A stretch of 57,837 nucleotides of DNA from an uncultured virus (IMG/VR IMGVR_UViG_3300044557_000566) (IMGVR_UViG_3300044557_000566), one strand, 5' to 3'. Counted from the first letter of the stretch, positions 1 through 57,837 are shown. Notes: generated by a model not told the origin, from the letters alone. Numbers and translations: made by a program.

Positions 1-293
1 ACCAGCACGCCTATCGTAACGAAGACGGAGAACACGATGAGACCAAGGAACGCATTGGGAACTGCCCCGTTACCAGGCCAGTGAATCAGGGTAGACTGCC
101 ATGACTCTGCAACCGTTGAGCATGACAGTTTAGCATTCACGTCGCATGCGAAGATCGTTTTCGGGTTCAACGCCCTCCAATACGCTTCCAGTGATAGCAT
201 GAGAGATGCAAGCAGACCAAGAACTGATCCGATGGTAATTAACACTCCAGACCATATCTGGCTCGATCGTACCCTGAATATCCCGTTAATCAT
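1..293 (-). CDS. Vitamin K epoxide reductase (VKOR) family membrane oxidoreductase, truncated by the window edge
   Basis: Not in the ORF track. Translated by hand from ATG at 293: MINGIFRVRSSQIWSGVLITIGSVLGLLASLMLSLEAYW...FACDVNAKLSCSTVAESWQS...VPNAFLGLIVF. The C-D-x-N-xxx-S-C-xx-V-xx-S-W-Q-S and PN motifs are typical of bacterial VKOR. RBS-like AGGAAGAAG upstream. Confidence 0.8.
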   Translation of the reverse strand, partial: MINGIFRVRSSQIWSGVLITIGSVLGLLASLMLSLEAYWRALNPKTIFACDVNAKLSCSTVAESWQSTLIHWPGNGAVPNAFLGLIVFSVFVTIGVL

Positions 294-359
294 GTCTTCT
301 TCCTGTTCTAGTAGATTCAATCTTCTTAGTATGGAATGGTATCGTCAGTAGAATCACAC

Positions 360-1292
360 TCACTGAACCTGATCGAAGACTGGATCATCATTTAGCGACT
401 GGGATGAATCACCATTCTGATTCAAAGTCTCATCGCCAGATCCCATTTCTGAAGGACCGGACTTGCCCCCAATCCCTGATAGCATGCTCGACATGACGCT
501 GGTAACCGTGTTCTGTATTTGAGCCTGAGCGTATTGCTCGATGGCGTTCTTCTGCGCGTATACGTAGCCGAACGCGCCCAATGATGACAGTGATGTTAGC
601 ACAGCCACCAGGCCAAGGACGGTGGCCTTCTTCACCTTCGCCATGTCTAGTATTCCAAGGAGCAGACCAATAACCGGGAAGAGAAGGATGATACATCCAG
701 TCACCTCGAGGGATAATTTAAGATTCTTGGACAACAGGAGCATAGTCACCATGATAAAGAGAATGAACGCTGGTATGCTTACCAGTCCAAGAATAGCTCC
801 AATGATGACACCATCACCAGGTCTACCTGATGATTGATCAGGGGGATTATTCTTGGAGGTCGTGGCAGATCCGAACCCGACTGGAGTTGCGCCTTTATCC
901 TTCCTGCCGGAATGATTCCCACCGATGGGTTTAAATGCGTTATGGTCATGCTCTGAGCGTTGATCTTCACTCGTAGATGGTTCTGATTCTAGATGCCTAC
1001 TAGCATAATCTATCCTGTTATCAGAAGCATCAATCTTAGAGGTCGAGGGAACGGTGAATGCGGGCTGTTGTTCATAACGAGCAGCGTCATCCTGGTTGGT
1101 TTCCACGGGAGGCTCAATACTGATGAGATCGTTCTGATCGAATCCCCCCGTCTGATAATCGTTCTGATTATCGTCTTCACTGAAAGATCCATTAAACGGA
1201 TTAGTGTTAATACTGCTTCTCATATCATCAGTATGCTCTCCCATCTGATGATTCCTTTTCGGTAATGCCATAACCATATCCTCCCGGTTCAT
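360..1292 (-). CDS. Membrane protein with long acidic low-complexity N-terminus and about 3 TM helices
   Basis: 310-aa ORF with hydrophobic segments at about aa 160-245; no recognised family. Confidence 0.65.
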   Translation of the reverse strand: MNREDMVMALPKRNHQMGEHTDDMRSSINTNPFNGSFSEDDNQNDYQTGGFDQNDLISIEPPVETNQDDAARYEQQPAFTVPSTSKIDASDNRIDYASRHLESEPSTSEDQRSEHDHNAFKPIGGNHSGRKDKGATPVGFGSATTSKNNPPDQSSGRPGDGVIIGAILGLVSIPAFILFIMVTMLLLSKNLKLSLEVTGCIILLFPVIGLLLGILDMAKVKKATVLGLVAVLTSLSSLGAFGYVYAQKNAIEQYAQAQIQNTVTSVMSSMLSGIGGKSGPSEMGSGDETLNQNGDSSQSLNDDPVFDQVQ

Positions 1293-1296
1293 GAGT

Positions 1297-1349
1297 AAAA
1301 ATAATAGACGCCTGATTACACCATTAAGATATGTGCAATCAGGCGTCTA
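1297..1349 (-). terminator. Intrinsic terminator downstream of rIIB
   Basis: Inverted repeat tagacgcctgattacac / gtgcaatcaggcgtcta (1305-1349), followed on the minus strand by TTATTTTT. Confidence 0.75.
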
Positions 1350-1410
1350 CGGTGATGATCCAGGAATTTGATTCTAATGGGGGATAGTGAGGGCCACTAT
1401 GGGGATTCGA

Positions 1411-2379
1411 TCAGTCCTCGTAATCATCCTCATCTTCGTAATCATCCTCGTAGTCATCATCATAATTCAAGGAGATGTCCTGCGTTGGATTCCTCGTGAC
1501 GTTCAGAACCTCGTACTTGCAGACACGGAGCTTCTGGTACGCGGAGTCTACGGGGACGGAAACCACGTCGCCCGCGCTGAACGCGACGGTGAGGACGTAA
1601 CCGTTCCCCCAGCTGTTAGCGTAATCCCACGTGCCAATGTGAAGACCAGGTGCGCATCCATTATTCGGATCATCGGTCACCTTGCTCTTTGGCATGGCGA
1701 TAATCGACCCGATCTTATTCGGGATGTACCCATTGACCTCACGGAACTCCTTCTCGCCCTTCTCCTTCACAAGACCAAGACCTGACCTCTTTGAGAAGGG
1801 AACGCCGTCCATATCCTGCACGCCCTTGTACCCAACGACACGACCATCATCAAGGAGCGTGAACCCATTCGTGCTATCATCCTCGAAGTTAGACTTCAAC
1901 CATGAGAACAACTGGTCACGAACATACTTCGTGTTATTCGAGTAGAGATCGTTCACGAATCTGAGAAGAGCTGTCCAGTTGCGATCAGAACCATCCGGGT
2001 CATCGGCCTCCGTGTGGAGGATGCGGAGGATCTCACGCTCGAGTACCTGGTCGATGGGCTCCCCGTCCATGAAGATCCTCTCGCCGCACCTCGTGAGCCT
2101 GTCATTGAGACCAAGAGATTCAAGATGACCGGAGATCTTCTCCTCAACGATGGATGCGGCAGCCGTCGCGTTCAAGATGAGGTCGGCAAGATCCTCGGGG
2201 CTGCTCCCGTCCTCTATGGCTGATACGATCCCATCGAATACTGCCGTATCGCTAGATCCCCTCTGGATGCTGAACGTCTTCAGGGTGCCATCATCAAGTC
2301 TAATGATGCCATGAAGCTCGTCGTAATGCCCTTCCAGAACGTTATTGTTACCGCTAAGACTGGTGACTGTAGCCATCAT
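1411..2379 (-). CDS. rIIB: RIIB-like protein
   Basis: C-terminal GYKGV...CAPGLHIGTWDYA...VVSVPVD...KLRVCKYEV is characteristic of phage rIIB; lies directly after an rIIA-like gene. Confidence 0.8.
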   Translation of the reverse strand: MMATVTSLSGNNNVLEGHYDELHGIIRLDDGTLKTFSIQRGSSDTAVFDGIVSAIEDGSSPEDLADLILNATAAASIVEEKISGHLESLGLNDRLTRCGERIFMDGEPIDQVLEREILRILHTEADDPDGSDRNWTALLRFVNDLYSNNTKYVRDQLFSWLKSNFEDDSTNGFTLLDDGRVVGYKGVQDMDGVPFSKRSGLGLVKEKGEKEFREVNGYIPNKIGSIIAMPKSKVTDDPNNGCAPGLHIGTWDYANSWGNGYVLTVAFSAGDVVSVPVDSAYQKLRVCKYEVLNVTRNPTQDISLNYDDDYEDDYEDEDDYED

Positions 2380-2520
2380 GACTCCTTACCGTTTCCATTA
2401 ACATCTAATTGATTCCTGTTACATGTTCTATTATATCCAGTATGACTGGTTAAAGCAATTCAAGATCAATCACGTTACCAGTCATACGGTACCATATCAT
2501 CCACAAGACGTGATGCGCAG

Positions 2521-5361
2521 TCACTCTGCCTTGTACCCGAGCTTGTCGACCTCATCCCACGCCTTGTCCTCATACTGCTTGAACCATGACAGGGCCGCGG
2601 TCAGAATCGAAGACTCTCCTCCCTTCTTGACAGCAATCCTCGGAGAGTCATCCCTCCATGAGTAGCTGAAAATCCTAAGGAAGAATACGAGATCAGGGTT
2701 AGTACGATCAATGTCGTCAATGATCTTAGTCAACTCCCAGTGATAAAGAGCAGTCCTGACAGCACCCCTAATCAACTTGTCCTCGGTATTCTTCCATATC
2801 ATATCCGCGATTCCGAGAATATCGTCAGGCGCACTGGCAATGTTGAAGATCTTCCGCATGAGACTAGCATAATCATCAGACTTGTCCTCGTAGTCGCGAT
2901 CATCCTCAATTGAGATTACCTCATCGATCACGCCCAACGAAGAACCGTACGAGAAGATCCTAGGATCAGACAACGCGTCCACGATAGTATCGCGCCAAGT
3001 GTCAGGATGCCCGCAGATCACGTCATCCCTGAATTTGGCGGATGATTCAGCGTATGGCACTGATTGAGCTGTCTTCATGGACTTGAAGCGCCTGATTCTA
3101 CCAGTCACGCTGTCACTGATGAAGATCTTGTCATACCCGGTCAAGGGCTCAAGATCAGCAGCCTTGATCTTAGCGATATCAGAGATGACTACGATATCGT
3201 GACCGTTGAACACGTCTGGGTTCTCGACCATTCTCCTGAAGATTCCAATCATCGAGTTGAAGGAATTACTGTAAGAGAAGAAGACGATGCTGCCGCCACG
3301 CACGAGATCTTTGAACGTGACCTCTTCCACCGCCTTGAGATCATTCCTCCTCAACAGGTTCATGGCCCGCTCCTCCACTCCGAGGCCACCGTTCCCCTCA
3401 ACAAGAGCAGGGACTCGCGTCTTCACAACAGCAGGAGTGGTCTTCTTCACCACCGACTTCTTCACGATGAGATCGTCAGCATCAACGACGCCCATCCACT
3501 TGACGCCAGCATCAATGGCCGCATCCCTGAACCCGTCGAAATGACCGTCTGGATATGATCCATTAGCAATGCAGCAGTAAATCTGGCACGCATTGTCATT
3601 ATCGTCATAATTCTCGCGGATCCAATTCCTCAGTCTACCGAACGATTTAGACCCGTCAAAGCCCCCAGTGACGACCAAGGCCTTGACTGCCTTAGCGCGA
3701 TAATTCCTCGGGATATGATGGAACGCGGACTTCATCCAGTCGATCGGAACCTTCAACACGCCCGATGTCAGGTATGATCCACCCTCCTTCCTTACCACAG
3801 ATGACACCTTCGATAGGTTAAAAGTAAGGGCCTTGGCACGAAGACGCGCCTCGTAGTCCATATCATCATTCAATACGGAGTTCAGGCTCGATATGGATCC
3901 ATCAGCGAACTCATACTTGACGTAATTGTGATCGTCGTCACTCTTCTCGTTATGGGCTAGTGGAACCCCGTATCCAATCGTAGATGCTATCGACGGCCGC
4001 TTCTCGGAAAGATAATACGGGGTCACGGTGAGATTAAGAACCGTATCAAATGACTCCACGATCTTATCATGATCATGCACGGCGACCTCGTCAGGCCAGA
4101 TCTCGCGCAGCCTATCAAGAATAGAGGAGGCGACCTTCTCGTCATCAAGATCAACGATATTTTCAATAATGATTGACCTATCGGAAACGGGAACATTCCC
4201 CCATATTCTTGATATTGACCTCCCGTCGAGAGGATGACTCTTATTCGAGTTGAGCGGAAGGTCAAGCCCACTATTGACTGCCGCGATAAGACTCTTGAAC
4301 CTGTCGTTACGCTTGATCTCATCACGAGACGGAGGGAAGTCGACCACGCCAGGCTGGATCTCCAGGAGGAATCGGGTAGACCCAACAGAATTAAGATTAT
4401 ACTTCCATCCCATGAGCGATATTGACACGTAGCGTTCGGCGAAAGATCCATCAGACCAGTACCAGTTAGTATTAATACTAGCCGAGAGCCAACTGGAGAA
4501 AGCACTGCCAATGTTCTCACTGCCACCATAGACATTACCGCGGTTAACATAAAGCTTACCGTTGATCGGCTTCCCATCGCTGTCCATAGCGACTGGAATG
4601 TCTATGAGATGCGTCCACGCCTTATCAAAGTCCGCGGAAGCAGGTTTACCGTCAATACTCAGCGGAATATCGGGGGTAGCGTATCTCGCGTACTGGCTAA
4701 TGACGGTATTGAACTTCTCAACGTCCTCAGGGCGAACTGGAATCTCGACCCGCGTCCCATTAGGCTCGTCCGTGCTGCCATCGAAGATCGTCTCGGCCTC
4801 ATTCACGTGCTCACCACGATTCAGGGTGAGCACGATCTTACGCCCATCCCTCACGGTGGACACCACGCACGTTGTCGTATAGGCGAGCGGGGCCTTAGCG
4901 CCAAGACCCTTGCTTCCAGTAGCGCCCATGTCGTTGATCTTGGTGGAATTACCATAATCGGCGAAGTTCGCGTAGATCTGGCTCCTCGTCATGCCCACGC
5001 CGTGATCCTCAACAATGAACGTCGGGCTGAATGAGGACGGCGGGTGAATGTCAACGTTGGGGGCATCAACCCCCTCATTCCTCGCGAGGATGGTAGCATC
5101 AATAGCGTTAGACACGGTCTCCCTGATCGATGCTGATATTGGATCTGAGTAGAGGTCAGTGAGCTGTTGAATGATCATCTGCAGGACATCACCGCTGATC
5201 GTCATGGTGTGCTTGCTCACTGACTCCCCGATGAAGCTCACCGTCTTGTGACCAGTGACGGCCTCATTGCTCTTAGAGAGCGTGGTAAGCTGGCTAGCTT
5301 CCTGTTCCATAAGTTGACGACTCCCATCTGTTCGTTTCCGGATAGCTCTATCATAACACAA
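2521..5361 (-). CDS. rIIA: RIIA-like protein with N-terminal GHKL/Hsp90-like ATPase domain (true start probably ATG at 5310)
   Basis: LYSDPI...IRETVSNAIDA, DHGVGM, STK...GSKGLGAKAP and NGTRVEIPV motifs; adjacent to rIIB. Confidence 0.8.
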   Translation of the reverse strand: MCYDRAIRKRTDGSRQLMEQEASQLTTLSKSNEAVTGHKTVSFIGESVSKHTMTISGDVLQMIIQQLTDLYSDPISASIRETVSNAIDATILARNEGVDAPNVDIHPPSSFSPTFIVEDHGVGMTRSQIYANFADYGNSTKINDMGATGSKGLGAKAPLAYTTTCVVSTVRDGRKIVLTLNRGEHVNEAETIFDGSTDEPNGTRVEIPVRPEDVEKFNTVISQYARYATPDIPLSIDGKPASADFDKAWTHLIDIPVAMDSDGKPINGKLYVNRGNVYGGSENIGSAFSSWLSASINTNWYWSDGSFAERYVSISLMGWKYNLNSVGSTRFLLEIQPGVVDFPPSRDEIKRNDRFKSLIAAVNSGLDLPLNSNKSHPLDGRSISRIWGNVPVSDRSIIIENIVDLDDEKVASSILDRLREIWPDEVAVHDHDKIVESFDTVLNLTVTPYYLSEKRPSIASTIGYGVPLAHNEKSDDDHNYVKYEFADGSISSLNSVLNDDMDYEARLRAKALTFNLSKVSSVVRKEGGSYLTSGVLKVPIDWMKSAFHHIPRNYRAKAVKALVVTGGFDGSKSFGRLRNWIRENYDDNDNACQIYCCIANGSYPDGHFDGFRDAAIDAGVKWMGVVDADDLIVKKSVVKKTTPAVVKTRVPALVEGNGGLGVEERAMNLLRRNDLKAVEEVTFKDLVRGGSIVFFSYSNSFNSMIGIFRRMVENPDVFNGHDIVVISDIAKIKAADLEPLTGYDKIFISDSVTGRIRRFKSMKTAQSVPYAESSAKFRDDVICGHPDTWRDTIVDALSDPRIFSYGSSLGVIDEVISIEDDRDYEDKSDDYASLMRKIFNIASAPDDILGIADMIWKNTEDKLIRGAVRTALYHWELTKIIDDIDRTNPDLVFFLRIFSYSWRDDSPRIAVKKGGESSILTAALSWFKQYEDKAWDEVDKLGYKAE

Positions 5362-5636
5362 GATGATGACAAGGTGAAACAGGCGTTTTAGATCCCCACA
5401 TGGATGATGACCAGTTCATGCCAAGGTACATTCAAGCATAGATGCGAGGTAAGACCCCCAATTATCGTGAATGGTAATCAGAAGGATATCGCTTATATGC
5501 TTGACCTCAACAGCGCGTCACGCTGAGCGCATGATCGCGTAGTACGCATGGCTTAATCCACTTGGAAGATGAGATCAGCATCACGGGCCTGCCACCAGTA
5601 GTCATGAATTCTAGTCATTCATAGCAACGTGAAGAC

Positions 5637-5690
5637 GATCTTACAATTGTGATCTTACAATTGACAAGACCAGTAAGAATTGATATTTTT
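5637..5690 (+). promoter_or_regulatory. Putative lemA promoter with a tandem 13-bp direct repeat overlapping the -35 box
   Basis: gatcttacaattg at 5637-5649 and 5651-5663; TTGACA at 5661, 17 nt, then TATTTT with TG extension; RBS AGGAG before ATG 5735. Confidence 0.55.
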
Positions 5691-5734
5691 AACCTGATAA
5701 CAATTAACAGTTACCGTACAAGGAGAAAGCATTC

Positions 5735-6328
5735 ATGTCAAACACATCATCTAGCCCGTTAGGACTCAATAAGAAGTCTTCAATCATCGGATCAATCGTG
5801 ATTGTGGTCATCGTAGTCATCATAGGATTCTTCCTGGCCGCCCAGGGCGCTAAGAACTCTGCCATCAAGCAGGAGAATCTCATTGATCGTGAACAGGCGA
5901 ACGTTCAGACCATCGTGCAGAAGCGTGTTGACGCCCTCACCGAGATGATCAACACGGTCAAAGCGTCCTCAAAATTTGAGCAGGACACGCTCACCAAGCT
6001 GACCGACGCGCGGAGTAAGGCCGCCGAGGGCGACATCGAGGGCAGTGCTACCATCTTGAGGGCGACCGCGGAGGCGTACCCCGAGTTGAAGAGCATCGAC
6101 CTGTACTCGCAGGTGAACCAGGAGACCGTGACTGTTGAGAATCAATTGTCTAATGAACGTCAGGCGTATAACACGTCTGTCCGTGACTATAAGAATAAGA
6201 CGCAGACCTTCCCGAACAGCTCACTATTATCCATAGCCGGGTACACTCCCAAGGACTACAAGCTGTTCACAGCGTCGTCAAGCGCGCAGAGTTATGACCC
6301 GTCAACAAGTAATCTTTGGAATGACTGA
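5735..6328 (+). CDS. lemA: LemA family protein
   Basis: N-terminal TM, QKRVDAL, AEAYPELKS, ENQLSNERQAYN and FP motifs. Confidence 0.85.
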   Translation: MSNTSSSPLGLNKKSSIIGSIVIVVIVVIIGFFLAAQGAKNSAIKQENLIDREQANVQTIVQKRVDALTEMINTVKASSKFEQDTLTKLTDARSKAAEGDIEGSATILRATAEAYPELKSIDLYSQVNQETVTVENQLSNERQAYNTSVRDYKNKTQTFPNSSLLSIAGYTPKDYKLFTASSSAQSYDPSTSNLWND

Positions 6329-6397
6329 TCAAATCCTAAGCAAACATCTACCCGGCCTAATAGGATAACCTTCCTATCAAGAGAAAAGTGAAGCATT

Positions 6398-7213
6398 ATG
6401 AGCTCATTCATAGCAAAGCTCAAGGGAAGAACATTCCTCATCTTATCCGGTATCGTCGTAGCGTGGTTGATACTGACCATCATACTCACCGTTTCCATCA
6501 ATGCTTGGAAGGATCATGATTCCGATGTCAGGAGTAAGATCATATCAGGTCTTACCGTGACCACAACTAAAGATCTTGCGTGGCAGGTGAAGACAGACGC
6601 CGGGGAACTCGTCGTTCAGGGAGAGGTGACCATACCAAAAGATCAGTGCGTTGGGTTCAGCGAGATGGACGGCTCCATCTGCGCGGGGTCGGTAAGGAAG
6701 GTCAAGGAGGTCTATACTCGACACGAGCAAGTGTATGGCTGCGGGACAAGCAAGCATCCTAGGTCCTGCACGAGGGTCTACTGGACTTGGGATTATGCTG
6801 GCGAGGATCAGGTGGATGCATCAAAGGCCAAAATTCTGGGGATGACCATGCCGTACGGTTATCTTAGACCAGGGTTAAGGGATGTTAGCCCAGCAGCAAT
6901 TGGAATCCACGGGTGCATGACACGATACTGTTACGGTGGGTTCGCTAACCATACGAGGTACTCGTACGAGTACGTGCCATCATCGTACTCAGGGGTAGCA
7001 TTCCTTGATGCTGAAGCGTCTGGTCTGGGGAGTTTCACTGGATTTGACGAGGGGGCTACCGCCAACAGTGTGAAGAATGACGCTCTCCACCCGAGCGCCG
7101 CCCCGGGCGTAGTGTTCTGGATCGTTGAGGTACTACTTCTCACTGGGGCTGGCGTCGTAGGGTACTTCATCGTCCGAAGTGACGTTGATGATGGCAATGA
7201 CGATGGATTCTGA
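6398..7213 (+). CDS. Membrane protein with N- and C-terminal TM helices, LemA partner
   Basis: 271-aa ORF; Cys-containing extracellular domain between two TM segments; co-oriented with lemA. Confidence 0.7.
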   Translation: MSSFIAKLKGRTFLILSGIVVAWLILTIILTVSINAWKDHDSDVRSKIISGLTVTTTKDLAWQVKTDAGELVVQGEVTIPKDQCVGFSEMDGSICAGSVRKVKEVYTRHEQVYGCGTSKHPRSCTRVYWTWDYAGEDQVDASKAKILGMTMPYGYLRPGLRDVSPAAIGIHGCMTRYCYGGFANHTRYSYEYVPSSYSGVAFLDAEASGLGSFTGFDEGATANSVKNDALHPSAAPGVVFWIVEVLLLTGAGVVGYFIVRSDVDDGNDDGF

Positions 7214-7561
7214 CAGCAATGATGACAGTCGCCAAATCATCCTAAAGATAGGAATCTGGCGATGACTATAGCCCGTCAGATTCAACTATCATCAGAACAC
7301 AACGATCTACTGTACTTCTGATGATAATCTTAACGATGATGCTTGGAAAAGCGTCCTCATGTATAACGTTACTTCCTGAGCGCTGAATCGTCATAGAATC
7401 ACGAGATCTTGAATTCCATCGTTGCACTATTCTTCGTCCTAGGAGAACGTGAAGGTTTGGGTCATGACCCTACAAGAACCACGGATCATTTGAATCTTAT
7501 GATGCCTTGCGTTACTATGATTCCTGTTACGAGAGAATGAAAAAGGAAAGCGTGCTACATC

Positions 7562-8155
7562 ATGGAAAAAGCGACATTGAGATCAGACCCCTCGAAGACA
7601 GTTAAAGCGCTCATTGCCTCCGTGGGCAGATCTGTAAGTGGATCTGATAGGGTAAGCCCGCTCATCCTTGTCAGGGATCTCAGTATTCCAGTGACCAGGA
7701 GCGTTAAGGTGAATGGGCTTCATGTAGATGCCGTCGCGTTGTATGATAAAGACGGGGTATTCCAGATTGTGCTCAGGACCGACGTCACAAACGTTGAGGC
7801 CGTGATCCTGGTATCGGACGCCCTTGGAGTCTATTGCCTGCATGGTCAGAACAAGCCGGGTGAGCACACTGGTCTTTACGGGCTCAAATTTGATGACCAG
7901 TCAGCAACCCCAGTCCAGAAGTGGCTTCGAAGGTTCACGTCAGAGATGGTCATGCCAGAAGACGTCGTGGCAGCACGTTGGGCGGCAGGTGACACTATCA
8001 TTAAGATGGCCCGCAGGTTCGGGGTGACCTCGAAGATCATGGAGGATAGGCTCAAAGATCTTGATCTTATGGCTTCTAAGAGCAAGTTCAAGAGGATCGG
8101 GAGCGTGATGAGGAATAAGGACGCGAGGGAATCTACTTGGAATCGAGAATATTAA
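7562..8155 (+). CDS. ImmA/IrrE (DUF955)-like protein with degenerate metal-binding motif
   Basis: Architecture matches the family (IVL...SDALGVYCLH...RRFTSEMVMPE...MARRFGVT...RL), but HExxH reads DALGV. Confidence 0.55.
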   Translation: MEKATLRSDPSKTVKALIASVGRSVSGSDRVSPLILVRDLSIPVTRSVKVNGLHVDAVALYDKDGVFQIVLRTDVTNVEAVILVSDALGVYCLHGQNKPGEHTGLYGLKFDDQSATPVQKWLRRFTSEMVMPEDVVAARWAAGDTIIKMARRFGVTSKIMEDRLKDLDLMASKSKFKRIGSVMRNKDARESTWNREY

Positions 8156-8314
8156 GGATTGCTGCTCTGAGAAATTGAGGGGCTCATCATACCTGATCTC
8201 GCAAGGATGGAATCCACGGGCCGCCTTATCCATGGGGCTGTCCTAGTCCTCGCCACGGGAGCCGGGCGTGCTAGCTATCCTCTACCACCTCACCGACCCC
8301 CGATAGGAATCGTA

Positions 8315-10543
8315 TCATAGCTGGCACGATATGCACTCGCTCACATTGTCAACCTCAGTGCCGCCAAGAGCAGCCTGACGCAAGCGCATGTAATAGAGCG
8401 TCTTTATCCCGTGTGACCATGCGTACACGTAATTCTTCACCACATCCCTCGTGGTGGCCGTGTCAGGATAGAAGAGCGTGAGGCTCATGCCCTGATCAAC
8501 ATACGGTTGCGCGGTAGCATACGTGTCGATGATCGCCCTCGGCCCGATCTGGTACGCATCCCCGTACTCATTCACGTTCTCATTCGTGAGACCGTAAGCT
8601 GGATAGTACACCCTTCCAGTCTTACCCTCCTTACGGATCTCGATGGCCGCGGCCACGGGGTGAATGCTAGATGTAGAGCCGTTGATATACGAGATAGAAC
8701 CCGTAGGTGGAACGGCCTGCAGGTAAGCGTTGAATATGCCGTCACGCTTGACCTCATCCCTCAACTCCTCCCACTCCCTTACCGTTGGGACGCCCACGTG
8801 GTACTCACCGAAAATACGAGCAATCTTATCCGTCTTGAATGGCTTAGTTCTACTCGTGAACCGCTCGAAGTATGATCCATCAGCATACTCTGATTCTTCG
8901 AATCCTTGGAATCTCCCACCGCGTTCCACTGCAAGCTCGTGACTGGCCTTGATAGCATGATAAGCAACTGTTCTGAAGTAAGCGTCAACGAAGTCAAGGG
9001 CTTCCGGGGATCCGTACTGGATGCCGTGACTCATGAGGAACCCGTGAAGGTTCATCTCCCCGAGGCCAATCGTATGCCTAGTCTCATTGGCCTTCTTGAG
9101 TGACGGAACACTGCCTGCATCTGTAAGCTCTGAAACAGCCGTGAGGGACCTGATGGCCGTGTTGATCGTGCCACCAAGATCACCCGACTCGAACGCCTTG
9201 GCAATATTCAGTGATCCCAGGTTGCAGGACACGTCAAGACCGATCTTATCGTATGAAAGATCCTCAGCATACTCTGATGGTTCCTGCGACTGGATTATCT
9301 CCGAGCAGAGGTTACTCTGCGTGATTCGACCCGGTATTGGGTTCTCCCTGTTAGCCGTGTCCTCGAATAGGATGTACGGGTAGCCCGACTCGAACTGGAT
9401 CTCCGCTATCGTGGTGAACAGCTTGCGCACATTCACATGACCCCTGACCACACGGGAGTCATTGGCAAGCTCATCATAATGATCACTCACCCCAATGTCA
9501 GCAAGACTCCTCCCATAATACTTCTGCAGCTCGTAGGGGCTGAACAGGGCCATGTCCTTATTCTCCCTCGCCAGCCTGAACGCAACGTCTGGCACAACGA
9601 TTCCAAGGGATAGTGTCTTGATACGGATCTTCTCGTCAGCATTCTCCCTCTTCGTGTCGAGGAATCTCAGAATGTCGGGGTGATTCAAGTGAAGATACAC
9701 GGCACCTGCCCCCTGACGGGCTCCAAGCTGGTTCGCGTAGGAGAATGAGTCCTCAAGGATCTTCATCACGGGAACCACTCCAGACGACTGATTCTCGATA
9801 CCCTTGATTGGCGCACCCTGCTCACGCAGATTACTCAGACCGAGAGCAACACCACCACCCCTCTTTGAGAGTTGGAGCGCAGAGTTAATATTCCTCCCAA
9901 TGCTTTCCATATTGTCCTCAGTGCGGAGGAGGTAACAAGACACGTACTCCCCACGGCGAACCTTACCCGCGTTCAGGAATGTTGGTGTTGCTGGTTGATA
10001 CCTCCCAGTGATTATAGACTCAGCGATCTTCAATGCGAAGTCATCATCACCCCGTGCTAGCTTGAGGGCGACGGCCGTCGCCCTCTCCACGAAATCCTCA
10101 AGGTACGTCTTACCGTCACTAGTCCTCATCGAGTACTGCTGATAGAACTTGTAGACACCCATGAATGACCCGAATGCCGTCCATAGCGAGCGCCCCCTAC
10201 TATGAATCTCGTCAATGAATCCATCATCATACTCATCCACAAGATCACGTTCATAGTAACCGTTATCAACCAGCCAGTGGTATCGTTCATGCTCAGAGCC
10301 AAACCTCCTCGTGTTCGGCTCGACCTCTGATATGAGGTAGGCCTGCTCAGCCTCCCAGTCCCTATCAAATTGGATAGTACGATCATCACCCCATATGTTC
10401 AACATCGAGTTCAAAGCACGTGGATCTAGCCCTTCCTTAAGATCCTTCCTCGCCCTCTCCCTTAACTCTTCAATAGACACTTCTGACTGATTCCTACTAC
10501 TCATACCGATCCTATCTCCTCCTTCAACTGCTTGTTGTCTCAC
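8315..10543 (-). CDS. nrdE: Class Ib ribonucleotide reductase alpha subunit (start probably ATG near 10504)
   Basis: [47 protein letters not shown] and C-terminal CISC. Confidence 0.97.
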
Positions 10544-10791
10544 CCCGTTCCCTCTGGAACGGTAATAGGTTATCTAACTCTTATTAGCATGATGCTATCA
10601 TGTGAAGACCCCTCATATCCATCATGAGGAGCATGATACCCGGCAAGCCGCTCAATGATCAGTAGCTATTAGCTGATCTTCAAACATAAGCATCAATCTA
10701 ATGTGACTATTGTCACACGATTCCTCGATAGTCAAGAGACTCCCCGGACCATCAGATAATGACGAACGGGTTCTAATCCCCAATGAGATCA

Positions 10792-11208
10792 TTAATGATC
10801 AATATGAGCGAAGTACGTTTCTAAGCCTATAGTCACGGCCTCCCTGTCCTCATCTGTCCCCATGAGCTCGAAGCGGTACAGCACTGGAACGTGGAATCGA
10901 GCGGAGATCACATCCCCGGCCTTCGCATAATACTCACCGAAGTTAAGATTGCCAGACGATATGACGCCTCGCATCAACCCCGAATGCTCCTTTAGGAATC
11001 TCTTCACCTGAACTGGTACCGCGTTCCCGGGAGTCCCTCCACCATATGTTGGCACGATGAGAACATATGGCCTGTCAACGACTGGTTCAGGGTCCGTCTT
11101 CCTCAAGGGTATCCTAGCCACAGGAATCTTGAACCCGCATGATTCCACGAACCGCTTCGTATTCTCTGAGACTGAAGAGAAGTAGACAATCATTCCATCA
11201 ACAGCCAT
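10792..11208 (-). CDS. nrdI: Ribonucleotide reductase flavodoxin NrdI
   Basis: [28 protein letters not shown] and FELMGT. Confidence 0.95.
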
Positions 11209-11211
11209 TGG

Positions 11212-11541
11212 TCAGTTCACCCCTCTCATTACCATCGGGTGATTGAGTGGAGCGCTGACAAGATGAGGAGCATCTTCCTCACCATCACTGATACCATCAG
11301 ATAGGCCAACAGCCCTCATCGTGCGTGACGATAACGTAAGACCCCTTGCATTCCTACCTTTAGAGTAGGCTTTGAGGACAGCCTTGTACCCACGACTGTA
11401 ATCATCACAGTAACTAGACCTCATTGACTCTGGAAGATCAGTACTCACATCCTCCAATCGCCTGGCCAGCATCCATTCCATTCTAGAACGGATCGTCTTG
11501 CATGATATGACCTCACTACTAAACCGAATCATAGTGATCAT
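11212..11541 (-). CDS. Hypothetical protein
   Basis: ORF with AAGGAGGA RBS, abutting nrdI. Confidence 0.6.
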   Translation of the reverse strand: MITMIRFSSEVISCKTIRSRMEWMLARRLEDVSTDLPESMRSSYCDDYSRGYKAVLKAYSKGRNARGLTLSSRTMRAVGLSDGISDGEEDAPHLVSAPLNHPMVMRGVN

Positions 11542-11585
11542 TCCTCCTTATCTTAATGATTGACGGGCGCGCTTTCATGATACTA

Positions 11586-12557
11586 TTAATCAATCCTCGG
11601 ATGAATAGCGATAGCATTGCTTGCAATCGAGCTGAATGATTCCACCGAGGGGTCCTTCCCGACTCGTCTCACATGGTCGTCATCCACCATAAGCTTCACG
11701 AACTCGCGGAACTTGACCTTCGATTGAGCATACTCCTGGATAAGATCACGGTCACTGTTCTTCACGATCATCCTCATCATGATGGCAGGGGCGCCGCTGC
11801 CGTCTCCCCCATTGTCCTCAGCACGGACCTCAACCCAGCACAGTATTGGGTCATCCTGCACGTCATGCCCCCAGACAATCCTCACCATGAGCCTTGCCGA
11901 CGCCCAATCCTCGAGGAGGGCGTCATGATCCCTTGACTCCACGCACGCCCACTTCACCTCGAAACTGCTACTGGTCTCCTGCCGTCTACCATCACTATCG
12001 TAGTATGACGATATCTCGTCTGACTTGAAGGCTATAGACGCATGATCGTCCATCCCAATGGTCTCAGCGAGGTCACTCAACCTGACCGCACCCATAATCG
12101 TATTCACGTTCATTCTCATCGCCCAGACGGCGAGCAGACTGAAAACGGTGAACGCTACAGCCCCGACGGCAATCCACGAACCATCGCCCGTATCTAACCC
12201 CACAACGAAGACGCCGCCGCCCATAACCACCGCTATGATCGAATTCAATACGATACTTATCTTCTTCAACCTCATCATAGCCCTGGACATCTTGTCCGCG
12301 TCAGATGGATCAGCCTGCACCCATTCACCACGGTACAGCGCATCATCGTCCGATCGTAGCGACGTGCTGACTGGCCTTGATTCCGTCGGCCCCTCCTCAT
12401 TGCGGGAAGATGGGCTCTGGACCTCATCAGATTGATCATCATATACCACAGGATCAGGATTAGACTGAAGATGAGGATCGTCGTAGATAGATGAGCCAGT
12501 CCCATGGAGCCACATCTTACTCCTCCACGTCGGATACGTTCTTATCGTACTTCGCAC
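11586..12557 (-). CDS. Hypothetical membrane protein (2 TM)
   Basis: Long ORF overlapping the upstream gene; two hydrophobic segments; start may be the internal MWLHG. Confidence 0.65.
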   Translation of the reverse strand: MRSTIRTYPTWRSKMWLHGTGSSIYDDPHLQSNPDPVVYDDQSDEVQSPSSRNEEGPTESRPVSTSLRSDDDALYRGEWVQADPSDADKMSRAMMRLKKISIVLNSIIAVVMGGGVFVVGLDTGDGSWIAVGAVAFTVFSLLAVWAMRMNVNTIMGAVRLSDLAETIGMDDHASIAFKSDEISSYYDSDGRRQETSSSFEVKWACVESRDHDALLEDWASARLMVRIVWGHDVQDDPILCWVEVRAEDNGGDGSGAPAIMMRMIVKNSDRDLIQEYAQSKVKFREFVKLMVDDDHVRRVGKDPSVESFSSIASNAIAIHPRID

Positions 12558-13350
12558 CCCTGTGATCGGGTTTTGCCAACGCGACGAGGATCCATAAGAT
12601 GAAGCTCACGATCGATGAGACCCCAGCGAGCAGGAATGCCCCCAGGGCGGCAGCGGGCTGGGAGCCGAGGAAGACCACCTGGTACATACCGTACAGGATC
12701 GATGGGACCACGATCATTGACAAGAATACTGACGCCACAACCCACCATCCACTCATGTTAGCGTCATGAGCACGACGCGTCCTCAGCCCAAGCTCCTCAA
12801 CGAACAGGGTCACCGCCAGTATGGCTAGGATCAGTCTAATGGAAAGGATCAACGGCCCAATGCCGGTCGTTATAACAAGATCATATATTGGCGTGATAAC
12901 TGCCGTGATGATGACCATGGTGAGCCACCCGTACCAGTACTCACTCCTACTAGCCCTCCCCTTGAAGGTGCCATGCAGAAGATGCCTCTTCAATGAGGCG
13001 CATGCCTCCCCGAAGCCCATGCTCGGAGCCGTCGTGACCACGATTGGACCGTCCGCGACGCCATCCACTGGAGTCCTGGGGCCCTCTGACTCTGAGAATG
13101 GGCCACGTGTTGAGACGCCACGTGGCCTTCCACTTTGATCATGGGCAATCCCGGCTTGGGGCCGCACTGCTGGGCTTGCATTAGATACCGCTACACCAGC
13201 GGCAGGGAGACCGTCGGGCTGGCCTGGTGAGGCCGACTGGACCGGCTTACTCCCCCTCAGCCCTCGTCTCCTGCTAGTTCCATCGTCATCGGGCATTGGG
13301 AGACTGTTGTCACTGACCCCACTCATAAGGAACGGGTTAATCGTATCCAT
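12517..13350 (-). CDS. DUF805 family membrane protein with low-complexity N-terminus
   Basis: FKGRASRSEYW and RRAHDANMSGWW motifs. Confidence 0.85.
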   Translation of the reverse strand: MDTINPFLMSGVSDNSLPMPDDDGTSRRRGLRGSKPVQSASPGQPDGLPAAGVAVSNASPAVRPQAGIAHDQSGRPRGVSTRGPFSESEGPRTPVDGVADGPIVVTTAPSMGFGEACASLKRHLLHGTFKGRASRSEYWYGWLTMVIITAVITPIYDLVITTGIGPLILSIRLILAILAVTLFVEELGLRTRRAHDANMSGWWVVASVFLSMIVVPSILYGMYQVVFLGSQPAAALGAFLLAGVSSIVSFILWILVALAKPDHRGAKYDKNVSDVEE

Positions 13351-13469
13351 CTTTCTGATCTTCTTCCCTTATTCATCAATCGTAGCATCTTCAACATGAA
13401 GATATCAACGAGATGAGGCTGCTTATATGACGGACGCGGACGGGCTCCCACATACTGAGGGGGATGGGA

Positions 13470-14144
13470 TCAGATCTTATCCAGGATGATCTTAGTGATC
13501 TCGCCAACGCTCTTATAGTCAGTGTTGATAACGAGATCATAATGCTCATACGAGTCAGAGGCCGTCTCGCTAGGATGGCTCCTCATCTCAGGAGTGACCT
13601 CAACATGATCGCGTTTCATGATCCTCTCCGACTGGATTCCATCACTCACGTTAAGACGGATCGTGAGACCGTTCAGACTCCTCACCATGTCAAGCTCATT
13701 AGGGAACCTGGCGTCAGTGAGATACACGTTAAACCCATTCCTCATCTTATCCAAGATCACGGGACGTATCTTATCCACCCAGTAGTCGGGGTGAACAGCC
13801 CTGCGGACTTCCGTTCCCCATCTCTGAAGAGCAAACCTAGTGGAATCCGTCCTCGTGCTCACGTTATCCAATCCATGATTCTTCACATCATCATACAGAC
13901 GGAAGACAACCTCCTGAATGACGATGGGATCATACTCAACGCCCACTCCCATGATCGTGTTGATGACAGCCTCATACCTCGTATCAGAGTTCTTTATGGT
14001 CTCAATGACACCGTTCACCTCGTCCCTGAGCGGTGAGGCGAACGACTCATGGAATGACCCTCCCTGAAGACGCTTCACCACTGATTCTGCCACCGTGTCT
14101 TTACCAGACCCCATGTGGCCACTGAATGCTAACAGAACACTCAT
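13470..14144 (-). CDS. Deoxynucleoside monophosphate kinase
   Basis: SGHMGSGKDT P-loop, SFASPLR, LQRWGTEVRR, TDARFPNE and HPSE. Confidence 0.88.
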   Translation of the reverse strand: MSVLLAFSGHMGSGKDTVAESVVKRLQGGSFHESFASPLRDEVNGVIETIKNSDTRYEAVINTIMGVGVEYDPIVIQEVVFRLYDDVKNHGLDNVSTRTDSTRFALQRWGTEVRRAVHPDYWVDKIRPVILDKMRNGFNVYLTDARFPNELDMVRSLNGLTIRLNVSDGIQSERIMKRDHVEVTPEMRSHPSETASDSYEHYDLVINTDYKSVGEITKIILDKI

Positions 14145-14147
14145 AGG

Positions 14148-14696
14148 TCACTCACCTTCTTTCACATCAAATCCAGTTGAACTGGATTCTTCTACTGAAC
14201 TACCAGTACGCTTCATCGTCCTAAGACCCGTCCTTCCAGTATTAACCCCATCGCGACCAATTGGAATCAAAGACGGTGATGATCCAACAATAGCACCGGT
14301 GATAGTACCAGGAATGCGATGAGCATGTCCTAATGATTCCCTCTGACTGCCGATCGGAATGACTGGCTTATGAGCGCTGGGAACGATCCTCCCCCTCCTC
14401 GCCCCAGGGGTAGCTGGTCTGGCCACCCTCGCTCCCGGTCTAATGACCCTGAGGACGGACATGAATGCTTCTTCGACATTGTCATCTATAGGATTATACT
14501 CAGACGCGAAGACGAGTCTCGCGAGTGCTAGCTCGTCTTCGGTGAACTCGACCACGGAATCTCTCACCCCACGATCATGTTGATCCATGAGAACATCGAA
14601 CTCCATCATGGTCTCATCGTCGTTTCCAACAGCGTCAGAGTAGATCGCCCTGATCTCTCCTCCGGACTCGTCCATACTACCTCCCATTGTCTCCAC
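14148..14696 (-). CDS. Hypothetical protein
   Basis: 182-aa ORF tightly coupled to the kinase gene. Confidence 0.55.
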   Translation of the reverse strand: METMGGSMDESGGEIRAIYSDAVGNDDETMMEFDVLMDQHDRGVRDSVVEFTEDELALARLVFASEYNPIDDNVEEAFMSVLRVIRPGARVARPATPGARRGRIVPSAHKPVIPIGSQRESLGHAHRIPGTITGAIVGSSPSLIPIGRDGVNTGRTGLRTMKRTGSSVEESSSTGFDVKEGE

Positions 14697-14892
14697 TCCC
14701 TAGTTACGTCGGGATGATCTGACTGCTAGCACGTCAAGACACCGTCAACGAGGTAATCTCAATGGCAGCATGCTAACAGTATCCTCTCATTAATGGTAAT
14801 CTTTACCAGCGCGGAATGCAACTATCACTCAGCGTGAAGCATCTCAAGTGGAATTGGGACTGCGGCCGTGGATTAGCACTGGACAACCCTCC

Positions 14893-15007
14893 CAGACGCA
14901 TTCCATGCCGCCTTAGACGCTCGGCCCGTCACGGCATGTGTTTTTTTACTCACCTGGTCCACGGGGCGTTAGAACGCATCCTCCGCGCTCCTAATGCATT
15001 GCGCCCC
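14893..15007 (+). repeat. Long repeat family R2, copy 1
   Basis: cagacgcattccatg-ccttagacgctcg...gcatgtgtttttttactcacc...gcgttagaacgcatcctccgcgctcc; other copies at 19416-19531 (-), 36077-36174 (+) and 37021-37133 (-). Confidence 0.9.
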
Positions 15008-15202
15008 GGGTTCAAACCCTCGAAGATCGTGGGTGTCGCAGACCTCCGACGCCACCGTCACAGACCATCACTGGTTACCCCCTATGGCTCGACGCACCCA
15101 CGGCTCGACGTATTCACATGCCACTCGACATGCCACTCATGCCATCACCATCACTGCCCTGCGCCACCATGCCATGCGCTGCAGATCCACGCTGCTTTTG
15201 GT

Positions 15203-15278
15203 ATCTCCCCCGCAGACCCTATAATCCTAGGATATGCTTCCCCGTGTTACACGGCCAGCGTTGAAATCTAGCCCTTCC
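15203..15278 (+). repeat. Repeat family R1, copy A
   Basis: gcagaccctataatcctaggatatgcttccccgtgttacacggccagcgttgaaatctagc; copies at 15927 (+), 18541 (-) and 18902 (-). Confidence 0.92.
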
Positions 15279-15405
15279 TGAAAAACACAATCTCCAGTGG
15301 TGAGGGCAGCATATTCCTCACCACCAGCGACCACCGTCACCCCGGCGCAGGTCATCAACGACATCGCCAGTCACACGACGTATGCCTGGCGCCTAGTCCC
15401 CTCGG

Positions 15406-15867
15406 CTACCCATCATATCTGTTTCCCACCAGAAGATCGGCTGCCATAAGTGGGGAATCGGTGATCTCCAGATTATCCCCGTCACGATCGATCCTGAACT
15501 GGTCATATGCGCTTACACCGTCATCGGTCATCCTGAGCAGCGCGAGCCTAGTCGAAGCTGGGTCGCTAGTATCATGTTCGCGCACAAGCGCGTCGAAATT
15601 GATGAGACTTTCGGTATGGCCGGCGCTGATGGAACCGCCGTTAGCCCACAGGTAAAGAGTGTGACGGGAGACCCCAAGAGCCTTGGCCAGTTGACGCATC
15701 GTGAGTCCAGAGCGCTTCTGGACGTCATGGAGAAGATCGGCGAGAGTACTTATGGCAGATCCCCCGGGGACTGGCGCATCCACGAGACCCACGTACTCCA
15801 CGTCCTCTCCCGACCGCACGCAGTAGTGAGGGTGCCAGCCCTCGCCGTGCTTGCTCTCTCCGTCCAT
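15406..15867 (-). CDS. XRE-type helix-turn-helix protein
   Basis: SGLTMRQLAKALGVSRHTLYLWANG; similar to 43293..43703. Confidence 0.75.
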   Translation of the reverse strand: MDGESKHGEGWHPHYCVRSGEDVEYVGLVDAPVPGGSAISTLADLLHDVQKRSGLTMRQLAKALGVSRHTLYLWANGGSISAGHTESLINFDALVREHDTSDPASTRLALLRMTDDGVSAYDQFRIDRDGDNLEITDSPLMAADLLVGNRYDG

Positions 15868-15926
15868 GATGATCCTCCACTCCCTCGGTCCATCCGATAA
15901 CGCGGCCTGCGCTCGTGGACCAGGGG

Positions 15927-16003
15927 ATCTCCCCAGCAGACCCTGTAATTCCTAGGATATGCTTCCCCGTGTTACACGGCCAGCGTTGAAATCTAGCTCT
16001 TCC
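15927..16003 (+). repeat. Repeat family R1, copy B
   Basis: gcagaccctgtaattcctaggatatgcttccccgtgttacacggccagcgttgaaatctagc. Confidence 0.92.
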
Positions 16004-16053
16004 CCAAAAAGAGCATTAGAAAGGGCTAAAACCCTTACTGTTATGATCCACAG

Positions 16054-17574
16054 TTACTTCAACCGCGCGTTCTGGAGTCCATAAGCGCGGTTATGATTGG
16101 TGCCACGAGCACTGGGCTCGTCCATCTCGTCAAGCAGCTCACCGACATAAGTCATGTCAACAGCGTCCTCGTGGAACGCCTTCCTCTCATAGACCAGTCT
16201 GCTCATGTCAGCATGATCTAGAACATAATCTAGAGCGGACTCATCTTCAAGATCACGTGGACGAGCATCGTCATCCCCGTGAGTGATCCTGCTCTCAAGT
16301 ACGTGACGGAGACGCTTCACGCGGAGATACCTATCCGACTTCACCTTGGCCATGTACCCGTCACGGCTATAGATCACGACGCCCTCACGATCTGACCCAT
16401 GAGCACGATTGATAGCATCAGCTAACTCCTCGCGATTGCTAACGACCTCAGATCTTCTAATGTCCTCATTCCTCCACCCAATTCCATTCATGATCTCATC
16501 GTCAGCATCACGATCAATGCTGAACACTGAATCGTTCCTGACGCAGTGAATGAAGAAGCATTCCGAGTGGTCGTATGGAATGATGTGCCTATCAGAATTA
16601 TGGTCAATGATCTCGCACGCGATCGTCACGTCATGATCATAGATAACGTCATGCACCCTCTTGATGAGGGCGGGATCGTTACCGAGCTGGTTCCTGAACG
16701 CCTCATCGACCAGAGCAGAGTAGTCCGTCTGTCCACTCTTCGAGTAGAATCTAAGAGTCCCATCACGACGCGCGCCAATGAGTCCAAGGAACCCGTTCTG
16801 CTTCAACTCCACGGTTGCTGGATACCTGACTCTGTCAAGAACCTTCTCAAGGGTGGTCTCATCATTCTCCCCAATATTGAAGAACTTGTCGAATCCACGC
16901 ATGACGACTCTTCCAGAATGATCTAGGAATAGGCCGCGCGCCTTTGAGGAGTACTCATCCCAATCATGATTGTAGAACGCCCTGCGGGTGAAGTTGCAAG
17001 CGTAGACATCATCCTCGCCCTCGACCTTCTTCACCCTGACATTGCGATTAGCCGCCATCTTAACGAGGAGGTTGCTGTCATTCTTGAGATCATTAACCGT
17101 GAACGGTATGGTATCCTCAAGACGGGAGTACTGTCTGCGAACATACGACTCGGGAACACGATCGTCCTCTGGGCGGGTCTTATTCCTCGCTACGAGATCT
17201 TCCAGCGGAACGTCAGTCAAGTCTTCAATCCTGACGTCAGCATGAGCTCTGGTCGCCAGGTCAACGAGGCCTTTAAGATCGGGTATGGCGATGTTCTGAG
17301 CGTCAAAGATCACACTCACTCCAGCCTTGAGCAGTCTTGACGCCAGGTCACGAGCGGAATGGACTATGACGTCTTCACCGTTCTTTCCAACACCCTCGTT
17401 CCTGGTCTTTAAGAGCTGCCATCCCTGACGAGATCCTCCCAGCATGGTCCTCATCGAGTCGTATGATACGATGACCGAGCCAGTCTTCCTGGACAACTCG
17501 CGGGCTCGCGTGGTCTTACCGCTCCCAGGAAGACCCCTCATGATCGTGAGCGTGGTCTTTTCAAACTTCTTCAT
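16054..17574 (-). CDS. Polynucleotide kinase (AAA_33) fused to a T4 Rnl1-like RNA ligase
   Basis: N-terminal MRGLPGSGKTT and RN..R...VPE; C-terminal KARGLF, FDKFFN, ELKQNGFLG (motif I), EGVV and KVKS. Confidence 0.85.
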   Translation of the reverse strand: MKKFEKTTLTIMRGLPGSGKTTRARELSRKTGSVIVSYDSMRTMLGGSRQGWQLLKTRNEGVGKNGEDVIVHSARDLASRLLKAGVSVIFDAQNIAIPDLKGLVDLATRAHADVRIEDLTDVPLEDLVARNKTRPEDDRVPESYVRRQYSRLEDTIPFTVNDLKNDSNLLVKMAANRNVRVKKVEGEDDVYACNFTRRAFYNHDWDEYSSKARGLFLDHSGRVVMRGFDKFFNIGENDETTLEKVLDRVRYPATVELKQNGFLGLIGARRDGTLRFYSKSGQTDYSALVDEAFRNQLGNDPALIKRVHDVIYDHDVTIACEIIDHNSDRHIIPYDHSECFFIHCVRNDSVFSIDRDADDEIMNGIGWRNEDIRRSEVVSNREELADAINRAHGSDREGVVIYSRDGYMAKVKSDRYLRVKRLRHVLESRITHGDDDARPRDLEDESALDYVLDHADMSRLVYERKAFHEDAVDMTYVGELLDEMDEPSARGTNHNRAYGLQNARLK

Positions 17575-17653
17575 GATAAAGATCCTTCCTTCATAACAGC
17601 ATTCATTTGTTTATGATAATGACAATAACGTGACTGATTGGGCTTCATTGAGA

Positions 17654-18412
17654 TCACTTGGCGTTGTTCTCATCTTGGTTAAGAATCCTGTCAAGCTCCG
17701 CATTCAGACCCCCATACCACTCCATCTTGCTCTTATTCCTTGAATCTTCCCTAATCGCCTCACCCTCCTCGGATTCGATGGAGGACTTGATCTTGTCAAG
17801 CTCCCTCTCCTTGTACTCATCGACCTTACCAGCGTCAACATTGGTTGAGATAGAGCCGTCATCAGAGCGATTCACGTAATGATCGGGAAGAGTGATTCCG
17901 TCATACAGCTCTTGCAGTCGCCTAAGGCCGGGTTCGGGGTTCTTATAATCGACGTTAATGTATTCAAGATCGCTGATCATTGAATCGATGGCATCATCAA
18001 GATGCCAGGCTAGTTCAGACTTATAATCAGAATACTCCTCGGCTGCATTCCAGTCCACGATCTCCTGGTACTGCATTCTGAGCAGCGGTAGTCTTGCAAG
18101 GTAATCGTGCGCAAGGTCAAGATCCCTCTGCGTCTTAGCCTTCTCAGCAAGAATGTCTTCACGCTCAGAGTTGATATAGGATTCAATCCAATCGTACTCA
18201 TCACGGCTCTTGAGCTCGTTCAATCTAAGCTGCTTGGTCTTTATGGAATCCCGCCATTTATTACTAGTGAAGTAGCCTTCTGGTACTTGTCCGTATGGAT
18301 CGTCTTCATCTCTGATACTGTAGAACACCCAGAAACTCCTCATGACCTTGTCCGCAAGCCTGCGCGCGTCGTCCCCACCCTTCACGATTCCATAGTTCAA
18401 TCCAGTAGTCAT
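17654..18412 (-). CDS. Hypothetical acidic coiled-coil phage-type protein
   Basis: 252-aa ORF with AAAGGA RBS. Confidence 0.7.
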   Translation of the reverse strand: MTTGLNYGIVKGGDDARRLADKVMRSFWVFYSIRDEDDPYGQVPEGYFTSNKWRDSIKTKQLRLNELKSRDEYDWIESYINSEREDILAEKAKTQRDLDLAHDYLARLPLLRMQYQEIVDWNAAEEYSDYKSELAWHLDDAIDSMISDLEYINVDYKNPEPGLRRLQELYDGITLPDHYVNRSDDGSISTNVDAGKVDEYKERELDKIKSSIESEEGEAIREDSRNKSKMEWYGGLNAELDRILNQDENNAK

Positions 18413-18540
18413 AGATCAATCCTTTCAGCACTAAGAACAAAACCACAGGTCTATGATTCTATGATAACACAAAAAGCGCTATCAGCTCGCCAGACCATAA
18501 GATTATGCCAAATCGCATCTTTTAAGACGATTCCTGGGAG

Positions 18541-18608
18541 GGGCTAGATTTCAACGTTGGCCGTGTAACACGAGGAAGCATATCCTAGGATTATAGGGTC
18601 TGCGGGGA
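18541..18608 (-). repeat. Repeat family R1, copy C (inverted)
   Basis: gggctagatttcaacgttggccgtgtaacacgaggaagcatatcctaggattatagggtctgcgggga is the reverse complement of copy A with few substitutions. Confidence 0.92.
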
Positions 18609-18848
18609 AGACGTCATAGTGCCGTCGGTGGTCTGCAGCACGCGGCTATACCACGAGCGCAAGTGGAATGCAGCGCTCGACAACGCCAGGCCATAGTGAT
18701 GGGTGGTGCTCAGAGACGATGGTGAAGCAAGCCACAGAGGCCCCGGTGATGATGGCGATACCCAGTGGTGATCTATGATGGCTACGCCAAGTGTCTGTGG
18801 TCTGCGGGGAAGCTAATGGTCTGTGCCTACGGCATCGCCGGGCCATAT

Positions 18849-18948
18849 CCTCACCGTTGGAGACCATGATTTTTAGAAAGGGCGTAATAGCAACGCTTCT
18901 AGTGTAACACAAGGAAGCATATCCTAGGAATTACAGGGTCTGCGGGGA
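18849..18948 (-). repeat. Repeat family R1, copy D (inverted; core 18902-18948 plus diverged extension)
   Basis: gtgtaacacaaggaagcatatcctaggaattacagggtctgcgggga; the extension resembles the right flank of copy A. Confidence 0.85.
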
Positions 18949-19006
18949 TGGCCCGCCCTGAGGGATTGTTGCTGAGGGTAGGGATGCCCAAGCAAAGGAC
19001 CAAGGA

Positions 19007-19294
19007 ATGTACACGGCAACAAGCATCGACGGAGCAGTGTCCAACATCAGCGGGAGGATCCGGGAGCACAGAAGGAATTACGACCCGAACCAGGATCAGC
19101 TGTTTCCAGGACTGCCCGTGGAGTTCGATTGCGTCATTGATTTGGGAGACCATGGATGGATTGCCACTCCGCACTATTGGATTGAGGATGACACGGTGAG
19201 CATGGACATGACGGGTGATGATCGACGGCCCCTATCCGAGCTGGCCGGTCTGCTCAGCGATCACATGGCGTCCGCACGGACGCAGGTGCGCTAA
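19007..19294 (+). CDS. Small hypothetical protein
   Basis: 95-aa ORF about 60 bp downstream of R1 copy D; AAGGA motifs upstream. Confidence 0.55.
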   Translation: MYTATSIDGAVSNISGRIREHRRNYDPNQDQLFPGLPVEFDCVIDLGDHGWIATPHYWIEDDTVSMDMTGDDRRPLSELAGLLSDHMASARTQVR

Positions 19295-19415
19295 TTCCGG
19301 CGAGTCGTCAGCGCGACTCTCATAATCTGATGGTCGCGGCCGTGATGCCATTCCTCTCATAGGGTTCCACCCATACCGCCCCCTGTACTGGTGGCGAGCA
19401 CGGTCGGCATCACGA

Positions 19416-19531
19416 GGGGACGCAATGCGCTAGGAGCGCGGAGGATGCGTTCTAACGCCCTGTGGGCCCGGTGAGTAAAAAAACACGCGCCGCGCATGGT
19501 CGAGCGTCTAAGGCATCATGGAATGCGTCTG
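19416..19531 (-). repeat. Long repeat family R2, copy 2 (inverted relative to copy 1)
   Basis: ggagcgcggaggatgcgttctaacgccc...ggtgagtaaaaaaacac...cgagcgtctaaggcatcatggaatgcgtctg. Confidence 0.9.
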
Positions 19532-19608
19532 AGGTGCATCTGTGTCATCCTTGAGCAAACAGTCAATGCAGAATCGTATTGATCGATCAGCCGTCATGCT
19601 ATCGTGAA

Positions 19609-20232
19609 TCAGCGACGATTATCGAAGACGCTCATGTATGGGATTGGAGGCTCGATGAAGGGTCTTGAAGACAACTGGACCCTATTACCGAGCTTCTCCA
19701 ATAACGAGCCTATCTTGTCCCCAAGCGCTTGAGCCCTAAGACCGGCCTTCAACGTTATCTCATCACCGGAGATCGTCGCTATCTCAATCTGATCGTCAAG
19801 GAACTCCCAGACCCCGCCTCGAATAGCCTGGAGTCTTATGCTCTTGAATGGAATCATACGCAGTGCGATAAGCTTCCTCTCCATTATCTTCAAGCGAGGA
19901 GGAAGATTCAAGACCCAGTTCACATTGTTAACATGATCATCATGGATCAGCATGATCTTCGCCTTGACGATGAGAGAATCGAACTCGTGCGTCTGGTACT
20001 GCAGGCTAAAAGCTTCCAGTGAGAGCGCTATCTGTAGGATCTTGTCGTCCATCCCGTTATGATAAAGCGGGGTTAGAAGCTCGTCATAATCGTGAGCGTT
20101 GGCGATCTCGGAATTTGATCCTAATCCAGACATGGCTGAATTGGCCACATTGTGCAATAATCTATATCTATTCAGGCTCGATCTATTATCATTATGATGC
20201 TGATCTGGAGCCCCAGCAGGGTGATCACTCAT
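19609..20232 (-). CDS. Hypothetical protein (start reassigned to MSDHP at 20232)
   Basis: C-terminal part of track ORF 19609..20379; ATG overlaps the end of the upstream small ORF. Confidence 0.6.
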   Translation of the reverse strand: MSDHPAGAPDQHHNDNRSSLNRYRLLHNVANSAMSGLGSNSEIANAHDYDELLTPLYHNGMDDKILQIALSLEAFSLQYQTHEFDSLIVKAKIMLIHDDHVNNVNWVLNLPPRLKIMERKLIALRMIPFKSIRLQAIRGGVWEFLDDQIEIATISGDEITLKAGLRAQALGDKIGSLLEKLGNRVQLSSRPFIEPPIPYMSVFDNRR

Positions 20233-20413
20233 CGTCATCACCCTCATCTGGCAGGGGGTCCTGAGCGTCGTTATCAGGTGTTCCATCGTCATTAATGCCA
20301 ACCATGATGAGGGCGGGAGTGATGGGGTAAGCCTCTCGGGTTTTCCAGAACCTCTCCACGTAAGCGTTGTCAGCATCACCGTGGTATTGTGGCTTATAGT
20401 ATTGATCCTTCAT
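20225..20413 (-). CDS. Small acidic hypothetical protein (MKDQYYKP...)
   Basis: AAAGGAG RBS before ATG at 20413; TATAAT-type promoter near 20455. Confidence 0.55.
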   Translation of the reverse strand: MKDQYYKPQYHGDADNAYVERFWKTREAYPITPALIMVGINDDGTPDNDAQDPLPDEGDDDE

Positions 20414-20505
20414 GTTGCTCCTTTGAAAATTCATTTTTCATTGACAGTTCTATTATATAACAGTAACTCCGCAACATACCGTTATAAGATGAAAATCTTT
20501 TTATC

Positions 20506-21849
20506 TCATACGATTGCCACAACAATATTTGATATGAGGAAGAACAACCCGAACAGTATGATCGGGATGCCAAAGATAAGCTTCATGATTCTCCCCACGC
20601 TCTTATTAGCCTGCTTGTCCCATGCGTCAAGGAATATGGACAAGTTGGGCTCATGACTCTCATGACGTAGTGGACGCGCTGCCCGTAGAACATCATCAGC
20701 TGCATTAGACAAGAACTCGTGCAGCTCCTTATACTCATTCATCATGTTCTTATCATTGACTGTCGTGATGCCCGTCCTCGCGTATGATACGTAAACCTTC
20801 GACCCTATGAAGTGAACCACACCACGGGCGTGTTCGAATCTTACAATCTCATCAAGCAGTGTTGGCGTTGCGGCCAGAAATCCTAGAGCGTCATCAGCCT
20901 CTTCCTCCGGAGTGTAAGCGTGGTTTTTCCTTGAGTTCGAGAATGCGTCAAGTTTGAGCTCCCTCGCACCTGGTATCTTCATACCATTTGATCCGAACGT
21001 GATCATAATATTCGGCACAGTATACGGCACGTTGAGCTCAGCGATGTTCACTGGCGCGCCACAGACCTCATTGATTCCTATTGGAACGTATCTTCCAGTC
21101 GTGTACCTATCATCGGGACCGTTATCCCGGTGATGCGTGAGGATCTCTAGCTTCCTGACCTCACTTCCATCCCAACGGTACATTGGCAACGATGATCCAT
21201 CCTCAGGGAGTCCACGGTCCCTATACCTGCCCTCATCAATCCTATCATTGATGTCCACGTCTCCATCCCATACCGGGATTGGTGTTCCCTCAAGAATTGC
21301 CCTCATGTACGTAGCACCACTCTTCGCGTTATAGAAAATGTTCTTCTCGTCATTCAGCATAGATGGACGCCAGAGCGTGAGGTACTGGCGGATGTATGCA
21401 TCCTCGCCCATATGGCCATGAATCCTCCACGTCACTATGGATCTCTTCATGAGCGCGTTCTTCGGATTCACGTACATGTCCGTATCATTATCATCTGTAC
21501 GCTCTGATGACTGGTAAGAGTAAGCTTTATTCTCACGAGCCCATGAGCTTATGACCTTATCCTGATCATTTATGACATTAGCAAGCTGCTCTACCGACCT
21601 CAGTGTCTCATCAACGGGGATAATCTTGAATTCACCACGATCTAAAGCCGTATCAGATCTAGTAGCGCTATTCCTATGCTGACTATGATCTCTGACCACT
21701 TGTTCACTACTGCCCAATGCATCACTTGGAAGTGGGAGGGATCCGCGTCGCGTTGATTCATCTCCTGATGGTTGAGTGAAGAATGATTCCATCCTGTCAT
21801 GATCTACTGGATCAGAGTGATTGACCCCATGCGTTCTCCTGATGGCCAT
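20506..21849 (-). CDS. Hypothetical protein with C-terminal TM anchor, partner of the second LemA
   Basis: 447-aa ORF whose start overlaps the lemA stop. Confidence 0.7.
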   Translation of the reverse strand: MAIRRTHGVNHSDPVDHDRMESFFTQPSGDESTRRGSLPLPSDALGSSEQVVRDHSQHRNSATRSDTALDRGEFKIIPVDETLRSVEQLANVINDQDKVISSWARENKAYSYQSSERTDDNDTDMYVNPKNALMKRSIVTWRIHGHMGEDAYIRQYLTLWRPSMLNDEKNIFYNAKSGATYMRAILEGTPIPVWDGDVDINDRIDEGRYRDRGLPEDGSSLPMYRWDGSEVRKLEILTHHRDNGPDDRYTTGRYVPIGINEVCGAPVNIAELNVPYTVPNIMITFGSNGMKIPGARELKLDAFSNSRKNHAYTPEEEADDALGFLAATPTLLDEIVRFEHARGVVHFIGSKVYVSYARTGITTVNDKNMMNEYKELHEFLSNAADDVLRAARPLRHESHEPNLSIFLDAWDKQANKSVGRIMKLIFGIPIILFGLFFLISNIVVAIV

Positions 21850-22397
21850 TAGAAGTGGACCTCCACGTTCTTCCTATCTGACTCCTCGGCCTCGAAGAGC
21901 TGCCTGACGCCAATGTGAGCAGTATTGGCCACAATATTAGACGGTATGGTCTGGACGGCCGTGTTAAGATCGTTAGCGGCTGCATTGTAGAGCCGACGGG
22001 ATGCTGAGATCTTATCCTCTGTGTCTGCAAGCTCTTCCTGCAGCTCTGTGAAACTCTCGGATGCCCTTAACTGCGGGTATGATTCTGCCACAGCAAGAAG
22101 TCTTCCAATCGCATGATCACTCTCGGCAAGTGCTGTGGATTTGTCTTGAAGCGTATCAGCATGGAGGAGTGACGCCCTGGCATCAGTGACAGATTTGAAT
22201 ACGGTGGACTCGTGGGTCGCGTATCCCCTCACAGACTCGACTAGGTTTGGTATGAGATCAGCTCTCCGCTTGAGCTGGACATCTATTCCTGATTCGGCTT
22301 CTGCAGCATTGTTCTTGAGCACCTGGAGCTTGTTGAAGTAGTGAATGTATCCAATAATGAGAACAGCAATAATGACTAACGCGATTATAATGGCCAT
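21849..22397 (-). CDS. lemA: LemA family protein (second, more canonical copy)
   Basis: IDVQLKRRADLIPNLVESVRGYATHE, AVAESYPQLRA and EDKISASRRLYN. Confidence 0.95.
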   Translation of the reverse strand: MAIIIALVIIAVLIIGYIHYFNKLQVLKNNAAEAESGIDVQLKRRADLIPNLVESVRGYATHESTVFKSVTDARASLLHADTLQDKSTALAESDHAIGRLLAVAESYPQLRASESFTELQEELADTEDKISASRRLYNAAANDLNTAVQTIPSNIVANTAHIGVRQLFEAEESDRKNVEVHF

Positions 22398-22699
22398 AAC
22401 GGTAAGATATGCATCTGTCTATTGATCTGACCGTAAGATTACTCGAAAGATCGATGAGAGCTGCCACAGACGTTACCTAGCCCAGTAATGCAAATTGATG
22501 GGGAGATCGGAAACAAACCAACTCATCGGCGTGCTGCTCGTCTCACCCCCGGTCATGCGTCGTCATGATTGGCATCATTAGCCGGCAATCTCCTGAGCCC
22601 CGTTCACCGCCTCTTCCAGACGGTAGATCGTAGAGGCCTCCAACTAATGTAAAAATGAACGAACTAATGTAACATAGCACTTCTTATGAACTACGGCGG

Positions 22700-22935
22700 A
22701 AATGAAGCTGTCGCAGCCCCACTCACTTTTGAATAAGACCGGCAACGATTGCGAGATCACCGCGGGGAAGCTCGCCTATTTGAAGAAGAAGGCGGCCAAG
22801 AAAGCTTGCCGAGGAATTGAACAGGAGGTCCAAGCTCGCTAGCACAGCACTCCATGACCTCGTGGATAAAAACGTCTTGGAATGGCATGACGCCAATAGT
22901 CGCGCGACCCGCGGCAGTACTACGCGATTAGTCAA
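22700..22935 (+). pseudogene. Frameshifted relic of a C-terminal winged-HTH, like those ending AlbA/HATPase_c_4 regulators
   Basis: LAEELNRRSKLASTALHDLVDKNVLEWH continues after a frameshift as SRDPRQYY (tcgcgcgacccgcggcagtactac); no intact start. Confidence 0.4.
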
Positions 22936-22980
22936 TGAGAACAGTCCACTCACACCGCACTTCCATGTAAGCATTGTAGT

Positions 22981-23337
22981 CTATAGATCAGGATCGTCCT
23001 CTGAATGGTCTTCCCTATGATTACCGTCATGGTTGAGGACTCCGGTCATGAGGATGATCTTAACCTTGAGCTTGTATCTTCTTCTTGATGACTCGGGCAG
23101 ATCGTCCCACGTCTTATTAGCGTCCTCGTTAGAGTATCCATCACCGATGAGATCCCTAAGGCCAATGCAGAAGAGTTGGAATCCCATGGCCTCAAGAGCG
23201 GGCTCATCTGCGTTCAGATCGCTAAGATCGAGATCCTCCAGCTGCTTGTCTGTCACCCTCAGGTAATCATAATCGTACTCTACCGGTCGATCGCGTTCAC
23301 CCACGAGGTGAAGCCTCTTCACAAGATTGGAAAACAT
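22981..23337 (-). CDS. Hypothetical protein
   Basis: 118-aa ORF coupled to thioredoxin. Confidence 0.6.
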   Translation of the reverse strand: MFSNLVKRLHLVGERDRPVEYDYDYLRVTDKQLEDLDLSDLNADEPALEAMGFQLFCIGLRDLIGDGYSNEDANKTWDDLPESSRRRYKLKVKIILMTGVLNHDGNHREDHSEDDPDL

Positions 23338-23343
23338 GATGTC

Positions 23344-23697
23344 CTACAAGTCCTCTTCTTTGATTGATTCTGCTTGTCGTATGAGATCTTCTAGATCACG
23401 CCTACTGACTGCCCCCGCCTGCCTGAACACGACCCTACCCTTCTTTAACAATAGTAGTGTTGGAACAGCCCTGATGTCCTCACGCTCTGAGATGTCAGCA
23501 TTCTTATCAACATCTATCCTAAGGAAGGTGACGTCAGGATGCTCATCACTGACAGCATCGAAGATCGGTCCGAAGATCAGGCATGGCCTACACCACGTAG
23601 CCCAGAAGTCAACGAGGATGAGGTCGTTGTTCTCTTCTTGAATGATTTCGTCAAGACTACTTGACGTTACGTCTCGAACGCTCATGAGCACCCCCAA
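23344..23697 (-). CDS. trxA: Thioredoxin
   Basis: LVDFWATWCRPC, IDVD and IRAVPT. Confidence 0.92.
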   Translation of the reverse strand: MGVLMSVRDVTSSSLDEIIQEENNDLILVDFWATWCRPCLIFGPIFDAVSDEHPDVTFLRIDVDKNADISEREDIRAVPTLLLLKKGRVVFRQAGAVSRRDLEDLIRQAESIKEEDL

Positions 23698-23890
23698 AAA
23701 AGAATCTTTATCCTTACTTAATCGGGATTAGGATATCAGAGATGATTCAAGCCTGCTCGATTCCACGCGACGCTCTCCGGCAAGTCCCCGGGGTGGGTGA
23801 GTATCGCGACCCGCGTTAGGGAGCCGCCGTTAGAATGGGATCGGTTTTAGCATTCCTACTAAGAACTTGTCTATATTAGGATGAGAATCA

Positions 23891-24703
23891 TCATGAGATC
23901 AATTGAATATTAACGATATCTTCGGGGTGAATCTCCCATATTGTCCCCTGGACGTACCCGTCAAGATGATCCGCATCCACGCGGTCACCCCGCCCAATCA
24001 CGCATCGCTTGAACGTGGCCGTTATGTCCTCACTGCTCATATCGTCAACATGATCATAATCATGATCATTGTCTAGTATAGGCCACTTATTCAGAACATT
24101 CCCCCACTTATCGAAGTCGGACAGCAGAATCTTGTCATCGGGAATGCTCAGCGTAATGAGATCCAGGCCATGGATCCACTCGCTGAACTCGTAGAGATCC
24201 TTGAGGTGGCGCGGAGACCAGTCCGTGATCTTGTATGCAGCGCGATCCTCAATAGAGCTTATCTTCCATCTCAACGCGTGGAACCAGTTCCGTGGCTTTA
24301 ACAATGCTCTCGACGTGTACTCGTCATCTGGCCACGTCACGTAAGCCCAGATTGGGACTATTCCATCGTTGTTCTCATGATGATCATGCCTAGACCCATT
24401 ACCGGGAGTAGGTCGGGGTACCCCCGCCTCATCCATCCAGTGCGACATATGATCATATGCGTCTGCGAACATCGTTGAGGAGTCCTCGCGATCTACGAGA
24501 ATATAGTCTGACCTGCTTCTCAGGGCGACGTACCGTCCATGCTGTCTGATGGCGTCCTGAACGACCCCGTGCTTCTGAAAGGTGTGAATGATCATAGATC
24601 TTATTTTACACGAATCGTTATGGAAATGCGTCTTTTCAAGGGGGTAGTCATCTGATTTGGGATCCGAGTTATATTCTGACTTCCTGCGCTTAATGTCTTT
24701 CAA
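23891..24703 (-). CDS. DUF3841-like protein (start probably internal, MIIHTFQ)
   Basis: HTFQ, AYDHM, PIWAY, ILLSDFDKW..VLN and QGTIWEI pattern. Confidence 0.7.
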   Translation of the reverse strand: MKDIKRRKSEYNSDPKSDDYPLEKTHFHNDSCKIRSMIIHTFQKHGVVQDAIRQHGRYVALRSRSDYILVDREDSSTMFADAYDHMSHWMDEAGVPRPTPGNGSRHDHHENNDGIVPIWAYVTWPDDEYTSRALLKPRNWFHALRWKISSIEDRAAYKITDWSPRHLKDLYEFSEWIHGLDLITLSIPDDKILLSDFDKWGNVLNKWPILDNDHDYDHVDDMSSEDITATFKRCVIGRGDRVDADHLDGYVQGTIWEIHPEDIVNIQLIS

Positions 24704-24896
24704 GCTGTCTATAACGTTGACGTGATAGAACTTCTTCCTAAGAGCCGGTTCACTATCAGAGTTAATCTCGTTGTCAAGTTCACTATCGTCAGAGCGATTG
24801 AACCCTCATCCTTCCAGGGAGATCCGTCCTTTACCAGCCAGCATGGAAGGTCTTCCCCCCTTCATGGTGAGATCGGAGTGCTCAGATGAGAACAAG

Positions 24897-25514
24897 CTAA
24901 TCCTCATTATCATGATTATCCTCAAGATGAGGCTCATCATCTTTGACTGGAGTGAGGGTTGACCCGTGCTGCCAATCAAAACTAGGCATGACATACTCAT
25001 CACTGTCATCATTGTCCGAGTCATATCCATACGTGTCATCAACATCTTCGTACGCGAACATCTGCTCGAATCCCTCCCCAATGCCGTCTGAGTTCTGACC
25101 GGAAATCCACTCTGTTAATTGGTGTTCTTCCTCGGGTGTAAGATCCCGATTCGTCTTTACTTCTACGTGACCCGACTGCTCGTCATCGAGGACCCACTTG
25201 ACCTTATCAATAGGGCCCTTCAGCTCATCATCAAGATACTGGGTCATGTCATCAGACTGAAAATAGTCATTAGCATCTTCCAAAGCTCCATCTTGAATAG
25301 GATCTACAAGATTGAACTTGGACACGTAATTAGGAAGATTGTCATTCCTCTTGCTCAACGGATTCCTAACTGATTGAGGCGACTGAGATACCTCTCTACT
25401 CTCAATCTTTCTTCCATCCTTACCACGCCAGTACCCTGACACGTTCACGCCGCCACGCTCGTAGGGCTCGACCCAAGTAGCCCCCTCCTCGGGTGGCTCT
25501 CCATGATCACTCAT
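24897..25514 (-). CDS. Acidic hypothetical protein with N-terminal VEPYERGGVNVSGYWR motif
   Basis: 205-aa ORF with AGAGGA RBS. Confidence 0.7.
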   Translation of the reverse strand: MSDHGEPPEEGATWVEPYERGGVNVSGYWRGKDGRKIESREVSQSPQSVRNPLSKRNDNLPNYVSKFNLVDPIQDGALEDANDYFQSDDMTQYLDDELKGPIDKVKWVLDDEQSGHVEVKTNRDLTPEEEHQLTEWISGQNSDGIGEGFEQMFAYEDVDDTYGYDSDNDDSDEYVMPSFDWQHGSTLTPVKDDEPHLEDNHDNED

Positions 25515-25600
25515 CTTTCCTCCTCTATAGTTACAAGCTAATTTTGTAATTACAGATAGAATCTATCACATCTTATTCGGAGGATGAACTGTAGGTTTCA

Positions 25601-26632
<1,032 letters not shown>

Positions 26633-26822
26633 TTATTACCTTATCTTTCTTTTAATAGAAAGATATATTCTAAACCCGTTTCTCATAGTACTGCTTGACC
26701 ATCAATCATCACATGAGCACCCCGATCGTCAGCACTCTGTTCTACTGAGACCACGGTTCCCAACCCCAGTGCGGTGGGGTGCTCGTTAGTGCACATTTGT
26801 GCACATCCCACAAGCAGGACAT

Positions 26823-26851
26823 GCAGGTTCAACCCCGCAACGCGAAGACTC
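26823..26851. repeat. Solitary degenerate CRISPR repeat
   Basis: gcaggttcaaccccgcaacgcg (26823-26844) matches 57438-57459 at 21 of 22 nt. Confidence 0.75.
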
Positions 26852-26927
26852 AAGGCAACACGCGCGCCATGAGAACAACAAGCTGCGTGTCTTGTGTTAT
26901 AATGAAATTGTTCTCAATCATATGTGA

Positions 26928-27242
26928 ATGGAGTTTACCGTGATTACACTGCTTACCGCAATCCAGGTCGTCCTCATCTCGGTATTGTCGGGATTGTCGA
27001 TCTTCCTCTTCCGTGGAACTAGGAATGCCATCAAGTTCCATGACGTGAGAGTGTCGATTGGAATTGGCGCGTTATTCACCATCACGTTCGCCGTCTTCGT
27101 CTTAGCCACCTCACGCATTCTGAGCAGCCAGTACGGATGGATCATTGTGCTCAGCGGATTAATTGTAGGATTCGTATTCTTCCTCTCCATGGTCTCAATT
27201 GTCCACGATTACCTCGTGAGTCATAAGATCATTGCTGAGTAA
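26928..27242 (+). CDS. Small membrane protein (3 TM)
   Basis: Hydrophobic 104-aa ORF after TGTTATAAT promoter (26895-26903). Confidence 0.65.
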   Translation: MEFTVITLLTAIQVVLISVLSGLSIFLFRGTRNAIKFHDVRVSIGIGALFTITFAVFVLATSRILSSQYGWIIVLSGLIVGFVFFLSMVSIVHDYLVSHKIIAE

Positions 27243-27281
27243 TCGTCTGCAATGATCTGAAAGGCCTCAAGCGGGAAAGGA

Positions 27282-27728
27282 TTGGATCTTATGAACATCG
27301 TTTTTGATCGAACACTCATCATATCAAGTGGAGATGATCATCCTCCCATTCCGGGGATTAGAATCATGTCCACAGGATCATTCATGGGCGTCCGTTACGT
27401 TATAGCAGAATCTCCGCTCACCGGGCCGCATAACCCGAATGGGTACGTTAGGCTACCTGACGGTCATCCGTGGAGTCATAAAGATCCATCTGATATTGAG
27501 GTTGACGTTCACGGGGGAATCACGTACGGCCCTGTGGAAGGATGGATAGGATTCGATACGGCTCATTGGAGTGACGATATGGGGGCTCTGGATCCTAGGA
27601 ATCATCATAATCCTATTGATGATTTGTTTCCTTATATCGGACCGGATCCATCCCTGAATCAATGGAATGAGGACAAAGTGAGAGATGAGGTTAAGCATCT
27701 CATCACGCAGATCGTCTATTACGAGTGA
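27282..27728 (+). CDS. Conserved phage-type hypothetical protein
   Basis: NGYVRLPDGHPW...VHGGITY...WIGFDTAH pattern seen in small phage proteins; start may be internal. Confidence 0.7.
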   Translation: MDLMNIVFDRTLIISSGDDHPPIPGIRIMSTGSFMGVRYVIAESPLTGPHNPNGYVRLPDGHPWSHKDPSDIEVDVHGGITYGPVEGWIGFDTAHWSDDMGALDPRNHHNPIDDLFPYIGPDPSLNQWNEDKVRDEVKHLITQIVYYE

Positions 27729-27817
27729 TCTTACTGTTAGCATGAATTCAGATTTGCTCAATCTGAATTGATATTTTATAGTCATTCCTTGGAAACTATA
27801 TAGGAGGGTTAGAAGAC

Positions 27818-28492
27818 ATGAGCAATCAACAGGAGGATAATGGAAGGGTCACCATCCTGATCGACTTTGATGGCGTGCTGAACGCTTTCCCTGACGATAA
27901 GTCCATGCGGAGGGGAGGATTCTCTGATACGGTGTCAAAATGGAGGGATGATAATCCGCGCAAGAAGCTCTACGCTCCAGACCATGCGTTCAAGCCCGCC
28001 AGGAAGGCCATCATCCACTTCGGAGACGCCAGGGCGAGGATAAGATGGTCCGGGGAGCTTGTCACCGAGCTGCTTGGATTAGACGCTGATTGGAGGTGGC
28101 TGTCCACATGGCAGCCGTTCATCGAGTCAGACGTGAACCCAGCGCTCGGCCTCAATGGTAATCCAAAGGTGACGAACGCTCAATGGTATCGTTACAGTCC
28201 GTTCGGATCTACTCCACTCCACGGTAAGGAAGACTACGTGGGCAAGTGGATTGTTGAGCATCCTGGAGATCCAGTGATCTGGGTTGATGATGAGGATGCT
28301 GACGCGCACGCGTGGAATAGGATCAAGCAGAGGTTCGGTGAAGACTATCCCATACTAGTGGTGAATCCTAACAGTGAGATTGGTATCAGTCGACCGCAAC
28401 TAGAACTCATGAAGAGCTTTACCATTAACCAAGATCCCGGGTTCACGAGTGAGGCTTGGCTCGACTGGGATGGAGCTCATCTGGGATTCTGA
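27818..28492 (+). CDS. HAD-superfamily phosphatase (RNA-repair-associated HAD-like)
   Basis: LIDFDGVLN (motif I), WLSTW, K and WVDD (motif IV). Confidence 0.75.
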   Translation: MSNQQEDNGRVTILIDFDGVLNAFPDDKSMRRGGFSDTVSKWRDDNPRKKLYAPDHAFKPARKAIIHFGDARARIRWSGELVTELLGLDADWRWLSTWQPFIESDVNPALGLNGNPKVTNAQWYRYSPFGSTPLHGKEDYVGKWIVEHPGDPVIWVDDEDADAHAWNRIKQRFGEDYPILVVNPNSEIGISRPQLELMKSFTINQDPGFTSEAWLDWDGAHLGF

Positions 28493-28532
28493 TAAGCATC
28501 ATTTCCGTAAGAACCTTAAAGGTAGGAATCAG

Positions 28533-29606
28533 CTACTCGCCAGCCTTTGACCCCCGAACTTGAAACTCACTGATGAACCTCTTCCACTGTCCCGTGCGAT
28601 CATCATACCTCACGCGATTACCATTAGACGTAATGAACTCCCCCGGCTTGTCAGAATCCTCACGCCATCCCCGCTGATCCATATCGGGATAGTACGATGA
28701 GGGCTTGCTGAGATCCATATGAGATCGCAATACTCTCACCCCGTTGACCTTCTCACGATTCCAATTGGAATCAATGAATGATGACGGGCGCTCGGACTGG
28801 TGATCTGATGGTATCTGGTTATGACTGCTGGTAAGATGCTCTAGCCGTAACGCCTTCTTGTAATCGTCAGCATTGATCCTAGCACTCTTCAATGAGTCCT
28901 TAATATAGTGATCATCGCTCTTAGATGCATCCATAATGATCTTCTTATAGACAAGATTAGCATGATCAATATCATCAGCAATCATTGATGCGTCATCACC
29001 GGTAAGTCCATGCTGCTCAACGTAATGCGACCCGCTCTCATAGAAGTCGGCGGATGAAGCCCACTGGACGATCTCCCGCTTCAACTGCGTTCTATCATCT
29101 TCCTCATCTTCTTCTACAGGAGCAGTTGTGTTGAAACGACCCCACACCTTCTTCATATTGTCTACTGATCCGAGACCATTCTCGCTATCCATGATCGTTT
29201 CGAGCTCACGTGGAGCTCCATTCTCTGACATGAATTTCCTATACTCTTCATTCATGCGTTGCTTTCCATGATCCGGGTCTTCTGGACTATATCCCATAGC
29301 TCGAAACTCATATGCCTTCTCAGCAAGATTCTGATAATCGTCCTCGGTTATCTTATGCCCTAATTCTGCCTTTTCCTGCAATGATCTCAACGAGACGCCG
29401 CCCCGCGCCTCCTGTGCGCATCTATTCCAAATCTCGGCGGACTCATAATCCGCGAAGTCGCGGTGAACCTCATCACCGCCAACCGGGCAAGCCCTCTTCT
29501 CCGCATGGCATGGTCTCATGTAAGCATGACCATTCCTATTCATAGACATATGACAGCGGATCAGATACCTCCTGAGATACATCTTCATTAAAGATTTACT
29601 TGACAA
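28533..29606 (-). CDS. Hypothetical protein with N-terminal CxA..CP..H motif
   Basis: MRPCHAEKRACPVGGDEVH; start probably ATG near 29588. Confidence 0.7.
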   Translation of the reverse strand: MSSKSLMKMYLRRYLIRCHMSMNRNGHAYMRPCHAEKRACPVGGDEVHRDFADYESAEIWNRCAQEARGGVSLRSLQEKAELGHKITEDDYQNLAEKAYEFRAMGYSPEDPDHGKQRMNEEYRKFMSENGAPRELETIMDSENGLGSVDNMKKVWGRFNTTAPVEEDEEDDRTQLKREIVQWASSADFYESGSHYVEQHGLTGDDASMIADDIDHANLVYKKIIMDASKSDDHYIKDSLKSARINADDYKKALRLEHLTSSHNQIPSDHQSERPSSFIDSNWNREKVNGVRVLRSHMDLSKPSSYYPDMDQRGWREDSDKPGEFITSNGNRVRYDDRTGQWKRFISEFQVRGSKAGE

Positions 29607-29683
29607 AATCTATCAATGGTAAGATATTTGTTCAGATTAGAAGAGATTTAATAGAACTGTTAACTATCATATACTTGATTCTT

Positions 29684-30433
29684 TTATCGTCGTGCGTGTC
29701 GGTACTCATCTGTACCCTGCATGATAGCCGTGAGCATGATGCCTGCAGCTCCAGCGATGGCTGCTGAGGACAGAGTCGACTTCCTCATGACCGCACTCTT
29801 CATCTCATTATTGAACTGTTCAGTCTTACTGGGATTCCCAGGTAGCTCGACGTTCTCAAGACCACCACTGGATGCCGTCAGGTATACTTTCCCATCATTT
29901 GACCTAACATGATAGACGATATCCTCAGTCCCGGTCTTTAGCCTGTTCTGGCTATGGACCGTGACCTTCTTACCGTCTGGGGGCTTAACCGTGTTCTCAT
30001 ACCCGGTCTTCTTCTGCTGGACGCGATGAGAGAATACTCTTCCCTTCATGATGATCGTGTGCTTAGCGGTCTCATTATAGGAAGACGGTGTAGACGCGGC
30101 TTGGACGATCTCAACTGGTTGACTGACCTCGGTAGTGTTGACTGCGTTCACGAGTGATCCACCCAGGAGACCAGCTACGGCAAGACCAACACCCGCAACG
30201 GCCATGGTCTTCAGACTGTAATTCTCCCCTACCGAGAATGATTTCTTAAGATCCTTCAACTTACTCAAGATTGGCTGGTGACGCCTGTAGTATCGTCTGG
30301 ACTCCTTCTCCGCGGCGATATACGCTAGGGCGAGATTATCATAATGCTTACTCTTGAATGGGCATTGACCCTTCTCCGCCCTGCACTCGCCAACGATTCC
30401 ATTAGGAGAAATGTGGTATAACGGTTTGTTCAT
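29684..30433 (-). CDS. Membrane protein with N-terminal CxA..CP..H motif
   Basis: YHISPNGIVGECRAEKGQCPFKSKH; two hydrophobic segments; AAGGA RBS. Confidence 0.75.
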   Translation of the reverse strand: MNKPLYHISPNGIVGECRAEKGQCPFKSKHYDNLALAYIAAEKESRRYYRRHQPILSKLKDLKKSFSVGENYSLKTMAVAGVGLAVAGLLGGSLVNAVNTTEVSQPVEIVQAASTPSSYNETAKHTIIMKGRVFSHRVQQKKTGYENTVKPPDGKKVTVHSQNRLKTGTEDIVYHVRSNDGKVYLTASSGGLENVELPGNPSKTEQFNNEMKSAVMRKSTLSSAAIAGAAGIMLTAIMQGTDEYRHARR

Positions 30434-30566
30434 ATCAGATCCTTAAGCTCCCATTCATCTAATATTCCACATGAGAATGGAATTACTAATTATTACGCAT
30501 TTGTGCATGTTAGTTAACTTTCACATACGATCTAACTATCTTTAGATTAGAGGAATGACCGTTAAT

Positions 30567-30959
30567 CTACTTAGTGTTCGGCTTGATCTTCGTGAGAGTA
30601 AGACTCATGATGAGGGATGCTACGTAATCCCTGATCTCGTTAGCGGTAGCATCAGTGTCCCCCAGTATCGTGGACAGCGTCCTCACGGCGACGGCCCTCA
30701 CGTCATCGCTATCATCAAGACCGAGATCGGACAGCGACCTCCGCCATCCTGTGGCCATGTTGAGCAGCTTGATCTTATCATTCCTTGACGCGGCCTTGCC
30801 CAACTGGGTGAGCCGTTTCCTCACCGAGTTCAGATAATCGTCCGTAAGAGACCCATCACCGTTATGATCTTCCGGCCTATCGTGGAAAAGATTGCTGTCA
30901 TTGTCTTCACTACTATCATCACTCATAAGCATAAGATATTCGTCTGCGAGCAGATCCAA
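30567..30959 (-). CDS. Hypothetical protein
   Basis: 130-aa ORF; start uncertain. Confidence 0.5.
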   Translation of the reverse strand: MDLLADEYLMLMSDDSSEDNDSNLFHDRPEDHNGDGSLTDDYLNSVRKRLTQLGKAASRNDKIKLLNMATGWRRSLSDLGLDDSDDVRAVAVRTLSTILGDTDATANEIRDYVASLIMSLTLTKIKPNTK

Positions 30960-31034
30960 TACTCAAGCATTTGTGATCAAACGAACTTGAGCTCACTGAT
31001 GAGCCCCTTCCATTGACCAGTACGATCATCGTCC

Positions 31035-34000
31035 TCATGATCGTTTGACCAACTGCGAGAGCGACGATCGCATTTTTGAAGATATCCTCACGCTAGACGT
31101 GATAGCGTCATCTCTTACTGACGCCTTCATACTGCCGTCCATGATTGACCTCACGTCAGCGTCAAGCGCTTCCTCCCTGAACAATCCCATGTCATTGACC
31201 AATCGTCGACCTGCTTCTCTCCCTCCCCACGTGTCAAATATCGAGTGGAATCCACTAGTGCTAATCATCATGCTCTTGTACAGTCCGACCACGATGCTAT
31301 CATCTTTGAGAGCATCATCTATCCTCGATTCAACCGTGTGGTACTGCGGTGTAAGCTCATATCCACGTCCGCGGAGCATGTTCATCAACGGCCGTATGAC
31401 CTGTGCTGGTTTGACTCCATCGGAAAGGCCGGGTATCACGTCATCATGATTGTTGGCAGAAACCAACCCCAGGGTGACGAGATCCCTATTCCTCATGATG
31501 ATGCCCCTCATAGCGTCCACGTCACCGCTAGTGACCCTATGGGCTTTCCTGTGAATGATGCCAGACTCGGATAGATCGCTGATAATAGAACTGTTCAGAG
31601 ATGACACGTCTCCAGACTTGAGGGCAGACGCCACAATGCGACCCTCCTGTCTGATCTTCTCCAGCTCAAGCGCGTTAGCGTGATTGTTGACCACGTTCTG
31701 CGCTATCAGCCAGCTATCGTCATCTTGCCTATTAGATGAAGATCCACTCCCCCTCTTCTTTGATATAGCCGAGGCCTTCTCGTTCACGTATGACCTCAGC
31801 ATGGACATCTTCTCCCTCTGTGATGCATCCCTGTACCCAGTGAAACCGGAATTCGTCTCCTTCCTCATAGCCTGATCAGCACTGTCTAGAATCGATGCCG
31901 TCACAAGATCCTCAGTGCTAGTGATCGATCCAGTGGAGAGGTCAGACGCTAGTCGTGAGCCGATCACCGAACCATTCTCATCATACATCTTAACCGTGGT
32001 GTCATCTGGCTCGATCCTCATCCCCTTCAGGGTCTTGGCCGTAACGCTCCTCTCGAATCTTGTCACGCCGTACAGTGTAGACAGAGTGAGTCCAGGATGC
32101 AGCTCTTGATCGTTGCCGTCGATAGCCCGTGGAATGATCACGTGGCCAGTTACCTTACCAGGATCTTTAGGGTCAATCCGGGACGCTCTTCCAATAGCCT
32201 GGGTGATGGCTCGCTCTGATGTCTTCCCCTTGTCACCAATGACCACGGTGTCGATCGTATCCACGGACACGCCCTCGCTCAGGATGTCCACGTTGGCCAT
32301 AATGTTCTTATGCGGATCCCACCCCCTCGTATTCCTACGAGCCCTCGTGAAGAACTTGCCGATCTTATCAGGTTTACGCTCCCCCTCGGTTGACTCTGAG
32401 GTCACTGAGGTGACGTTCGCGTTCATGGCGAGCAGGTGCAGCCTGGCTGCCCTCCTCCTACCCGGGTCACTGGAATCCCTGTCGATCATGGCCTGCCTGT
32501 CCGTGATATCACCAGACATGCTCATGACCACATTCTTGAAATGATCCCTGAAATCGTTTGACCTCCTGATTCCACCACTGCCACCTCCGCAGTACGCTAG
32601 AACATTATGGCTGGGATTCACTCCATCATCTTGATCTGACACTAGAGCGTTAGCCGTGGAGACTATGCTAGCATACGTGTCCACATCCATTCCACGTCTA
32701 TGAGGGCTATACGCCTCATTAGCCGCACGTGGATCCCTATCTGGCGCAATATAATCCCCATTATCATCAACGAGCCCAGATTCCAATTGTCCTCCCGGCT
32801 TCTTACTCCCGCCACCGATCCTCACCGGAATCATCTGGTAGTCAGCGCCTGCGAGATCATGATGGTCAACGGCTTCATTCTTCGATATGAACCCGCTGAC
32901 GCGCCCAACCACGGCTGAATCAGTGGAGTACACGACCATCCTGGCGCGATCATCATCATCCATCTCTAGCGCCCTTCTCTTAAGATCATCAATGGCCGTA
33001 TCTTGACTCTTCACGTCAGGCGGCTGATCACTTGTGGACTCCTGGATGACGGGGGTTGCTGTCATGTAGAGTCGATGAGACGCGAGCATTGATCCTGGTA
33101 TCCTGTTATCAAAGCTCCTGTAGCTCTGGACGCCCTCGTCAACCGGATCATTAACAGCGTCACCATCGTCAACCGCATCCTCATCATCGGCAGGACCGCT
33201 CGACCCGGTGGTCTTACTAGGAGCATTCCTCTGACCTAGAATATTATGGGCTTCATCATTGATGAGCAGGACAGCCTCCGCGTTCAGATGGTCTTCCTCA
33301 GCGATCTGATTCTGTATCTGCGCAATGCGACCAGAACTACGGTACGTTGACACGAGTATGATCCTCCGACCATGCATCATGTCATCAAGCATCCTCTCCT
33401 TGATGATGCTATTCGATATCTTACCGTTCTTATCCTGGACTTCCTTAGATGACGTGTCAATCTCGATCACGTCCACATCGTGCCCGCCATCCCTTATAGC
33501 GGCCGACTTCTCGTAATCCTTACTCGTACTATCGGCTAGAGCGACGGAACTCGTGAGCACAATACCAATACCGGTGGAGCCCGGCTCGCCCATCATCCTA
33601 GCCATGAGCTGCCTGCCCATGTACGACTTACCGGTTCCACACGCGGCCACAAGCTGCGTCTTCCCCTCTTCATGGAGAGCGTTGGCCGTCTCATCCATTG
33701 GTCCAGGCTGGATGTCCTTTGGAGGCCATTCGCCCCTAGGAGTCATGTGACCATCGCCATCATCTTCCATACCAAGATTACCGTAATAGTAACCATTTCT
33801 GAACATGGAGCCATCCCACGATCCGTCTTGAGGATCTTTGTCATTGACCCCGCGCTTACGCAATGTTTGATCGCGACCTACTCTAGAATAGGCGGCCTCA
33901 TTCCTCTCCTCGGCCATCCCCCTGGTAAGAAGCTCATGGGAGGAATGGGGGCACCTGTACTTGCCGACGTTCTCTGGCCTAGCATTGCACGGACTCCAGG

Positions 34001-34142
34001 TGCCGTCGGGATTCTCACCATACCTCTGCTTCACGTCTTCCCCTCGCTGTACGGGATGACGCTCGTCATGACTAGAAGAATGTTCTCGTAACGTTGCCTC
34101 AACCTTCTTCATAACAGCCATGACCTCCTCAATACTGAGCAC
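31035..34142 (-). CDS. SF2 DEAH-box helicase (Res / type ISP-like motor) with N-terminal Cys motif
   Basis: AACGTGKS, STYRS, NDEAH, MTATP, NVDILSEGV and QAIGRASR. Confidence 0.85.
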   Translation of the reverse strand: MLSIEEVMAVMKKVEATLREHSSSHDERHPVQRGEDVKQRYGENPDGTWSPCNARPENVGKYRCPHSSHELLTRGMAEERNEAAYSRVGRDQTLRKRGVNDKDPQDGSWDGSMFRNGYYYGNLGMEDDGDGHMTPRGEWPPKDIQPGPMDETANALHEEGKTQLVAACGTGKSYMGRQLMARMMGEPGSTGIGIVLTSSVALADSTSKDYEKSAAIRDGGHDVDVIEIDTSSKEVQDKNGKISNSIIKERMLDDMMHGRRIILVSTYRSSGRIAQIQNQIAEEDHLNAEAVLLINDEAHNILGQRNAPSKTTGSSGPADDEDAVDDGDAVNDPVDEGVQSYRSFDNRIPGSMLASHRLYMTATPVIQESTSDQPPDVKSQDTAIDDLKRRALEMDDDDRARMVVYSTDSAVVGRVSGFISKNEAVDHHDLAGADYQMIPVRIGGGSKKPGGQLESGLVDDNGDYIAPDRDPRAANEAYSPHRRGMDVDTYASIVSTANALVSDQDDGVNPSHNVLAYCGGGSGGIRRSNDFRDHFKNVVMSMSGDITDRQAMIDRDSSDPGRRRAARLHLLAMNANVTSVTSESTEGERKPDKIGKFFTRARRNTRGWDPHKNIMANVDILSEGVSVDTIDTVVIGDKGKTSERAITQAIGRASRIDPKDPGKVTGHVIIPRAIDGNDQELHPGLTLSTLYGVTRFERSVTAKTLKGMRIEPDDTTVKMYDENGSVIGSRLASDLSTGSITSTEDLVTASILDSADQAMRKETNSGFTGYRDASQREKMSMLRSYVNEKASAISKKRGSGSSSNRQDDDSWLIAQNVVNNHANALELEKIRQEGRIVASALKSGDVSSLNSSIISDLSESGIIHRKAHRVTSGDVDAMRGIIMRNRDLVTLGLVSANNHDDVIPGLSDGVKPAQVIRPLMNMLRGRGYELTPQYHTVESRIDDALKDDSIVVGLYKSMMISTSGFHSIFDTWGGREAGRRLVNDMGLFREEALDADVRSIMDGSMKASVRDDAITSSVRISSKMRSSLSQLVKRS

Positions 34143-34194
34143 AAGCTCCTAATCCGACTCGACAGCATCTGATAATGCCATCGAATCTGGCATG

Positions 34195-34239
34195 GTAACG
34201 CGCATTGACATATTCTCATTTTATGTCAATGCACGTTAC
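34195..34239 (-). terminator. 18-bp stem-loop between the DUF4238 gene and the helicase
   Basis: gtaacgcgcattgacata / tatgtcaatgcacgttac; the single mismatch is a G-U pair in minus-strand RNA. No U-tract follows. Confidence 0.55.
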
Positions 34240-34278
34240 GACATACTAGAATCGTTACCGTCAGACTAAATCTATCAA

Positions 34279-35325
34279 CTATGATAGTGGAAGATCCTTC
34301 CTTGGAATCCACACGGGGGAGGACGGGGCCCACGGAACATCCTCCATATCCATGATGAGACCAGCATCCGTTCCATGGATGAGGTCAAACAGCACGTCAT
34401 CATCTGGGAGCACAAGATAGGGAGGCCTCCAGGTGACCTGTGACCCGAACGCCTTGATGGCATCATATGGTCCACTCGCCCCATCAAGATCAAACTCCCC
34501 GCTAGAAGCAAGATACGCGATCGGGTACGTCCAGTTCCATATCGCTCGCATGGGAAGCCATTCCGTCAGCCATCTCATGAACCCGTGGTCCACGTTCAGG
34601 GGAGCATAGTTGATCGCGTCATCCCTATTAGACGCGGTCACCTGGTGGGCTTGCTTCGATATGAGATTATTCGCTATGTGAGCATCCCTGCTCACGGACC
34701 TCAGGGTGAAGTTATCCCTGAACTGGATAAGCGTCTTACCATTCAAAGACGTATCGGGCCATGAGACCACGAGCATCGCGTTACTCGATATAGGGATGAG
34801 GAGTTTGTCATCATCAGCATCCCACGCATACCCCGAGTCATTCAAGATGAAGTTCCTGTTCGTCCTCATGATAGCAATGCTAGCCGTGGAGAGAGCGGTC
34901 AGGGTGGCCGCGAAGATCATGATTCTCGTCGCATCCGGATCTAGCTGATAGCAGCAACGATACCATTCCGTGCGTGAGAACTCGTAGTGGGCGAACCTGT
35001 CCCTGGCAACGAGCCCAGCTATATAGGGCTTGAGGGAGAACCAGTACGACTTACCGTTGATCGAGTTGCCACCAGCCCGTATCGTACCTATGACGTTAGA
35101 TGCGAACCCCTCATAACCCCTCCAGGAGTCATCGAGATCCTTACCGTAGATGTTATTCTCCCAGTAGTACTTACCGCTAGCCCCGGAGTGAATGATCAGC
35201 CCGTCCATCGTGTTGATCCATGCTGAGTTATCGTCATCATTGAACCCGCTGACGATGAACCTGGGCACAACGTGCTGTCGATTGCATACGGGAGTAATGA
35301 CGCCGTGGCTCCTCTTTATAGACAT
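34279..35325 (-). CDS. DUF4238-like protein
   Basis: N-terminal RQHVVPRFIVSGF, later FILND and LIPISS motifs; GGAGG RBS. Confidence 0.65.
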   Translation of the reverse strand: MSIKRSHGVITPVCNRQHVVPRFIVSGFNDDDNSAWINTMDGLIIHSGASGKYYWENNIYGKDLDDSWRGYEGFASNVIGTIRAGGNSINGKSYWFSLKPYIAGLVARDRFAHYEFSRTEWYRCCYQLDPDATRIMIFAATLTALSTASIAIMRTNRNFILNDSGYAWDADDDKLLIPISSNAMLVVSWPDTSLNGKTLIQFRDNFTLRSVSRDAHIANNLISKQAHQVTASNRDDAINYAPLNVDHGFMRWLTEWLPMRAIWNWTYPIAYLASSGEFDLDGASGPYDAIKAFGSQVTWRPPYLVLPDDDVLFDLIHGTDAGLIMDMEDVPWAPSSPVWIPRKDLPLS

Positions 35326-35363
35326 GTGAAGACACCTCCCATTATCCCTTAATCTATTCTAGG

Positions 35364-35457
35364 TAATGAACCCCGCATAAACGTGGAATACATATAATTG
35401 ACAAACGATTTCATTATAACATAAGGTGGGATGAACCCCCGCATAAACGGGGAGTAC
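35364..35457 (-). CRISPR. Two-repeat mini-array of a variant type I-E-like repeat with one spacer of about 36 nt
   Basis: atgaaccccgcataaacgtggaatac (35366-35391) and gggatgaacccccgcataaacggggagtac (35428-35457); period 65; resembles the terminal array repeat. Confidence 0.6.
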
Positions 35458-35677
35458 ACTGGGAGCACGAGGAGATCCCAGTGTACTGAAATTATCAGTA
35501 ATGCGCATCGAGCATGTTCTTCATTAAACAGTTATATAAAGTTGTACCACATCATATATTCGCCTTATCTGCGAATAGGAGTCGCAATGAGCATTACTGG
35601 CCATCATTGGCGTGTCGTGATCTTATCCGGGTTATGATAATCACGTCAACAAAACGTGACAAGGAATAGGATTCATC

Positions 35678-35941
35678 ATGAGTGTAACGGTAAAGCCAAA
35701 GTCCTCCGCGAGAACGTACACGATCATCAAGATGCACCGTGGCCGCGTCTCAAAGCAAACGGGGACAATCCAGGAGCTTATCGAGTACTTCCATTACACC
35801 CTCGAATGCGGTAACGGTTGGAATCACAGCATCTCGCTCAACCCGCGCGGCGGGAGGGCGCTCGTGAACGCGCTTAACAAGTGCGTCCGCGAGCTGCAGG
35901 GCGGGTGCTTCAACCAGGATCACTACGAGCTTGAATCTTGA
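35678..35941 (+). CDS. Small phage-type hypothetical protein
   Basis: 87-aa ORF with TGATAAT promoter and AGGA RBS upstream. Confidence 0.7.
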   Translation: MSVTVKPKSSARTYTIIKMHRGRVSKQTGTIQELIEYFHYTLECGNGWNHSISLNPRGGRALVNALNKCVRELQGGCFNQDHYELES

Positions 35942-35966
35942 TGATAGTAAAACCCTAGGATAGGAT

Positions 35967-35992
35967 AATCGCCCCGCGCCAGCGGGGCGATT
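35967..35992 (+). terminator. Perfect 11-bp GC-rich hairpin after ORF 35678..35941
   Basis: aatcgccccgc-gcca-gcggggcgatt. Confidence 0.55.
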
Positions 35993-36076
35993 CCAATTCG
36001 GGGCGGGGTGACGCGGGTTGCTAGGCTCGTGAGCGCCCATCACGCGGCAATCCCGTGGGGGTGACCCCAAGCACGC

Positions 36077-36174
36077 CCCAGACGCATTCCATGACCCTTA
36101 GACGCTCGATCTATCATGGCATGTGTTTTTTTACTCACCTGTGTTTCGGTGCGTTAGAGCGCATCCTCCGCGCT
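36077..36174 (+). repeat. Long repeat family R2, copy 3
   Basis: ccagacgcattccatgacccttagacgctcg...gcatgtgtttttttactcacctg...gcgttagagcgcatcctccgcgct. Confidence 0.9.
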
Positions 36175-36193
36175 TCCATTCTGAACCGCTTGT

Positions 36194-36607
36194 TCAATGG
36201 AATAGAATCTTACGCACCTCGTCTACGCTCCCAGATGCTGCTGATAGTGCAACGCTCACGAGATCATCCACCGTGTACCCGCCGGTGGACAGCCCCTGGT
36301 ACTCCATAAGAGTGAGCCCAGCCACGAGAGCAGTCCGCTTGTTACCGTCCGGATAGCAGTGTCCTGTGGCAATGCGCACCATGAGGTCGACGATCTGGTC
36401 TTCAGCATTCTCATACTCCCTCGAGGCGAAGACAGTATAGCAGACCGCGTTAATGCCGTCGATCGATCTACGTGGAGTCAGGTTGAGACCAGCGCTAGCA
36501 GACAGTGACCCGTCGTGGGCAGCAGTGATGATGCTCACAATGGAATCAAGATCGTCATTACCGTCCACAGATAGGGGTGCGATCGTCCTATCCAGCATTA
36601 CTCTCAC
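36194..36607 (-). CDS. doc: Fic/Doc family toxin
   Basis: HCYPDGNKRTA Fic/Doc motif; 137 aa. Confidence 0.85.
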   Translation of the reverse strand: MRVMLDRTIAPLSVDGNDDLDSIVSIITAAHDGSLSASAGLNLTPRRSIDGINAVCYTVFASREYENAEDQIVDLMVRIATGHCYPDGNKRTALVAGLTLMEYQGLSTGGYTVDDLVSVALSAASGSVDEVRKILFH

Positions 36608-36723
36608 CTGTCCTCAAGCTCATGAAGCGCGTCTAGTACCAACCTACTACCCAGAACGTCGTGTAAGCATGATTCCGCCCGATCATGATCAAAGGAATCG
36701 TGGGGCTCATCTCTTGCCATCAT
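36604..36723 (-). CDS. 39-aa putative antitoxin for Doc
   Basis: Below the track cutoff. MMARDEPHDSFDHDRAESCLHDVLGSRLVLDALHELEDR; AAGGAAG RBS; its TGA overlaps the doc GTG (GTGA). Confidence 0.6.
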   Translation of the reverse strand: MMARDEPHDSFDHDRAESCLHDVLGSRLVLDALHELEDR

Positions 36724-36740
36724 CTTGATCTTCCTTAAGT

Positions 36741-36781
36741 TTAGTGACGGTTATAGTTTTTATATTAGTGACGGTTATAGT
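36741..36781. promoter_or_regulatory. 17-bp direct repeat upstream of the toxin-antitoxin operon (candidate operator)
   Basis: ttagtgacggttatagt at 36741-36757 and 36765-36781. Confidence 0.6.
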
Positions 36782-37020
36782 CTTATAATCGTTATCATCC
36801 TCATCGAGGACTTCTGATTATCGTTTATAAATGGACCCAACAGGAATCATGGATTCCAAGTCTGATAGCAGCCACCCGCTGCCGCAGCTACACGAATGAC
36901 CAGCCAAGCCCACCATATAGGGGACGTAAGCATTGCTCGCAACTCTGAATATATCACGAGATTAAAGACTAATAACCATAATCGTAAAGAATGGTAATCA
37001 ACGGCTATTTGATAACGATT

Positions 37021-37133
37021 ATGGAAGACGTTCTAACGCGCCATAGACGCACTTTTCCCCACGGGAGTATTTTTTTCACACGCCTTGACGGTACTTGCGT
37101 CTAAGGCGTCATGGAATGCGTCTTAAGTGCATT
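37021..37133 (-). repeat. Long repeat family R2, copy 4 (inverted, diverged)
   Basis: cgttctaacgc...gagta...caca...gcgtctaaggcgtcatggaatgcgtct, matching 19447-19530. Confidence 0.75.
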
Positions 37134-37636
37134 CAGGCATGAATCCAGAAGTGATCTACGTCTAAACCCTCGAAGACTCGCCTATTAACGATGATTTGTG
37201 GATACCATCATGTAACGATAAGATCATCACATATGGTCGATGGGGTTATTAGAGGAGTAGATTATGGGAGACATGACGAATCGTGATCATTGGAATCAGG
37301 ACGATTACTGGAAGTCGCTAGAGCGATCATTCAACAAGACGTTCATCAAATCTGTACGAGCAGGGGATCACCCCGAACGACTTCCCCTCATGGACGAGGA
37401 GCCAGACGACCCAGCTGCGCCCAATGGTGATCATTAACCATGATGATAATCGTGCGCGCCGCGTAAGACCATCTGCCGCAATGAGAACAACCGTTAACTA
37501 ACATTGCGTCTATCCTAGACGGGAATAAGGCCACCTCGAATAGTAAGCGTCTCAGCGCCCTGATGGCAGCATATGATCACATCAGGGGCTTGTTAGTTCT
37601 AAGAGGATCGACGGTACACGATCGGGACTAGAAGGC

Positions 37637-37987
37637 TCATTCTTCATAGGTAAGACCAGTCCACACGATCGTGTACACGATCACGACTCCAGCAGTGATC
37701 GTGTAAGCAGTAGATGCGAACCCGAATGTCCATATGATGATGAGCGCGAGGATGACCGTGAGGATCATGAGCAGGGAGTCTAGGAGCACGGACGCGCTTT
37801 GTAGCAGTATGATCCTCACGAAGGTGGTCATGGTGAGCACAAGCATCACCACCGTCGACCAGATCTTCACGCTGAGATGGACTGCGCCGCTGGTTAAGAA
37901 CAATGAGAACAGTAACGCGGTGGGTAGAGCCTCAACAATCCCCAGCATCCATCGCTCTGATAAGATCTTAATCATATGGAATAGCAC
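37637..37987 (-). CDS. Small membrane protein (4 TM)
   Basis: Highly hydrophobic 116-aa ORF. Confidence 0.65.
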   Translation of the reverse strand: MLFHMIKILSERWMLGIVEALPTALLFSLFLTSGAVHLSVKIWSTVVMLVLTMTTFVRIILLQSASVLLDSLLMILTVILALIIIWTFGFASTAYTITAGVVIVYTIVWTGLTYEE

Positions 37988-37992
37988 TTCTT

Positions 37993-38817
37993 CTAATCAG
38001 ATGAATCTTCACGTTTATCCTCCTGATCGCCCTCATGGCTGGGGGTAATCGGGAGAATAAACGCGCTGGCCGTAAATGACCCAGCTGGAATCTCAGTGAA
38101 CCCGGCGTCATGAATGATCACGTCATCCGATTCTGATGGTATTCCAAGCGTGGGTATGATCTTGTAACCGGATTCAGCCCAGCTATCATAGGCGTCATCA
38201 TCGAGTCTCATAACGGCAACCTGAACAGCGTGAAGGTATTGTGCGATTATCTTACCCGGGCTCATGCCCAGTTGACTGTTCACTGTCACCAGTAGAACAC
38301 CAGCACTGTCATCACTACCCTGTGGGGGCCACTCATCGCGGACCTTGTAGCCCTGCAGCTGGAGCTTGTGGACTGGCTTGAACCATTCCTCCCTCTGCAC
38401 GCTCTCTGGAAGCGGTGGAAGGACGATGCTTGCATTATCCTCATCTTCAGTGGTAGCGAGGGGGAGATCACGCGCTCGCAGGGCGTTGACGATGGCGGCG
38501 TATTTTGACGACTTCACGTGCTTCACGACCTTACGGATCCTCCCGTCAACCCATCTCTTGAGGAGATCATGATACTCTCCATCACTTGATGACAGCTGCG
38601 AGAATAGTGAGAGCATAGACGTAGACGCGAGTGACATAGACCCCTCAAGAGTCTGCAACGGTGAACCGTCCTGCCCCTTAGACGTCTTCATGATGATGAT
38701 CATGCTCACTGGATCGATACTATCGTCAATCCCATGATCATCATCCCACGCGCTTGTCTGCATGGTCTCACGGAATAGGTCAAGACCGTTCCTTAACGAT
38801 TCGTCTTTCTTTATCAT
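37993..38817 (-). CDS. Peptidyl-tRNA hydrolase, PTH2-type (actinobacterial two-domain form)
   Basis: GRIRKVV, MSPGKIIAQYLHA and IHDAGFTEIPAGSFT. Confidence 0.8.
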   Translation of the reverse strand: MIKKDESLRNGLDLFRETMQTSAWDDDHGIDDSIDPVSMIIIMKTSKGQDGSPLQTLEGSMSLASTSMLSLFSQLSSSDGEYHDLLKRWVDGRIRKVVKHVKSSKYAAIVNALRARDLPLATTEDEDNASIVLPPLPESVQREEWFKPVHKLQLQGYKVRDEWPPQGSDDSAGVLLVTVNSQLGMSPGKIIAQYLHAVQVAVMRLDDDAYDSWAESGYKIIPTLGIPSESDDVIIHDAGFTEIPAGSFTASAFILPITPSHEGDQEDKREDSSD

Positions 38818-38964
38818 TATTTACCCATGATAGTTAAGTTAGACATCCACATTCATCCATGCTCCTAATGATTGCTCCCTTTGAGTAGAGTGTTGATCTT
38901 GCCTACCGTGCGTTTCATCCGTACTCCAAGTTGAGAACGGAGTCCATCATCTAGATTCTTTGAA

Positions 38965-39429
38965 TCATTTTCGAAGAACAACCCTGTTGAGAAGCATCCT
39001 ACCACCCTGTACGTACACGAAGTCATTATCACTGGGATCATCCAGACCCTTGATTGTCTTCATGGTCTCACCGAATGTCTTCATGTCCTCCACGGACCCG
39101 CGGAGGCTAACAGCCTCATCCCTGAGACGATCACGATTCACCTCAGATCGCGGAATGAATCCCATGATGACATTAGCCTCAGAACGCTCGGACTCAGCCC
39201 TGTCCCTCGACCCGACCTTATCGTACTCCTCAGCGCTCTTCACGCGCTGGCGCACCTGGGTCTTGAGGAATCCAATGATCTCATCATCACTGTACTCGTG
39301 AGGATGCTTGCCCTGCTTCTCCTCATTCTGTAGGGATGACAAGAGCGTGGATAGGATCGTCTTCCTCGTGAGATTGCCGTTCTTCCATGCTGAGATCATG
39401 TCCTCATGAATCGTATCCCTAATAGTCAT
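38965..39429 (-). CDS. GatB/YqeY domain protein
   Basis: DMISAWK...LQNEEK...KTQVRQRVKSAEEYDKVGSRDRAESERSEA..I..FIP. Confidence 0.8.
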   Translation of the reverse strand: MTIRDTIHEDMISAWKNGNLTRKTILSTLLSSLQNEEKQGKHPHEYSDDEIIGFLKTQVRQRVKSAEEYDKVGSRDRAESERSEANVIMGFIPRSEVNRDRLRDEAVSLRGSVEDMKTFGETMKTIKGLDDPSDNDFVYVQGGRMLLNRVVLRK

Positions 39430-39597
39430 TGTAATATCCTCTTCCTCACATAAATTGACAATGACTCCATTGTATCACGGTTTTAGAATCATGGACAACT
39501 CACTTGTCTTCCATAATGCTCGATTATGTACTTATAGGTGTCATTACCTCAGACCCTTCGGACGATGCTTGATGTCTTTTATCTTACGCATGATCTT

Positions 39598-40383
39598 CTA
39601 TTCATTCTCCTTCACGTTAAGATTGACTCCGTTAATTTTATCGTGCACAGATGCATCTGTAGAGAATGAGTACTTATATGAATAACCATTCTTCTCTAGA
39701 TTTTTCGTGTCAGCATTACTAGGACGATACTTCTCCTCAATCCAGGAAAGATCAGACGAGCTCATGGTAAGATCATTGCCTGGATCAACTGGACTCATGA
39801 TAACGTTTATCCCCCTAGGGTAATCGTTAGCATGATGCTCTAGGTCGACAGAACCCTTAAACAGTGGTCCGTTACAATCTGACTGCACTGTCAGAACAAG
39901 ATCTTTCACCTGTTCCAGCATATTGTTCTCAATGGTGAACTCGACGTTCCCATTATGATCCGTGTGATTGTACACGACGATGAGGTCAGCTCCTCAAAGA
40001 TAGCCTACATTAGGTGCAGATGTGTCACCCCACCCGCTGTAAGATCCGTCTTTAGCAATGAAGAATGATTCAGAAGAACTTTTCTTCTTGAAGCTAAGAC
40101 CAGCAGACCAAGATCTTTCCATCTCCTTGTCTGTTCTCACCTGAACTGGGTATAGGTCAACAGCCCACTTATCGTCTTCACCTCTCTCATATTCTGATTG
40201 TCCAGCATAACAGTATGCTAGTGACGATCCGTTCTTGTCAGTAAGGTGGATCTTCGCTGTTAACGATTCCATGTAATGGGCCTCAGAGAATCCTATAGGA
40301 GAATCAGAAGCAATGATAAGAGAAGATGCCACCAAAACTATGATTAATAGGGTTTTGTATGATCTGCTCACGAATCTATACAT
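39598..40383 (-). pseudogene. Secreted-protein gene split by one in-frame TGA (39994-39996); paralogue of 40396..41151
   Basis: Track ORFs 39994..40383 and 39598..39975 are in the same frame (GYL*GADLIVVYNHTD) and align with the N- and C-halves of the neighbouring gene. Confidence 0.75.
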
Positions 40384-40395
40384 AATCTAATCTCA

Positions 40396-41151
40396 CTATT
40401 GAATGGTAGATGAATACAGATCTTTATAAGACGTGACTCCTACCTCATTGAGACTAACAGTCTTATCATGATATGGAATAGAACCACGTCCTACCTTGGA
40501 TAAGATCCAATTCGTATCCTTTTGTGGTTCGCTATTGCTAGACGTACTCTTCATGTGGACAATATGAGAACTAGATCTGTTTACTATTCCTATAACAGGG
40601 ATACCAAGTCTAACTCGACCTTCTGATACACCATCGCCACATTGCACCCGAATGTTAAGATCATAATCTCTTAAGTGCTTGATCGTTGTGCTATTAACGG
40701 TAAGATTAATGTCACCGTTATCATCACTATGATAGAATGTTGTTTCTATCTTAACTTCTTTCTTGTTATCATCTTTATTAGAATCATTGGAATAATTTGG
40801 TGCCACGGGCGTCTCGTTACTAAGTACACCTTGATTGTAATATGACTCCTTGGGGAATCCTACGCCAACCTCGTGATCTGATAGACCTGTCTTCACTGTT
40901 GAAGACAATTCCTCCCCACGATATAGAGTCTTAAGGTTACCGTCAACTATGTGCTCTCCTGAATGATCTAGACTATGAGATTGTCCCACATAGCAATTAG
41001 ATAAGCTTGATCCACTAGCATTAACTAAATGAAGTGTTGTTGTAATAGTTCTGTGACCATAAGAATAAGCTGTAATCAAAACTATCATAGTTGCTATTGC
41101 AATAAGTAGAATTGAAATAATATTTTTTATTCTTTTATTCTGCATGATCAC
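40396..41151 (-). CDS. Secreted or membrane-anchored hypothetical protein
   Basis: N-terminal signal/TM; LHLVNASGSSLSNCYVGQS and YHSDDNGDI shared with the adjacent paralogue. Confidence 0.75.
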   Translation of the reverse strand: MIMQNKRIKNIISILLIAIATMIVLITAYSYGHRTITTTLHLVNASGSSLSNCYVGQSHSLDHSGEHIVDGNLKTLYRGEELSSTVKTGLSDHEVGVGFPKESYYNQGVLSNETPVAPNYSNDSNKDDNKKEVKIETTFYHSDDNGDINLTVNSTTIKHLRDYDLNIRVQCGDGVSEGRVRLGIPVIGIVNRSSSHIVHMKSTSSNSEPQKDTNWILSKVGRGSIPYHDKTVSLNEVGVTSYKDLYSSTIQ

Positions 41152-42229
41152 TTATAATCTCCTGTATTGTTTCAAATGTTGATTCTGTCAATCTGGTTGC
41201 TATATTCCCATTACTTTCATCAACATCATCATCGGTTAGATCGTCACAAGAACCACTTAAACAAACCTCTCCTTTATTAACTCCAATAGCCATTAACGAT
41301 AATGAATTCGGATCATCTATAGCAATAGCTGCTCCACTCTCACCAGAAGTTTCATCAAATGAGTGAGCTATATTTTCTCCATTGTTAAATATTTCTTTAA
41401 TATGATTTCCATATTGTGTCCACATTGTCCAATCAGACTTATCACTCGGGTAACCGGTTAACCTAGCATCAGCATATGATCCCCAAACATACTCATCTAG
41501 AACACCATATCCATACCATCCAACTTGATCTCCAATAGAATCATTAAGAACAATGATTCCCCAATCATTAAGATTATCAGTACCATCAGAATAACTCTAA
41601 CTAATTGCTTCTCCTGATGCTGATGATTTTATACTAGAATTAGGAATTGGATTACCATTAGAATCTTGAGTAGAATCAACGGCTCCAGCATAGACTGTAA
41701 AATCCTTATTCCAAGTTTCAGAATCTATATCATAAAGGCAATGAGCTGCCGTAAGAACAATATTAGATCCTATAAGAACGCCACTGCATCCAAGACCTCC
41801 GCTCCCTGATCCATTATTAGCTGTTATAGCGATTATAGGAGCATAAACTGGATTACTCTCTGTGGCTGTCACCTGGGTACGATCATCGTCCCCAATGATC
41901 ATGTACGGGGTGATGCCGGAAGAAGTATCTGATTCTGTTCCATTATCTTTGAACGGCGTCCAACCGTGATGAACATAAGATCGACTTGAAGATGAGGACA
42001 ATGATTTTGATAATGTTTTCGGAACGGATCTTGTCCCAGACTCATTAGGATTCATACTGCCATCATGCCATAAGTATGATAATGATTCTTGTGAAGAAGA
42101 TCTTGTTGTCGATGCACTGGCCGATTCTGGATTCAACGCTATCATTAAAACTGAGATCATTGATGCAGTTTTGATAATCGACAGCGTTTTTACTATTCTA
42201 ATATGAACGGCACTATTAATCCTATCCAT
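41135..42229 (-). pseudogene. Secreted trypsin-like (V8 / glutamyl endopeptidase-type) serine protease split by one in-frame TAG (41597-41599)
   Basis: TAAHC before the stop; hand translation after it gives SYSDGTDNLNDWGIIVL...TGYPSDK..WTMWTQ, joining in frame to ORF 41135..41425 with GESGA. Confidence 0.85.
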
Positions 42230-42328
42230 GATTTTATCTTCGTTGAGTCTTAACGGTTAATTCTAATATGAGACTAAATGGTAAGATATCAATAAGATTC
42301 ACGAGGAGGAGTATTAGAACAACCGGCC

Positions 42329-43309
42329 TCACACGGATGGAGATGGTATCCTCCTAGACAAGTCCTCAAAGACTGCCGTGGACTCACGAATCTCTCGCGC
42401 GTCCTGCGAGTATGATTCAAGCTTATCATCAAGGCTACTCAGGACCGTCACCATATGATCCAGCTCGCGGTTGACCACGTCGCTATCCTGCCGCTCACTG
42501 TTATCCTTCTTGAGAAGACTCCTCGCATGATTCACCACGTCGCCATCCAGGCCAACACCCACAAGCGCGGCCTTCTCCACGACGCGATTCAAGAGATCAT
42601 TCAACCGCTCGTAGGTATAGTTAATACTGTCAACGGTATCCCTCGGGGAGATTCCGGGGTCCATGAGCTCTCGGGCGATCGTCTCGTTAACAATCCTAAT
42701 AATCTCCTCCTGCTCGGCCTTTGAATCCCTCACACCATCGGCATCAGTGACTACGGACACTACAGCGCCTTCGAGCACGTGGTTACTCAACCCGGTAATA
42801 CGGAATGCTTGGTTACAAGAATCAAGATGAAGATTCTTGTTACACCAATTGTTAAGATCATCAGGACCATAATTAAATCCAATGATCGCGTCACGCCCCC
42901 TAACGCGCATCCTCAACACGGTTCCAGCTTTCAATGGATTAATGGGCCCCGGGCCATCCAGTAATGACTTCTCCCCCATAACAGATCTCGAGATATTCAT
43001 AACCATTGTTGCGCTTGAGAGACCTAACACCAAGAGAGCAATCGGGGCTACAAAGACCGCCGCGATGGTACCGAGCAGGTAAGGAGTTCTCACCGCAAAC
43101 AGGAAATTAGTGAGGAGCAGTCCAGCTGAGGCTAGGACGACGGGGAGCTGGCAGATGAACGCGAGCTTGGACTTGCGCTCGCTATACCATCGATACCACC
43201 TGTGATGAAGCTTCCTGCCAGTCGATCTAACCCACTTGTCCTCGCGATCGATTCTAGTAGATATGATGCGCGCTTCTTCCACCCCATGTGGATTATTCAT
43301 CGTAATCAT
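42329..43309 (-). CDS. Hypothetical membrane protein (2 TM plus coiled coil)
   Basis: 326-aa ORF. Confidence 0.7.
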   Translation of the reverse strand: MITMNNPHGVEEARIISTRIDREDKWVRSTGRKLHHRWYRWYSERKSKLAFICQLPVVLASAGLLLTNFLFAVRTPYLLGTIAAVFVAPIALLVLGLSSATMVMNISRSVMGEKSLLDGPGPINPLKAGTVLRMRVRGRDAIIGFNYGPDDLNNWCNKNLHLDSCNQAFRITGLSNHVLEGAVVSVVTDADGVRDSKAEQEEIIRIVNETIARELMDPGISPRDTVDSINYTYERLNDLLNRVVEKAALVGVGLDGDVVNHARSLLKKDNSERQDSDVVNRELDHMVTVLSSLDDKLESYSQDAREIRESTAVFEDLSRRIPSPSV

Positions 43310-43703
43310 TCCAATCTCTCATGGAAACCTGGTCTCTAGCAGTAATAGCGTCGTATTGCACTACCTGACCGGACGGAACCTGAGACACGAGCTGGTGGAA
43401 GAGACTCATCCCCCTTGAAGAATCCAGCAACTCCGCTCTTCTCTCCTCAGGAGTAGATCCGTGTAGATGAGACGTCATGTTCAAAAGCATCACTAGACGG
43501 TCATGATGCTCATCATGCATTTGACGACCAGTCATCCACCCGTTAACCGTTCTTGGGTAGACCCCGAAGAGCCTTCCCAATTGGCTAGATGATAGCCCGG
43601 TAAGATCTCGTAACCTTACCATGTCATCTGCACTATTGGTATCAATAGAATGACTCTTCACCAGAGAACACCGCCCGTCAATCATCGAATAAGATTCCGT
43701 CAA
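43293..43703 (-). CDS. XRE-type helix-turn-helix protein
   Basis: LRDLTGLSSSQLGRLFGVYPRTVNGWMTG; same family as 15406..15867. Confidence 0.75.
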   Translation of the reverse strand: MTESYSMIDGRCSLVKSHSIDTNSADDMVRLRDLTGLSSSQLGRLFGVYPRTVNGWMTGRQMHDEHHDRLVMLLNMTSHLHGSTPEERRAELLDSSRGMSLFHQLVSQVPSGQVVQYDAITARDQVSMRDWNDYDE

Positions 43704-43711
43704 CAGACATA

Positions 43712-44314
43712 TTAACGTGTCTTAATGATCTCATCAACAAGACCATACTTGACGGCATCCCCGGCCGTGAAGACCTTGTTAAACTCGATGTCCTTACGAA
43801 TCAACCCCCTGCTCTTACCCGTGTACTCGGAGAGCGTGGACTCCATCCACGCGCGGATACGATCAAGCTCCCCGGCAAGAACGGCGATCTCCGTTGCCTT
43901 GCCTCCCTCATTGCTCATGGCGGGCTGGTGGAGTACGACCCGCGCGTTCGGCAAGATGAACCTCTTACCACGAGTACCTGCCGCCAGGATGATGGCAGAT
44001 GCGGCCACCGCCTGCCCCAGGCATACGGTCTGCACGTCCGTCTGCACGTACCTCATCGTGTCCACGATGGCCGTCATGGCCGAAGTAGATCCTCCCGGCG
44101 AGTTCACGTAGATCGTCACGTCACGACGCCCGTCTTCCGCCTCAAGGGCGAGCAGCTGGGCTATCACGTCATTCGCCACCACGTCTGTCACTGGCTGCCC
44201 GAGGAAGATCACCCTGTCCTCATAGAGTCTGTCATATGGATCAATCCTCAGGTATCCCCCGTCACTGAGCCTCTTCGCCATTGACGGCAGTATGCGGCCA
44301 TACGTGTCAGCCAT
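43712..44314 (-). CDS. clpP2: ClpP2-like subunit lacking catalytic Ser and Asp
   Basis: DPYDRLYEDRVIFLG, YVNSPGGS, HQP and YGLVDEI; nucleophile region reads GQAVAAS and the Asp region DIEFN. Confidence 0.88.
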   Translation of the reverse strand: MADTYGRILPSMAKRLSDGGYLRIDPYDRLYEDRVIFLGQPVTDVVANDVIAQLLALEAEDGRRDVTIYVNSPGGSTSAMTAIVDTMRYVQTDVQTVCLGQAVAASAIILAAGTRGKRFILPNARVVLHQPAMSNEGGKATEIAVLAGELDRIRAWMESTLSEYTGKSRGLIRKDIEFNKVFTAGDAVKYGLVDEIIKTR

Positions 44315-44378
44315 TCTCCATCCCCTTCCCTAAGATTCCCCGCATGTCTGATGAACTTGTCATGATTCTCCTCTCGAC

Positions 44379-45002
44379 TCACTTGATGTCATCGATCGTG
44401 CTCACGATGTGATCAACGAACCCGTAGTCAAGAGCTTCCTGGGCCGAGTACCAGTGATCATACTCATTGTCCTTCAGGATCTTCCTCACCGTATGGCCAG
44501 TCTGACCTGCCGTCAGTTCTGCCATCTTCCTCTTCATGTCGAGGATGAGATCAGCATCAATACGCACGTCAGTCTGTGTTCCACCCGCCCCTCCTGAGGG
44601 CTGGTGCATGAGCACGCGGGTCTCGTCGAGGAGGAACCTGTGACCAGGCTCACCTGACGACAAGATGAACTGTCCCATGCTAGCACATAGGCCAAGTCCA
44701 ACCGTCCATACTGGCGCGCTGATCGATGTCATTATTGAGTACAGGGCCATGCCCGCTGTCACGGATCCTCCCGGCGAGTTGATGAAGAGTATGATGGGCT
44801 TAATCTTATCCTCACCGTTCATGATGATGAGACGGGCGGCAAGCTCATTGCAATTGTCATCACTGACCTCACCACGTAGCCAGAGGATCCTATTAGCACT
44901 CAACCTCTTGTACGGGTCATCTTGATTACGATCGTGACTCACTAATTCATGCGAGCCCGAGTCGAATTCTAATATTCCATTCATGTGTGACCATGGTACC
45001 AA
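44379..45002 (-). CDS. clpP1: ATP-dependent Clp protease proteolytic subunit ClpP1
   Basis: FINSPGGSVTAG, GLCASMGQF, MHQPSGG and EYDHWYSAQEALDYGFVD; triad intact. Confidence 0.92.
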   Translation of the reverse strand: MVPWSHMNGILEFDSGSHELVSHDRNQDDPYKRLSANRILWLRGEVSDDNCNELAARLIIMNGEDKIKPIILFINSPGGSVTAGMALYSIMTSISAPVWTVGLGLCASMGQFILSSGEPGHRFLLDETRVLMHQPSGGAGGTQTDVRIDADLILDMKRKMAELTAGQTGHTVRKILKDNEYDHWYSAQEALDYGFVDHIVSTIDDIK

Positions 45003-45110
45003 AAACGATCAATAGGAATGGAATGACGCAACACTCGGGTTGAATATTCTTTTGAAGACCCATATTAGACAACTGATCAGCAAGCGATTCCACTTGGTAC
45101 CATACCCGTT

Positions 45111-45392
45111 ATGGCGTACATTACGAGTAGAGAACTCCTCAGGAGGGTCGCTGAGAAGACGGGTTCTAGTGAGTACATGGTGAACAAGATCATGTCCACG
45201 CTCACTGACGAGATCGCCAGCAGCCTGGATGAGGACACTGACGTTAAGATCCGCGGCATCGGAACGGTGACCGTGAAGATCATGAAGCCGAGGAGGCTGT
45301 ACTCTCCAGCTGAGGGCAAGATGGTAACGATCCCAGAGCGTAAGAACGTGGTTATCAAGCCGTCAAAGACCATTGAGAGATCGCTGAGCTAG
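45111..45392 (+). CDS. hup: HU/IHF family DNA-binding protein
   Basis: ELLRRVAEKTG, VKIRGIGT and PRRLYSPAEGKMVTIPER..V.IKPSK. Confidence 0.85.
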   Translation: MAYITSRELLRRVAEKTGSSEYMVNKIMSTLTDEIASSLDEDTDVKIRGIGTVTVKIMKPRRLYSPAEGKMVTIPERKNVVIKPSKTIERSLS

Positions 45393-45557
45393 CTTGACGC
45401 TCTCCACAAGAGAGCCATTTGACCCGCGGGACAATGCCGTCCCCCAGTCTTGCCCTCCCGATCGTTAGCACCAGCTGTTCTACAGCACTATCTGATAGGG
45501 GTTGATAAGACTAGTTAACCGTTGGTCTGGTCGCTAATACGATCAAGATCATGGCGT

Positions 45558-47570
45558 CTACTCATCCCTGATTCCATGAGCTCCGTCCCTGAGCACGATG
45601 ATCCCGGGGATGAATGCGCTCACCCAGCCGATCACGATGCTGGCCACGACAAGCCACGAGATAAGGAGCAACGGGAATCCTCCACCCCCAATCGTACTCA
45701 TGCCGACGATCACGCCAACCACACTACCAGCAATGGTTGACGATAGACCCGCGAACCCAGTGATCATTACCGCCTCCATCCATAGTGACCTCTTCAACTG
45801 CATGCCACTCATGCCGTAAGCAGATAGTAGCCCAAGCTCCCTCTTCCTCTGCATGATGGACAATGTCATCATCGTCATGAGCCCAAGAACGCTCACCGTG
45901 ATGACTAGGGATGCTGCCGCGTACTCGACTAGGAGTGTCTGTAGAGCCGAGGCTCCCCATGACTTGATTCTAGACTCCCTATCCTCGCCCACGTAGTCTT
46001 TACCGTACCTAGACCTCCATGCTCTCACGAACCCGTGGTCATTAGGATCAGTGGTCACGATGTACGCGCTGGTCGCGTGCGTAAGCTTGTACGCGGAATC
46101 ACTCACGAAGATACCGTCAGAGCTGTACCCGTCTATGATAGCCCCAACCCTTATCACGACGTTCTTACCATGCGTCTCATCTTTGACCGTGAGCTTTTGA
46201 CCGACCTTGAGCCCATACTTTTCAGCATTCTTGGACCCGACTATAGCCTGTCCCTCCTCATAGGCCTCGGCAACATCGGGATGGCCAACAATCATATCCT
46301 CGAACGGGTTGCTGCCCTTGACCGCATGAATACGGTACAAGTACACGTCATTGTCAGCCTGATCGGTCTTCCCCACGTTAAGAACGGTTCCCTGGAACTC
46401 GTAGACGGCATCAACCGTACCCATCTGAGCCCATTCCTGAACGTCAGAATCACGGAACGCCCTAGGAGTTGACCCATTCGCGTTATTATTGATCTTGAGC
46501 GTACCGTTATACCCCGTTGCTGCTTCAAGGGAATCCTGATCGCTCTGCCATGACCCCACAACGGTAACCGCTCCAAGGAACATGACGCCAACAGTGAACG
46601 CGGTTGCAACCGCCACAGCGCTCGTCCCCCTCGCCGTTACAGACCTCACCGCCATCTTGAAGACTGGAGCATTCAGATTCCTCGTGATCTTATCGATGAG
46701 CCCGAACAGTCCGCGGAATAGTATCGGGAACGAAATATAGAATCCCATGACGATGAGGGCAGATGCCCCGACAGCAGTCTCCACGGTCACGCTACCGCCC
46801 ATGAACGCGATGAGGTTACCCGTCACCATGACCGTGATTCCAATGAGGAATCGCGTGCTATCGGAGATGCGGGAGTGATTCCTCTCCCGCTCTCCAAGCG
46901 TTCCCATAGCAGCGTTCTTTGATGGTCCCCATGATGCTATCATGCTGGCCAGCAGCCCACCGATGACAGCAACCGGTATCGACCACCATGAGAAGTTCAG
47001 GGCTGCCTCGTTTAACCCGCCTCCGTCCAGCGTCCTCAGCCACGGAATCATTGAAGACACGATGGCCACTCCCACGCCCACTCCGAGGAATGATCCAAGC
47101 GTGGCCGCCACGAGCGTCTGCAGCCTGATCGTCCACTCCAAGTCTATAGGATCTTCACCCATGAGGAGGAGTAGAGTGTAGTCCTTCCTAGACTCTAATC
47201 CAGCAACGATCACGGTCTGTCTTATGTTCACGATCCCAGTGATGAGGCAGGCGATGGCAGAGAACCAGAACACGAACTGCATGTCAGAATCACCGATCTT
47301 CAAGATGAGGGCGATCGTGGCCGCCGTCACGCCGAAGAACACGGCCGTAACGATACTCAGCCACCTGCTCTTATTCCTCCAGAGCTGCCTCCAGAACACG
47401 TTGCGCAGGAGCCCACTCCTGTCCAGGGGTCGGAAGTGATCTTTCGAAGATCTGGCGGCCAGCATGTGCGCATCTACACGATCTGTAAAATTCAAACGAT
47501 GCTCCCTAAGATAATAAACTGGATTATTCTGATTCCTGAGATCCGGCATCAGCACGGGATGGATTACCAT
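45558..47570 (-). CDS. FtsX-like / MacB-type ABC transporter permease
   Basis: Multiple TMs; QRKRELGLLSAYGM...LWMEA FtsX motif. Confidence 0.85.
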   Translation of the reverse strand: MVIHPVLMPDLRNQNNPVYYLREHRLNFTDRVDAHMLAARSSKDHFRPLDRSGLLRNVFWRQLWRNKSRWLSIVTAVFFGVTAATIALILKIGDSDMQFVFWFSAIACLITGIVNIRQTVIVAGLESRKDYTLLLLMGEDPIDLEWTIRLQTLVAATLGSFLGVGVGVAIVSSMIPWLRTLDGGGLNEAALNFSWWSIPVAVIGGLLASMIASWGPSKNAAMGTLGERERNHSRISDSTRFLIGITVMVTGNLIAFMGGSVTVETAVGASALIVMGFYISFPILFRGLFGLIDKITRNLNAPVFKMAVRSVTARGTSAVAVATAFTVGVMFLGAVTVVGSWQSDQDSLEAATGYNGTLKINNNANGSTPRAFRDSDVQEWAQMGTVDAVYEFQGTVLNVGKTDQADNDVYLYRIHAVKGSNPFEDMIVGHPDVAEAYEEGQAIVGSKNAEKYGLKVGQKLTVKDETHGKNVVIRVGAIIDGYSSDGIFVSDSAYKLTHATSAYIVTTDPNDHGFVRAWRSRYGKDYVGEDRESRIKSWGASALQTLLVEYAAASLVITVSVLGLMTMMTLSIMQRKRELGLLSAYGMSGMQLKRSLWMEAVMITGFAGLSSTIAGSVVGVIVGMSTIGGGGFPLLLISWLVVASIVIGWVSAFIPGIIVLRDGAHGIRDE

Positions 47571-48339
47571 GACCAGTTGTAATTCTTGACAGATCAGCCG
47601 CCCTCGTCATAGCGTCCTCAAGATCATTCCTCTTCGGGTGCTCGATATCGTCAGTGATCCTTCCATCTGAAAGCACCAGACCCCTGTCCGATAGCTGGGC
47701 GGCATCCATGCTATGCGTGACCATGATGACCGTGAGCCCAAGATCATCAACCATTGACCGTAGGAGACGGAGGACCTCACCCGTAGACTTAACGTCAAGG
47801 GATCCCGTTGGCTCATCTGCCAGCACGACGGGTGGACGCTGGAGTAGAACCCTCGCGAGCGCTGTCTTCTGTTGTTGTCCCCCCGAGAGCTCTGACGGCA
47901 TGTGTTCTAGTCGATTCGTAAGCCCAAGCGAGTCCACGATGCTCTTCATCCTGTCACGATCATAACGCTTACCGTCAAGAGACATTGGGAGCAGGATATT
48001 CTCCCTGCACGTGAGCACGGGTATGAGCCCGTACTGTTGGAAGATGAATCCTATTGACCTTCTCCTGAACTCAGATCTTCTGCTCTTCCCCAGGGATTGC
48101 ACTGGGATGCTATTAATGATCGACGAGCCCTCATCTGGCTCATCGAATCCAGACATGCAGTGCAGTAGGGTAGACTTGCCGGAGCCCGACGCGCCAACTA
48201 TGGCTGTCATCTCGCCCTTCCTGAACCTCACGGTGACGTGATCCAGCGCGAGCACCCGAGCCTCGCCAGTACCATACGTCTTCGTTAGATTGCTGGCAGA
48301 CGCTGCTATTAGCCCATCAGTTGTTCCATTGATAGTCAT
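47524..48339 (-). CDS. ABC transporter ATP-binding protein (LolD/MacB-like)
   Basis: GASGSGKST, IGFIFQ, LSGGQQQ, ADEPTGSLD and VTH. Confidence 0.95.
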   Translation of the reverse strand: MTINGTTDGLIAASASNLTKTYGTGEARVLALDHVTVRFRKGEMTAIVGASGSGKSTLLHCMSGFDEPDEGSSIINSIPVQSLGKSRRSEFRRRSIGFIFQQYGLIPVLTCRENILLPMSLDGKRYDRDRMKSIVDSLGLTNRLEHMPSELSGGQQQKTALARVLLQRPPVVLADEPTGSLDVKSTGEVLRLLRSMVDDLGLTVIMVTHSMDAAQLSDRGLVLSDGRITDDIEHPKRNDLEDAMTRAADLSRITTGHGNPSRADAGSQESE

Positions 48340-48414
48340 GGATTGAAGATATCAGACGAAATGGGTCTTTCCGGGTAGCAGGCCATCAGGGGCTGGTATC
48401 CACCGGTAAGATCT

Positions 48415-49011
48415 TCAGGAGACTCTGATGGGATCCCGGTCTCCTCCGAACGTGCGTGAAAGATCCAAATCGTGGATCGCCCCGTCGGCAGGTCTTATAA
48501 TGAAGAGTGTATTTTGTGAGTGCTTGGGATCGGTCACCCACGCAATGACCTTACGGTACTCCCGCTCAAGGGCTCTTAGCCGCGAGTCAGCATACTTCTC
48601 GTCAATGAGCAGACGATCACTCATCCAGTCTTCACCTCTGTGAGACCACGCCTTAAGCACGGCGGCTGCATGACCGGCGGCCGCCTCCCATTCCTCCCGG
48701 ATCGCATCGTCAAGATCATGCTGATTCAGCTTAGCGTCCTGTAATCGTAAGGACGCTTCACTCTGGAACCATCCTGGGATGGGCTCATCATGCTTGACCT
48801 TCCATTCAAGCATCTCACCCATCCTTCTCGTCTCAACGTCCATCATCGATTCAGCATCAGATCTAGACCACCCGCGGAATATGCTCACGAACCAGTCACC
48901 AATTGGGCTCAGCACCCGCCTCACACCGTACAAGAATGACGAGAGACCGTTAATCACCCTGCTATCATGATCCGTATCCACGACAGACCCCATCTTATCC
49001 TCATCAGTCAT
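48415..49011 (-). CDS. Hypothetical protein
   Basis: 198-aa ORF with AAGGAGG RBS. Confidence 0.65.
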   Translation of the reverse strand: MTDEDKMGSVVDTDHDSRVINGLSSFLYGVRRVLSPIGDWFVSIFRGWSRSDAESMMDVETRRMGEMLEWKVKHDEPIPGWFQSEASLRLQDAKLNQHDLDDAIREEWEAAAGHAAAVLKAWSHRGEDWMSDRLLIDEKYADSRLRALEREYRKVIAWVTDPKHSQNTLFIIRPADGAIHDLDLSRTFGGDRDPIRVS

Positions 49012-49055
49012 GCATCCTCCTTATAGAAGATCCCCACGATCATCATTTCTTTCAT

Positions 49056-49439
49056 CTAGATCAGGAATGGGTTCACTGGCGCGTCATACGCCCCACCCAT
49101 ACCCGTGGCGTCACGCCCCGACGTGACCTTGATTGGCTCGGCCTCAGGATTCGACAGGACGTCCTTAAGACCGTCCTCCCTGATCTTCTCCCTTGACTCA
49201 TAATCGTACAGGGTCTTCCTCGCCCTGTCAAGGAACCTATCGACCTCCCGGGCGTCATACCATCGCCCACTACTCTTAGCTCTGAAGGTAACCGTCTTCA
49301 CCTCATCAGAAGTCACGTCTACCCCATCGGTAGGCTCAGGGCTATCATGCTTCCCGTCTTCAATCCTAGCAGCATTCCTCTTATCGTCATCCTCATCATG
49401 AGGACGATCAGGATCGCCTTCCTTCTTGAACCAGCTCAT
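49056..49439 (-). CDS. DivIVA-domain protein
   Basis: VTSDEVKTVTF...YDAREVDRFLD. Confidence 0.75.
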   Translation of the reverse strand: MSWFKKEGDPDRPHDEDDDKRNAARIEDGKHDSPEPTDGVDVTSDEVKTVTFRAKSSGRWYDAREVDRFLDRARKTLYDYESREKIREDGLKDVLSNPEAEPIKVTSGRDATGMGGAYDAPVNPFLI

Positions 49440-49441
49440 GC

Positions 49442-50227
49442 TTATTCCTCCAATCTTCCAGTAAAGAGCGCTCCAGCAGTCATCGAGAAGATTCCATTCC
49501 CCTGGATCGTATTCCTCGACATATAGAGTCCTCTATTCGTATGCACGGTTGTAGATAGATATGACTCCCGGCCGCCAAGCAGGCCAACCAGACGGGCTCG
49601 GGTGGGTCTACCATGACTCATCCATGAATCGTACTCACTACCGTGGCCAGTTGCAGACAAACGCGATGTTAGTATTGAGTGGTAGCAGTAAAGCACGTCT
49701 TCCATCTGTAACTCTGGTCTATTCAGTACTAATGATGACAACTGCACTTCTAGGACAATTGATTCTACATTATGGTCATCACGGACGTAGGCGATCTTCC
49801 CAGTATTCCGATCTTCGCTACGCAGTATCTCATTCACGTTGTGATCGATCATAGATATAATCCGCGGCGCGAACATCACGACCTCATACCCGTTCACCTC
49901 ATCTGTACCGTGAACGTGTGGGATAGTACTCCTCTTGAGGTCATCGATTACAGCATGATCATCTATAATGACGACCTTGAACCCTGGGTATGAGCTAAGA
50001 TCTTCGATGTCGAGTACGGATACCAGACTGTCAAACGCATTCAGAACTATAGTCGACAACGCCCCAACGTCTATTCTGCTAGCATTACTAGCCCAAATAG
50101 CAACCAGGACGCGAGCATCTTTTAGGATGCAGAATGGGCCTCCATCGCCATTAGGAATGGGGAGACGCCTCACCACTCCAATGTACTCAGTCATGTCCAA
50201 CGTCATCATTCCCATCATTAAGATCAT
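49442..50227 (-). CDS. Hypothetical protein
   Basis: 261-aa ORF in operon context. Confidence 0.65.
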   Translation of the reverse strand: MILMMGMMTLDMTEYIGVVRRLPIPNGDGGPFCILKDARVLVAIWASNASRIDVGALSTIVLNAFDSLVSVLDIEDLSSYPGFKVVIIDDHAVIDDLKRSTIPHVHGTDEVNGYEVVMFAPRIISMIDHNVNEILRSEDRNTGKIAYVRDDHNVESIVLEVQLSSLVLNRPELQMEDVLYCYHSILTSRLSATGHGSEYDSWMSHGRPTRARLVGLLGGRESYLSTTVHTNRGLYMSRNTIQGNGIFSMTAGALFTGRLEE

Positions 50228-51581
50228 TGGCTAACGCAGGGGTCATGGGCATAGCACCATTGAGAATCTTTTCCATTCTTACGGATAGCGACCTGCTAGG
50301 CCATGTGAGCGCCTCGAACATCCTGAACAGGGGGCCAGGATCAGCATTATACGCGCCGGCCTCACCGTTCACGATGTGATCGAAGATAGCAGCGTCATCA
50401 TCTTGATCTGTGAGTAGATCATTCGCATCTACCCATGATGGAAGCATCCTGAGACCCCGCCACGTGTCAGCAGCCAACCCCATGATCTGATCTTCATCAG
50501 ACGACGTGAGATCTTGCACCTCGCGCTCATAGGAATCATGTGGTAGCCCATCTTGCGACCATGCTTCTGGTATCACGCCTGTCGTAATGAGCTGCATGAG
50601 GTCATCGAGGAGGCCGGAGGCTATACGATCGGATAAGATGGTGTCTGAGTCCCAATCCCTATCCACGATCCACCATGACAGCTCTGATGCGAGTCTTGCC
50701 GCACCCACGTGTTCTTGAGATCTCGCCCATAATCTAGACGTCCAATCGGCTACTCCGCCTGCCAGGGTTGAGACGACCCTACCAGCAATCCTGTTATTGG
50801 GTCTTCCTCCCAATAACGCCACAACCCTCCTGTACGGCAGCCATTGCCCCCACGACATGCCGGCAGCATCAAGATCATCAGTCCAATCAGACCACGATCC
50901 GGGGAGGTTCATGTGGAGGTCAGTCGCCTTCAGTCGCCCGTACACGTCGACTGACGAGGCGTCTATCACGTCCATATCATCGGCTGACGGTGAGACCATG
51001 TTACTCGACCTCCTAATGATCTCATCTATGGTGGTCTCATCCTCATCGCCATAAATCTTCTCGAGACGATGCAGTTCGAGATCCTCGGCCACCCTCACGA
51101 GGAAGAATGCCGCCCTGCTCGGATCGAGATTCCAAAGATCGCGGAATGATTCCTTAAAGTGCTCCTCATCATCAGGCGTCCACATGGACGGATCAACGTC
51201 ATGAACGATCCTGATGGCATTCCACCAGCTCAGACCCGGCCCATCAATTGGTGACGCGCCGTCGAATATCCTCATTGACCTGTCCATGCAGAACACGTCA
51301 TGGGTGTCAGCCCACTGGTAAAGACAAATTGGAGAGGGGACCCTATAATCCACCTTCTCATCATCAGCATAAACAGAACGTACAGTCATGGTCCTCGGAT
51401 CCATGCCGACAACAATTGGAGTCGACGCGGTGAACCCACCCGCAAGCTCGAACGCTCTCCTCGCATTCACCAATCCAACCATGATCGTCCTCCAAAGATT
51501 CCATAAATCACATAATCTATACTTATTGTAATCAACAGTGGATGCGATTGCAATATTCCCCGTTGCTAGCTCATTGCCCAT
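50187..51581 (-). CDS. Hypothetical protein
   Basis: 464-aa Trp/Asp-rich ORF; start may be internal (MVGLV). Confidence 0.7.
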   Translation of the reverse strand: MGNELATGNIAIASTVDYNKYRLCDLWNLWRTIMVGLVNARRAFELAGGFTASTPIVVGMDPRTMTVRSVYADDEKVDYRVPSPICLYQWADTHDVFCMDRSMRIFDGASPIDGPGLSWWNAIRIVHDVDPSMWTPDDEEHFKESFRDLWNLDPSRAAFFLVRVAEDLELHRLEKIYGDEDETTIDEIIRRSSNMVSPSADDMDVIDASSVDVYGRLKATDLHMNLPGSWSDWTDDLDAAGMSWGQWLPYRRVVALLGGRPNNRIAGRVVSTLAGGVADWTSRLWARSQEHVGAARLASELSWWIVDRDWDSDTILSDRIASGLLDDLMQLITTGVIPEAWSQDGLPHDSYEREVQDLTSSDEDQIMGLAADTWRGLRMLPSWVDANDLLTDQDDDAAIFDHIVNGEAGAYNADPGPLFRMFEALTWPSRSLSVRMEKILNGAMPMTPALANDLNDGNDDVGHD

Positions 51582-51652
51582 CCAAATAACCGGCAGTTAC
51601 CACATCATAGGATTTGCATTACCGGCGACTATACGGGTAATATGGTCTTCAC

Positions 51653-52171
51653 GTGTTTGTTAACGAAGGTCTTATCAGGAAGGAAGATCACATCATGGCG
51701 CATCATGGTAACAGTAATCAGTATGGAAGAGCAATCGTAGGCGTGCTAGTGGCTGCTGGCATATCAACCGTGCTCGCAGGAATTGGATGGAGCATCACTA
51801 AGATCATTGACGGGAAGTACGCGGCGCTTGACGGTGGTCTCACCCACGGGAGCGAAGACGACTGGTATGAGGACGTGCAAGATGATGCGGGGTACGATTA
51901 CTGGGTGACCATGTGGAATGAGATCAACAAGCGCTTGCTGAGCGATAAGATCTTTCCAATCGACCTCATGTTAAGAAATGGTGGACAGTCACGCGAGCTG
52001 ACCCATCATCTGCTCGACACGTATTACGAGAGTGGCCATGAGGACAATATGGAATGGTTGATCCTCCATGAGGATGAGATCGTACGATTCCTGAATGACA
52101 TCAAACCGGATGGGAGCATCGCTTTTGATCCAGAGCACAAAATGGTCATTAGGAGCAATGGGGGCCGCTAG
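51653..52171 (+). CDS. Hypothetical protein with N-terminal TM
   Basis: Likely start MAHHG after an AGGAAG RBS. Confidence 0.65.
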   Translation: MFVNEGLIRKEDHIMAHHGNSNQYGRAIVGVLVAAGISTVLAGIGWSITKIIDGKYAALDGGLTHGSEDDWYEDVQDDAGYDYWVTMWNEINKRLLSDKIFPIDLMLRNGGQSRELTHHLLDTYYESGHEDNMEWLILHEDEIVRFLNDIKPDGSIAFDPEHKMVIRSNGGR

Positions 52172-52274
52172 GGGATTGCTAGAGAAGCTCAAATAACCTA
52201 GATCAGAACATATCTTGCCCATGTAAGATGAGTCAGCAGTCTCATGGGAGAATCGACGAATAGGCCAGCCCAGG

Positions 52275-53555
52275 ATGATCTTGGGCTGGTTGGAAAGGGT
52301 AGACGCTATGAGCGCCAGTCAACAGGAAGAAATCAATCCGCATGAGAGTCTGGTCAATGACGCGGAGGGCGCGTACGGGCAGTGGAATTCGATCCTTGGT
52401 CACGTGATCCTCACGCAAGATGAGGTCATGAGCCCAATACAGGACACGATCCGCGGCGTCAGGTTCAAGGGTGAGGAGCCCCGCGCGAAGCACACTGACG
52501 GCACGATGAATGATCTCCTAGACGAGTATTACAGGAGACGGCGCAATGCCGAGGATAAGATACGATTCCTCAGCCACACCTTCTTTGAAGATTCCGGGAT
52601 GCTTGACGAGAGGGTGTCATACTCGCCCGTAAGGATGATTGGATGGTGGGTGAAGAACCTATCCGATGAGATCGACTGGATACTTGCTAATGGAGGAACG
52701 CTGGAAGATCCGTACGACCAGTCGTCGTTCTATGATCCGAACAAGATACCCCCAGCGTTCACTGATCGTGACCTCACCACCGAGGGCATTCGCAAGATCT
52801 GTGGGTCTGCTGTCATCCTACAGGGTAGAACACCGTCTGACGTTGGCTACCTGCAATCGAAGATCGATGAGGAGGTTGAGAAGAATGAGCTTCTATCAGG
52901 GCGTACTTTCACCACGCGCGAGCGTACGGATGCAACCGTGCAAGCAATCAGGCACATGCTCACTAGACACCGCACTGTTGACACGGTTCTTGGTATAGAT
53001 CTTGAGACCACTGGACTCAAGCCGTCGAGGGCTTGGGTCATCAACTCGGGCTGGCTGTACACTGACCTGCATGATCCAACTGGAAGGCTCTATGGCGGGG
53101 AGAGGAGATCATACGGCGTGTCAAAGACGAGGATGATGCTTGGGAATCCCACCGAGAACATCAGCGGTATCACGACGGGGGAACTTGATGGGCTCAAGCC
53201 GCTCGAGCTTGACCCGTGCATGCAAGATGAGATACTAGACGCCCTTACCGGGGGCGTACCGTTCGTTGCTCACTCCGCCGGATTCGAGGACTCGTTCTTC
53301 AAGCAGAACATTGACGGGTATGCTGAGGCAAAGCGCGACGGGCTTGTCAAGATCATTGACTCTAGGAAGATCAGTCAATGGCTAGATGATTATGACGGTA
53401 AGAGGGGGAATCATCTCGAACAGTACGCCAGGCACTGGAATGCGTTAGACCCAGAACTGGATAGGGAGCGTCACCTTGGTCTTGAGGATTCGGAGATCAT
53501 GCTCAGGGCCATGGGTCGCCACTTAAGGTCAATAACACCACAAGATGAGAAGTAG
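52275..53555 (+). CDS. DEDDh 3'-5' exonuclease with N-terminal extension
   Basis: IDLETTG, ISGIT, VAHSAGFED, IDS and HLGLEDS. Confidence 0.85.
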   Translation: MILGWLERVDAMSASQQEEINPHESLVNDAEGAYGQWNSILGHVILTQDEVMSPIQDTIRGVRFKGEEPRAKHTDGTMNDLLDEYYRRRRNAEDKIRFLSHTFFEDSGMLDERVSYSPVRMIGWWVKNLSDEIDWILANGGTLEDPYDQSSFYDPNKIPPAFTDRDLTTEGIRKICGSAVILQGRTPSDVGYLQSKIDEEVEKNELLSGRTFTTRERTDATVQAIRHMLTRHRTVDTVLGIDLETTGLKPSRAWVINSGWLYTDLHDPTGRLYGGERRSYGVSKTRMMLGNPTENISGITTGELDGLKPLELDPCMQDEILDALTGGVPFVAHSAGFEDSFFKQNIDGYAEAKRDGLVKIIDSRKISQWLDDYDGKRGNHLEQYARHWNALDPELDRERHLGLEDSEIMLRAMGRHLRSITPQDEK

Positions 53556-53630
53556 AAGCAATATGGGAGTTGTAATGATGGTGTAGAAGCATTCTACTTG
53601 AAATGCGAGGAATGAAGGGAAGATGGAATC

Positions 53631-55964
53631 ATGAGAGACAATGATGCTACTAGCCGGGAGAAGAGCAAGTTCATCGAGTCCATCATAGCCGAATGGCAGA
53701 GGAGTAACCCAGCAGAGAATCTTGAGGATCACGACATCCCCCTGCTCGTGTCAAGGCTACTGGTCGAGGCGTGCACTGACATTGTTCCTCAGATCATGCC
53801 CAACGATGCACCGGCAGATGAAAGCGCGTCTAGCGTCATCCACTGGCTGTCTGAGAAGGAGAATCCTATCGTCGGCATACGCGGGACCGCCTATTCCGGT
53901 AGGCGGGTGGTCGTTGGAATCATAGCATGGAGGTGCTTGCACGACGATCGTGTACCACGATACCTGATGGGCTGCCTCATGAGGACGCTGAGGCCAATCG
54001 TGTACAGTGACCCCATGTCAAGGGAGGCCATCGCGTGGCGGATCTGGCAGAGGGATTACGCCTTCGAAACGGTAGACCAGATCATCATCCACGTGAGGGG
54101 TGGAAGATTCGTTGAGGATCTCCTCAGGGGCCCACGCCTCCTCGCCACCCCAATCATCGTTGAGGAGGAGACTGATGGGAATATAGAAACGATCCCCACA
54201 GCTACCCCATTCATAAGCTTGTGCAGTGAGTACACCTGGGGCTCTGTCAGCATAGCCATCAAGCCCAGGAGGAACATTAAAGACGTGGCCAACCTCATCT
54301 GGAGTGAGGCCATCGCCCCTAACGGGGAGAAGTACAGGAAGACTTACGGGTGGATCCCAACGAGGGCGGTCGTACGGGAGGCTGCAAGGATAGAATCCCT
54401 GACCGTAGATGGGAACATTGAAGACTATTGCACTAGTAGAGTCTTAACCATTCTTCACTCTGCCATGGACAAGTGGTTCACCCCGGGCTCTGGCCATTCT
54501 AAGCTCAGTGTCGGTGATCTTAGGAGTATAGCCCTCAAGGCATATGTGATACCAGAGATCAAAGATCCATCAGCAGGGCTCGTCCTGAGCGGGTATGACG
54601 AGAAGAATGACGACCCTCCTAGGCCATCAAGACCGTCACCAGCGAATATCCCAAACCACGATCCAGCACATGATCCTGACAAGAACGATCATTCCCACAC
54701 GACCGGCCCAGGGCGCTATGGAGATGGGCGATCCCACGTCAGGGGGTCAGCTAATGGTAAGACGCCAGGTGCAAGGGGTGGCCTGGACGGTGTCAGCAAT
54801 GGTGGTGGCGCTTATAATCAGTATGATAATAAAACCCTCATCAAAATGCTGAATGCCGCATTGAAGAGCCCTGAAGATCATATTATGAATGATAGAATCC
54901 AGAACATCCTAAGCCAGCTGTCCTCGAACAAGAAGAGTGGCAGGGTGGATACCGAGACTGAGTCTGAGGAGGAGTCAAGGGATGATGACGCTGCGAGGTT
55001 CAAGTTCACGGACCGCGCTGATCTGCTCAACCAGCTGGAGGATCGCATCATAGGACAAGATGAAGCCCTCAAGCGCGTCGTGAGGCCGATCATGATGAGG
55101 AGGGCTGGTATTCGTGATCATGACAGGCCGATCGCCGGTCTACTCCTGGCGGGACCGTCGGGCGTAGGTAAGACGGAAACAGCCCTCGCCCTCGCGGATG
55201 TGGTATACGGGTCAGAGGATAGCCTCATCCGAATTGACTGTTCTAGCATGAAGAACGGCGAGATGTCCGTGTCATCACTCCTTGGATCTGGCAACGGGTA
55301 CGTTGGGTCTAATCAGGGTGGGCGGCTCACGAACTGGGTGCGTGATCATAAGGCTGGGGTCATCGTGTTCGATGAGATCGAGAAGGCAAGCCCGGAGATA
55401 TGGGATGCTGTACTCCTGCCAATGCTAGACTATGGAAAGATCACTGACGCTTCCAAGGGAACCCGCGATTGTTCTAACTGCATCATCATACTCACAAGCA
55501 ACATCGGTACGGGCGGCATCGGTAAGAACGGGATGAGGAGCGTTGGATTCGGTGGATTAGAATCCAGCATTGATGACGAGATGAAGATCCTCGAGAATGA
55601 CGTGAGGAATGCCGTGGGTAAGACGTTCCGTCCAGAGCTTGTCGGCAGGTTGACTGACGTGATCGTGTACCGTCCACTCTCTAATGAAGACTACGCGAAG
55701 ATCTTCATGGTCCAGTGGGTGAATAGGGCCGAGCAGTTGAATGGTCTCAACGTGCATGTCGATATTGACGATACCGTCCCCAGGTGGTTCGCATCCCACT
55801 GCCGTGAGGACGATCATGGAGTCAGGGTGCTCGGCAAGATGATCAACGATAAGATCATTGACCCGCTCACTGACATGATCGTGGGGACCGAGGAGCCGTT
55901 AGACGTCACCGTGTCGATTAGCGCTAATGGCGAGGTCAGCATTGAGGATAATCCAGACTTCTGA
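53631..55964 (+). CDS. ClpA/C-like AAA+ ATPase with intact second ATPase domain and degenerate N-terminal half
   Basis: IIGQDEA, GPSGVGKTETA, GYVG pore loop, FDEIEKA, LTSNIG, VGF loop and FRPELVGRL. Confidence 0.85.
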   Translation: MRDNDATSREKSKFIESIIAEWQRSNPAENLEDHDIPLLVSRLLVEACTDIVPQIMPNDAPADESASSVIHWLSEKENPIVGIRGTAYSGRRVVVGIIAWRCLHDDRVPRYLMGCLMRTLRPIVYSDPMSREAIAWRIWQRDYAFETVDQIIIHVRGGRFVEDLLRGPRLLATPIIVEEETDGNIETIPTATPFISLCSEYTWGSVSIAIKPRRNIKDVANLIWSEAIAPNGEKYRKTYGWIPTRAVVREAARIESLTVDGNIEDYCTSRVLTILHSAMDKWFTPGSGHSKLSVGDLRSIALKAYVIPEIKDPSAGLVLSGYDEKNDDPPRPSRPSPANIPNHDPAHDPDKNDHSHTTGPGRYGDGRSHVRGSANGKTPGARGGLDGVSNGGGAYNQYDNKTLIKMLNAALKSPEDHIMNDRIQNILSQLSSNKKSGRVDTETESEEESRDDDAARFKFTDRADLLNQLEDRIIGQDEALKRVVRPIMMRRAGIRDHDRPIAGLLLAGPSGVGKTETALALADVVYGSEDSLIRIDCSSMKNGEMSVSSLLGSGNGYVGSNQGGRLTNWVRDHKAGVIVFDEIEKASPEIWDAVLLPMLDYGKITDASKGTRDCSNCIIILTSNIGTGGIGKNGMRSVGFGGLESSIDDEMKILENDVRNAVGKTFRPELVGRLTDVIVYRPLSNEDYAKIFMVQWVNRAEQLNGLNVHVDIDDTVPRWFASHCREDDHGVRVLGKMINDKIIDPLTDMIVGTEEPLDVTVSISANGEVSIEDNPDF

Positions 55965-56017
55965 TCAATAGTGATTCCTACCGGCATGTCTTGCACTCGA
56001 TCCTGTACTCAAGATCA

Positions 56018-56066
56018 TTATCCCACGTTTATGCGGTGCTCATCTCACGTGTTATAATGGAATCGT
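56018..56066 (+). promoter_or_regulatory. Degenerate CRISPR-like repeat joined to an extended -10 promoter
   Basis: ttatcccacgtttatgcggtgctcatctcacgtgttataatggaatcgt aligns with the minus strand of 35405-35457. Confidence 0.6.
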
Positions 56067-56083
56067 AAGCGAGTGTTACCATC

Positions 56084-56530
56084 ATGGTAACCCATCGGAA
56101 AGGAATCGTCATGTCCAAGCAGGTCTTCAAGTTGAATCACGCGGGAGTGAATTACGGAGTGGAATCAAAGGTGTACAGGGTTGATAGGAATAGCCTGGAG
56201 GGTTTAGTCAATCTCATCATTGATAGCCTCGATACCTCCCCATTCAATCCACGGCAGATGGAGTTCGAATCGTCCGTGTACAGTCTGGTGGTCATGTACT
56301 CGGAACAACTTGCTGCTGCTTCCGCTAATGACGAAGATGTTGTTTGGATTGACCCCCGGACGTTATCTATAGACATCGTCCATCGGTACGTCGCCAAGAA
56401 TAATTTTGTTGATTATGGATCCAAGAGGGATGACGCAGCATGGCTGTCTGCTTGGAATCAACACTGCAGGGAAGCATTGCCGTCAATCGTGGTCGCCTAT
56501 GAGTACAACCTAGATCATAACAACGATTAG
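56084..56530 (+). CDS. Hypothetical protein
   Basis: Likely start MSKQV after an AAAGGA RBS. Confidence 0.7.
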   Translation: MVTHRKGIVMSKQVFKLNHAGVNYGVESKVYRVDRNSLEGLVNLIIDSLDTSPFNPRQMEFESSVYSLVVMYSEQLAAASANDEDVVWIDPRTLSIDIVHRYVAKNNFVDYGSKRDDAAWLSAWNQHCREALPSIVVAYEYNLDHNND

Positions 56531-56557
56531 GGATGAACCCCGCATAGATGAAAATAT
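56530..56557. repeat. Solitary degenerate CRISPR-like repeat (variant type)
   Basis: gggatgaaccccgcatagatgaaaatat versus gggatgaacccccgcataaacggggagtac at 35428. Confidence 0.6.
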
Positions 56558-56610
56558 GATATCATGGCATCATGGAAGCATACTGATAATCCACAGGAAA
56601 GAAACTCATC

Positions 56611-57180
56611 ATGGAACTCATACCATGCATTCAGAACATGTTCACCATCAGTCATGGGAACCAGTATATGGCAGCGGGAATCATCGCCTGCGCGATATTC
56701 ATCGTCCTCATTGTGGTTGTTCTTATCGTCATGCATGCACGAGGCAAAAGCGCCAACATCATCAACGGTATCGCCTTCATCCTCGGATCCATCAGTGCCA
56801 TCATCATGATTGCATTGATGTTTCAGTCATCATGGATAAGTCCAGCAGCAGACGTGGCGTGGAACGACTACACCAATGCAATAATCACGAAGAACATCGA
56901 TAAGATAGAACGATCCTACGGCATCACCGATCTTGAGTTCAATGGCGGCAACAGCAAGGACATACTTCTGACCAGTTATAACTTCGATATGAACAAGCTC
57001 TCCGATAAGGACAAGGAAATCACCAAGGCCTACCGTGATAATGAGCGTAAGGCCGGAGTCCAGATGCAGACCATCACCTTCACACAGGACGGTAAGAGCT
57101 ACTCGGGAACCATCAAGGAGAACCTCGGTACCATCACCATATACCGGGACGGCACCATGATATCACCTATACGGCAATAA
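56611..57180 (+). CDS. Membrane protein (2 TM plus extracellular domain)
   Basis: 189-aa ORF with AGGAAAG RBS. Confidence 0.7.
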   Translation: MELIPCIQNMFTISHGNQYMAAGIIACAIFIVLIVVVLIVMHARGKSANIINGIAFILGSISAIIMIALMFQSSWISPAADVAWNDYTNAIITKNIDKIERSYGITDLEFNGGNSKDILLTSYNFDMNKLSDKDKEITKAYRDNERKAGVQMQTITFTQDGKSYSGTIKENLGTITIYRDGTMISPIRQ

Positions 57181-57301
57181 ACAGACCGCTCATGCCAGTC
57201 CATGTTTGCCGGCCGCCACGTTTCGACCATATGAGTGCAAACACAGTTCATGATACATCATGATGATAAGTCAAACCCACAATGACCTGGCCAGCCCCTA
57301 T

Positions 57302-57328
57302 GATGAACCTGCAGAAATCGTGAAATAC
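57302..57328. repeat. Highly degenerate CRISPR-like repeat (variant type)
   Basis: gatgaacctgcagaaatcgtgaaatac versus aatgaaccccgcataaacgtggaatac at 35365. Confidence 0.4.
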
Positions 57329-57440
57329 AGCGGTAATCCTCCCTCACACATACCACATGGATAACTGATGTCGTCCACATCATTGTCGGCAAATCCTCGA
57401 TATCATCCCCAGGATGACAATACCAGGTCAATCATCAGCA

Positions 57441-57837
57441 GGTTCAACCCCGCAATGCGGGGAATACTTTGACAACCCTAGGCTAAGCCAACAAGCGTCT
57501 TGGGTTCAACCCCGCAATGCGGGGAATACTCCACATTGTCAACAATTTTTGTCCATCTGTAGTAGGTTCAACCCCGCAATGCGGGGAATACCATCGTTCA
57601 TAATTCCTCCTAGAATGCCATGCTCGGGTTCAACCCCGCAATGCGGGGAATACAGATCATACTCGTATGATCATACAAGAAGGAGATAGGTTCAACCCCG
57701 CAATGCGGGGAATACCAGCTGGTTCTCAATTCCTCGTCTATATAGATTCAGGTTCAACCCCGCAATGCGGGGAATACGAATGTATCATCGTATGCTACAT
57801 CTGTATCATCAGGGTTCAACCCCGCAATGCGGGGAAT
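57441..57837 (-). CRISPR. Type I-E-like CRISPR array, 7 repeats and 6 spacers visible, cut by the window end
   Basis: Identical 27-nt ggttcaaccccgcaatgcggggaatac at 57441, 57503, 57565, 57627, 57689, 57751 and 57813 (last truncated); period 62; six unique 35-nt spacers. The reverse complement GTATTCCCCGCATTGCGGGGTTGAACC has the type I-E hairpin layout; strand is inferred from that. Confidence 0.97.

Follow-up and report, generated by a model that had tools for sequence, protein, structure and literature searches.

A predicted promoter between two type I-E CRISPR repeats, upstream of a DUF4238-like gene in a huge phage

Results

Features upstream of the DUF4238-like gene

The DNA analysed here, referred to as the window throughout, is a stretch of 57,837 nucleotides comprising bases 361869-419705 of a 419,707-bp virus record, and it carries genes for ribonucleotide reductase, NrdI, thioredoxin, an RNA ligase/kinase, two ClpP proteins and one Clp ATPase, a set typical of very large phages. 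On the minus strand of the window, a DUF4238-like gene (34279..35325, with its ATG at 35325) is followed by the gene for an SF2 helicase (31035..34142, minus strand; 1035 aa; ResIII and Helicase_C domains; phrog_16, DNA helicase). The DUF4238-like product, 348 aa in length, matches Pfam PF14022 with an E-value of 7.1e-5 and 22.8 bits, which is under the 27-bit cut-off, and searches of PADLOC and PHROG returned no match for it. The 5' UTR, as read from the sequence, covers 38 nt (35363-35326, minus strand) and includes a Shine-Dalgarno motif, GGGAGG (35340-35335), as well as the segment GGGATAAT (35348-35341), which is conserved in a related module at 264 kb of the genome.

Reading along the minus strand towards this gene, one meets in turn a conserved segment, a hairpin, a repeat, an A/T-rich stretch and a second repeat. 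The conserved segment is 54 nt long (35539-35486), ends in TGATAATTTCAG, is part of a two-copy module and contains TGATAAT (35497-35491), a -10-like motif assigned by reading, which we denote as the putative promoter P1. The hairpin (35487-35453) is formed by the arms AGTACACTGGGA and TCCCAGTGTACT (35476-35487 and 35453-35464), which are 100% complementary over a 12-bp stem and enclose an 11-nt loop; it overlaps the first 5 nt of the outer repeat and is present in the minimum-free-energy fold. The outer repeat, R2 (35457-35428, minus strand), reads GTACTCCCCGTTTATGCGGGGGTTCATCC(C) and combines an intact I-E-type hairpin with a variant 3' handle, TTCATCC(C), and the inner repeat, R1 (35391-35364, minus strand), reads GTATTCCACGTTTATGCGGGGTTCATTA and is degenerate, with an A.G mismatch in its stem and the handle TTCATTA. 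The two start 66 nt apart. Their repeat character is not a product of chance: a covariance model of the phage repeats, with 437,837 bases searched, gives 39.9 bits (E = 2e-8) for R2 and 32.4 bits (E = 3.5e-6) for R1, and at up to 3 mismatches R2 occurs once in the window as against no occurrence in 100 shuffles. The first-pass annotation of this DNA had described two variant I-E-like repeats enclosing a spacer and, abutting the outer one, a perfect 12-bp inverted repeat; both descriptions are borne out, and the spacer sequence that it quoted is exact over its full length. An Rfam search of the window at the gathering threshold matched no family, and a permissive one over 35250-36250 produced a match at chance level only.

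The segment between R2 and R1 (35427-35392, minus strand), which occupies the position of a spacer, is A/T-rich and 36 nt long, and is itself a predicted promoter, P2. Its core, TGTTATAATGAAATCGT (35421-35405), departs by 1 mismatch from the consensus TGTTATAATGGAATCGT of a promoter family that is treated below, and its -10 hexamer (35418-35413) lies within this core. P2 points towards the DUF4238-like gene, with 96 nt from its TGT to the ATG, and lies upstream of R1 with a gap of 13-15 nt, R1 being placed in the leader of the predicted P2 transcripts. As for folding, the energies are -12.3 kcal/mol for R2, -4.6 kcal/mol for R1 (z = -1.1) and -14.2 kcal/mol for a repeat of the phage's arrays. 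Since R1 is degenerate and folds weakly, its cleavage by Cas6 is doubtful, and R2 is, by these predicted folds, the Cas6e-type hairpin that is intact at the locus.

The type I-E system of the phage and its repeats outside arrays

The genome encodes a complete type I-E operon on its minus strand (244.5-253.5 kb), as judged from Pfam matches to Cas3 (E = 4e-40, HD domain), Cse1 (2e-74), Cse2 (6e-7), Cas7 (2e-112), Cas5 (1e-33), Cas6e (3e-40), Cas1 (2e-16) and Cas2 (5e-23), with one Cas6e and one Cas5 in the entire genome. The canonical repeat, GTATTCCCCGC(G/A)TTGCGGGGTTGAACC, is present in 80 copies distributed over three arrays, with 30, 24 and 26 copies listed for arrays 1, 2 and 3, respectively. 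Array 3 spans the two ends of the record, and its list of 26 copies accordingly has 2 of them twice, which leaves 24 unique repeats; in fact, what appears as the 'terminal repeat' of the record is a repeat-spacer-repeat unit of 89 bp. The trailer-proximal part of array 3 lies in the window (57440..57837, minus strand; repeat GTATTCCCCGCATTGCGGGGTTGAACC, 62-nt period) and continues at the start of the record. The base that follows the 27-nt repeat is T or C at 73 of 75 spacers, from which we conclude that the repeat is 28 nt long, with an 8-nt handle TTGAACCY and spacers of 34-35 nt. A stem-loop with an 8-nt 3' handle is the usual layout of I-E repeats, such as those of E. coli and Streptococcus. 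When the 75 array spacers were compared with the sequences analysed here, no protospacer match was found.

A leader ending in TCAACGTTCCTAGG is common to the three arrays and to a locus at 17.7 kb of the genome, and, judging from the arrangement of the genes, the arrays are built into operons. Namely, the cas operon leads into array 1, past whose last variant repeat the gene for the Pol III alpha subunit (dnaE) follows after approximately 43 nt, and array 2 holds, between two canonical repeats, a co-oriented gene of about 0.9 kb with a weak prepilin-type N-terminal motif (20.9 bits as against a cut-off of 21.2). The last two units of array 1 are TTCGTCC and then TTCATCC, those of array 2 are both TTCATCC, and array 3 closes with a single decayed copy, the TTCATC-type repeat at 57302..57329 (minus strand) in its trailer. 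As all three arrays end in variant units, the locus upstream of the DUF4238-like gene is shaped like the terminal unit of an array.

A covariance model built on 20 repeat variants and applied with a cut-off of E <= 0.01 yields 100 matches, that is, the 80 array repeats and 20 copies outside the arrays, the latter falling into 10 regions. Seven of these lie elsewhere in the genome: an array-type leader with a single repeat at 17.7 kb, four copies among small genes at 63.7-65.7 kb, three copies behind array 1 at 242.1-242.3 kb, two copies at 264.1 kb, two in the tRNA-Thr / tRNA-Ile interval at 314.3 kb, two behind array 2 at 331.0 kb and two at 343.2 kb. The window holds the remaining ones, which are the pair studied here (35362/35428), a degenerate TTGAACC-type repeat at 26825-26854 (minus strand; 27.8 bits, E = 8.1e-5) and a decayed solitary repeat at 56016-56046 (plus strand; 31.2 bits, E = 7.8e-6). 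Besides the trailer copy of array 3, partial copies with weaker scores are found at genome 64179 (E = 0.024), at genome 64209 (a half repeat) and at 56530..56557 of the window (minus strand), the last, at the 3' end of a plus-strand gene, being a half repeat made of loop, 3' arm and TTCATCC, and weak at 13.5 bits (E = 1.4). Contigs of four RNA runs break at the repeats, as is expected for repeated sequence. Sequencing runs from sludge contain 57-85% of the words sampled from the stretch.

Most of the extra-array copies carry the handle TTCATCC, where the arrays have TTGAACC, and in 8 full copies it is exact. What is more, most of these copies appear, from the predicted genes around them, to lie on the transcribed strand, directly upstream of co-oriented genes: by reading, 9 copies in 8 of the 10 regions precede, by no more than about 60 nt, a start codon in the same orientation, a tRNA gene or a promoter with its gene. 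The partners found downstream are, with their distances, a small ORF (20 nt), a small membrane ORF (12 nt), dnaE (about 43 nt), a Dda-like helicase gene (about 52 nt), tRNA-Ile (48 nt), an 85-aa ORF (about 61 nt), a polynucleotide kinase/phosphatase gene (20 nt), the DUF4238-like gene (38 nt) and a 148-aa ORF (40 nt). Thus, the distance from repeat to start codon ranges from 12 to about 61 nt and the geometry is not fixed. The repeats at genome 17.7 kb, genome 63.7 kb and window 26825 are without a nearby co-oriented gene, the last of them lying 209 nt from nrdF.

By reading, approximately 14 of the 20 extra-array copies keep a G+C stem of 5-7 bp and approximately 6, R1 included, have a broken one. 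At the solitary repeat of window 56016, next to nothing is left of the hairpin (-1.8 kcal/mol). Covariation in the stem was looked for across the copies, and 0 pairs were found to have changed on both sides, with 95.4% of the cells paired, the same as in shuffles.

A family of predicted promoters

Genome-wide, there are 15 sites within 2 mismatches of TGTTATAATGGAATCGT, as compared with 0 in each of 5 mononucleotide shuffles, and 23 sites within 3 mismatches, as compared with 0-2 in 5 shuffles. Eleven of the 15 are flagged as intergenic, and most precede, by a few tens of nucleotides, a start codon that is equipped with a Shine-Dalgarno motif, the spacing having been determined by reading. The stretch in the spacer position is thereby a member of a promoter family of the phage and, on its sequence, a predicted promoter. 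It had been pointed out earlier that the spacer resembles other stretches of the window, and these look-alikes are real: the sites at 26895-26911 (plus strand, 2 mismatches), at 56050-56066 (plus strand, 0 mismatches, followed by a gene at 56084) and, more loosely, at 39477 on the minus strand all belong to this family. In other words, the resemblance is far above chance, and it is the resemblance of one promoter class, an outcome that the first-pass annotation had named among those that would count against its proposal.

How far the resemblance extends is apparent from a comparison of P2 with 19 other members and near-members. Over the 17-nt core, P2 is identical to them at 12-16 of the 17 positions, over the 12 nt upstream, which include the would-be PAM-proximal seed, at 2-7 of the 12, and over the 23 nt downstream the scores are 4-13, the top one belonging to the promoter at window 26895.

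Four of the 15 promoters (genome 64222, 65607, 397289 and 417918) have a same-strand repeat or half repeat no more than about 85 nt upstream. The gaps between upstream repeat and promoter are 7 nt for R2 and P2, 5 nt for the repeat at window 56016, 2 nt for that at genome 64209 and 84 nt for that at genome 65494. In two cases, a repeat also lies between promoter and start codon, namely at the DUF4238 locus and at genome 65634 (promoter at 65607). The promoter at window 26895 has its repeat on the opposite strand, 40 nt away. The earlier suggestion that the spacer is the promoter of the DUF4238 gene agrees with the anatomy and with the recurrence of the arrangement at other loci, whereas the accompanying suggestion that the inner repeat is a Cas6-cleavable 5' UTR fits poorly with the mismatch in its stem and its low folding energy.

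A paralogous module

The locus is one of two modules of approximately 210 nt, the paralogue being situated at genome 264040-264250, in front of a gene for a Dda/PIF1-like helicase. Both follow the same order: an upstream segment with a putative promoter, a 5' hairpin, a repeat, an A/T-rich segment with a -10 element, a second repeat and a ribosome-binding site. The upstream segment with TGATAAT, which has 2 copies only in the genome, is identical at 45 of 54 positions, the 5' hairpin, whose counterpart is partly conserved, at 19 of 32, the outer repeat at 18 of 29, the spacer at 11 of 37 and the inner repeat, intact in the paralogue, at 23 of 28; further upstream, identity falls to background (51 of 155). 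The paralogue's spacer is 29 nt long and has a TATAAA element only, its inner repeat folds at -10.4 kcal/mol, and its outer repeat is without the canonical hairpin. The repeat that is intact therefore differs between the two, being the outer one in the DUF4238 module and the inner one in the 264-kb module. Would one expect this pattern if the locus encoded a guide? For a guide to be conserved, both spacer and upstream repeat would have to be retained, and what is conserved is the upstream segment and the presence of a leader hairpin. As the flanks and a repeat are kept, the spacer is not, and different repeats are intact, the arrangement fits better with the maintenance of one hairpin in the leader than with a guide.

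The spacer as a candidate guide

In several respects, the locus does look like a mini-array. Its spacer of 36 nt is array-like in length (34-35 nt in the 75 array spacers, with the 8th handle base counted with the repeat), it has two direct repeats homologous to the array repeats, and cognate cas genes are present in the genome. An array-type leader was sought at the locus and rejected, as the upstream segment shows no homology to the leader of the arrays and of the 17.7-kb locus. The locus lies at genome 397.2 kb, approximately 144 kb away from the cas operon.

The first-pass annotation had further proposed that one guide represses a class of the element's own promoters. Here the results go the other way. 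Seed-anchored scans with the locus spacer and with 4 other mini-array spacers returned matches at chance level only, and in the whole genome the locus spacer has no seed-anchored partial target besides the locus itself. Within the genome, which is what was searched, it matches the phage's own promoters only, and its longest exact match elsewhere is 14 nt, TGTTATAATGAAAT, at spacer positions 9-22, i.e. inside the promoter core. Because the similarity is confined to the 17-nt core and the seed agrees at so few positions, the data do not support repression of the sister promoters by such a guide; the poor conservation of the spacer in the paralogue points in the same direction. Three further candidates were considered and set aside. 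A CreR-type target at the cas operon promoter was sought with each of the mini-array spacers and no convincing alignment was obtained, the top scores being 7-11. The site at window 37239 (minus strand), with 24 of 38 positions matched, including 6 of the 8 bases before the core, was rejected since it is itself a weak family member and an estimated 0.2-0.4 such sites are expected by chance. The spacer in the trailer of array 1 has a 14-nt 5' match at genome 222418, inside a coding region, which we regard as chance, given that 14-nt matches to the phage's own genome are found for about 10 of the 75 array spacers.

Searches for relatives

The DUF4238-like protein brought up a single distant viral locus (33% identity over 63 residues), too remote to be of help, and Cas7e retrieved no relative from the viral collection. 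Patterns were searched as well: in the same collection, TTCATCC gave 2 terminator-like hairpins, both unrelated, and the repeat pattern one unrelated stretch, and the leader pattern gave 0 matches. Among GenBank phages there was no close relative, the top Cas7e identity being 41%. A metagenome scan returned chiefly terminal repeats of bacterial arrays, together with one distant element, which has a Cas1 of 44% identity and, behind its array, a 27%-identical homologue of the kinase gene. A search with Cas6e found 4 proteins, of which one is that of the phage itself and the other 3 are relatives from short contigs. The TTGAACC handle is also present in arrays of Parasutterella muris and of a gut metagenome-assembled genome. 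No bacterial array with a TTCATCC handle was present among the 120 stretches listed, and a search of 401 genomes from the order to which the closest repeat-bearing bacterium belongs gave no such array either. Finally, keyword searches of the open-access literature found no description of CRISPR repeats that serve a virus's own genes in leaders or at junctions, nor of a promoter in spacer position.

Discussion

The explanation that we consider best, and to which we would attach roughly even confidence, is that the two repeats of the locus form an ectopic block that originates from the I-E repeats of the phage itself, with a promoter between them, and that the repeats act in cis as RNA hairpins of transcript leaders. 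Namely, P2, as a family member, would drive the DUF4238-like gene and the helicase gene behind it, the repeats would serve as hairpins in the leaders and junctions of transcripts, and the leader of RNAs started at P2 or at the putative P1 would contain one or two Cas6e-type hairpins. The phage's single Cas6e may then bind and cut these hairpins, thereby setting the ends of the RNA and tying its fate to the Cas proteins. In particular, a cut in R2 on the 3' side of the stem, between 35436 and 35435, would leave a hairpin-ended upstream piece and an mRNA starting with a 5'-OH handle. For Cas6f, the Racr study (PMC10651486) describes the 5'-OH product of cleavage as the more stable species. The likely Cas6e site at the locus would be the outer repeat, reached from the upstream promoter, with the inner repeat probably in decay. 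As ribosome-binding sites lie 12-61 nt behind the handle, one can speculate that Cas7 or Cascade sitting on such ends could affect translation. The repeat-plus-promoter units, in turn, may be a composite hairpin/promoter cassette that has been copied around the genome. That Cas6e-linked RNA processing takes place at the repeats outside the arrays is something that we infer from the form and the placement of these repeats. That said, it should be noted against the leader-hairpin model that intergenic elements in a gene-dense phage often precede some gene. The weak fold of R1, the broken stems of about 6 of the 20 copies, the absence of stem covariation, the three regions with no co-oriented gene nearby and the variable distance to the start codon likewise speak against it.

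Could the repeats instead be devoid of function? It is possible, if somewhat unlikely in our estimate, that they are decaying leftovers of collapsed or duplicated array ends, that the promoter alone is of importance, and that repeat and promoter travel together through recombination at repeats. This would agree well with the fact that all three arrays end in TTCATCC-type units, two of them with exactly two, like the locus, and with the existence of a leader-plus-one-repeat locus at genome 17.7 kb; moreover, duplication of an array's terminal unit has been proposed as the origin of mini-arrays by Shmakov et al. 2023 (PMC10120712). Several of the copies are degenerate, each in a different manner, and their stems do not covary, as one would expect of relics. 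On the other hand, the G+C stem survives in the majority of the extra-array copies, the 7-nt handle TTCATCC, which is not needed for the hairpin, is retained exactly in as many as 8 full ones, and the copies lie on the transcribed strand beside gene starts. The copy in the trailer of array 3, the sole one with no co-oriented gene after it, is also the most decayed, although this is a single case. Distinctly less probable, in our view, is that the repeats are RNA decoys of the Racr type, promoter-driven repeat RNAs that would titrate Cas6e or Cas7 of a host or of a rival I-E system. According to Camara-Wilpert et al. 2023 (PMC10651486), viral solitary repeat units are recognised by repeats that come directly after promoters. 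The same order is seen here in P2 and R1, in the putative P1 with the hairpin and R2 behind it, and in the promoter at genome 65607, which has a repeat downstream, and the handle is unlike that of the phage's own arrays. However, the phage has cognate cas genes, so that decoys would bind its own Cas6e too, the repeats are fused to the leaders of protein genes and are not free-standing, and the bacterial array with a TTCATCC handle that such a decoy might imitate was not encountered among the stretches and genomes mentioned above.

It is very unlikely, we believe, that the locus produces a regulatory guide of the CreR/CreA or Cracr type, that is, a processed RNA that acts within Cascade to repress a partly complementary promoter of the phage or a cas promoter of a host. 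To be sure, an intact upstream repeat, a spacer close in length to those of the arrays and a degenerate distal repeat are what such a guide would present, a promoter-like spacer is the expected look of a promoter-targeting guide, and viral mini-arrays directed against cas promoters have been described (10.1101/2024.10.29.618823). What stands against it is the disagreement between the would-be seed and the sister promoters, the lack of a seed-anchored site in the genome or of a match at the phage cas promoter, the position of the longest match inside the promoter core, the fact that the best partial site, at window 37239, is a weak family member of a kind expected by chance at the estimated rate given above, the distance from the cas operon, and a paralogue in which the spacer is not conserved and the upstream repeat is broken.

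How does the locus compare with the systems already described? Standalone repeats and mini-arrays of CRISPR-cas loci, with CreR and CreA, are reportedly the subject of Liu et al. 2023 (10.1101/2023.03.10.532045). The locus shares with CreR/CreA mini-arrays (PMC10120712) the two repeat-like units around a spacer-sized segment, the degenerate distal repeat, the likeness to a copied terminal unit of an array and the presence of cognate I-E cas genes. It differs from them in its remoteness from the cas operon, in that no PAM-proximal partial target was found in the genome, and in that its spacer is a consensus promoter facing the next gene and its repeats belong to a set of 20 scattered copies; in other words, neither the seed match nor the cas-adjacent location that define CreR and CreA is observed. 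With Racr it has in common that viral repeats outside arrays lie just behind predicted promoters (P2 and R1; genome 65607 and 65634). Unlike in Racr, the phage has a matching Cas6e and Cascade, the repeats are fused to the leaders of protein and tRNA genes, and no host repeat is known that they would imitate. Of the defining traits of a Racr, a virus without cas genes does not apply here, and mimicry of a host repeat is not apparent in the stretches and genomes searched. Cracr elements are viral mini-arrays that target cas promoters, and the match of their spacers, be it to host CreR elements or to cas promoters, starts at the PAM-proximal end (10.1101/2024.10.29.618823). The locus resembles them as a phage-borne I-E mini-array whose spacer is related to a promoter, and differs in that the match, as sought in the phage genome, is to the phage's own promoter consensus and falls outside the seed.

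A likeness of design is seen outside the CRISPR field. The PeSLs of T4-type phages, reportedly treated in PMC2839356 as well, are composite terminator/promoter cassettes (PMC4122927), and they, too, combine a short stem-loop with an early-type promoter, are intergenic and repeated in a large phage, and have plausibly spread by recombination. Here, unlike in PeSLs, the stem-loop is a CRISPR repeat of the phage's own system, and there is no sequence relation between the two, the likeness being one of design only. As regards other huge phages, the survey of Al-Shayeb et al. 2020 (PMC7162821) reports that almost all phage systems are without Cas1 and Cas2 and that their arrays are compact, with a median of 6 repeats. 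The present phage is like those in exceeding 200 kb and in having its own CRISPR-Cas system and arrays, and differs in having Cas1, Cas2 and Cas3, arrays of 30, 24 and 24 repeats, and scattered ectopic repeats.

One can take the leader-hairpin model a step further and suppose that the phage has turned its own I-E repeats into genome-wide RNA signals, through which Cas6e, possibly together with Cas7 or Cascade on TTCATCC-tagged 5' ends, would control mRNAs and tRNA precursors. This wider reading, drawn from the placement of the repeats, is a tentative one, and we regard it as rather unlikely. The genes in the proposed set would be dnaE, the two helicase genes, the polynucleotide kinase gene, the gene embedded in array 2 and the DUF4238-like gene, and the units with a promoter between repeats would be the portable form of this control.

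Ectopic CRISPR repeats have so far been read as regulatory guides (CreR/CreA), as decoys (Racr) or as counter-defence guides (Cracr). The phage described here would represent a fourth design, in which repeats are situated in gene leaders and operon junctions, the virus owns the matching Cas6e, and a standard promoter occupies the position of the spacer. If Cas6e does not cut at these repeats, the locus documents the decay and the spread of array ends as promoter-carrying cassettes, and it calls for caution, in that a promoter-like spacer is then not evidence for a guide. If Cas6e does cut there, CRISPR RNA processing would have been recruited for general gene expression in a virus, and, should the genome-wide reading of the repeats as RNA signals be true, the CRISPR machinery would be a post-transcriptional regulator of the virus's own genes.

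Repeats and genes in array-like settings

Array 2, one of the phage's three long CRISPR arrays, holds a co-oriented gene of about 0.9 kb (sub-stretch L023:8227-9160; genome 331.2-332.2 kb), which has a canonical repeat on each side and is placed like a giant spacer; its prepilin-type N-terminal methylation motif is weak, slightly below the Pfam cut-off. The region at genome 63.7-65.7 kb (L009:6700-8700) carries, over both strands, six copies of repeats or half-repeats alternating with four small genes and two promoters of the phage's standard family, and looks like a degenerate array bearing genes. At genome 17.7 kb (L006:17722-17800), the conserved leader of the arrays recurs with one canonical-type repeat behind it and without a spacer, and this is an 'empty' or collapsed array. 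Finally, a two-repeat mini-array at genome 314.3 kb (L022:10271-10363) consists of two identical repeats, GTATTCCCAGCGTAGAGGGGTTGAACC, with two mismatches in the stem, and is flanked by tRNA-Thr and tRNA-Ile genes, themselves co-oriented.

An intergenic element of about 110 nt is scattered over the genome in at least 18 copies, four of them in the window (14890-14995, 19431-19549, 36060-36180 and 37040-37130) and at least 14 at further sites. Its consensus contains, in this order, AGACGCATTCCATGACGCCTTAGACGCTCGA, CGTGTTTTTTTACTCACCTGG and GCGTTAGAACGCATCCTCCGCG, and several copies adjoin array leaders or ectopic repeats, i.e. repeat copies outside the long arrays (1.3, 18.0, 63.6 and 242.4 kb). 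The search for a consensus fold of the element gave none.

Surroundings of the locus and RNA-end enzymes

Directly after an 87-aa plus-strand gene near the two-repeat locus lies a G+C-rich hairpin, CCCCGCGCCAGCGGGG (window 35961-35985), whose arms match the stem arms of the CRISPR repeat; it was not scored as a repeat by the covariance model built on variants of the phage's own repeats, and it is probably a terminator. On the same strand as the locus, 0.7 kb upstream of it, is a gene with a Doc/Fic-like toxin domain (window 36194-36607, minus strand), which matches Pfam Fic at E 1e-5 and the Doc-like toxin family phrog_577 at E 7e-11.

Enzymes of the polynucleotide kinase/phosphatase and kinase-RNA ligase types work on 5'-OH and cyclic-phosphate termini, the kinds of end produced by Cas6 cleavage. 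The phage encodes both, namely a polynucleotide kinase/phosphatase-like gene behind the 343-kb mini-array (L248:1378-2637; genome 341877-343136; phrog_8238, E 2e-63) and a kinase-RNA ligase gene (window 16054-17574), and this match to Cas6-type ends may be a coincidence.

Record ends, occurrence and the type I-E system

The 'direct terminal repeat' of the record is an 89-bp repeat-spacer-repeat of array 3 (window 57440-57837 and genome 1-1148), and the assembly is therefore a circle opened within a CRISPR array, without true terminal repeats. Ten bioreactor-sludge sequencing runs contain 57-98% of the words sampled from a 9-kb phage stretch, and dust, wastewater and lake-water runs contain lower shares; contigs from four runs are mostly 90-99% alike, which shows that diverged strains exist.

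A complete type I-E operon, with Cas1, Cas2 and Cas3, lies outside the window (genome 242.1-254.7 kb; L018 and L019). According to a survey of huge phages (PMC7162821), adaptation genes are absent from almost all phage systems and the median array has 6 repeats; compared with the systems described there, the present phage differs in having Cas1 and Cas2, and arrays of 30, 24 and 24 repeats.
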